Origin: the human T2T-CHM13v2.0 reference genome, Homo sapiens
NCBI GenBank assembly: GCA_009914755.4
Contig: CP068257.2
Location: 25,888,001-25,952,000 of the forward strand
Reading direction: 5' to 3'
Length of the DNA: 64,000 bases
Positions 1 to 64,000 of this stretch are shown piece by piece (the stretch's first letter is position 1; each line of letters opens with the position of its first letter). The position numbers were made by a program, and so were the translations under genes. A model generated the notes under the pieces. It did no database searches. It saw nothing but the letters and a program-made list of their open reading frames with translations, and had not been told where the DNA came from.

Positions 1-243
1 ACTCAGATCAAAAGTTGGATTATTTACTACAGGCTGAGAGCTCTACACAAGCTAATTTCCTGATGCCTCTCTGATACCATTTTCTAACTTCTTCCTCCAG
101 AAAATTTTCTTCCTTCTGTGTGCATCCTTGCTGGGCCCCAGGACTTTCAAAAGAAGAACATTCTTTAAGTATCTGTACATCTCATTCCTTTACTTCTTCA
201 TTCATATCTAAATTCAAATATGATTGTACCAAAAAAGGCTTCC

Positions 244-555
<312 letters not shown>

Positions 556-1354
556 TGAAACAAAATGTCTCTTGTTTTACTCTGCCATTAACTTGCTTTT
601 AAATCTTATCACTTATCACAGCCTGCCATATGTTTATATTATTGTTTTGCTGATTAGTGTTTGTCCTTCCTAAGTAGAATATAAATATAAAAGCAGGGAG
701 ATTTTCTGTTTTGTTCACTACTGGATTACTAGTGCTTATAGCACTACCTGGTACATAGCAATGACTAAAGAAATGTGTGTTAAATAAGCAATTAAATTAA
801 TTAATCCTGACCAACAGAACTGCTTGGGAGATCTGAGAACTGGGATTCCATGATAAAAATCAAGAAATATGCAAGCGTCCATTTCCTTCCTACTTTTGAT
901 GATGTTTTTTGAGGATGTGATGTTGGAAACTCTGTAGCCTTCTTGGAACCATAAGCAGAGGCATCAGTAACACTCTATGGAAGGGAGAGTAGAATGCTCC
1001 AGAAAGCCAGGACATTTGGTGTTGTGTAGCTAACCAATTCTAACTTTGTTTCTTGATTAGTCAACAAAAAGTGTTTATGCCCTGTTTATTTCTCTATGAT
1101 GTAACCTGTAGCCCAAATCATTCTGGACATGAGTAAAGCAAGCTTGATCCTGATGTCTACTCAAATAATATGGCAAACAATCTTAATGAGAGCCAAAAGG
1201 AGTGAGAAATTGGATGTTTGTGAACACAAGGAATGGGAATCATGAGAGAGGTTGCTAAAATTTGGGCAGTGAGAGACAGAATAGCATGAATAGGGGCACA
1301 GAAGCTCAGCCTGGTAAAGTAAGATCTGTGAGTATCTGGGTTCTAAGCTTGTTC

Positions 1355-1480
1355 TGTCTCTCACTAGTTTTATGGTTAACTAATTTAACCTATTGGGGCC
1401 TCAGATTCTTGCAAAATGGGAACAATAATAGTACTTAGAATGTTGCTGGGAAGATTATCTGTGACGATGAGTGCATGACA
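1355..1480 (+). mobile_element. MIR SINE fragment (core region)
   Basis: Matches the MIR core: ...acctattggggcctcagattcttgcaaaatgggaacaataatagtacttagaatgttgctgggaagatta versus consensus ..cctcagtttcctcatctgtaaaatggggataataatagtacctacctcatagggttgttgtgaggatta. Confidence 0.5.
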
Positions 1481-2606
1481 CTTGTCTACACTGCTTGTTT
1501 TTGAGATTATTATTACGGTTTAGGATCTAAAATGCCAACATGGAGTGGAGTGTGGGGGGTATGCACTTAATTTGAGAGGCAAGTAGGAGACATTTTATTT
1601 TTATTATGTTAACTGAGAGCATTTTGCAAAAGTAGCAAAGAACCAGAGCTAATAGACTTCTTTCCTCCTTCCCTTACAAGGGAAGCCAAGTAACGATATA
1701 TTGAATATAATTTTGTTCAACAAATATTTGAAACCATAGTTGGTTTTCTTTGTTTTGAGCAGTTAATTTTCTGTACCAAAGAGGTTTGAGAGGAAAGGAT
1801 GAGAGTTCTCTTCCTTTTACAGCCAAAGTAAGTAATTCCTTATACTTTATCTAATGCCCAAAATGCCAGAAGCTTACAGGATAAGGGTAATTATTAAAAT
1901 GAATACACTTCATTTTGCTTATAAACGTAGTTTGTGTTTCTCATTATTGCACCCGATCTATAACCACATTTACAGTAAAACTAAATGATCTGTATAATGC
2001 TGAATATGTAAATAAGTATATAATCTGTTGAAAATATCTAAAAACATTTTACAGACATTTATACTCTGTATTCTGGACTGATAATTCTTAATCATATTTA
2101 GTGTCTTTAATGTTAAATACTGCCAATGTTAAATGGCAGTTAAAATAGCAACCATGCTCATTTCTTCCAAATTTCTTTGCTGTGGACACTTTCAGGCTGT
2201 AGCTGAACTGTACAGAAAGATTTTTCTGGATCAAATCATCAGGAAGTTCAGTAACTTTTTTGAACTTGGAAAAGTTAAGGTTGATATGTGAACATATCTG
2301 TTCACAGTTGTTACATTCCATGTGAAAATAGCCAGTTCCAAGGGAATCATCTGCCTTTTGGCACCTCTTTCTACAAGAAACAAAATTGAGTGCAATTCTT
2401 TATTATCTCCAATTTGCTTTAACGAAGTCATTGGAAATTTAGGAAGTAGGGAGTGATACATTTCCTAAGAAATTTACTTATGATTCTTTGAACAACTTAT
2501 AATACAATATGTTTAATGATAAAAGGAGACTATAGAGTCCAAACTTTCCTCTGCCTTTCATATTGTAAAAGTTTAGACCTACTGAATATATATTTATTTC
2601 TCTCTC

Positions 2607-2676
2607 TTTTTTTTTTTTTTTTTTTTTGAGACGGAGGTTCACTCTTGCTGCCCAGGCTGGAGTGCAGTAGCACTAT
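2607..2676 (-). mobile_element. Alu fragment (tail-proximal about 50 bp plus poly-T)
   Basis: T(21)gagacggaggttcactcttgctgcccaggctggagtgcagtagcac, then similarity ends. Confidence 0.75.
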
Positions 2677-3644
2677 TTCTCTTTTCTACAGTCAACTTGA
2701 CGAAAGTCGGACTTTTTCTGTAGTTTTTCTAATTAAATTGATGTGGTTTACCTATAGAAAGGTAATTTCGAAATAATTCAAAAAATATATCAGCATCCTT
2801 TATAAATGCAAAGAGCAATCACAGAAAATTTTCATAACATCCGATAAGATCTGGCTCTCCTTTTTAATTTGTAAATAACTAGAGGATGAAGCCCCTTTCA
2901 CAGGCCACTTTCATGAAGCGGTGTTGTTTTCAGCAGGTTATCGTTTAATCATTAACTGAAGAGACAGATCTGGGACTAAAATATAGTTCAATTCCATATG
3001 GTGTCTGCATTCCTTGGGCATGACGCAAACATGTTCATTGAGGAAGTTAACAGTCACTACAAAGCCGGCCAAGCTGTCGTAGTGTAAAAATTTGGAGATT
3101 ATTTGCAGTATAATTTTTACTAAAGAAAAAGAAATGAGAAAAGAGCAGAGTCATTCATGTAATAATAATACTGGAAAATGTTTTCACTGAAAATATTTTA
3201 AAATTCTAAAGAATAATTACTGAAATCCCTCCTTGATTAACAAAACTTTGTCTGCTGTGCTCACTTTCTTGACCTTATTTAACTTAAACTTCCACTCAGG
3301 TGCATTTTCTGCAGAGGATCTCAGAGTGGACGCACATCCTTTAAAGAGCCTGTAAGATTCCATAAAAGAATATTTTTCTCCAAATTCACCCAGATTCATC
3401 CAGCTCCCTATTTCCAAGATTCTCATGCATCTCACTCTTAAAAATTATTGGCTTAATAGATCTTTTAAACTGATGGAAAGGCAGTGTGTTTTGTTCTTTA
3501 AATGTTTTAAGGTATAAAAATGTTGACTACTATTAATCTTATGCCAGATTATTCTGATACAATTACAATTCATGTGTCTACTTCATATTTATTATTGACT
3601 TTCTTCCTCCAGCTTGTAGTCCAGGTCTAATTGCAAATTTCTCA

Positions 3645-3957
<313 letters not shown>

Positions 3958-4205
3958 TCATTGTATTTTAAATAAATGCATAGGTTTTCATTTTTCCTCA
4001 ACATAATTAACTTCAATACTACCATTGCCTCTGTTTTATCTATTTTCTCTCACATTCCTGTAGGGAGTCATAGGGAGTCATTACTTCAACAGAGTAGACT
4101 GTGATAGCATTTTAAAAAGTAAAATAAAATTAAATAGAATTGAAAAAATCAGAATACAAGGCACATGTTAACAGTATTATTATTACTTTGTGAGGGGTGT
4201 GTGTG

Positions 4206-4232
4206 TGTGTGTGTGTGTGTGTTTATGTGAAT
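4206..4232. repeat. (GT)n microsatellite
   Basis: Run of about 13 GT dinucleotides. The ORF at 4190..4390 begins inside it (MRGVCVCVCVC...). Confidence 0.95.
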
Positions 4233-4834
4233 GTTGTGGAGCATGTGGTATTTACATGTCTACTGGGTCAGGATGTAAAATAAATTTCTTACAGTGGATC
4301 CTTTTCACATCTAAAAGATGTGAAAGCCACTACTTTAGTATAAATTACACTAACTTACTGATTTTACATTTCTATTTTTTGTGTGAATAACTGAGTTGTT
4401 TTTATAATTTTAGCTATTCCTATCACAGAAATTATGCATATATCTCTGTCCTTTTCATAAATAGTTAACTTATGACCTCATCAAGAGCCTTCTAACTATC
4501 TCACAGCTGACATGGATTGAAGTGAACATCTACCTTCTCACTGCAATACTTCCCCATTATCTACCTGATGTATTTTTGTTACCATTCTGAGTTTTTCCAA
4601 ATCAAGAATGTTTAATATTTACATTATTTATCCTTTTGTTATCAATTATCTCTTCTTCAGTAAAACACTATATTACTTCAGGCATGTTCTCTATTATGCC
4701 TGAATTTATGAGTTTCTATCTTTTAGGGCTACATAATCTGTGTGTTCTTTGAATGTTTTAAAGCACAGAATGGACGTGTAGTAGACTGATCAGGAACACG
4801 CATACTTCCCAAGTGTAACTAAACTTGTATCTTA

Positions 4835-5005
4835 TCCAGACCACTTAACAGCTATATGAACTATAGAAAGATAATCAACTTTTTTGTACCTCATTTTTCT
4901 CTGCAAAATGGGCCAGTATCAGTAAACTTTATGAGTATAAAGAACAAATGAGTTAATCTATGTAGAGCAATTAGTGTAGGGCCTGGTAAATGGTAATAAC
5001 TTACT
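4835..5005 (+). mobile_element. MIR SINE fragment
   Basis: ...cagaccacttaacagctatatgaacta...cctcatttttctctgcaaaatggg...aatgagttaatctatgtagagcaattagtgtagggcctggtaaatggtaataac parallels MIR ..ctgccacttactagctgtgtgacc..cctcatctgtaaaatgggg..aatgagttaatacatgtaaagcgcttagaacagtgcctggcacatagtaagcgctcaataaat. Confidence 0.5.
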
Positions 5006-5310
5006 AGATTTTAAGAATTATTAGAATTTTTTGTGACAATACTTTTCCCTTGAGGGAGTCATCCAAAGTATATTTGTAGTAATAAAGGAATGCATTATGA
5101 CGGCCTATTTAGTTTGCCCATTTTAAACATTTGCCAACAAAACATCTGGAGATGAGCTGGAATCTCAATAAAAGAAGTTGGAGGATAGCAGACAGTAGAA
5201 AAAAAATCCACTCTTATGTACAAACAGAGAATCATCCAGCAAGAAAAAAGCCATCACGATTATTAAAAGCAAAATAAACCAATAATTTTAGCCTGAGAAT
5301 TAAAGGAAAG

Positions 5311-5358
5311 AAATGAGAAAGGAAGGAAGAAAGGGAGGAAAGAAGGAAGGGAAGAAGC
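5311..5358. repeat. GA-rich (GGAA/GAAA-type) simple repeat
   Basis: gaaatgagaaaggaaggaagaaagggaggaaagaaggaagggaagaag. Confidence 0.85.
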
Positions 5359-6539
5359 CAGGCAGGCAATCGGTAAGTCAAGAATATTGAGAGCACTGCT
5401 GTGTTCTTGAATTGGAAGATTTAATATAAAAAAACACTGTCCAAAATAGACTTAATATAATTCAAAATTAAATTCAGACTTTTAAAATATGAAGCTCATA
5501 TGAAATAATTAAAAAGTGAATAAGTTGATAATTTTTTTAAGTAAGAGTGAAACTTAATAGTTGCTATGCTATGGTTTTGTATAATAAATGTTATTTGAAT
5601 GGCAAAATTAAATATGAAAGCATATTTTAAAGTTACAACAATGAAAACTGTGTCACTGAATCATAGACTGATCATTGAAACAGAGTAAATAGCCGTTAAA
5701 TTGATTCTTGCTTACATAAAAACTTCAAATAAGAAGAATTTTTTATTAGCAAATGATGCAGTAAAATTGATCAGGTAGGCGAGAATGTTAGAGTTTTCCT
5801 CTGTAGCAAGTAAATTGTAAGAATAACAATTCAAAATAAAATAGCAAGGAATTGTTTGGATTAAAAGCAAATGTTGGTTAGTATTTATCTGAGGTAAGGA
5901 CATCTTTATGTATCTAAAGTTCATTCCGACAGATGAAAAGAGGTACCTGTCTGATCTGAATAGCCAGAACACCAGGACGGGAGCATAACAGGGAGGTAGA
6001 TTGCTTTCCTGGTGATCTGAAGGAGAGCTAGGCATCTCCCTCCCTTCCCCCTGAAAAAACCTCAGTGCATTACACTGAAAGCTTCCCCAGCCACCTCTGT
6101 CAAAGCTGGGACTTCTGCCCATCATTGAGGTGTTACATATACCCACTGGCGTTAGCCGCAGCCAGTTTTTATCCATGGACACTTACTACTGGCCTGAAGG
6201 CTGAACTATTTAACCCAGTGAAAAAAAATACTGAGAAAGAAATAAAAGTGTGCATGCCACTGGAGAACAAGGTATGCTTCATGGGATCTGTGCCATTCTG
6301 GCCTCATGGGAGACAGTGAACTTACCCATATATCCAGCACACTGCTACAACCAACATCTGAGAAAAAGTCATCATACAGATATTCTCTACAGGCAAGAAA
6401 CTCATACAGAGCCTTTGCCACTGAAAGCATCCAGAGCCAGAGCTAGGTGACCATAAACTATACACATTAAAGTCACATCCTTAAGGGAAAAAAGTTTAAA
6501 ATAACCCAGTCAAATCAAAAATAAATTAAAAAATAAGAA

Positions 6540-7640
6540 GAAGAAATAGTGTACCTAAATGAGAAGGAACCAGAAAAAAGTAATACAGGCAATATAAAAA
6601 AACAGACTTCCATAACATGCCCAAAATATCACACTAATGGTCCAGCAGTGGATTCAAACCATAATGAAATCGTTGAAATACCAGAGAAAGAATTCAAAAT
6701 TTTGCCTATTAAATTGCTCAGTGAGGTCCAATAGAAAGTTGAAAACCAGCATAATGAAATAAAAAAAGCAATTCAGGATATGGATGAAAAATTTTATAAA
6801 GAGATACCGATTTTAAAGAAAAACCAAACAGAACTTTTGGAAATGAAAGGTGCATTTAGAAAATTACAACATTCAGTGGAAATTTTTAACAATAGATTAG
6901 ACCAAGCAGAAGAAAGAATTTCAGAGCTTGAAGACAAAGGTTTTGAATTAACCCAATCAGACAAAAATGAAGAAAAAGAATGAAAATAAATTAATAAAGT
7001 TTCTAAAAATGTATATGATTATGTAAAACATCCAAACATAAGAATTGTAGGTTTTCCTTAAGGAGAAGAAAGAGCAAAAAGTTTCAGAAAACCTAATTGA
7101 AGGAATAAATGAGGAAAACTTCCCTGGTCTTTGTAGAGATTTAGACATCCAAATGTAAGAACTTCAAAAAACTCCTGGGAGATTTATTGCAAAACGAAGA
7201 CATCATCAAGGCATATAGTCATCGAACTATCTGCAGTTGATGTGAAATAAATAAATTTAAGAGCAGTGAGAAAAAGCATCAGATGACTCATAAAGGAAAA
7301 GCTATCAGACTAACAGTAGACTTCTCAGTAGAAACTGTACAAGCCAGAATGGATTGAGCTCCTGTCCTTAGATAGGACAAAATACCTGTCAGACAAGAAT
7401 TTGTATCCGGCAAAACTAAGTTTCATTTTAAGGGAGAAATAAAGTCTTTCCCAGACAAGCAAGTCCTGAGGGAGTGTATCCCCAAGAGACCAATCTTATA
7501 AAAAATGCTACAAGGAGTTGTAAATATCTAAACAAAAGGTTGAAATGCTCAAATACAGAAACAATAAAAAGCATAAAAGTATAAAACTCACAGGGCTTAT
7601 AAAGTCGTAATACAATGAAGAAAACAAAGCAACTAAGTAA
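6540..7640 (+). pseudogene. L1 ORF1 (RNA-binding protein) remnant, disrupted
   Basis: Six-frame ORFs at 6549..6734 and 6780..6983 carry L1 ORF1-type coiled-coil sequence (KLQHSVEIFNNRLDQAEERISELEDKGFE). The ORF2 ATG follows at about 7650. Confidence 0.7.
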
Positions 7641-7649
7641 CAATCAATA

Positions 7650-11880
<4,231 letters not shown>

Positions 11881-11941
11881 GAAGGGGGAAAGGAAGGAAG
11901 AGAATTACACAAGAAAAATTACCTATTGGGTCGAATAATCC

Positions 11942-12257
11942 TTTTTTTTTTTTTTTTTTGAGATGGAGTCTCACTCTATTGCCCAGGCTGGAGTGCAGTG
12001 GCAAGATCTTGACTTACTGCAACCTCCGCCTCTGGGTTCAAGCGATTCTCCTGCCTCAGCCTCCTGAGTAGCTGGGATTACATGCACCTACCACCATGCC
12101 TGGCTAATTTTTTTTGTTGTTGTTTTTTGTATTTGTAGTAGAGACAGGGTTTCACCATGTTGGCCAGGCTGGTCTTAATCTTCTCACCTCAAGTGATCTG
12201 CCTGCCTCAGCCTCCCAAAGTGCTGGGATTACAGGTGTGAGCCACTGCGCCCAGCCA
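11942..12257 (-). mobile_element. Alu SINE (antisense, full length with poly-T tail) nested in the 3' UTR of the ancient L1
   Basis: T(19)gagatggagtctcactctattgcccaggctggagtgcagtggc ... gggattacaggtgtgagccactgcgcccagcc. The L1 3' end resumes at 12258. Confidence 0.95.
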
Positions 12258-12744
12258 GGGGATGGATATTCTCAAAGTCCAGACATCACCACCACACAAT
12301 TCATACATGTAACCAAAAAACATTTGTATACCTGATGGTATTATAATAAAAAGACTAATAAGAAAATGTTGGTAAAGATTTATTTGACTTTTAGATAGAG
12401 ATCTTTATTTAAAACACAAAGTCTGAAAAGATATAATTAATCAAGACTGAAAAAAGACAGAAGGATGATTGTATAAAAAATCCTACTTCATAAAAATATG
12501 GTTGAATAATCACAAAGAGGTACAGATACATACTTACTAGACAGTTAAAGATATAGAGCCACCGTTTTCTTATACATTGCCAATGAAGTATAATTGGTTC
12601 AACTTTGGAACATATTTTGACATTATCTACTAAGGAAAAAGATATACAGTTCTTAGAACATAGCAATTTCACCAACTAATAATATTATTCTAGTATTGTC
12701 AAGGAGAGAAATGTGACATTGTTTTTCATTTAAAAAAAAAAAAA

Positions 12745-14118
<1,374 letters not shown>

Positions 14119-14264
14119 AAATAAGATGTTTTGTTCTTTAGAAGGTGTTCTAATCTAGCCAGTGCTAGGAAGCCAGCTTACTCAAGGGTTAATGGACAAA
14201 TGCTTTGAGGCATATAACATAGAAGATTCAACAAATTTATTTTTTAAACTTCATTTTAAAATTT

Positions 14265-14397
14265 ATAATTGACACATTTTAATTGTACATATTTATGGGA
14301 TAGAATGTGATGCTTCAATGCATGTATGGGTATTATAATTATCAAATCTGTATAATTACCATATCTATCAATTTTCACATTTATCTTTTTGTGTGGT

Positions 14398-14398
<1 letters not shown>
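14265..14398 (-). mobile_element. Terminal about 130 bp of an L1M-type 3' UTR, antisense
   Basis: ttttaattgtacatatttatgggatagaatgtgatgcttcaatgcatgtatgggtattataattatcaaatctgtataattaccatatctatcaattttcacatttatc is the reverse complement of the L1MA/L1PB-type 3' terminus (..gataaatgtttgaggtgatggatatgctaattaccctgatttgatcattacacaatgtatacatgtatcaaaacatcacattgtaccccataaatatgtacaattaaaa). Confidence 0.55.
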
Positions 14399-15767
<1,369 letters not shown>

Positions 15768-15809
15768 AAGAAGTTTGGCTTTGTTTTAGGATACCAAGTA
15801 AACAGGTTT

Positions 15810-15842
15810 TTTTGTTTGTTTGTTTGTTTGTTTGTTTGTTTT
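15810..15842. repeat. (TTTG)n microsatellite
   Basis: ttttttgtttgtttgtttgtttgtttgtttgtttt. Confidence 0.95.
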
Positions 15843-16689
15843 AAAAGGGAAGGCCATATAACGTTGACTGCATTATGTCTATGCTTGGGACACAGGGTAT
15901 TTCCATCTGGCAGTTAATTATTCAAAGAATAATAATTTTATAATGGTATAAAGTCATCCAGACTATAAACAATACGGACACTTACAAAGTTGTTTTATAT
16001 GTTTAGTATAGTTTTGATACCCAAATCAGAATAGGACTATTTGTAATAAAGGAAGGTTACAGGTTTATCTGACTTTTGAAAAAATATTTTAATATTCTAC
16101 ATAACAAATGATAAGAAGATTTCCATAAAATCCATCATAACCCAGAAGTTTAAGGATGATTTTCTAAACAAGTTACAGGCATGCCTACCTAATATTACAC
16201 CCCATTTTCTACTTGCCAATGAAAGCTGTTTATTTAGTAAGTAATTCCTTTTTTTTATTTCTCTTTCTCGTCTTCCTTTGCAAGCATGCAATTTGAACAT
16301 ATTTGTGGCCAGTGAGATGTTATCAAATCTGGTTGGGCATTTGCATGAAAAGGTTGTTCTCTCTCAATGAAATGAAACAGGTTCTGGGACCACGCTTCCT
16401 TGTCTCTTCTTTTTTTTTGAATAATGGCATGTTCTCCAAAGCTCTAGTAGCTACCTTCAAACACTTAGGTAAAAGCATGAGGGTGAAATCATAATAAGTT
16501 AAGCATGGTACAGTGAAAAGATGACAAAAGCCTTGATCCCTTATCTCATGTTTAAGAAACGATCTGCTTCATCTACTGCCATCTTTCAACTTACTCTCAC
16601 TTGAAGAAAAAAACAAATACTTCAGTCATTGTTAGTTTTATTTAATGGCAGCTGGCAGCACTCTTAACTGATTAAAAATATGTATCATG

Positions 16690-16965
16690 AACAAATGCTA
16701 TTCTCCATACTAATGGATCTGATGGATGAAATCCAGATGGTCATGTCAATAGATGTAGAGAAAAAATTCTTCTTTAAAAAAAGAAGAGCAATTTATAATT
16801 TAGACAAATGTAATGTAGGAATCAAGAAAAAAAAAACTCTCTAAATCTGATAAAGAGCATTAGCTTGAAACCTGAAGCAAACATAATTAATCGAGGAATA
16901 TTTGCAGCATTAGCCTTGAAACCATAAAGTGAATTTACACAACACACAACACGTGCTGTAAAACA
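16690..16965 (+). mobile_element. Very old L1-family ORF2 (reverse transcriptase) fragment
   Basis: Frame-hopping translation gives ..VMSIDVEKKFFF..LNLIKSISLKPEANIINRGIFAALALKP.. parallel to L1 ORF2 ..[47 protein letters not shown].. Highly diverged. Confidence 0.4.
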
Positions 16966-19900
16966 TGACTATACCAAAATAATGCTTACTTATTAAAGTA
17001 AATGGATGCTGAATGAGGTATTTACTCTTTTTTCTCAATGTTTTGACTGAAGTTCGAAACAATAAGAATATTGGAGAACCACATCAATATTTGTAAGAGA
17101 TGTGCAGTTAGACCGTGGCATGCACAACTTGCTAAACTATAGCTAATCTTCATTAAATCCATTAAAAAACAGCTGACCACACTCCCTAATTCCATAGAAG
17201 AGAAAGTGTAGATTATCCACAAACCGTAACTATTTTTTCTTAGTTCTCTCTAGGGTCAAAATGGGAGATTTTCTGGAGCTTCGTGAAATGGAAGGAAGTT
17301 GCCTGCATTTCCAATGTTTGTTATGGCCAGCAGAGCCACCCAGCTGTACAACTCCATGATGCATTCTTTCAACTTGTTCAGTGCACAATCCCATAAACTA
17401 TGAAGCAAGTATGCTTTGACATGAATGCATGTGTTTCCTCTGGGCCAAGAAAATGCCATGGAACATAACTGGAATGAACTGTCTTGATATGGTCCCAAAC
17501 TGGAAAGCTAGCTTCCTGAGCTACCTCTATCTGGAGGGATATTTCCAGAAGGCAGAAGATAAAAGTGGGTTATAAGAGGCTACCACTTATAAACTTCAGC
17601 GGTGAATCGGGGAATTCCAGTGTGTACACACCTATGGGAGAGATTCTGAAGACTCCATTGACAGAGGCCTTGGAAAAGAAAGTATTTGGATGCTTGTCAC
17701 ACTCAGAGATATTGACAAGGAAGGCAGGTCTGCAAAAAACCCTACTTAGATATAAAGAATTTTGCCCTGTTTCTAAGTATTCTTTTACTCTCAATTAAGG
17801 AGGATCTGGAATATCAACAAAAGAGAAGAAGTAGACAATAAAACAAAATCACAATGTGAGAGAAGCAAAACCCGGGGTTTTAACCAGTTCTCTGAAATGG
17901 GTTCCATAGCTATGACCTCAACTGAAAGGGAGAGAAGACGCGTTACATTAAATATAAGCTTGAGGTTTTGGGTTAAACTGGTAATTTCAACCCCTGAAGA
18001 GTAATGGTAATTATCAAAAATGAACTTATATTTGTAACTGTGACTCAAAAGCCAGGGACTTTTCTGAGTTTTTGCTATGCAGGGACAGATAAAAGAGGTT
18101 TGACACAACACATAGGAGTTAATGAAAGGAGGAAAAATAAACTAAGTTTTGATAGCATTTAAATCAGTTCAGAAATTTCAAAACCTGGGAAAATTTTAAC
18201 TCCAAATATTTTTTAGAGACTTTAAACATGCTAACATGTTAATCTGTTTATTTTGAATAAACAATATCAGACTTAATTTATATATGAATAATAAAACATG
18301 CATTTAATTTTCTATAGTCAGAATGAAAGTTAAAACAACAAATAGTTGTGTGATTCCTAGTTTATTTCTTTGCCTTCTAAATACATTTGACAAATCATCT
18401 ATTCTGTCTGGTTTCTTATCTCAAATTCAATATTTCCATTAAGGGGTTAAATCTTTATTTGGGTCAAGACGGACAATTAAATCATCTAAGCTCACTGTCA
18501 AATTTACTGATGCCATGAGTGAATGTGTGGGACATTTGGCTTCAGCAGTCAGCAAACGTCAGGGGACTGATATTTTCTTTCATATGCCATCTTTTCAGTC
18601 ATATAGGATTAGAGGTTTGGAGTCTTTCAGATGCACATTGGATACATAGAGTTATATTAAAGGGATTTCCTTTCTTTCAAGTGGGCTCAGTAATAGGGAA
18701 AAATAAGAATTTTTTCAATATCTCATTTTATTGCAAATGTGGATTTTAGGACCATGATGATTAAATAAGCAAGTGAATGAGGTTGAGATTATAAGGTTGA
18801 AAGCCATCTCTGCTATTCGCAAAGGAAAGAAGAAGGCAGAGGTGGGGGTGGGGCAGAGAAGAAGGCTAGGAGGAGAGGACATGGCTGAAGGAGGAGATCA
18901 TGGACTGGCATTCTGAATACTGGAACCAAATGCTTTTGAATGACATAACTGGGTTTGTGCTATAAAATCAGATGTTCTTCTGGTTTCTGAGTGTCATATG
19001 TTCACTGAAAAGCATTAGAAATAATAACAAAATAATTAATTTAATCAGCAGTCCATCCAGTTTCATAACAGATATTGAATTACTAAATCCTGTTTCTGAA
19101 TTTTACCCCTCTGGTCGAATATAAAATGAATAGGGAAATTATTTTCACCGCTGAAGTTTATTATAGATATTCTCTGAACTTTGCTGCCCATTCAGAAGAT
19201 CTTACCCTCTCAGTTATTGGCTATGTCTGAAGAGAAGCCTGTGGTGTTGTCATGAAAGCTGCGAAGACCCGTAAGTGAAAGAGATGAATATTAACCAAAT
19301 GCCAAGAGCAAAGCAAATTATGTTTAGGTTAGGACCGTGTAACAACTTGGTTCCACTCATTTACAGTGGCTGTTCAAATTGATGAGCTGAAATGTTTATA
19401 TGCTGATATCAACTCTGCCCTGGTTGATTTTTATTCTAGGGTATTTGCAGAGTTCCCACTTTCAAATGCACGTAGAGAAAATAATCCCCATCAGGACATC
19501 TGGCATTGTTTTTAAACTATCACTTCACTCAGCCTTTGACTGCTAATTTGTTTTTCTTTCTAACTTGTTTAATTTGGAACAATCTTGTTGTAGTCTTTAC
19601 AGCCTCTCTGTGGTGTTTCTTCATTGTAAAAAACAATATGAAATGCAATACAAAGTCTTCCACCACTCACTCCATGAAGCATGCACTATAATATAAAACA
19701 GACAGGTTGCCAATGATGGGCATCCAATAGCCTATTATTTATTAATCTTTAGCATTGATATAAAAGAAGGAATAAATATATTATTTGGTAATTAACCATA
19801 TTCTTCTGCTCCTGAATTCTAAATTTTTGAGAGGCCTTGATAATCAAAAATCAATAATACTTTACTTAATTATAAATTCTGGTTCACTTTGAAAAATGGT

Positions 19901-21938
19901 AGAGATTATTATATTTTTCAATTGTTTGAAACGATAAATTGTTCATTGGACTGAACAACGTGTCTTTTTCTCTTCAAATAATTTTATTTCCCCAATCTCC
20001 ATGTAACCTTTATATATGGAAGTCGCACGCTAGAAACATGGATAATCATGTCATTCATCTCCTGATTGATTCAGATTTATTAATAATGGTACTTATGAGT
20101 ATTAAAGGTATTTGACTTCCATCATCCACTACTGTGGTAGTTATGCTACTGCCCTATTTTTAAAAACCTAAATTCTAAAATCATTTTGATCAACCTCCAA
20201 CCATGGACAAATTACTTCATACTTGGCTGTATGTACCTATTAAAAGATATACTATACAGTGCAATATGTCATCCAATGTTTTATCTGAAAATATGTATTC
20301 CAACTATAGTAGGTTACCAGGGGATCTAAAATGCCATATTATTTCAAAATCGAAGACATGTAGTTCATTTTAGTTAATGATTTTTAGAATTCAAGATTAG
20401 ATATGGATCAGTCTACACTATTAAGTTTATTACATTAAGTCATCAGGAGAATAAGTAAAAGGGTGTTTTGCTTGTGGGAAAAAAAAAGAGACAAAAATAT
20501 GTCTGGTTTTCAATTAGATAAAACCTTCAAACTGCTCAAGGCATGGTCTTTATTGATTTAAAAATAAAACCCAAAGTAATACATTATATATTCCTATTTA
20601 ATTATGTATAAATATGATGGACTTAAAACATTAACTTTATTTCTTCTTATTTATGATCAGTTTAACTACAAATATAAGCTGTACCTTTGCATATCAAGTC
20701 CTATATTAAAAGATTATTCTTTTTGAGATTTAAAGAGCACATTTATAATATTTAATTAACTGTAGGAGGACTATTTTTGTAGATTTTGCAATTTGTTTCT
20801 CAGTTTAATATAATAGATTTTAATTAAAAATGTAGTTTCTATTCATTGGTGAGTATTGCATTATTCATCACCAGGGTACAGGATCTAACAAATATGTAAC
20901 ATTTTAAAATAGCAGTGTTGTCACATACTTTAGGGGCTCGATATTAAGTAGAAGGTGTTGTTTAATAATAGTAAAGGGAAAGACAAATAATTGTTTTTCT
21001 AGTCTAATTTGTTTTTGATATTCATAGTAAAAATCTCCTTTGGCTTCTATGATAAATACATATTTATCAACTGCCTTCCTTAGAGTATAAAGTAAAACAA
21101 AGAACTCTTGCCATGTCCCTAATCTAAAGTAAACCTGGTCATAAGCCAAATTATTCTGAAGTGCCTGCTAAATTTGGATCTTAGAATATTTGCCAAATGT
21201 GTAACTTGCCTTAACTGTGTATATTGTACAGTCAAATGTCAACAGTGTAGTTACATTGCTAAAAACCTTGGCTTTCAGCCTCATCTTGCAATTGAGTGCA
21301 GACATAACATATGAAAAATACATTTTATATAATCTAGTGTCAGTGGGCATGGTTACTATGATAAAATTAAATATCAACAAATAAAAAATAGGCCTTTGCA
21401 CTAAAGCCATGCTTTGTCTTTCAGTAATATTAGATGTTAGTGAGAAAAATGTTTTCCTTTAAATGATGCAAAGATTAAGTAAAGAAACTTGCAGAACCTA
21501 TTATACTTGTTCTCAAATTTGGAGTTCTAAAACACAATGTTCATGAATAGGTTATAGAAGTACAACAAAATTATCAGGGACTTTAATGGAGGTTCAATGA
21601 GGGAAAAATATATGCGTGTCCATCCAAAAAAGCAATTCTATTATTTTGGGGATGGTGAAACATTGTTTGGAAATGAAAACAATTATGAAGATAAAGCTTT
21701 CATCTTTCCAGCCCAACCAGTTAACTTAACATTTTAGACTAAAATTTGGTGCAAAAAGTTGCCATGTTTTCTAAACTTACTAATAGTTATATTACCTATT
21801 TACAAAGTGCTGCTTTAATATTTTAAAGCCATATTAAATTTATTTATACTAGCAATTTTTCAGCCTAATTCCAAGGATGATACTCAGGGTGTTATGAATC
21901 TTTTCTGAATGCCTGCAAAATTTTGATAGAATAGGCTT

Positions 21939-22301
21939 TGTATTAGTTTGTTCTCATGCTACTAATAAAGACTTAACTGAGAATGGATAATTTATAAAGG
22001 AAAGAGGTTTAATGGACTCACAGTTCCACATGGCTGGAGAGGCTTCCCAATCATGGCAGAAGATGAAGGAAGAGCAAGGGACGTCTTACATGGCAGCTAG
22101 CAAGAGAGTGTGTGCAGGGGAACGCTTCTTTATAAAACCATCAGATCTCTTGAGACTTATTCACTACCATGAGAACAGCACAGGAAAGACCTTCCCCCAT
22201 GATTCAATTACCTCCCCCTAGAAACCTCCCATGACACATGGGAATTATGGGACCTACAATTCAAGATGAGATTTGGGTAGGGACAGAGCCAAACGATATC
22301 A
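21939..22301 (-). repeat. THE1-type 3' LTR (about 363 bp)
   Basis: See the parent element. Aligns colinearly with the LTR at 23887-24243, with scattered substitutions and small indels. Confidence 0.8.
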
Positions 22302-22479
22302 TTCTGCCCCTGGCCCCTCCCAAATCTCATGTCCTCACATTTCAAAATGAATCATGTCTTCTCAACAGTCCCCCAAAGTCTTAACTCATTTCAGCATTAA
22401 CTCAAAAGTCCACAGTCCAAAGTTTCATCTGACAAAAAGCAAGTTCCTGCCACCTATAAGCTTGTAAAATCAAAAGCAA

Positions 22480-23345
22480 TTAATTATCTTCCAGATAAAA
22501 TGGGAGTACAGGCATTGGGTAAGTGTACCTGTTCCAAATAGGAGCAATTGGCCAAAACAAAGGGGTTACAAGGCCCACGTAAGTCTTAAATTTAGTAAGG
22601 CTGTAATTAAACCCTAAAGTTCCAAAATGATCTCCTTTCATTCCAAGTCTCATATCCAGTTTACCCTGATGCAAGAGGTGAGTTTCCATGGCTTTGGGCA
22701 GCTCCACCCCTATGACTTTGCAGGGCACAGCTTCCCTCCTGTCTGCTTTCACAGACTGGCATTGAGTGCCTGTGGCTTTTCTAGGTGCACAGTACAAGCT
22801 GTTGGTGAATCTACCATTCTTGGGTCTGGAGGATGGTGGCCTTCTTCCCACAGCTCCACTAGGCAGTGCTCCAGTAGGGACTCTGTGTAGTGGCTCCAAC
22901 TCCACATTTCCCTTCCACACTGCCCTAGCAGAGGTTCTCCATGAGAGCTCCTCCCCTGCAGCAAACTTCTGCCTAGACATCCCAGTGTTTCCATATATCC
23001 ACTGAAATCTAGGTGGAGATTCCAAAACCTCAATTCTAGACTTTTGTGTACCCACAGACTTAACACCACATGGAAACTGAAAAGCTTGGGGCTTGCACCC
23101 TCTGAAGCCATGGCCTGAGTTGTACCTTGGCTCCTTATAGCCACAGCTGGAGCAGTTGGGATGCAGAACACCAAGTCCCTCGGCTGCACACAGCAGCGGG
23201 GCTGTGGGCCAGGCCCACAAAACAATTTTTTTCTCCCAGCCCTCCAGTGCTGTGATGGGAGGGGCTGCTTGGAGGGTCTCTGACATGCCCTGGAGACATT
23301 TTCCCCATTGTCTTGGCAATTAACATTTGGCTCCTCATTAGGCAA
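22480..23345 (-). pseudogene. MaLR (THE1) internal ORF remnant, a non-retroviral ORF of unknown function typical of MaLR internal regions
   Basis: ORFs 22480..23319 (279 aa) and 22749..23345 (198 aa), overlapping in different frames, lie wholly inside the THE1 internal region. A frameshift splits the ancestral ORF. No similarity to gag/pol recognisable by eye. Confidence 0.6.
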
Positions 23346-23886
23346 ATTTCTGCAGCCAGCTTGAACTTCTCCTCAGAAGATGTTTTTTTTTTTTTTCTAT
23401 CACATCATCAGGCTGCACATTTTCTGAATTTTTATACTCTGCTTCTGTTTTAAACATAAGTTCCAATTCCAAACCATATCTTTGAGAATACATAAAACTG
23501 AATGCTTTTAACAGCACCCAAGTCACATCTTGAATGCTTTACTGCTTAGAAATTTTTTTCCACCAGATGTCCTAAATCACCTCTCTCAAGTTCAAAGTTC
23601 CATGACTCTCTAGGGCAGGGGCAAAATTTCACCAGCCTCTTTGCTAAAACATAACAAGAGTCACCTTTATTCCAGTTCCCAACAAGTTCCTCATCTCCAT
23701 CTGAGATGAGCTGCATTTAGTCAAAGTCATTCAACAAGTCTCTACAAAGTTGCAAACTTTCCCATATCATCCTGTCCGCTTCTGAGCCCCCCAAACTGTT
23801 CCAATCTGTGCCTGTTACCCAGTTCCAAAGTCACTTCTACATTTTAGGGTATCTTTAGAGCAGCATCCCACTACCTGGTACCAATT

Positions 23887-24243
23887 TACTGTTAGTCTAT
23901 TTTCATGCTGCTAATAAGGGCATACCTGAGACTGGGTAATTTATAAAGGAAAGAGATTTAGTTGACTCACAGCTCCAAATGGCAGAACTAATCATGGTGA
24001 AAGGAGAAGGAAGAGCAAAGGGACATCTTACGTGGTGTTAGGCAAGAGAGCGTGTGCAGGGTAACTCTCCTTTATAAAACCATCAGATCTCCTGAGACTT
24101 TCTTACTATCTCAAGAATAGCACAGGAAAGACCCACCCCCATTATTCATTTACCTCCCACCGGATCTCTTCCACAACATGTGGGAATTATGGGAGCTACA
24201 ATTCAAGATGAGATTTGGGTGGGAACACAGCCAAACCATATCA
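23887..24243 (-). repeat. THE1-type 5' LTR (about 357 bp)
   Basis: See the parent element. Ends (top strand) ...gagatttgggtgggaacacagccaaaccatatca, followed by the duplicated ggctt. Confidence 0.8.
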
Positions 24244-25961
24244 GGCTTGTATATATTGGTTTAGGGTAAGAGATGGGGGTTAGAAAATCTAAATTCTTCA
24301 TCACAGTCTTCAGTAGATTTTGACCCATTCAAAAGCTAAGAATCACTAGTATGTTCCATTCTATTCTGATACTTGGCTGCTTCTGTCATTATACTCTTCT
24401 ACCATTATCCTTCCTTAAAAAGTTATTTTGCTGTAGGCAGATATTCTGAGTAGTTGAAACGAAAGTTTCAGTCTTAAATGTTTTCTCCATGATGTAATTT
24501 AATAGTGATCTGGGTAAAACTTAAAACACCACTTTTAATAGAGTGATACCCTAATAAAATACACTTTCATGGAGCTTTGTTAAATATGTCTGCAACAGTG
24601 TGCTACTGTTTTTAAAAACATTTTCTATTTTATATTATACAGATATGAGAAAACTGCCATTCTAACAATTACAATGAGCTCAAATGCCTTCAGTCTTAGA
24701 ACAAAACCAGATGAAAATTATTGTTACTTAAAAAAAAATAGATCTTTTAAAATGAACTCTTCCTCCCACTCCAAATTTCTCCATTGTGATGTAACTTAAA
24801 TATTGCTGTTTCTTTAGTAAAAAAATTAAAAAAGACACGTTTTGATTATTTTCATAATTAATATATTAGTAGCAATATTTTTCTAATTGCCATTACTCTT
24901 TTGTACTTTGTTATTTTTGCTGTCTTTAACCTAGACATTGGGAAAGAAAATTTTAAAAAATGTTTTTAACAGCTTCTTTAGGAGCCCAGTTCATGCTTAG
25001 TACAGTCATCAAAAATTCTACTAAGCTTCACAAACTATTATATAGATTTTTATAATACCTAGTTTCTTAAAAAAGGAATTAGATTACAGAAATTTGGGCT
25101 TAAAATATTTTAACTTTTTATTTTGGGATAACTTTAGATTTACAGAAGAGTTACAAAACCAGTGCAAAGAAATCTAGTGTAACTGTCAACCAGATTCTCT
25201 CTATGTTAACACTTAACATAATCAAAGAGTTGCTAAAGAAAATAACTCCAGTACCTTTATTGTAACTAAACTACTAACTTTTTTTGGTGGGATGTGGGGT
25301 TCACTAGTTTTCCCAGTCATGCTCCTTTTCTCTTCCTAGCTCCCATCTAGTATCCCATGTATTTATTTGACATGTATGCTATGTTCTTTCTATCTGTGAC
25401 AGTCCTTCAGTCTTTCCTTGTCTTTTATGACCTTGACACTTTTGATTAGGCTTGTAAGTTATTTTATAGAATGTCTGTTAATGTGCACCTGCCTGGTGTT
25501 TCCTCATGATTATACTACGGTTATGAATTATCGGGAAGGATACTATCAAGGCGATGTGCCATTCTCTCCACCTCATATCAGTAGATACATGATATTGATA
25601 TGTATTACTGGTAATGTTAACTTTGATTAATTAGTTAAAATGATACCATGTGGATTCTACAACTAAAATAACTATGCTTCCCTTTATACTTATGAAATAT
25701 TTGGGTATAGTGGGGAGATTCTTTGAGTTTACAAGCATCTTGTTTCCACTTAAACTTCTACTCACTAATTTCAGTATCCATGGGTGGGTCTTGTCTGCAA
25801 CTGTGATGTTCTAATAGTGATGCTCTATTTACCCCATTTCTTCTACATTTATTAGTTAAGATTCTTTTGTAAGGAAGGAATGTTCCCTCTCTGTTATTAT
25901 TTACATATTCTGTTTCTTATAACATCAACATGGAATCATGTGTGATTGTGCTATTACTGAA

Positions 25962-26171
25962 AAAGAATATTTAGAAACCAAAAACTGGGGGTTAAGTGGG
26001 CTCATTGCTAGTGGAATTTCACTGCTTTTATTAACTCTTGATGAATAGAGACAGGAAATATATGTATGTGTATTACTGCATGCATTCACACCTATCTGTC
26101 ACACACGTGAGCATGTGCGCGCACGCACACACACACACAAATTCATTTCAGCACCACAGGTGTCATTCTTC
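25962..26171 (+). repeat. Copy 1 of a locally duplicated segment of about 200 bp
   Basis: aaagaatatttagaaaccaaaaactgggggttaagtgggctcattgctagtggaatttcactgcttttattaactcttgatgaatagagacaggaaatatatgtatgtgtattactgcatgcattcacacctatctgtcacacacgtgagc...acaaattcatttcagcaccacaggtgtcattcttc. Confidence 0.7.
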
Positions 26172-26438
26172 AAACTATATTTAGTTGTTGTTGTTATTCA
26201 CATTGTTCAGTTACAGCAACAGGATTCTATGAAGTTGGTGCTTTCATCTGGGCTCTTATAGCCTTTCCACATGCTCCCATCCTTTTCTGTTTTTATTTGT
26301 TGGCTTTGGGCACTTTCTTAACTTCAAGTAAGAAAGCAATTTTAGTAGCCACAAGATTCTCCAGGCTCACTTTATATTTTCCCTGCCCCTTCTCTGAGAT
26401 CTTCCATATCTCCTAGAAGTTCTGACTCTTTTTGTTGG

Positions 26439-26628
26439 AAAATAATATTTAGAAACCAAGAACTGGATGTTAAGTGTGCTCACTGCTATTGGAGTGTCAG
26501 TGCTTTTAGTAGTTCTCGGTGGATAGAGACAGGAAATGTATGTATGTTCATTAATACCTGCATTCACACCTATCTCTCTGTTAACACACACATACAGTTC
26601 ATTTCAACACCATGGGCATCATTCTCTC
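26439..26628 (+). repeat. Copy 2 of the same segment (about 80% identical by eye)
   Basis: aataatatttagaaaccaagaactggatgttaagtgtgctcactgctattggagtgtcagtgcttttagtagttctcggtggatagagacaggaaatgtatgtatgttcattaatacctgcattcacacctatctctctgttaacacacacatacagttcatttcaacaccatgggcatcattctctc. Confidence 0.7.
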
Positions 26629-27351
26629 TTTCCTTCTTTTCTTATTTATAACTTCTTGGGAAGTCTGACTTTTATTATCAAGAATATATTTGTTTATCTT
26701 TTCAACCTTAGTATAAAAGTAAAATAATTTAAGAATTTGTAATTCATTACCAACTAGAATATAGTGTTTGTGTACAGTTTGTTTGCCTTTAGCCATACAA
26801 TATTCAGTCAAAATAATGTTTTTCACAGTTTCCAAGAACAGCTCCCTTCTTCGTTATCCCCTTGAGTGTGGGTATGTGATTCATTTGTAAGACATTTAGA
26901 TCCATTTATTGCAATCTACATTCCATCTTTCCCCATACACTGACTGGTATGTTTTTAACATTCACATGCAGTGATAATTATTTTTTGTGGTGTACAGTTT
27001 GATTTGTTTTGACAAATGGATACAGACATGTACCCACCGCAACAATTCCATACAGAAGAGTCCTATCACCCCCAAAATGTTCTTCTGGTAACTTTTCATC
27101 ATCAAACCATCCCCATTTTTCCCAAATCCTGCAATAACAGATCTGTTGTTTTGTCCATATAGTTTTGCTTTTTCCAGAGTCTTATGCAGATGGAATTATG
27201 ACGTGTACAGTTTTTGGGTCTGATTTTTTTTTTGGCAACTAGCAAAATATATTTTAAGATTTATGCATATTGTAGCATCAATAAATATTTTTGTTTCTGT
27301 TTTTTGACTACTATTTTCCTTGTAGGGAATATGCTAAAAAGAGAATTTAAA

Positions 27352-27612
27352 TCACCCAGGCTGGAGTACAGTGGCAAGATAATGGCTCACTGCCGCATAA
27401 AACTCCTGGGCTCAAGTGATCCTCCTGCTTCAGCTTCCTGAGTAGCTGGGACTATAGGCAGGAGTCACCATATTTGTTAATTTTTTTTTAATTTTTAGAA
27501 ATTGGGTCTTACTATGTTAACCAGCTGGTCTCGAACTCTTGGCCTAATGTGATCCTCCTGCCTCAGCTTCCCATAGCATTTAGATTACAGATATGAGGCA
27601 CTGAGACCGGCC
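27352..27612 (-). mobile_element. Alu SINE (antisense, tail-truncated)
   Basis: cacccaggctggagtacagtggcaagataatggctcactgccgcataaaactcctgggctcaagtgatcctcctgcttcagcttcctgagtagctgggactataggc...ggtctcgaactcttggcctaatgtgatcctcctgcctcagcttccc. The ORF at 27214..27441 runs into it. Confidence 0.85.
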
Positions 27613-27959
27613 AACCTCACTTTTTTTTTTTAATAATTTTTTTCTAGTGTGCTCCAAATTTAAAGATAGGTTACATTGATTTTCTTTCAAATGTATATGA
27701 GGAAAAGTTTTTTTTGTTTCCATTTCACTTTTCGTCTGAGCTATGGTGAACAGAGTTCCAAGGAAAAGGGGATAATTACTAGTTAAGTTGACATTTAGTA
27801 ACTGGTGTTTTACTGAGTAAAGTTATATTCATGTCCAAAGGCTCTACAGAAATATACATGTAGTTGGAACAAATCTGAAAGCATCATCATTTGTAGAAAT
27901 GCAGAGAAGTTATTTAGGGAAAGTATTATGTCCAAGCACAATAGTCTATGATCAATAAT

Positions 27960-28165
27960 CAGGGACTGAGTTCAAACCCTAACTCCAGTGCTTACTACCT
28001 GTTTACTACCTGTGTGGCCAGTGTCTCAATGTCCTCATTTCTAAGGTGGGATAACAATATCTACATCACAAAGGTTATTTTGAGCTTTAAATAAGATACA
28101 GATTTTTAAAGTGTTTAACATAGTACTTGGGATGTAGTAAGTGCGTAATAAATGTTAAGTATATG
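27960..28165 (+). mobile_element. MIR SINE
   Basis: gagttcaaaccctaactccagtgcttactacctgt...ctcaatgtcctcatttctaaggtgggataacaatatctacatcacaaaggttattttgagctttaaataag...gtgtttaacatagtacttgggatgtagtaagtgcgtaataaatgttaag parallels the MIR consensus from gggttcgaatcccggctctgccacttactagctgtgtgacc to gcctggcacatagtaagcgctcaataaatgttag. Confidence 0.65.
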
Positions 28166-28744
28166 TAGATATTTATTTATATATCTCCTAGAGAAAATTC
28201 CCTGCCCCAAAACATGTGTTTCTAATCTAAATAACTAAATAACTAGGTGATAAATTCCTGAGTATAAGATTAGAAGTCTGCTGAAAGGGGAAGGAGATTG
28301 TGGAGAGGACTCTGTTGAGTGTCATCCTCTATAATAGTGTGACCAAAGAAGGCTGTCTAAACTGTGCTTCACATAGAATTTTCCAGTTCTATCTGACATT
28401 CCAAAAAGAGGGGTCAGAAATGAGGCCCCAAAATAGCCTTGTGTATGTGTTTATGTTTATAAATGGTTGATTTATTACATAGTAATTGGTAAGTTTATGG
28501 AAGTATGTAAAAGATATACACAAAAGGCAAATCCACTTTATTGTAAGTTGGACTGACTTTTATTGTGGACGTTCAGTGTTGATCTTTCCTAGATTGCAAT
28601 AATTCTACCTGTGTGACATCTTTTCTATCTGTACAAGTTGAAACAGTGTCAACAATAAAATAAAAATGAGTATGTGGCTGTTATTTAACCATTTAAATGC
28701 ATCTCCAGATTCGTTATCTTATTTGATACTTTAACACACATTTA

Positions 28745-28775
28745 CACACACACACACACACACACACATTCACAC
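28745..28775. repeat. (CA)n microsatellite
   Basis: tacacacacacacacacacacacacattcacaca. Confidence 0.95.
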
Positions 28776-29842
28776 AGAGATCTTGTGAGGTAAGAATGGC
28801 AGACCTTGCTAATCTTATTTGACTTTTCTCTGAGCTATTGTATTACCTCCTTAAAAGCTTTCCTGTCTGTAATCTTTTGCTGTTTCCATTCTTCTTACTA
28901 TTGCTGAATAATTATCATCAAGCATCCATCATCTCTCTACTTCAGAAGAGTTTAATTATTTCTGATTATTATTCTAAGTACCAGAAATAGTAAAAAGAAA
29001 TAATTAATCAAGAAAATAAATAAATAAAATATGACACATCTTTTCCCCTAGGAGAATATATCCATCTAGATCAATGCCAAAATTAAGTGTGATAAGTACT
29101 ATAACAGAAAGATATAGAGATCATCGTAGAAGACAGAAGAGAGAGACATCTAAGTCAGACTTGGCAGGCAGGAAAAGCTTCCTTGATGAAGAAATGTATA
29201 GTCTGAATTTTGAAGGCCCAGAAGGAAGTCCAAGATGGTAAAAGGCCGAGCATTTCATTTTCAAGGCATTATAGCTGTAAAGGCACAAAGGCATGAAACA
29301 CGTGGGGACTGTGGATGGTTCAGTTAACAGAGGGAGATAGTAGTGGAGTGGTAAAAAATGATGAGAGGCAGTAAAAATTCATATGACAACATTTGTGATA
29401 AATATAACATTACCTTAAAAGAGTTGGAGAAAATGGATGCACTTTGAGCCTCTATGTAACATGATTGTAATTATAGAAATACCATTCTGAAAATAATGTG
29501 GAAGATGGATTGGACATGGGGTATGAGAGCTGGTGAGACCAAGCAGCCAGGCAAAGGGGTGTTGCAGAATTTCAGGATGTAGCAATGAGTGTCATAAGTT
29601 GAATAGTATTTATGAGACTGCAATAAAATGAAGGGAGCTAGAAAGAGATAACTCAGAAGTATGGGGAGAAGATGGGGATTGAATTCATGAATTTAGGAAA
29701 CACATCTATGGTGTGGGCTTGTGGGTAAAGGGATGTCTCTTGTATGCAAATATGGATGGAAAAGGAAGAACAAGTGCAAGAAATTAATACAGCACATGTT
29801 ATTTGGAATATTCTGTGTTTAAAAGTAGACATCTGATAGGCT

Positions 29843-30160
<318 letters not shown>

Positions 30161-30813
30161 GATAGGCATTTAATATATGTCAACTGCTGGACACAGAGGC
30201 ATGAGATAGAAAATTGGCGTTTATTAACATACACATGGAATATGAAGCAAAAGGTTTGGATGAGTATACTTAGAAAACTGATGTAGGAAGGACAGAGGAC
30301 TATAGCTTAAGCTACATTTAAAGGACAATGAAAAAGAAGACCATGCAGGAAGCTGAGGATAAAGGCTAGGTGAATCAAAAGAAATCAGAGAGCAGCAGGA
30401 TGGCTATCAAGGAAGAAGAGTTTCAAGAAGAAAGGGGGTGCTCAACTTTGCAAAAAAACAAAGAATTTCAGTCAGAAAGGAAAGAACGATATTCATTGTA
30501 TAGTCAACATTAAGTCACTGAAGGACTTAAGAAGAGCATTTGTATTGACCTATGGCTGGTGTTGTGGACTAAACTATTTCCCTTAAAATGTGTATGTTTA
30601 AGTCCTAACAGCTAGTACCTCAGAATGTAAACAATTTGGAGATAGAACTTTGGTTAAGCAGGACAAAAATACAGTCACATAGAAGGAATAAGTTTTAATA
30701 TTTGATAGTACATTAGGAAAATTATAGTTAAGAACAATTTATTGGATATTTCAAAATAACTAGAAGAGAAGATTTGTAGTGTTCCCAAAACAAAGAAAAA
30801 TGTTTTAGGTGAA

Positions 30814-31152
<339 letters not shown>

Positions 31153-31435
31153 TCATTATGCATTGTATACAGGTATGAAAATATCACATCTACCCACAAA
31201 ATCGCTACAAAACTAAACAAAATGAGTTGTTAGAGTGGAACCTGATCTAATCTGACTGGCGTCTTTATATGAAGAAGGAATTTGGACACACAGAGGGACA
31301 CCCTGGGTTAGTGAGCAAAAAAGGAAGACCATGTGAGGACACAGCAAGAAGGTGACCGTCTGCAACCAAGGAGAGAGGCCCCAGAAGAAAAAAAGACACT
31401 GCTAACACCTTGGTCTCAGTAAGAAAATTAATTTT

Positions 31436-31757
<322 letters not shown>

Positions 31758-31914
31758 TCAGTCAGTGGCGTTTTGTGATGGCAGCCCCAGCAAATTAATT
31801 AACCTGGGAAGGAGGTAATTTTATGAAAAGATGAGGACTAAGTTGGAGCAATGGATGTGGGTCACTCTTATAAGCTTTACAGTTAAAGGCAGCATTTTTT
31901 AGAGTAGAGAGAAA

Positions 31915-32129
31915 TTTTTTTTTTTTTTTTTTTTTTAAGATGAAGTCTACCTCTGTCGCACAGGCTGGAGTGCAGTGACGCAATCTTGGCTCTCTGCAAC
32001 CTTGTGCCTCAGCCTCCTGAGTAGCTGGGATTACAGGCGCTGGTCTCAAATTCCTGACCTCAAGTGATCCGCCCGCCTCAGACTCCCAAAGTGCCGGGAT
32101 TACAGGCATGAGCCACTGTGCCCTGCCAA
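31915..32129 (-). mobile_element. Alu SINE (antisense) with internal deletion of the middle region, poly-T tail and 12-bp target-site duplication gtagagagaaat
   Basis: T(24)aagatgaagtctacctctgtcgcacaggctggagtgcagtgacgcaatcttggctctctgcaaccttgtgcctcagcctcctgagtagctgggattacaggcgc then a jump to tggtctcaaattcctgacctcaagtgatccgcccgcctcagactcccaaagtgccgggattacaggcatgagccactgtgccc. Flanks agagtagagagaaat and gggtagagagaaat. The 104-aa ORF at 31795..32109 is a read-through. Confidence 0.9.
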
Positions 32130-32204
32130 GGGTAGAGAGAAATTCGACGTGGAGAAACAGCCTTAGGGTTTGTTGGCTGGTTTCGTTTTGTTTCAGATAG
32201 GAGA

Positions 32205-32290
32205 CAAGTGAGCATGTTTATACACTAAACATGTTTATACATATTTTTATACACTAAGCATGTTTATACAAATGTTTATACACTAGTGAA
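32205..32290. repeat. Short tandem repeat, roughly 5 copies of a 16-18-bp unit (catgtttatacactaa)
   Basis: acactaaacatgtttatacatatttttatacactaagcatgtttatacaaatgtttatacactagtg. Confidence 0.8.
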
Positions 32291-35200
32291 GAAGGACTTT
32301 TTAATGCCCTAAAGTTCTAAGAAACCTCAAGAAGAGGCTAATAACTCATGCATTTCTTCATTTTGGACCAAGACACTGGTACCAGCCATATAGACAGCAG
32401 TAGGAATCATTCAGGGGATACAAAGGTATGTAAGGTATAGATATTTCACTCAAAGAACTTTCTCTGCAATGGAGAAAACAAACACATAAGCAGTATATTA
32501 CAGAGCAGTAGAAGGACTGTTAGGTTAAAACATACAGAAACATCTGGAAGAAATGACTACACTGGCCAGATGTGGTCTAAGAATGTTGTTTAGAGTAGGC
32601 TATACCTGACCTGAATATTAAAAGACAATATAAATTATTCAGCAAAAATAAATAAGGATAAGGTTAATAAGAAAATGATAAAGTAAGTTTAGTAGCTTTT
32701 GCAAAAGCAGGAAGGCAAAAGGATAGCATAGAACAATACTGTTAAGAAGATGTGCTTATTCTTTAGTTAGAATGAATTGCTTCTTTTATTTTCTCACACA
32801 CTAAATTAGTTTAGTTTGACTGAATTAGTTTAACTAAAGTGTGTGTGGGGGGGATTTAATAACTACACATTTGCAATAATTTTGCAATAACTATTTGCTG
32901 CAGTGCAAAACATCACTAATAAGATCTATATTGATTTGGGGTCCAGAGCATTTAGTTACAGGAATATCATAAAGGCTACCAATATGTTAGTTTCCTACTG
33001 TACACATTGCAGCAAGTTTAGTGGCTTAATACAAATTTTTCTTATAAGTGTGAAAGTTAGAAGTCTGAAATGGACCTCATTGTTTTAAAAATTGAGGAAT
33101 CAATAGGACGGTGTTTCTTTCTGGATCTTCTAGGACAGAAATGATTTCCTTGACTTTTCCAGCTTCTTGAGGCTGCCCACATTCCTTGGCTCATAGAGGT
33201 CTTCCATCGCCAAAGCCAACAACGGCCTTTCAAGTCTTCCACTTGTTGCATCACTCTGATACTGAATCTTCTGTCTCCCTCCAAATTTAAGAAACTTTCT
33301 GATTATATTGGGACTATGTGGGTAATCCCGGATAATTTCTCCATATTAAGGTTGCTAGCATAGTCACAGATTCCAGAGACTGAGAGGTGAACATCTTCGG
33401 GAAGCCGTTATTCTGCCCATCAAAGTATGTGCTCTGGTCCTGAAGATTCAAATTCAATCTACATGCAAAATACATCCACCTGTCTCATCATCCCCAAGAG
33501 TCTCAGTACCTTACAGAATCAACTCGAAGTTCCAAACATCTTTTACTTCTTATCAACTCTACTATATGGAGAAGATTTTTGGAAGTAAAGGATGTGTGAA
33601 ATTATTTGTATATTTTAATTATTTAATTGCATGTATTTGATAACAATTTAAATGACAACAATTTTGGTCAATGTAAAAGAAATGTTTAGTTTAAGTCTCA
33701 AAACTGATGTTACGAACATTGTTATGTTCATAAATGAGGGTAACAGACTAAAAATAGCGAGTACACTCTATTAGTATCTCCTGTGGACATTAGTATCTCA
33801 TGTGGATCAATTGGGAAATCATTATTCCTACAATAAATTTTCAGAAATAAATCTGAAAATAAATCATGAGTTGTATCACATCATCAGTGTGCACATTTAT
33901 GGAAATGTAATAGAATGGCCATAGAATATAGGTTATGCTTATAGAATTCTACTCCAGGAACTGGAAAATTTACAGCTGCCTAAACTTATCACTGAACTCA
34001 AGAAATAACCCCTTCAGATATTTTCCATGAAGCTTTACTCAGAGTTTACCACAGGGCTTAAAAGACTACTGAAACTACACTTGGAGGCCTTAATATTTTT
34101 GAAAGAAGGAACATTTTATAACCAGAAAATTAAAAATAATATTATTAAATTTGTGATCAATCTATAGACATTTACTTATGGCAGAAGGGTTGCTTGGGAA
34201 AATGATTTATCTTCCATCATCGCATATTAATAAGAAACCAGAAAATAGCTTCCTTCTGCCAATCTTGACTGCTAATGATAATTACAATAATTTGTCTGGT
34301 CCCAGTTGTGGGAGGAACGCCATGATTTCTTGTAACTCTCTGTGCAATGTCATCAGCTCTCTTAAAAACCCTGAAACTTGTGTGCTATTTCACTTTTCAC
34401 ATTCTTTTCCTTACCCAAAATTACTATAGCAGAGCTAGGTTTCGACCTCCAGTTTTTCTAATTCAAAATCCTATACATTTTTTTTCACTTGTCTCAACTT
34501 GAAAAAAACAGCAATGGTAGATGTTTTCCAGGGAAACTGGCATTTGTAGATATTGCAGCCAATTTGTGTGTGTGTGTGTGATGTTACATGTCCATTCACA
34601 AGTGGACACAGTTCATGTTTTCACTCAGATGCCCATCTTTAACTCTTTATCCAACTTCAATTGCCTTGCCTGTCTCTTTACATTTTAATTGATCAGTAAA
34701 TACAACCAATTCTGATTTTGAAAATTGCCTCAGCCTTTTCAGGTCTTCATTTCCTCTGTTATAGAGGAATATCATAGAGGTAAAGTGCTAGTTTCCTAAC
34801 AACATATTAAAGCTACATACAGTCAACATGACTTGTTGATATTGACCTTGGTCACCTAGTTAAGGTGGTGTTAGGTTTTTCCACTGTAAATTTACTATTT
34901 TTCAACTCTTTCCATATTGCACCCTTTGGAAGAAAGTCACTATTAACAGCTCATACTGAAGAAGTGAGTTGTTTTGATTATTTGGTATTCTTCTACAAGG
35001 CAGATTTGTTTCTTCTCTACTACCTATTCAATTGTGTATTGATATCTGTATGGACTCAGACATTGATTTTATAATTTGGACCATAATCCAATGCTACTTT
35101 GTTTGCTTTGTTGCCCAAATTGTTCTAGCTATGGACACTTGGAGCTTTTTCAGTTTGTTCCTCGGACCCTTTGACATGCCCCCATCATTGTGGGTTTTCT

Positions 35201-36699
35201 TTTCTTCCTTTTTTTTTTAGGACTTTCTGGCATTATAAGATATAGCCCTAGATTCAACTTGCATATTTCATCTATTTTTAAGTTATTAAATAGCATTTAC
35301 TTTGTGATCCCATTTGGGGAAATACATGGAATTCAGATGCATGTATTATAATATGGAATAATATCAAACATTAATAGTGGTTATGCTATCTCCGGGTAAT
35401 CGTACTATTAGTGATTTAGTTTTTCTCTTTATGAATCTTTATTTTTATTATGACATATTACTTGTGTTAGAAATCAATAATATTGGATGATCAGAAAGGA
35501 AATAAAAATATTCTGAAGGCAATAATAACTTATTTATAAATCAGTGAAGCCTGTGTCTCTAGACTGACAGGACATGAGGCAATTTTAGAGTGGCAGGTGC
35601 CCTCTACTGGTCAGCTGCTCAAACCCTCTATAGACTAAGAGCTGCATCCTTAAAAACAAAAGCCCACCATTTTCTTAGCACTGATATCTCAGGAGGTAAA
35701 AAAGTACTTGGGCTTTTGCTAGAGATTACATAGCTACATATCTGAGGGGTCACTACGTGAACTTAAAAATTGACTCCTATAAATGTGAAGTCTGTACTGT
35801 GGATTGTGAATTAGAAATGGATATGTGTGAGAACAGGCCTAGAAAAATATCACACATGCTGACTTGCCAATGTTGGACCTCTTGAGTCTAATCTACAAAA
35901 AAATCTCCTTGGATGAGAATATTTTGTTCATGACCTCTCTGCTGAGAATGTGACCATGTCTGCTACAGAGCTTAAATAAATAATGCTGAGACTATTCATT
36001 ACAAAGCTCCCAAGGAGAAAAAAAAAGCAATTTATTTTATGTACTACCTTAATTAAGTTTAAACTGCCTAGTGTGAATTTTTGATGAAGAACAAAGATAT
36101 AATAAGTGATTTTGCCTAGGGAAGCTCATGTGCTGAGTCAATACTTATTGAGCACAGTTCTCTTTTATATTAGATGCTGCTCTAAGAAGCTGCGTGCAAT
36201 ACAGCATCAGATGTTGCAGAGCTCTGCATATGGGGGGCTTGCACTTGTGAGCAGAAACAAACAATAGGCAATAAACTTGATAAATGAGTAAATGACTTGA
36301 TTGGTAGCAGGCATAAAGAAAACCACAGTGTATTAAGGGCCACTGGGAGGAGTAGGGGTGGAGATGCAGCCAGCTTGCTGTACTAAGAGAAGAGACAGAG
36401 TAGGCCTCTTTAAGAAGGTGATGTTTGAGCAAACTAGCAATACATAAACAAATAAACCTTAAAATTCTTTTTTTTAAATTCTGAGAGTCATCTTTTATAT
36501 AACAAACTGTAGTTATTTCTAATTCCTCCTAGGATAAAATGAAAAAAATTTAAGGAGGCCTCCAGGGCTTTGTAGATTCCAGCCTCAGCTTGGTTCTCCA
36601 GCCCATTTTTAACTAGCCCCTCTTTTTGTTTACTCTGTTTCAAGCATATTGATTTTTGTTTGTTTGTTTTACTTATTTTCTTTAATGACCAAAGCCATT

Positions 36700-37050
36700 C
36701 CCAACTCTGAATCTAAACACCTTTTTCCTCTGCCGGGATTCTGCCCTTGCCACCATTCCTACCCTTTAACTCTCAATTGAAATACCATTACCTCAATAAA
36801 ACCTTTTCCGGGTCACACCAACCATCTCAAACTAACAACTCCCTGAATTTCACCTTCCAATGTTACCATGGTTATATTTAAATTCCTACGTAGTGAATTT
36901 TGTCTTCTCCCAGCCTCTAGCCACACTCTACTCCTGGACCGGAAGCATTTTGAGATCAGGGGCTTCATCTTGACTGTCTTCCCAGCACTTCGTATGGTAG
37001 CTCATAGTAGTCGCTTAATGGATATTTGTTGAACAAATGAGTCAAACTTT
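36700..37050 (+). mobile_element. Ancient MIR/L2-related repeat (3'-end motif)
   Basis: ...ggaccggaagcattttgagatcaggggcttcatcttgactgtcttcccagcacttcgtatggtagctcatagtagtcgcttaatggatatttgttgaacaaatgag parallels the widespread motif ..agactgtgagctccttgagggcagggactgtgtc..tccccagcacctagcacagtgcctggcacatagtaggcgctcaataaatgtttgttgaatgaatga. Family assignment is uncertain. Confidence 0.4.
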
Positions 37051-38923
37051 TTGTTTAGTTCCCTGCTGCCCCATATGGATAACCTTGATTATCTGAACAT
37101 TTAGGGGAAATCTCATGGAGGCACCCTTTTATAGTACAGAATTTCCCTCATGCCTTCTTTGCTACGAGGTAAATTTAAATCATGGGTGCAAGGAGTCAGA
37201 CATGACAGAGGCAGAGATTCTTGATTCAACAAGTATGTATGTCTATTTTCTCTTAGAAGCTCAAACTTTTGTATGTTCCACACTTTATATCACGCACAAT
37301 GATGGAATTATGGGAAAGTGAAACATCGTAGTTTTGATTATAGTGGTGATTAATTTGGCACCGGTCTCAAAGCCGAAAAGAGAAAGGGGGAGAAGAATGG
37401 GGAGAGTCCCTGAACAGCTGATCTATGCTGCCAAAAGACGCAGCTTCTCAAATTACTTGGAGGAGCCAGAGATCCCTTAAATAAAAGGAGAGGTGTCTAG
37501 GTTTGTGCATTTAAAGAGACATATTCCTTTAAAGCAAATTTTTCAGCGCTGACTACACATTAGAATCACTAGGAAAGATTTTATGAATACAGGATATACA
37601 AGTCATACCCTAGGTCAATTATATCAGAATCCCTAGGGCCAAGACCTAGGTATTGATGGTTTTTAAAAATTTCTCAGGTGTTTCTAATATACAACCAAGG
37701 TTGAGGATTACTGATTTAGATAAAAGCAATTTACTCTGTTAATATGCAAATATCTCTAGATGAGGATATATATATATATATGTAAACAGTTTAAATATAA
37801 TACACGTAATACTTATAAATAAATTAAATAGAAATTAAATAAAATGAAATATCAGATTCTTTCTAGTTTACCTGGTCAGTAAGAAAATGTTTTTGATGAG
37901 GCTAGACAGGGCGCTAGTGGGGGAGAGAAAGTTCTGGAGCACTCTTTCTCAATTGGGTAGTGAATGGCTGGGAAGGATTAGGAAAAGTTCTAGGATATTA
38001 GTAATCTAAAAGAAAACAGGGCAGAGTATGGAGGGGATGTGGACAGAAAAACCTGAAGTTAGAGATGACCATGTATATTTCAACATTCCACAAGTATATC
38101 TAGGTACGTACTGAATCCCAAAGAGAATGGGGCTCTCAAAGTCCACGGGCTGGAGAAAAAAATTTTTGTCCCCAAAGGGTCTGAGAGAGAGCAGGGAGTA
38201 AAATTGTATAAAAATCTGTTTGGGAGAAGAAGTCATTGGGGCCATGATCATAAAGCTAGAAACAAAGACCTTCAATTTATGTAATAATTAACAGCAGTGA
38301 CACTGTGCCTGTAAAGTAAATAGAATTGGATGCAACACACACACAAGATGGTGAAGCTTGTTTTGAGAAATCTATGCCTCACTGAATTTTATATTCTTGA
38401 AAGACATTTTCATCAGTTTAGATACTTGACTTCATCAACTGATTGACTTTCACTTAAATGTTACTCTTAATGCAGACTCTAACCAAAAATTATGACCATG
38501 TGGACTTAATTAAGTCTAAAGTGTTTAAAAATTATTTCAGACTCGAATCATCTACTATATTGTTCATACCAGTAATTATAATTAGGCAGGAAATTTAAGA
38601 AGACTATTGGAATATGAGAAGCAAGGAAGGTAACGTCTCCCTTATATAAAATAAATAAACTTGGATTTGAGATTCCCTAACTGTGGACATAGCTAGTCAT
38701 TTTGATAGAACAAGTTCCAGTTCTGCCACACTGGCATTCTTGGTAAGTACCACATATATAGCTTTTAATTTTGAACAAATACTCTGGTAGATAACAGTTG
38801 CTTCTCATGCCAGTTCAATTGAATTAGACCCAACTTGGCTTCATAGGTGCAACTGAGGATTAAGGATGGCAAGATCTCTCTGACATCCTCTGTTATTTAA
38901 TGTTGCCTAAGAAAGGAACATGG

Positions 38924-39218
38924 GGCCAGGTGTGGTGGCTCACACCTGTAATCCTAGCACTTTGGGAGGCTGAGGCAGGCAGATTGCCTGAGCTCCAGAG
39001 TTCGAGACCAGCCTGGCCAACATGACGAAACCTCGTCTCTACTAAAAATACAAAAAATTAGCTGGGCATGGTGGCAGGCGCCTGTAATCCCAGCTACTCA
39101 GGAGGCTGAGTCAGGAGCATAGCTTGAACCCGGGAGGCGGAGGTTGCAGTGAGATGGTGCGGCTGACCTCCAGCCTGGGCAGCAGAGAAAGACTCTGTCA
39201 AAAAAGAAAAAAAAGAAA
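38924..39218 (+). mobile_element. Alu SINE (sense)
   Basis: ggccaggtgtggtggctcacacctgtaatcctagcactttgggaggctgaggcaggcagattgcctgagctccagagttcgagaccagcctggccaacatgacgaaacctcgtctctactaaaaatacaaaaaattagctgggcatggtggcaggcgcctgtaatcccagctactcaggaggctgag...ctccagcctgggcagcagagaaagactctgtcaaaaaagaaaaaaaagaaagg. Confidence 0.95.
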
Positions 39219-39959
39219 GGTACATGGCAAGCCTACATACCAGGTGTATTTTCCAATAGTATTTCTAACTTGAGGCAGCTGAGCTCACATTGCACATAAC
39301 AAAATTATGAAAATGACAAAATGGAAGCTGAACTCAGAGACATCAGGAAACAGATACTTAAATATTATCAGACCTTACTCTCCATCCCATATCTGCCTCT
39401 CACTTGCTATCAACTTGACCATTTTCACCTGTGGCTTCAGAGGATAATGATAATATTTACTTAATTTAATGTCTCCTATTACAATTGGGTCAGATGTTTT
39501 ATGCACTTAAAAACTTACTGGCATCCATTTCATGCAATAAATTTAACACCAGATTGCCACTCAAAAGAAAGTATCAATTAAGCTGGAATATGTCAGCATT
39601 GGCAATACACAGATCAAACAAAAACACAAAATAATTTGGCTTACACTCTCTGCCTGTTAAAGTAACCAATGAAACTATTTTCCTGGGGAAGCTTTTCAAA
39701 GTATTTAGCCTGTCACAAACTGGCCCTTTGAAACTGTATTCCCAAAGACAAGTTGTAGAACCCAGACGGTCATTGAGAATTGTTGAGCCTGGAGGGTGAG
39801 AATTTGTGTCCACCACAGTCGAGAATCAGAAAGGAGGATAAGATGAGGAGAGAGAAGAAAACAATAGGTAAAGTCTGTGTAGTATGGAGGTGTGTTTCCA
39901 GAGGATATTGAAGAGCAAAGGAAACACAGGGATGGATGCTGGAGGCCACTACTATGGAC

Positions 39960-40433
39960 TGAATGTGTCTCCCCAAAATTCATATGTCGAAATCCTAATG
40001 TACAATGTAATAGTAATTTGAGATGGGCCTTTGGGAGGAATTTGATCATGAGAGGAGATTCCTTATGATGAGATAAGTGCCCTTATTTTTTTAAAAAGGA
40101 CAGAAAACAGCTTGCTTCTTCTTCTCTGCCTCTCTCTCTCTGTTTCTCTCTCTCTCTCTGTTTCTCTCTCTCTGTTTCTCTCTCTCTCTCTGTTTCTCTC
40201 TCTCTCTCTGTTTCTCTCTCTCTCTCACTCTCTCTCATTCTCTCTCTGTCCCACATGAGAAGACAGTGGGAAGATAGCCACCTATGGAGTGGAGGAGTAC
40301 CCTCACCAAAACTGATCTCAGATGAGACTGGAACCCTGATCTCAAACTGCCATCATCCAGAGCTATGAGAAATGTTTGCTGTCGAAGTCACCTCGTCTAG
40401 GGTAATGTGTTATAACAACCCAAGCTGATGAAG
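39960..40433 (+). mobile_element. Solitary MaLR/ERVL-type LTR (MST/MLT-like) containing an expanded CT-rich minisatellite
   Basis: tgaatgtgtctccccaaaattcatatgtcgaaatcctaatgtacaatgtaatagtaatttgagatgggcctttgggaggaatttgatcatgagaggagattccttatgatgagataagtgcccttattttttt.aaaaaggacagaaaacagcttgcttc.. parallels the LTR pattern tgaatgtgtctccccaaaattcatatgttgaaatcctaac..aatgtgatggtatt.ggaggtggggcctttgggaggtaattaggtcatgagggtggagccctcatgaatgggattagtgcccttataaaagaggcc.gagagagcttgcttgctctctc... Subfamily was not determined. Confidence 0.55.
40121..40250. repeat. (CTCTCTCTCTGTTT)n-type minisatellite (about 9 units) inside the LTR
   Basis: ctctctctctgtttctctctctctctctgtttctctctctctgtttctctctctctctctgtttctctctctctctctgtttctctctctctctcactctctctcattctctctctgtccc. 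Confidence 0.9.
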
Positions 40434-41788
40434 AAAGCCACTGTCTGATTAGATGGGTCTCTCCTAAGGAATTGGTTTCTTGTTAGGTAATGTACCCTGG
40501 TATCAAGATTTGGAAAACAGTGTAAATATTAATTCAAAGTAATTATTTGAGCTGTGCTGGTAACTAGACCTACTAGAGTAATTCTGGCTCAAATAGTTCT
40601 TGTGATATGCCCTGCTTATTCTTATAAGGATTGAGAAGTTGACTAAAATTTGTCCATTATTTATTACCAGTGAACTCTGGTATTTCCTGAGGGTATTTTC
40701 TCAAACCTACTCGTTCCTTCCAGGCCTCTGCCACTTGCTCAATGTAGTATCCCAGCTCTCTGTCACTTTCCATGCCTCACCTCATGACGCTGCTTGCTAG
40801 TTCAGCCTCCCTCCTGGCATGGGCCAGACAGCAGCATATTCTCCTTACCTGCTGTCATGAAAGCTGTAATAACTGCAATGCCCAGTGCAAAGCTACCTAA
40901 ACCCAGGAAGAATCTGGCCTCCCCACTTACTTTCAAGGTGGGACTAGGTAACACAGTCCAGAAATGTTGAGGATTTCAGACCATTAGGGTATATTCGGCC
41001 ACTGAGAGTCAGGAGAAATTGAGGAGCCAACAAATTATGTCTTCACATTTACTCACTCTCTCCCCCACAGGATCACTGTGGAGAAGGTGTTTTCATTGGC
41101 CTCTGCACAGGCACCCTGCATCACTCATTAGTCAGTCGAGCTTCCTGGGGCCAGCTCAGTAGCATGCCAACTTGTATGTGATTTTCTTCCCCTCAACCTT
41201 AATGACCTGGTACTGCACCCATTCCTAAAGTATTAGCACACAAGCTTTCCTTTAGGCTCTGTTGGTTAGGGGCTCTTTGACTCATTACCCCTTCTACCCC
41301 AGCTCACATACACTGTTGCCCTGCCAAATAACATGTTTATTTCAGTGATGTCAGCAGGAACAGACATTCATGTCCAACTGTGTTGATTCCTTCTTTTAGT
41401 CTATCTTGGAAGTAGCGAAGAATTTCTGCTCTGGGGCCTCTCTTTCAACTGAGGACACACATCAAGACACAGCTGTTGCACCAGAAGCTGTAATTCTGCA
41501 GGCCTGCCAACTGGCACATTCCATCATATAACAAGAATTCTTGGGATGTGGAATCCAAAACACTGGCCAGAGACATAGCTTAATATCACTACAGTGGTGT
41601 GGGATGGAGTAAATATTAGTACTTGTTTTATTTTTTCTGGTAAGTAGAAAATTGGAAATGGTACCCTCTTATAGTTTCTTGCCAAAGATGGATGTTGGCT
41701 TTCCACAAAAGTGTAGAGCTACACAAGCCTTAGGATTCTGTTAAATTAATTCTAAATATCTGAGAAGAAAATTACTAATAATGTGTCA

Positions 41789-42310
41789 TGAATTAGTGAC
41801 TCCCAAGAATTGAAGTCCACAAGAACCTCAGAATGTGATTCTATTTGGGAAAATGATCTTTTCAGATGCAAGTAATTAAGATCTTCAGATGAAATCATAA
41901 TTCTGAACTTAGTATGGGTTCTAACTACAAAGACTGATGCCTTTATAAGAAGAGGAAAAAACACAGAGACATAGAGGTGAAGGTCACCTGAAGATAAAGA
42001 CAGAAATTGGAGTTATGCTCCCACGAGCCAAGGAAGGTTAGGGGCCCCCAGAGGTACAAGAAGAAAGGAAGTATTCTCTCCTTCCTTTGGAAAGAGTGTG
42101 GCCCTGGCTATATTTTGATTTTGGACTTCTAACCCCTAGAACTGTGAGAAAATACATTTCTGTTTGTTTTTAAATCAGTTTGTTGTATTAGGTTGGTGCA
42201 AAAGTAATTGTATTTTTTACCATTACTTTTAATGGCAACAATCGTTAATTACTTTCACACCAACCTAATACATTGTTAAGGCAGACCAAAGTATTAGAGA
42301 GACCCCAAAA
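41789..42310 (+). mobile_element. Solitary MaLR/ERVL-type LTR fragment, interrupted by the MADE1 element at 42188-42268
   Basis: ...cctttataagaagaggaaaaaacacagagacatagaggtgaaggtcacctgaagataaagacagaaattggagttatgctcccacgagccaaggaaggttaggggcccccagaggtacaagaagaaaggaag.attctctccttcctttggaaagagtgtggccctggctatattttgattttggacttctaacccctagaactgtgagaaaatacatttctgtttgttttt parallels the canonical MaLR LTR ..cccttataagaagagga.attagacacagacacacagagggaagaccatgtgaagacacagggagaagacggccatctacaagccaaggagagaggcctcagaagaaaccaaccctgccgacaccttgatcttggacttccagcctccagaactgtgagaaaataaatttctgttgtttaagccaccc. Confidence 0.6.
42188..42268. mobile_element. MADE1 (Hsmar1-derived 80-bp palindromic MITE) flanked by a TA duplication
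   Basis: ttaggttggtgcaaaagtaattgtattttttaccattacttttaatggcaacaatcgttaattactttcacaccaacctaa versus MADE1 consensus TTAGGTTGGTGCAAAAGTAATTGCGGTTTTTGCCATTAAAAGTAATGGCAAAAACCGCAATTACTTTTGCACCAACCTAA. The 37-bp terminal inverted repeats are recognisable. Flanking TA at 42186-42187 and 42269-42270. Confidence 0.85.
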
Positions 42311-44489
42311 TCAGCAGCAGAAAATGTCAGCGGTCTAAGAGAATGAAGTGAGGAGTGAGAACATACACACGGAATAGGCACGAATGGCAAAAATCTTGAT
42401 GCTAAGTCGTGTTTTTGGATGTTGCATTACAAATACAATGAGCCCTTATCAATTAAATGATGGGCTTTCTGGTACTATTGAATGACATCAGTTTCTTTTA
42501 CTTGGGTATATTAACTTCCTTAACTCTACATGAAAAAGTCTTTGCATATCTAGAATATTTCATCAGGGAGTCAAATTGTCTCCTGGATATAAACATCAAC
42601 AAACCAAAACAAGCTTACACAAGTGGAAAGCTTGACATTGTTGAAGAATGAGTGACAGAACCTCAAATGTTTGAATAATGTTTCATTCACAGCTGTTGTG
42701 GCTTCTATCTAGTTGGCAAAACATGTAAGTCTAGCCATGAGCTACCTACCCCAGTCTGAGAAAATTATTTTAACATCTAATGGCCCTTGTCATGTAACTC
42801 CTCAAGGTTATACATTTTTCCATTGATTTTACCATGGAACCTAGAGTTATCAAGAAGTTAAGAAGGGAAATAGATATAAATCCACTTATCTTTAATTAAA
42901 ATTTTTCCTAAAAATTTTTGATATAGGCTTTTTGTAACAAACTGCCTTTAAGTAGGTTTTTCACAACAAAAGTCTACTCATATTCATTATAATGTTTATT
43001 ATGAGCTCTATGTTATTGCCTTAATGACAGTTTCTTGATAACGGAGAATTTTCAAATTAGGTAATTTTCAGAATTAGTTGTGTCACTTTTATATGGAAGC
43101 ACACTTGTTTGTAAATAGTTACCTTCACTCAATTAAAAGGACCATTTGAGTTCATTTCAAACTAACTGAAATGATGATATATTTAGCAGGAGTTTATTGA
43201 TCAAATGCATGGACATTACAGTTCTTACTTGACTTTAATGGCAAATTTCAACTTTTGCAGAATGGGGTTACTTTGCTTTGGTAAACTTTTCTGATCAGAG
43301 AACATTGGTTTGAATCTCATGGTATTTTTCAGCAGTTAGGCTATGCCCACCTCTGGGAAAATGTACCAGTTTTTTTCATACAGCTCATTAAAAATATAAA
43401 TTTAAAAAGCATGTGTGTTTGGGTACTTTCCAGGGATTGAGTATAAATGCATAGTTTTCTAACAATTGAAATAAATAAACAAGGGACAATAGACACAGGA
43501 GTACTAACCAAGCCGCTCCTTAGTAGTGTGACAATATTTCTCTTTTCCTCTTTCTTAGTCTCCAAGTAATTCTAACACATTATCTTTCTAACGCTCACTC
43601 CTAGAGTCATGGGACTTCTCCAGTCATGGGTCATTATTTCAAAGATGAGATAATTCTTCAGGAATGACTTCCAAAGTGGTTTTGCCTCAATGAGTACTCT
43701 GTTGAATCATTAACATAAGGCTAAGCATTTTAAATTTTATGTCTCATGAATTCCACAATGAGAAAGTAAAGGAGAAATTACTTATTGTCAAAAGGAATGA
43801 GATTTTGACTATAATAATTATCTTCTCAAGACAAGAGAATAGAATATAAAATTTACATTTTAATAAAAGAAGACAGATACAGAATATAAAGAAATGTTTT
43901 ATAAATAAGATTTTAGTAAGAATTTATATTTTAATTATATTTTAAGAGAAAAGTAAGATTAAATAACTGGTGATTGTAAATCTGTCTCTTAAATCAGTGT
44001 TCCTCAATTATTTTATCTAAAAATGGATATCAAACTTATATTAACAACTTAATTTTACATCCAATAGGGAAACATACAATTTAAACTTTTTTACAGTAAT
44101 TTTAAAGATAAATATATAAACGGGCTTTGGCACTAATTATTTAAATGAAATAGCTGTTCTCTGAATCTAACTGCATTGAACATTTTCAAAGCCACAGTAT
44201 ATATTTTAATTTACTGCATGTAAAATTCACCCAGTCAAAAAATAAAATCCTCAGTTCTCTTACTCAGGCAGCTCATGCTATAGGAGAGTCACAGAAGTTA
44301 AAATAAGTATAACGGTTTCACAAAAGATGTAGGGTATAGAATAAAAGAAAAGCCTTACAGATGGGAACTGAAATATGAAAAGGAGTTTCTAGGTGGAAAA
44401 GGAAATAAATGAAGGTCAAAACAAAAGAATAAAATATGCAAAGGCCTGGAATCATAAAACAGTATAGATCATTCTGGAAAGGCAAGAAA

Positions 44490-45200
44490 GAGAGAGGTGG
44501 AGACAGCGATAGAATAGAGACAGAGATGGAGATGAAGATGGAGATGGGAGTAGAGGTGGAGGTAGAAGGAGAGGGAGTGGTAGAGCTAGAGATAGAGATA
44601 TAAATGGAAATGAAGATGGGGTAGATAGAGGAAGAGGTAGAGGTAGGGATAGAGATGGAGATGGAGACAGAGATAGAAATAGAGAAATAGGTAGAGACAG
44701 AGTTAGATAGAGGAAAAGTAGAGGTAGATTGAGAAAGAGGTAGAGGTAGAGAAAGAAATAGCATTAGCAATAGAGATGGAGATAGAAACAGACATGCAGA
44801 TGGAGAGAGAGATAGAGGTAGAGGTTGAGGTACAGGTAGAGGTAGAAAAAGGAAGAGGAACAGATAGAGATAGAGACGACAGAGATTGAGGTAGAGGTAG
44901 AGACAAGTAGAGGTAGAGTAGAGACAGATAGAGGTAGAGGTAGGGATAGGGATAGGGATAGAGATGGAGATAGACGTAGAGACTGAAGTAGAATAGAGAT
45001 AGGTAGAGGTAGAGTAGGGGCAGAGGAAGAGGTAGAGGTAGGGATAGAGATAGAGATAAGAGATAAAAATATATAGAGATAGAGATAGAAGTCGAGATTG
45101 AGGTAGAGGTAGACAGAAATAGAGACAGAGTTAGAGATAAAGGTAAGGATAGACAGTAAGAGAAAAAAAGAGACAACACAGAGACAGAGAGAATTTCCAT
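44490..45200 (+). repeat. About 700-bp imperfect purine-rich hexamer minisatellite (GRTAGA/GAGATA/GGTAGA)n
   Basis: ...gagacagagatggagatgaagatggagatgggagtagaggtggaggtagaaggagagggagtggtagagctagagatagagatataaatggaaatgaagatggggtagatagaggaagaggtagaggtagggatagagatggagatggagacagagatagaaatagagaaataggtagagacagag... Almost exclusively G/A/T on the top strand and strongly strand-asymmetric. The minus-strand ORFs 44318..44770, 44703..45281 and 44764..45228 (S/L/I/Y/P-rich) are repeat read-throughs. Confidence 0.95.
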
Positions 45201-45275
45201 GTGTGTGCTCACATGAGTGCATGCACACATGTGCGCAAGTGTATGTGTGTGTCTATGTGTGTTTGATGGTCTTTT
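45200..45275. repeat. GT/CA-rich imperfect dinucleotide tract adjoining the minisatellite
   Basis: gtgtgtgctcacatgagtgcatgcacacatgtgcgcaagtgtatgtgtgtgtctatgtgtgtttg. Confidence 0.85.
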
Positions 45276-46506
45276 TTCCACATATTAGGGAGTTGAACAT
45301 TAAGATGCAAGACACTGGGAGTTAGAGGCAAGAGACTCTAAAAGGAAACTCCTATCACAATGCTATCAATTTTAGGAAGGTAATATTGGCAATAGAATTT
45401 TCTGTAGAAGGTGGATTCCCCTCCTCCTTTGGATATATGTTTATTAGATTCAACGAATTCCATAACAAGAAGTAGAGAATATTACTCCTCAGAGATTGGT
45501 GTGAAATTCAAACTCCCAAGGTATTACAGATGCAATGTTACTGGATAGAGCTATGGTGACCATAAAATTTATCATCCATACTGGATACTTATGAGAGCAA
45601 TTTGGCACTCCAACAATAATTAAAACTAGTTGATTTTTGAAACTTTTTGACAAGGAAATTGATGTTTATATTAGTGGGCATATAAAATAATTTTCTATTA
45701 TAAACAATTTTCAAACAGAAATATTTCCAAAAAACATACACACACATTAAAGCAAAATTAAAAAAAATATAAACACAATAATTTTCTTTGGTACATAGTC
45801 ACATTCTTAACTATACCTGATCTAGATATAACTGTCTCCAAATACCAAGTCACTGGAATTTTTTTTTCCAATTTTCAGTTATGCTTTTGAGATTATACGG
45901 TATTGTCCAGAATTGTTGTCACAGTTGAATTTAATGATTTAAAATAACATTTTACCTGTAAGACACTAACATTTTTTAACTGAGAAAACACTCTGTCTAG
46001 AAAAACTCAGTAATATGAGAATTTTCTCAAGTATAGTGTTCACTTCATATTGAAATGTCTTAATATTTCAGCCTAAATATTTTAATATTTAGTAGTTTTC
46101 CTGCCTTTAAATGTTTTTCAACAAATATTTTGAAAAACAAAACTCATCATTATAAATCATCTTTATTTATGTTCTTTTTATTAAATGCTGAAAAATGATA
46201 GGGTTTTTATTTCACTCATTAGCTTTTTCACAAATATTTTGTTGTTCAGTTATACTCAGCATGTATACAATATTAGTCGATTTTGGATAAAATGTAAAAA
46301 TGTTGACCATGCCAAAAAGAAATAAGTCAAACTTCAGTTTTTAATTGTTGTAATATCAGAACTTAATAGGTATGCATACCATATGCAAACCATAACCAAA
46401 TTCAAATGAAGTCCATTTCTATTCCATGTCTTTATTCAATGCTGAGAAATGTGAGCAATTTTCAATTTCAATCTATGATAGTACAGAATATAAACATATT
46501 TGATGA

Positions 46507-48856
<2,350 letters not shown>

Positions 48857-49173
48857 CGAGTTAGTGGGTGCAGCGCACCAGCATGGCACATGTATACATA
48901 TGTAACTAACCTGCACAATGTGCACATGTACCCTAAAACTGAAAGTATAATAATAAAAAAAAAAGAAACACACCTGCAACTACATGTGTTAAATTTCCAT
49001 CTTGAATATAAACTTACTAACATTAACATACAAGTAACTTTTGCAGTAGTTGCTGATGCTTCTTCCTCAGAGTTGCATCTTTTGATTTTCACATAGCCAG
49101 TGAAACTACTGTGGCTCACAGAGTAGACGTGACTGTTACAGCATTTATGAAAAATCAATTTGTATCATAAACT

Positions 49174-49450
49174 TTTTTTTTTTTTGAGACAGGGTCTCAC
49201 TTTGTTATCCAGTCTGGAGTGCAGTGGTATGATCTCGACTTCCAGGGCACAAGTGATTCTCTCGCATCAGCATCCTGAGTAGCTGGGACTACAGGCACAT
49301 GCCACCATGCCCAGCTTATTTTTGCATTTTTTGTAGAGATGAGGTTTCACCATGTTACCCAGGCTGGTCTTCAACTCCTGAGCTCAAGTGATCCACCCAC
49401 CTCTGCCTTCCAAAGTGACAGGATTACAGGTGTGCACCACCACTCTCGGC
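49174..49450 (-). mobile_element. Alu SINE (antisense) with poly-T tail
   Basis: T(12)gagacagggtctcactttgttatccagtctggagtgcagtggtatgatctcgacttccagggcacaagtgattctctcgcatcagcatcctgagtagctgggactacaggcacatgccaccatgcccagc...ggattacaggtgtgcaccaccactctcggc. The ORF at 49339..49602 is a read-through. Confidence 0.92.
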
Positions 49451-51034
49451 TATCATCAACTTTCTTGAGAAATAAAAATTCAGCCTTTAACATTTTATTA
49501 TATATGCCCTTCATTGCTTACAACTTTGCTGCTTTAAGGGTTTACCGCAAAACTAAAAACCAGACAATGTCATTAATGAACAATACCATATACTCTCCCT
49601 AGCACTTTCCATGAGGCGACCCAAAGTGGTAACAATTAACAGTTGCTGTGTATGAAACGGCCTCGCTCAGGAGGAAACACGGCCCCTCAGATGAACTGGT
49701 AAGTCAAAACTGTGAAAGGTCTCAATTTCAGATTTGACCATAATTACAAGACTGGCATACCACAATTTCACATGTGTATACTGAGAAAAGGCATCAGATC
49801 CCTGGATCAGAGACACAGGTGTTTTTTTGGTAACAATAGAAGCCACAGCTGGCTTCTCTTCATCACTTCCAAAACCCCCACAGAGTGACACAAATTGCAG
49901 CTATATGTTCACCCGTGCATGCAGGAGGTCATATCACAGAATTAGAACCCCAAAATTAAGAGAATCTGATTTTTCATCAGAGTTTCTGGTGACCAATCTC
50001 TTCCTTAGAGACAGATTACGCATGTTAAACCAAGTTTAGACTAAAACTGCCTCCTTACATATTTTAAGTTTGAACGAAAGGTTTTTGTGTACGTAGTGAA
50101 CAATAACAAGTGGAGCTGTGGTAAACAGACCGTAGCCTACACTTGTGCCAATCACTGAGTTTTGGCCAGTCAAATGTAGCCAACTGTTCAAAGCCTGTTC
50201 AAATAAGGCAAACACCAACCTGTAACCAATTCAGCTGTTTCTGTACCTCATTTCCGATTTCTGCACGTCGCTTTCCTTTTTCTGTCCCTAAGTCTTTTTC
50301 CACCACGTGGCTGCGCTGAAGTCTTTGAGCCTAGGCTGGCTCAGAAGGCTGTCGGATTGGCAAACCGTTCTTTGCTCAATTAAACTCCTTTAAAGTTAAT
50401 TTGGCAGAAATTTTTATTTTATCAGGTAGTGTCAAGTTAGGCAGAGGGCAAAATTGCACAAGAGAAAAGGGTGAATGGCACTAGGTACATCTCTTTAAGG
50501 TTGTAGGTATGGGTGCTACTGAGGTAACTATGGAAGTAGGAGGAACAGAAAATGGAACAAGATTTTAGTTTACAACATCTGTTTCACCTTGGAATATAAA
50601 GAAAAGTCATCCCCTAAGATGTGATGGCTGTGAAAATATAGCTGAGACCTAAAATAAACTGGCAAAAATTTGACACGGTGGTTAAAGGTGTTATCTCAGA
50701 ATAGTGAACTTCTCTATTGCAATCACTCTATTGTTGTTGTAAGGCAAACATTCCTTTTATCCTCTTTGAGCCATATTCTTTCAAAGGAATAAGTGTTATA
50801 CATGCAACTATAATTAACCAAAATGAACCCGCTGTTATTCCTTGGAGAATTCTGTCCTATATATTCCACATATTGATTTTTTCTGTGTATAATTTGGGCC
50901 TTTAATTACTTCATCAAAATTACCTATTGGAGTACTTAAATTATTAAAGAAACAAAAATATCCACTGGATAAATTACCTCTACTTTAATGGAAACATATA
51001 TAGAGTTCTAGAAACATCTTTAGGTCCTACAAAA

Positions 51035-51135
51035 ATTTTATTTTACTTTATTTATTTTATTTTATTTTGTTTTATTGTTTTAGAAACAAGGTCTTGCTCT
51101 GTAGCACAGGCTGGAGTGCAGGGCCATGATCATAG
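51035..51135 (-). mobile_element. Alu fragment (tail-proximal about 50 bp) with (TTTTA)n-type tail
   Basis: ttttattttactttatttattttattttattttgttttattgttttagaaacaaggtcttgctctgtagcacaggctggagtgcagggccatgatcatagc. Confidence 0.7.
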
Positions 51136-51279
51136 CATGGCATTAGCCACAGTGGCTGACAAATACTTTTAATGAAATGAAACTATATTTCTGACATGAA
51201 TCACACAGTGGTTATCTGATATTATTATAAGTTTACCACATCCATTAGATGAAATATGACCCATTCATTCTTTGGCTAA

Positions 51280-51969
<690 letters not shown>

Positions 51970-52681
51970 TGACTTATAAATGACATTTTACTTAGTCGTG
52001 TTTATTGTGAGTCATCTATATCAAAGAACTATTGTTATAAGGTGTTTTACACATTCCTATCGCACGTAAAAAGAAGAAGTGGAGTTAGAATGCATTCCAT
52101 GAGTATGCCTCGCTTTTAAGTATGTAATTATGAGCTGCAAACCATGAAACACTGTCTATGACACATCTTTAATGATACATTTTCAGAGCAGTACATCATA
52201 GCAACTGTGAGAAGTTAAAGCTTTAAATGAAGTCAATTCTATAGGATTCTTCTTTATATTAGGCTTTGATTGTCAATCTATGTATGCAACTTAAATACTA
52301 TATATACATACATATAAAAACATACACCAACTATACAAATTAGAACATGTATATAAACTATATAACTGTATTTAGTATTAAAGTTATTTACACTTTGACA
52401 GCAAATTGTTTTTAAACATATGTGAGGTTATATCTGTTTCTTTGTATATTAATTAATATGTGTGTATAGATATATTATTTTAAAATACAGATATATATGT
52501 GTGTATATATTTTTTTCTTTAAATTTGGTTGGAAAAACTCTAGAAATATGTATTTTAAGATCAGAGCATAAAGAATTTCTATAATTTAAAATATTACAAA
52601 TAAATAGCATCTGTAGCTTTGCTGGATATGACTAAACATTTCAATAACTCTGTTTTTGTATGATTCTATAAAAAATAATTA

Positions 52682-52960
52682 GGCTGAGTGCCATAGCTCA
52701 TACCTGTAATCCTAGCACTTTGGGAGGCCAAGGTGGGAAGATTGCTTGGGCTTAGGGGTTAAAGCCCACTCTGGGCAACATAGCAAGACCTTGTCTCTAC
52801 AAAAAATTAAAAAATTAGCCAGGCATGGTGGCTAATACCTGTAGTCCCAGCCACTTGGGAGGCTGAGGTAGGGGGATTACTTGAGCCCAGGAGTTTAAGG
52901 CTCCAGTGAGCTACCATCATATCACTGCACTCCAGCCTGGGTGACAGAATAATAGAATAA
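52682..52960 (+). mobile_element. Alu SINE (sense, older AluJ/S-like)
   Basis: ggctgagtgccatagctcatacctgtaatcctagcactttgggaggccaaggtgggaagattgcttgggcttagg...gccaggcatggtggctaatacctgtagtcccagccacttgggaggctgaggtagggggattacttgagcccaggagtttaaggctccagtgagctaccatcatatcactgcactccagcctgggtgacagaataatagaataa. Confidence 0.9.
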
Positions 52961-54705
52961 TTGTATTTTATCATTTTTAATATGTTTGCTGTCCCATTTT
53001 GAATACATTTCATTTTAATTCATTTCTTGTTAGGGATGTTTTAGTGGGCATATATTATTTGAACCACTTAGCATCTATTCCCACTTCAAATGGAAATGCT
53101 CTGATTGACCTCTCAGGCTCCATGACTTGGCAGAAGTCATTGATACCCTGGTCTTGGGCTGGGCTGATTACTCAGTCCTAAGCAATCAAAGGATTGCACC
53201 TTCCTTACCTAACGCAGATCAGGGCCAACAAGAAAGGGATCGTGAGGCTACCAAATGCAGATCATACACTGATGCTCACACTTGTGGTACTTCTAATACA
53301 ACTGCTAAACTAAAATGTATATTTATTGTTAATATTTCTTTCTTTTGTGAATTCATATTCTTCAACCTAATTTTAACTGAGCTATTCATATCTTATGAGT
53401 ATTATTGATAAGGTATCTCCATTTTCTCAGTCTCATGTTTCTATTTGAAGAGAATTTCAGTTTGAATGATATTCCTGGCTTCTCTCTCCAATTATAACTC
53501 ATTTTTCTCCATGGGGGATAATATGACTTAACTAAATGGTATGTTTGAGAGAAGAAACTGAGCATACTTAAACCACCCTCTTTACCTCAGAGCTAGAAGT
53601 GTTGGAGTGGGGCACACTCCAAAATTATTCTAGAATAATTTTTCTAGAATACATTTATTGGTTCTCAATTGTTGTGTTGTTACAAACTGCCACAAAACTG
53701 AATGCTTAAAACAACTATTAATATTTGGCTCACAAATGTGTGTAATCTGCCATTGTGGCTGGGGTCAGTAGTGCAGTTTTTTTCTGCTGGTTTTTGCTGG
53801 GCTCACTCATACATCTGCAGATAGTTGACGTGTAACTAAGTAACCTACCCCTGTTAATTGGCTAGCTATTGGCTGAGGTCTGGAAAAATGTCAGAAAAAA
53901 ATATATTATTATTCTGAGACTGGGAGAGCAGAGAAAAAGCTGTTCTGGGGATTCAGATGATGACACCAAGATAGCTGGCAAAATTATCTTATAAATTTTG
54001 CCAAGATTATTTGCCAGGTAGAACATGGACAGTGTAATTTCGCTTATTTTGTTTCCTTTAATAAGAAATGAAGCAAAAGAGATGAGCTGAAGGAATTATT
54101 TATTTTGTGATCAGAATTTTGAGGAAATATACAGGGACCGGTTGGACAGAAAGACAACATTTCTTCTATCCTTAGTTTCAAAAGCGGCTAAAAGTTTCTT
54201 AAAATAAATGAGGCCTGTGGCCAAAAATTATTCAAACATGGATGTGAGACTCTTTAAAGCTCAGAAAGATTTTGAATCTGATAGACCATCTCAAGCTAGA
54301 AGAATGGATTTCAAGACTCTCTAGGCCTAGTCCCATAACAGCCCAACACTTGCCCAAAGTAGAGAGTGGGCTTTTTGGAAAGCAAATGTAGATATGGCTT
54401 TATTTTTTTTTCTAACATACTAGAGTATAATCCATTGTTTAGAAATCCCATGAACTCTTCAAAAGAATTTATCAGCGAATCAAAGCCAGTTCGGACTAAG
54501 GAGCTGGAAGTTCTCAAATTGAAAATAGGTTTCCGGGCCACCAAATATCTTTGAAAAGAAAACTGGATGAGAAAACTCTTTAGCTGCTGACACAGGTTGG
54601 TTCTCAGGGAAAAGGAAAACAGATCAGAAGGAAGAACCCAAAATCCAGAGGGTTTAGCTAAGATCTACAGAATTTGTAAATTATTTTAAACTGAATGAAA
54701 TCATC

Positions 54706-54870
54706 CAGGTGCCGTGGCATGTGCCTGTAGTCTCAGCTACTCAGGAGGCTGAGGTGGGAGGACTGTTTGACCCCAGGAGTTCACGGCTATACTACAGTAT
54801 GCTCATGTCTATGTTGTCACTGCACTCCAGCCGGTTGATATAGCCAGACCCTGTCTCTAAAAATAAACCA
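54706..54870 (+). mobile_element. Alu right-arm (monomer-length) fragment
   Basis: gtgccgtggcatgtgcctgtagtctcagctactcaggaggctgaggtgggaggactgtttgaccccaggagttcacggctatactacagtatgctcatgtctatgttgtcactgcactccagccggttgatatagccagaccctgtctctaaaaataaacc. Confidence 0.8.
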
Positions 54871-55786
54871 AACACATGAGATCAAGCTTAATAGTCTAAG
54901 AGCTATGTTTATTTATTTATAAATTTGCCTACCTGGGTGCTTCAATAGTCAACACACAAATCTGGCAATTCTCTATAAGAGTTCTGGTCATTTAAGCTTT
55001 CTTGAGCTTCTGCTGTAGATAGTGACATGAAGTCTGCAACCATTATAACCAACTCCAATTTCTAAAGATTCCATGTCTTTTTTTTTCCCCTATGTATTCC
55101 CAAAAGCTTGAGAATTTCTTGAATGGCTCATTTTCAATGTACTAATGGGAGCCAAAAGATGACACACTAGCTATTGGGTTTGGACAATTATTTTAGTTGA
55201 AGTTAGACCGACCAATTTTCTGAATCTGGTGGAAATCTCAGGCACTAGGAACTCTGGGGATGGACCACCATTCTTTCATATTATATTTCTGAAGCTCTTA
55301 GCCAAATAGCAAGCAATCTCTGAGTCATAAAATTACTTGAAATCCTGTTTTGGTTATTTCCAGTGGAGAGCAGGCCACTGTAGAGATATTTAGGTACAAT
55401 AGTATCTGGTATCTGTCAATTGATTATGTGAGCAGAGGTGGTACAGCTTTGGTGAACTGGGCTGCTGAGCGCCAGATCGAGCCCATGGCCGTGAAGCAGG
55501 GCAGTTAAGAGCCATCGTAGGGGTGGGTCTCTCTAGTGGCAGAAGCAAATTGCCAAATAATAGTTTGTCTGAGAGAGGAGATCTACAGGGAGATGATACT
55601 CTAGCTATGATGGCAAAATCGGTCCCAGTTAGAATGACAGTGCAGAGATAATGACCAAATCTTCTGCTGAGGCTGCTACCACCAAGGCTAAAGGACCCTC
55701 TTCAACTGAAATATTTAAAAAGAATGATTGCACGGGAATGAAAACCTCAGAAGTTATTACTCTTTAACATATTTGCAGGAAGTTAA

Positions 55787-56152
<366 letters not shown>

Positions 56153-56684
56153 TGAATAATCCCTTTTCTTAAGAGCATGACTTCAATTGCAGCCTGAAAT
56201 CTGGCCAGGGTACATGAGCATAGCCCCCCTTATGATTGTACCCTGCATCTGATACAGAAGATTCTCAAGTGTCATCAATCTTCTAAAATACAAAAAGATT
56301 TTACGTATTAAAAAGATGAATTACTTTTATGTCTTTAAAAGCAACAATGCTGTTTGGAGGCATCTGTTTTTAGAAATTCTGAAATCAATCTTTAAGCTAG
56401 AGGTAGAAGCAACATTAACAAATTTACGATTAGGGAGTGAGACAAGAATTAGGTTTAGATAGGATAATCTAAATTTCTTAATATGGGTTAAAAAAGACTA
56501 GTCACAAGAAAAACAGGGTTAAACATATTCCTTTATAACTTTTAAAATTATTTTAAGTATTAGCAAGCAAAAGGAAAAGCAATTTATGATAAAATCATCA
56601 GATTAGCAGTAAAACTTACTTTTCAAGTTTGCGTTATTCATGGGGGCATATTCGCATCACATTCCTTTCATTATGCTCAGGATA

Positions 56685-56979
56685 GCTGGGCATGGTGGTT
56701 CATGTCTGTAATCCCAGCACTTTGGGAGACCAAAGCAGTGGGATCACTTGAAGTCAGGATTGATTGGCACCCAGCCTGGACATCAAAGCGGGACCTTGCC
56801 TTTGCAAAATAAAAATAAGAAAATTAGCTTGGTGTAGTGGCATGTGCCTATAGTCTCAGCTACTCAGGAGGCTGAGGTGGGAAGATTATTTGAGCCTAGG
56901 AGTTTGAGGCTTCAGTGAGCTGTGGTCACAACACTGCACTCCAGCCTGGGTGACAGTGTGAAACCCCAACTCAAAAAAA
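56685..56979 (+). mobile_element. Alu SINE (sense, older AluJ-like)
   Basis: gctgggcatggtggttcatgtctgtaatcccagcactttgggagaccaaagcagtgggatcacttgaagtcaggattgattggcacccagcctggacatcaaagcgggaccttgcctttgcaaaataaaaataagaaaattagcttggtgtagtggcatgtgcctatagtctcagctactcaggaggctgaggtgggaagattatttgagcctaggagtttgaggcttcagtgagctgtggtcacaacactgcactccagcctgggtgacagtgtgaaaccccaactcaaaaaaa. Confidence 0.9.
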
Positions 56980-58295
56980 CAATATTAAGATATAGATATT
57001 GCTTAATGTCTTTTCATTTCAACTTTGATAAAACAACAAAGCAAATAATTCCAAAATATATTTCTCATATTAAAAGTGACCTGCCCCCATTGAAAGAAAT
57101 GTATCATGTTTTGTTTTGCTACATGCATGCATTTGTTGCATCAGTGAAACACGTGAAGTTACTGCAGTGAGGTGTGAACGGGAGCATGAGTTACTCAAAA
57201 GAAATTATGTGCAAAACCATGTATACTGAGGCCTTTGTGAGTTAATTTCTTTTTGAAGTTGGCTGCAGAACTTTGTGGTTTGGTTTCCATTCAGTAAATA
57301 TTCCCAGTGTTTACATAATGCCAAGCAAAGGGACACATGTTGTGGAAGTTTGTTAGAGGGATTCGAACTTTAGGATGAATCTTTTAGTGGAAATTGAAAA
57401 ACAAACAAGATTTATCTTAAAGAAGTATATATTTAATATATATGAAATACAAGTAATCCGATGTGCAGCATATTCATTCAATGGAATCTTTCTTTGTGTT
57501 GTTTTAAGAGTATTTACAAAAATGAAAGAAAAACTGCAGATAAGTTTTCTTTTATAATCAGGAGCAATGTTTAATTATTTATGAAATCTAAAATTAATAA
57601 AAATATATGCATTATCTTTTAGAACAATAATTATAATGGAAGCTATGTTACCATTTACATTTTCTTTTGGAAACACTTTATAATCATTATGGGTTTTGGG
57701 AATTTTCAGAGGCACTAATGCATCGTCAGTATTCGGTAATTCTGAAAAATAAAAGTACCGACATTAAGAAATATTCACTGACATGTGGTCGATTCTCGGA
57801 TATGAATCCGATGGTCCTCGAAACATGGAAAGTCTGCTGTCACGCTGCACGCCACATCCTGTCAGAACTGGAGTCACACTACAAATCACTTAAATGAGGC
57901 TGGAAACCTTTCCAGACAATAGAATGTGTAACTCTTGAAAATGAAACAGAGTGACTGGATCACTCCTTGGTCATCATCACACTGAAATAACATTCAGTGT
58001 TTAGCAGTGAAGAATAGGTTAATTGTAAGTGACTGGAATATAAGGTTACAAAGAAAATGATTTAGCGGCAATATGTAGTAAAAAAATTCTCTTTCAACAG
58101 CAAGTTTTGCAATTTCATAATTTCAAAAGGGCATTTAATGAAAAGGTTTCCTCTTATCCTGGCCACAATTCCCTTCTTTAGTGGTGATATTTTTAACTTC
58201 TTACAGACTCTTTCAGAATATGTATATGGTTATATGAGTAAAGTTAAATATACACTCTTAGTTTCTCCATTTTATTACACAATTGTATGCTCACA

Positions 58296-58545
58296 TATAT
58301 GATATATATTTTATATATTGTTATATGACATATATTTTATATATTATGTTATATGACATATATATTATATGACATATATTTTATATATTATGTTATATGA
58401 CATATATTATATGACATATAGTTTATATATATTTGATATGTATTGTACTGCATGATATATAGTTTATATATTACATTATGTGACACATATTTTATATATA
58501 TTATATTATGTGACATATATTTTATATATATTATATATATATAAC
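58296..58545. repeat. AT-rich tandem repeat, about 8 copies of a 27-31-bp unit (tatatgacatatattttatatattatgt)
   Basis: ...gatatatattttatatattgttatatgacatatattttatatattatgttatatgacatatatattatatgacatatattttatatattatgttatatgacatatattatatgacatatagtttatatatatttgatatg...tatatattatattatgtgacatatattttatatatattatatatatat. The ORF at 58388..58579 is a read-through. Confidence 0.9.
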
Positions 58546-59064
58546 TTTTAGAACCTGGCTGTCTTCTTTTATTCTGCAATCAATATATCTAACATATCCT
58601 TCTACTTTAATATTGAAAGTTTTTTTCCTTGTTAATAATCATATTTAATATTTTTATTTATTTAAATAAACACATACATACATCATGTTCATTTACTCAG
58701 ATGACAATCTAAGTGTGATATTAGTTTATTTAAGCAGTTGTTTTTGATGGATAATCACTGTCCAAACCTTGACTAGGAAAAGAAAATGGCTACAACGAAT
58801 ACCCACTATGTTCCTTATTGTACACATGTGTGAGTACATGTTTGTAAGATACATTCTTAAAAATGGCACTGCCTTTTCATAGACCGCATGTGTCTTCAAT
58901 TTCAGTAGCTATTGCCTAGTTAAGTATGTTATTGATCTTTCAGATTTTTGCCAAGCCCCAAAGGTAAAAACCGGCAGTATAAGGTTTTTCTTTCCTTAAT
59001 TTTAACCAGTATGATTGATGCTAAGTCTGTTTAAAATGAATTAGAACATGAGGTTGACCTTGAT

Positions 59065-59330
59065 GAAGACAAAAGAAAAAGGAATATAGAAAGAGAGAAA
59101 GGAAGGGAGAGAGGGAAGAAAAAAGAGAAGAAAGGAACAAAAGATGGAAGGAAGGAAAAGAAAGTGAGAAAGGGAAGAGAGAAGGACAGGAAACAAGGAA
59201 AAAAGATGGAAGAAGGTAAGAGGAAATGAGAAAAAAAGGAAGAGAGAGAGAAAGAAAAAGAGAAAGAAAGAAAAAGGAGGAAGGAAGAAAGAACAGAAAG
59301 AAGGGAGGAAGGGAGGAAGACAGTGCTGTG
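59065..59330 (+). repeat. About 265-bp polypurine (GAA/GGA/AAG-rich) simple-repeat tract
   Basis: gaagacaaaagaaaaaggaatatagaaagagagaaaggaagggagagagggaagaaaaaagagaagaaaggaacaaaagatggaaggaaggaaaagaaagtgagaaagggaagagagaaggacaggaaac...aggaggaaggaagaaagaacagaaagaagggaggaagggaggaag. The three overlapping minus-strand ORFs at 59021..59433 (F/L/S-rich) are read-throughs. Confidence 0.95.
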
Positions 59331-61244
59331 GAACATATTCCAGGTGGCTGTGAAAGAATAAAGGGGATCCAGATGAAGCAGTGAACACATATGTGCAACA
59401 GGGAGTGTGTTTCAGTAAATCAGTGGCAGACAATGGAGTTTAGATCCAATGCATTCTATCATCACTAGTGAAGTGTCCTGAACAGAAACACTCAAGGATG
59501 AGTTTAGTATTGTATTTCAGAATTTATGGAACAAGATATATGCAGTGAAGGGGACCTGTAGCAAGAGAGATGGTTCAGCTGACATCTGCAGCCATCTTGA
59601 CCTAAGGTGATATGTGTGATGAGAGCTAAAAAGCAAGCAGTAGATACTACAATTTGATTCTATATAGGAGATGAATAAATAAATGAAACAAGATTTTCAA
59701 TTATACTATTTTAGCTCTCATAGAAAGTGGCGTTTCTGTTTTTATGGAAGTAAAGAGGAACCGGCAATATAATTAGTTGAAGAATGATTTCCCTCTATTT
59801 CAATTTAATTTACAGAGGAAACTCTTTTAAAAAATAATTTATAGTATATTTATCTAGTCAAGAGAATGATTGAAATAACTGAATATATTTGGCAATAAAC
59901 TCAGGGAAATTTTTAGGAATCTGTACCCCTCTTCACCTCTTTAATCTCTATCAGTAACTTCCTCCCCCAACTACCCAAACTAAGTGTACAATCTATATGG
60001 AGCGTTTGAAGTCACTATGCACCTATATAGCTTTAAGATAACCTGTTCAACACCTCCTATCACAAAATCCCTGAGTTAGAGTCTTAGATATAGAAATTCT
60101 AGAACCACCATTGACCTGATTATCTTGAGAGGTATGATTTGCATCATCTTACCTAACTTTGGTTTTGGCACGATTTAGAGGTAAGCTCTACGAGGGCAGG
60201 GATGTTTTCTTGTGCATTGCTGTTTTCTTAGTATCTAAAATAGTGCTGTGGACATTGAAGATACACTTTAAATTAAAATATCTTGACACTTCAGTATTTG
60301 TTAAATAGATCTCTGTATGTTGGAAGTCTAATTGCACAGTAGAACTAAGGTTAAGGAGGCATTATAAACTAAAGGACCACATGTCTCACTAGAAAACAAT
60401 GTGTATTCAATTTTTCTTAATGTCGTAGTGACAACTCAGTGATCTCAACGGCGAGTTCTGTTCTCCCTGCAGGATCAAGCCCTCTGAATATGGTTTTTAT
60501 TTTTTATGTTTCTTTTTTTTCTTTGCAATGTAAGTTTCAAGTATCATTATTCTCATGTGTTGAATATTAGCAATCCAGCTGCTTGAGTCGATTTAAAAGC
60601 ATTTAATTTTGTTTTTCTCTCACAGCTTCTGAGCCCACCGAAGTGTACTGCAATCCATCAAGACAGAAAATCCTGCATTTTGTGGTCCAGAGTATTTGGA
60701 ATTGATTTAGCTGTACCTGGATCCAAGTTGATTTGCCTTCAATCTCCCAGACTTAACTGTTGAAGTCTATAGCACATTAAGCATTTAGGTCTACAGAGTC
60801 ACAGCCATTCACTGACCCGGCTCTAATTTTCACTTGGAGTTAGTACTTTTTGATTTGGGATTTGTGAAAAGGCAAAAATATTTGTCAGACACCCACTGCC
60901 AGGAATGCTGATTTTAATTTCGTGACTTCTACTGCAGAAAAAAAAAAAAAGTTAATTTTCCCACTTGGAGTTTTTATCCATGGATATCAGGCTACAATAT
61001 TTCCCCCAGAGTTATCTTTCCTGCTTCCTTCTTTTGGCAAAACTTACACGGAGGTGAGTTTCCTCAATGTGGGCAGAAGGTTAAAGCAATAAGAACTTGC
61101 GGTTGCTGGCCTTCCTTGTAGCCTGGTTTCTGAATGCATTTAGGTTGATGTGGCATCGTAACACTCTCTAGGGCTTACAGGAAAACTTCGTTCTGTTCCG
61201 GAAGCTGCTGTGAGCCAGCGGCTATGAACTTGTGGCCCAGCCAC

Positions 61245-61350
61245 AGGGAATCAGGAACTTCTGAGTTAGAGCCCAGACGCCACTGAGCCTCACTGAGTGA
61301 CCTCAAGCAAGTTACTTAACATTTGCCTGCTCCTCATTTTCCAGCTGTAA
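61245..61350 (+). mobile_element. MIR SINE core fragment
   Basis: gagcctcactgagtgacctcaagcaagttacttaacatttgcctgctcctcattttccagctgtaaaatgggg parallels gtgaccttgggcaagttacttaacctctctgagcctcagtttcctcatctgtaaaatgggg. Confidence 0.6.
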
Positions 61351-61694
61351 AATGGGGAAAAAAAATATATTTGCTCATTCAAGTTAAGCAGTTTGCAAGT
61401 TGTTCCTACCGTACTGTGGGTTAATTTTTATGCATGTTTTTGGTTTTCATTTTTTGCTTTGTTTTTTCATAACAAATTTAAAAGGGGAAAGGGGGTGTAA
61501 TTTTATTTTTTAAAAGATGACACATAAAAATTGCCACAATTCGAACTGAACTTAAAAGATGTCAAGTATATCAAAATATAAATGTATAACCTTTTTTGAG
61601 CTGTGCTGTAACACTCATTAGATATTCCCTGCCAATTATAGTGTGACTGCAATGAAGATGAAGTTTTTTTCATGTTTTCTCTCTACTGTGGCCC

Positions 61695-61775
61695 CAGAAT
61701 TTAGAACAGAGCCTGCCATACAATAAATGCTCAAAATACTTGCTAAATGCATTTAATGAACAAATTAATGAATGA
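61695..61775 (+). mobile_element. MIR SINE 3'-end fragment (possibly the same copy as 61245-61350, separated by unaligned sequence)
   Basis: ccccagaatttagaacagagcctgccatacaataaatgctcaaaatacttgctaaatgcatttaatgaacaaattaatgaatgaa parallels gcgcttagaacagtgcctggcacatagtaagcgctcaataaatgtt. Confidence 0.5.
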
Positions 61776-62037
61776 AAACATAATAGTCCAAGAAAATTAT
61801 AGAAAAAGTAAGTTCTTAATTTTACTATATATATAGACATTTGTTTCCTAATTAAGAATTAGAACAATAGGAAACAAAAACAATAAAAATTATAACTATC
61901 AATTTATGATACTATAGAATTCTTTATTGACTCTTTGGCTATCTAAAAATCAAAGATATCTGGGGAGCCTACAGAGTTTAAGTTAAAACACTGTTGTCCC
62001 ATACACTTTCATACCCCAAAGAACCATTGTTTATTAA

Positions 62038-62330
<293 letters not shown>

Positions 62331-62930
62331 ATTTATTAATTTTTTTTAATGTTACATATTATTTCAGGAGATTGCAAGAGAAGAGAATCATATTTGACAA
62401 AAACACATAAAAGAATAATTGCCTAGCTGAAATATATATTTTTGAAATGTAAAAAGAATGAGAAATTTTACACAAAAGAACATGGTAAATTAAGCATTGA
62501 CATAATGCCAAACAAACTTTCTAAAACTCGTTTCATTTGGTGACAAAATATATTTTTGTTCTTATTTTAGAATATTACTTTAGCATTTAAAAATAATTAA
62601 ACATTTTCCCATTATAGGATTAAAATAATTTAATTTCTGGAATTTTCTTTTTGTTATCAATTACTGTGGCATCAGACAGTTGTTTAAAGAGTGAATAAGA
62701 AGTATGATAGCAGTTTCACTAAATGGCAAGAAAAAGGTAGCTGAAAAGAAGTTAAATACAAATTTCTAGCTTTTATTTTATCACAATCTTTGAAGGTATT
62801 AAAAGGAAAAACCAATACATTGTAGTAGATTAGTTTTAGATTGAAATGAAAGATTTGCTTATTCTTTTATTTGGGAAAAAAAGATGAGTTTGTCAGAGAA
62901 TTAACTTTTTTTATTTCAATTTAAGAGTTA

Positions 62931-63671
62931 ATAGGAACGCCTTTACACTGTTGGTGGGACTGTAAATTAGTTCAACCATTGTGGAAGACAGTGTGGTGAT
63001 TCCTCAAGGATCTAGAACTAGAAATACCATTTGACCCAGCTACCATACCATTTGATGCCATTAGTGGGTATATACCCAAAGGATTATACCTTTTGATGCC
63101 ATTACTGGGTATATACCCAAAGGATTATACCTTTTGATGCCATTACTGGGTATATACCCAAAGGATTATAAATCATTCTACTATAAAGACACATGCACAT
63201 GTATGTTTATTGTGGCACTATTCACAATAGCAAAGACTTGGAACCAACCCAAATGTCCATCAATGATAGACTGGATAAAGAAAATGTGGCACATATACAC
63301 CATGGAATATTACACAACCATAAAAAAGGATGAGTTCGTGTCCTTTGCGGGGACATAGGTGAAGCTGGAAACCATCATTCTCAGCAAACTATCACAAGAA
63401 CAGAAAACCAAACACCACATGTTCTCACTCATAAGTGGGAGTTGAACAATGAGAACACATGGACACAGGGAGTGGAACATCACACACCAGGGCCTGTTGG
63501 GGGGTGGGGGGCTAGGGGAGGGATAGCATTCAGAGAAATACCTAATGTAGGTGACGGGTTGATGGGTGCAGCAAACCACCATGGCACATGTATACCTATG
63601 TAACAAAACTACACGTTCTGTATATGTACCCCAGAACTTAAAGTATAATTTTAAGAAAGTGAAAAAAAAAA
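62931..63671 (+). mobile_element. 5'-truncated L1 (L1PA7-8-like), about 740-bp 3' end with A-tail, containing a 41-bp x 3 internal tandem repeat
   Basis: ataggaacgcctttacactgttggtgggactgtaaattagttcaaccattgtggaagacagtgtggtgattcctcaaggatctagaactagaaataccatttgaccc...ggcacatgtatacctatgtaacaaaactacacgttctgtatatgtaccccagaacttaaagtataattttaagaaagtgaaaaaaaaaag. The ORF at 63134..63358 ([60 protein letters not shown]...) is the ORF2 C-terminus. Confidence 0.9.
63050..63172 (+). repeat. Triplication of a 41-bp unit (ttttgatgccattactgggtatatacccaaaggattatacc) inside the L1 ORF2 remnant
   Basis: Three near-identical consecutive copies. The first has ..attagtgggt.. and the last ends ..ggattataaatc as in the L1 consensus. 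Confidence 0.9.
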
Positions 63672-64000
63672 GAGTTGGAATGCATTGTCAATGACTCACT
63701 TATTGAAAATAACTGAACCAAGGTAGGAGCTTAGGTTATATGACGTTGCCATTATTGTTTCTAATGAAAGCAAAGTAATTACTCTCTTTGATGTAGATAT
63801 TTTTTAGCCATACTCTAGGAGTGAAGATTTCTGTGGACATTTGTTCTGAATATAAACAACTCCAAAAAATTACTCAGGTTCTTGCTAAACTTCTTTTCCT
63901 TTTGGTGTTCTTTAATGTTCTTCTGAAGGCACATAGCAGAAAGCCTCCATTTAGTGCTGAGAACTTTAATGCCCCTCATCTCCCACTAATCTTTTTTTAA

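What the first reader, a model, noticed from the sequence alone, without database searches (positions are those of the whole stretch)
42186..42270. MADE1 MITE (miR-548-type hairpin precursor) inserted, with TA duplication, into an ancient MaLR LTR
The 81-bp element has long terminal inverted repeats (TTAGGTTGGTGCAAAAGTAATTG....CAATTACTTTCACACCAACCTAA-like) and would fold into a near-perfect about 37-bp-stem hairpin if transcribed. MADE1 copies are the established evolutionary source of the primate miR-548 family. Whether this copy is an annotated or expressed miR-548 member cannot be determined from sequence. The centre is mutated (..tgtattttttaccattacttttaatggcaacaatcgttaatt..), which would put bulges in the stem.
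Basis: partly seen in the sequence, partly recalled or inferred. Interest (0 to 1): 0.5.

Follow-up and report, generated by a model that had tools for sequence, protein, structure and literature searches.

The report
Decayed MADE1 transposon copy in LTR
This is one ordinary, mutated copy of MADE1, an 80-base palindromic primate transposon with thousands of copies, sitting inside an older LTR repeat; it can still fold into a hairpin like the miR-548 microRNA precursors, but nothing suggests it is a working microRNA gene.

Summary
Window 42188-42268 is an 81-bp palindromic element flanked by TA on both sides (42186-87, 42269-70). It matches the Rfam mir-548 model, which is in effect the MADE1 consensus, end to end (E 1.4e-13). 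The score is 67.6 bits on the minus strand and 60.6 on the plus strand, both below the family's gathering score of 90.

It is 85-88% identical to the consensus, and its loop orientation is on the minus strand.

It interrupts a roughly 390-bp TG...CA LTR-like dispersed repeat. I rebuilt that repeat from 73 unrelated copies. Its consensus has a single TA exactly at the insertion point, and the host copy is only about 72% identical to it, so the host is older than the insert.

The RNA hairpin is real (-39.8 and -31.6 kcal/mol; z -11.4 and -8.4) but damaged. A 7-10-nt internal loop on each arm lies where the mature miRNA duplex would be. Its stability equals the median of simulated neutral decay from the -64.9 kcal/mol consensus.

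Both SETMAR-binding cores are degraded.

Verdict: a known kind of repeat, decaying neutrally, of low interest. Whether the locus is annotated or expressed could not be tested with these tools.

The parts
42186..42187 (.). Left copy of the TA target-site duplication
   Evidence: Read directly. The host-repeat consensus has a single TA at this point. TA duplication is typical of Tc1/mariner elements (PMC2836564).
42188..42268 (-). MADE1 miniature inverted-repeat element, 81 bp. The consensus orientation, defined by the loop AAAAGT, is on the minus strand.
   Evidence: Rfam RF01061 matches full length at 67.6 bits on the minus strand and 60.6 on the plus strand. Identity is 85.2% to the Rfam consensus core and 87.7% to the MADE1 consensus as I recall it: 9 substitutions and 1 inserted base. 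It is the only copy in the window.
42188..42224 (.). Terminal inverted repeat, 37 bp (the 3' arm in consensus orientation). The first 23 bases are identical to the consensus; GCGG has become GTAT and GCC has become ACC.
42225..42230 (.). 6-bp central spacer: ACTTTT on the plus strand, AAAAGT on the minus strand
   Evidence: Published architecture: two 37-bp repeats around 6 bp (PMC1784062).
42231..42268 (.). Terminal inverted repeat, 38 bp, with one inserted base, five substitutions and a retained CpG at 42243-42244
42269..42270 (.). Right copy of the TA target-site duplication
42195..42213 (+). Degraded SETMAR/Hsmar1 transposase core site, GGTGCAAAAGTAATTGTAT. It has 3 mismatches, all at positions 17-19. 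The partner site on the other arm has more than 3 mismatches.
   Evidence: Core motif and the essential positions G2, G4, T14, C17, G18, G19 are from PMC8327481.
41789..42185 (+). 5' part of the host LTR-like repeat, probably an MLT1-type MaLR LTR. Its AATAAA has mutated to AATACA at 42153-42158.
   Evidence: 73 dispersed copies were retrieved with a 22-mer from this repeat. A consensus of 37 copies, 389 bp with TG...CA ends, is. The window aligns to consensus positions 10-374 at 71.6% identity.
42271..42300 (+). 3' part of the same host repeat, continuing after the insertion. The local alignment stops at 42287, so the 42300 end is approximate.

Best explanation
Window 42188-42268 is a fixed, immobile, neutrally decaying copy of MADE1, the ~80-bp deletion derivative of the primate Hsmar1 mariner transposon.

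Inferred history: Hsmar1 transposase cut and pasted the element into a TA dinucleotide about 30 bp from the 3' end of a much older solo LTR, probably an MLT1-type MaLR, and duplicated the TA. This probably happened around 50 million years ago.

Since then it has gained 9 substitutions and a 1-base insertion. These cluster around the CpG-containing GCGG/CCGC part of both arms.

If the region is transcribed, either strand would still fold into a long hairpin of the miR-548 precursor type. A 7-10-nt internal loop on each arm now lies in the part of the stem that would form the mature miRNA duplex. The copy is therefore most likely a poor or non-substrate for Drosha/DGCR8 and Dicer, and it has no function of its own.

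What is shown: the element's identity, its architecture, the target-site duplication, the relative ages of insert and host, the hairpin energies, and the agreement with neutral decay.

What is inferred: the absolute age, the lack of processing and the lack of function.
For: **Identity**
- Rfam mir-548 matches full length at E 1.4e-13.
- The architecture is 37 + 6 + 38 bp and identity to the consensus is 85-88%. This fits the published Made1 description (PMC1784062).

**Insertion**
- Host-repeat copies align through the reconstructed empty site, and their consensus has one TA at the junction.

**Relative age**
- The host is 71.6% identical to its consensus, against 85-88% for the insert.

**Neutral decay**
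- The consensus hairpin folds at -64.9 kcal/mol.
- In 3000 simulated copies with 9 substitutions and 1 indel, the more stable strand has a median of -39.6 kcal/mol (5-95%: -48.9 to -31.1).
- The observed values are -39.8 and -31.6. In the simulation, 49% of copies (more stable strand) and 67% (less stable strand) are at least as stable.

**Evidence against miRNA-gene status**
- The score is below the Rfam gathering threshold (67.6 and 60.6 against 90 bits), and nothing in the whole window reaches a gathering score.
- At the positions homologous to the mature miRNAs, only 12/22 and 11/22 bases are paired on the plus strand, and 14/22 and 15/22 on the minus strand.

**Priors**
- There are 76 miRBase pre-miR-548 loci (PMC8501715), against 7,850 Made1 copies (PMC1784062) and 6,626 homology candidates (PMC7996739).

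**SETMAR sites**
- One core has 3 mismatches, all at essential positions. The other has more than 3.
Against: - The hairpin is still far more stable than shuffled sequence, with z of -8 to -11.
- The first 10 bases of both 5p-homologous arms, including the family seed AAAGUAA, are intact and paired.
- A 2025 study reports 1,108 unannotated mir-548-like small RNAs scored as strong Drosha/DGCR8 substrates (PMC11833695).
- 390 MADE1-type loci were labelled miRNA in GENCODE v19 (PMC4330264).
- Low-level processing, or an automatic annotation of this copy, therefore cannot be excluded.
- Neither the genomic locus nor its transcription could be determined with these tools.
- The simulation used a MADE1 consensus recalled from memory (it differs from the Rfam consensus only at two positions flanking the loop) and a simple mutation model.
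Confidence: 0.88

Rival explanations
1. [quoted passage not shown] It would be transcribed, for example within an intron, cut by Drosha/DGCR8 and Dicer, and would yield a 5p miRNA with the family seed AAAGUAA.
For: - The hairpin is stable on both strands.
- Rfam mir-548 matches full length at E 1e-13.
- The seed region is intact and paired.
- Many MADE1 copies give small RNAs (PMC11833695; PMC1784062).
- 54 of the 76 annotated family members are intronic (PMC8501715).
Against: - The score is below the Rfam gathering threshold.
- A 7-10-nt internal loop on each arm lies inside the would-be mature duplex, so only 11-15 of 22 positions are paired.
- Hairpin stability is exactly what neutral decay predicts.
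- The copy-specific sequences occur in no searched paper text and not in the supplements of the mir-548 family survey.
- From memory, they match no miRBase miR-548 mature sequence.
- The prior is about 1% for miRBase loci per MADE1 copy.
- The family itself is rated 'of questionable authenticity' by some authors (bioRxiv 10.1101/2021.12.09.471935).
Confidence: 0.07
2. The element acts as a DNA site. Its terminal repeats would recruit SETMAR, the domesticated Hsmar1 transposase fused to a histone methylase, and so modulate local chromatin or expression of a host gene.
For: - SETMAR binds Hsmar1/MADE1 terminal repeats in vivo (PMC6326780; PMC8327481).
- The left repeat still matches the 19-bp core with 3 mismatches.
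Against: - SETMAR affinity falls with each mismatch, and C17, G18 and G19 are among the essential positions (PMC8327481).
- All three mismatches of the left site fall on those positions, and the right site has more than 3 mismatches.
- Only 11.3% of repeats with 3 or fewer mismatches are bound at all.
- The window is AT-rich (GC 33-39%) and full of L1 sequence, with no sign of a nearby gene.
Confidence: 0.03
3. The palindrome is not a transposon copy. It would be a chance or locally generated inverted duplication within the LTR.
For: None beyond the general fact that AT-rich DNA contains short inverted repeats.
Against: - The 23-nt end is identical to the family consensus, with 0 expected by chance.
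- The match to the family model is full length.
- The ends are exact and flanked by TA.
- The 81 bp are absent from all 61 aligned copies of the host repeat.
Confidence: 0.005

Closest known systems
MADE1 (mariner-derived element 1), the non-autonomous Tc1/mariner MITE of Hsmar1 in anthropoid primates
   Same: - Length: 81 bp here, 80 bp in the consensus.
[quoted passage not shown]
- The terminal 23 bases are identical on one arm.
- TA target-site duplication.
- Full-length match to the family consensus.

   Different: Nothing categorical. There are 9 substitutions and a 1-base insertion, concentrated in the inner third of both arms.
mir-548 microRNA precursor family (Rfam RF01061; 76 human miRBase loci)
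   Same: - Same ancestral sequence and the same hairpin type.
- The family 5p seed AAAGUAA is present on both strands.

   Different: - Scores 67.6 and 60.6 bits against a gathering score of 90.
- A large internal loop lies inside the would-be miRNA duplex.
- No evidence of expression or annotation.
- Stability is as expected for neutral decay.
MLT1-type MaLR (ERVL-MaLR) solo LTR, as host of the insertion
   Same: - A dispersed ~389-bp unit with TG...CA ends.
- An internal AATAAA.
- A 3' end ...CCCAGTCTGTGGTATTTTGTTATGGCAGCC...ACTAATACA, as I remember MLT1 consensus sequences.

   Different: - The window copy is heavily diverged, at 71.6% identity.
- The family name was not tested against Dfam or Repbase.
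- The reference copies were selected by an exact 22-mer, so their consensus may represent a different subfamily.
SETMAR-bound Hsmar1 terminal repeats
   Same: Carries the 19-bp core region on both arms.
   Different: One site has 3 mismatches at essential positions and the other has more than 3. Weak or no binding is predicted.

Membership tests
MADE1 (Hsmar1-derived Tc1/mariner MITE) | [quoted passage not shown] | tested here: met
   81 bp = 37 + 6 + 38. The definition is from PMC1784062.
MADE1 (Hsmar1-derived Tc1/mariner MITE) | Sequence similarity to the family consensus over its full length | tested here: met
   The Rfam RF01061 consensus (MADE1 plus the TA flanks) is matched at positions 1-84 of 84, E 1.4e-13. 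Identity is 85.2% to that consensus core and 87.7% to the consensus as I recall it.
MADE1 (Hsmar1-derived Tc1/mariner MITE) | TA target-site duplication | tested here: met
   TA lies on both sides. There is a single TA at the homologous point in the consensus of 61 host-repeat copies.
MADE1 (Hsmar1-derived Tc1/mariner MITE) | Classified as MADE1 by Dfam/RepeatMasker | not testable with these tools
   No repeat library is available.
MADE1 (Hsmar1-derived Tc1/mariner MITE) | Insertion restricted to anthropoid primates, with an empty orthologous site in other mammals | not testable with these tools
   No eukaryotic genome collection is available. Scans of genome contigs and viral contigs found no MADE1 at all.
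mir-548 microRNA genes (Rfam RF01061 / miRBase) | Covariance-model score at or above the curated gathering score (90 bits) | tested here: not met
   67.6 bits on the minus strand and 60.6 on the plus strand. The whole-window gathering scan found nothing.
mir-548 microRNA genes (Rfam RF01061 / miRBase) | Hairpin in which the mature miRNA pairs extensively with the opposite arm. The usual annotation criterion is at least ~16 of ~22 positions paired and no large internal loops; this criterion is from my own knowledge of miRNA annotation guidelines. | tested here: not met
   Paired positions are 12/22 and 11/22 on the plus strand, and 14/22 and 15/22 on the minus strand. The internal loops are 9x10 and 8x7 nt.
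mir-548 microRNA genes (Rfam RF01061 / miRBase) | Small RNAs of ~22 nt with defined ends from both arms, dependent on Drosha and Dicer | not testable with these tools
   No expression data are available.
mir-548 microRNA genes (Rfam RF01061 / miRBase) | Entry in miRBase or MirGeneDB at this locus | not testable with these tools
   No miRNA database is available. The copy-specific strings are absent from the searched paper texts and one supplement set, which is weak evidence only.
MaLR (MLT1-type) LTR, host element | Dispersed repeat of LTR size with TG...CA termini | tested here: met
   73 loci share the 22-mer. A 389-bp consensus begins TGTTATGG and ends ACTAATACA, and column support drops outside it. 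The window aligns to positions 10-374.
MaLR (MLT1-type) LTR, host element | Match to a named MLT1 consensus in Dfam or Repbase | not testable with these tools
   The name rests on my memory of MLT1 and THE1 consensus sequences. Paper-text searches for consensus strings found nothing.
MaLR (MLT1-type) LTR, host element | 5-bp target-site duplication flanking the LTR (PMC2836564) | not tested
   The LTR ends in the window are too diverged to place to the base.
SETMAR-bound Hsmar1 terminal repeat | 19-bp core GGTGCAAAAGTAATTGCGG with few mismatches and intact G2, G4, T14, C17, G18, G19 | tested here: not met
   The left site has 3 mismatches, at positions 17, 18 and 19. The right site does not match within 3 mismatches. 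The criteria are from PMC8327481.

The most novel reading that the evidence does not exclude
This degraded MADE1 copy is nonetheless transcribed and processed into a low-abundance, unannotated miR-548-family small RNA. The most likely product is a 5p species with the family seed AAAGUAA, from whichever strand is transcribed. It would join the more than 1,100 unannotated mir-548-like Drosha-substrate candidates reported in 2025 (PMC11833695).
Probability: 0.07. Interest if true: 0.15.

Novelty: already known. Interest (0 to 1): 0.07.

Why it matters
It matters little. MADE1 copies number in the thousands in anthropoid genomes. Their link to miR-548 and to SETMAR binding has been described since 2006-2007.

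This copy adds a clean example of a nested insertion: a young DNA transposon inside an old LTR, at a TA that is conserved in the LTR consensus. It also shows a palindrome losing hairpin stability at exactly the neutral rate.

The practical lesson is for annotation. A full-length, highly significant hit to the mir-548 model, below the gathering score, marks a transposon copy and not a microRNA gene.

Tried and rejected
1. **Other MADE1 copies for a population comparison.** There are none in the window, in the 73 fetched loci, in genome contigs or in viral contigs. I replaced this comparison with a neutral-decay simulation.
2. **Evidence that this copy is a described miRNA.**
   - Full-text searches for four plus-strand, copy-specific strings (two sequences, each as RNA and DNA) found no paper. 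The minus-strand strings were never run through the full-text search; they were searched only in supplements.
   - The supplements of the mir-548 family survey, searched for strings of both strands, have no hit.
   - The supplements of PMC11833695 are not held.
   - Liang et al. 2012 (PMC3468316) is not held.
3. **Naming the host repeat from the literature.** Consensus strings occur in no paper text. A self-BLAST of the flanks against the window found no second copy.
4. **Weak Rfam hits to plant MIR families** (MIR7996, MIR2630 and others; 18-25 bits against gathering scores of 80-230) and to snoRNA sn1502 at 42483-42573 (18.5 against 60 bits). I rejected these as chance matches of an AT-rich hairpin.
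5. **Primary-miRNA flank motifs.** There is no CNNC at the canonical distance on the plus strand. On the minus strand a CAAC starts about 13 nt after the expected cut, not 16-18 nt. This is not informative.
6. **Genomic locus and host gene.** I did not pursue these because no eukaryotic genome or annotation resource is available.

Full report
**1. The observation**

The sequence at 42186-42270 reads TA | TTAGGTTGGTGCAAAAGTAATTGTATTTTTTACCATT ACTTTT AATGGCAACAATCGTTAATTACTTTCACACCAACCTAA | TA.

- The element proper is 42188-42268 (81 bp).
- It has a 37-bp left arm, a 6-bp centre and a 38-bp right arm.
- The repeat finder reports 26-nt arms that are 92% complementary. They extend two bases beyond the TA on each side, at 42184-42209 and 42247-42272.
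- This is the best short-range inverted repeat in the 64-kb window.
- The 23-nt terminal sequence occurs only here, once per strand, with none expected in shuffles.

As RNA, the plus strand folds at -31.6 kcal/mol (z -8.4) and the minus strand at -39.8 kcal/mol (z -11.4). The hairpin survives the addition of 40-nt flanks.

The stem is not near-perfect:

| Strand | Pairs | Internal loops |
|---|---|---|
| plus | 29 | 2x2 and 9x10 |
| minus | 33 (three G-U) | 8x7 |

**2. What it is**

The Rfam mir-548 model (RF01061) has a consensus that is the MADE1 sequence with its flanking TA. It matches over all 84 positions on both strands, at 67.6 bits (E 1.4e-13) on the minus strand and 60.6 bits on the plus strand. 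The family's gathering score is 90. A gathering-threshold scan of the whole window returns nothing.

Identity to the Rfam consensus core is 85.2%. Identity to the MADE1 consensus as I remember it is 87.7%, which is 9 substitutions and one inserted base. Both figures are in the minus orientation, which is the one that reproduces the consensus loop AAAAGT.

[quoted passage not shown] All three testable defining features of MADE1 are met.

The window is a mammalian, evidently primate, AT-rich region. GC content is 33-39%, and it holds several LINE-1 ORF2 fragments (RVT_1 domain at E 3e-32).

**3. The insertion site**

No second copy of the flanking sequence exists in the window. I therefore used a 22-mer recalled from the MLT1 consensus, which differs by one base from the window copy (42139-42160), to pull 73 unrelated copies from host-contaminated metagenome contigs.

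- BLAST of the reconstructed empty site (element and one TA removed) against these copies gives alignments that run straight across the junction.
- In a multiple alignment of 61 copies, the 81 bp are absent from every copy.
- The consensus reads ...CCCAGTCTGTGGTA|TTTTGTTATGGCAGCC...ACTAATACA, with a single TA exactly where the window has TA-element-TA.

A consensus of 37 longer copies is a 389-bp unit that begins TGTTATGG and ends ACTAATACA. Column support collapses outside these ends.

The window copy aligns to consensus positions 10-374, at window 41789-42287, and probably continues to about 42300. Identity is 71.6%. The host is therefore an LTR-sized dispersed repeat with TG...CA ends, and it is clearly older than its insert.

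TA duplication is the Tc1/mariner signature (PMC2836564). The sequence agrees with my memory of MLT1-type MaLR LTRs, but the name could not be tested. No repeat library is available, and consensus strings are not printed in any searchable paper.

**4. Is the hairpin maintained?**

The consensus MADE1 with its TA flanks folds at -64.9 kcal/mol.

I simulated 3000 copies, each with 9 substitutions (CpG-weighted, transitions favoured) and one indel:

| | Median (kcal/mol) | 5-95% range | Observed | Simulated copies at least as stable |
|---|---|---|---|---|
| More stable strand | -39.6 | -48.9 to -31.1 | -39.8 | 49% |
| Less stable strand | -34.1 | -43.1 to -25.5 | -31.6 | 67% |

The observed copy sits at the middle of the neutral distribution.

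The substitutions are not compensatory. The inner part of both arms, around the CpG-bearing GCGG/CCGC, has mutated independently, and this creates the internal loop. Two transitions in one arm give G-U pairs on the minus transcript and C-A/A-C mismatches on the plus transcript, which explains the difference between strands.

**5. Would it work as a miRNA precursor?**

At the positions homologous to the family's mature products, only 12/22 and 11/22 bases are paired on the plus strand, and 14/22 and 15/22 on the minus strand. The seed-proximal 10 bases, with seed AAAGUAA, remain paired.

From established knowledge of Microprocessor substrates, a stem of about 35 bp with a mostly paired upper stem is needed. 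A 7-10-nt loop on each arm, about 24-26 bp above the base, should strongly reduce productive cleavage. This is inference, not a test.

Figures from the literature:
- 76 pre-miR-548 loci in miRBase 22.1, of which 54 are intronic (PMC8501715).
- 6,626 homology candidates in the human genome (PMC7996739).
- 390 MADE1-type 'miRNA' loci in GENCODE v19 (PMC4330264).
- 1,108 unannotated mir-548-like candidates rated as strong Drosha substrates (PMC11833695).
- Some authors regard the whole family as being of questionable authenticity (bioRxiv 10.1101/2021.12.09.471935).

The plus-strand copy-specific strings appear in no searched paper text, and strings of both strands are absent from the family survey's supplements.

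**6. The DNA-level alternative**

SETMAR binds the 19-bp core GGTGCAAAAGTAATTGCGG. Its affinity falls with each mismatch, and G2, G4, T14, C17, G18 and G19 are critical (PMC8327481; PMC6326780).

In this copy the left core (42195-42213) has three mismatches, all at positions 17-19. The right core exceeds three mismatches. Weak or no binding is expected.

**7. Age (inference)**

Nine substitutions in 80 bp is about 11%, with a large sampling error. At a typical primate neutral rate this fits the roughly 50 million years given for the entry of Hsmar1 into primates (PMC9062482 and PMC6326780 abstracts). The host's 28% divergence fits a repeat that predates primates.

**8. Verdict**

The feature is an ordinary, neutrally decaying MADE1 copy nested in an older LTR. 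It is a known kind of element, and in any annotated primate genome it would already be masked.

The only open point is whether this copy gives rise to small RNAs or carries an automatic miRNA annotation. That needs the genomic coordinates and expression data. Interest is low.

Noticed in passing
window 42153-42158: The AATAAA inside the host LTR is conserved in all 73 retrieved copies, because the 22-mer used to fetch them contains it. In the window copy it reads AATACA, so any polyadenylation signal from this LTR is lost.
   Followed up: partly
window 22266-22330: An inverted repeat with 26-nt arms, 81% complementary (ATGAGATTTGGGTAGGGACAGAGCCA / TGCCCCTGGCCCCTCCCAAATCTCAT). From memory, the arms resemble the 5' end of THE1/MST-type MaLR LTRs (…CCCACCCAAATCTCAT…). 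This may be two such ends facing each other. Two long overlapping minus-strand ORFs (279 and 198 aa, 22480-23345) lie next to it; the 279-aa ORF has no Pfam match, the 198-aa ORF was not scanned.
   Followed up: no
window 44581-45139: A long degenerate (TAGAGA)n-type simple repeat of about 95 units at 68% matches. It produces several spurious low-complexity ORFs of 150-192 aa on the minus strand.
   Followed up: no
window 40123-40249: A (CT)n-rich microsatellite of about 59 units at 81% matches.
   Followed up: no
window 46609-48856 (also 10933-11301, 14655-15368, 51280-51972): LINE-1 ORF2 fragments on the plus strand. The 191-aa ORF at 46609-47184 has a reverse-transcriptase domain (RVT_1, E 3e-32). 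The 578-aa ORF that follows has the typical L1 ORF2 C-terminal sequence but no Pfam hit. Three other fragments share the same C-terminal motif. The window is therefore an L1-rich, AT-rich primate region.
   Followed up: partly
window 42265-42275 and 42287-42297: An 11-nt inverted repeat (CTAATACATTG / CAAAGTATTAG) between the end of MADE1 with its flank and the diverged 3' end of the host LTR. It is probably a chance match.
   Followed up: no
loci L001-L073 (metagenome contigs): Seventy-three low-coverage contigs in public metagenome assemblies carry a mammalian LTR repeat. They are evidently host-genome contamination in those assemblies.
   Followed up: no
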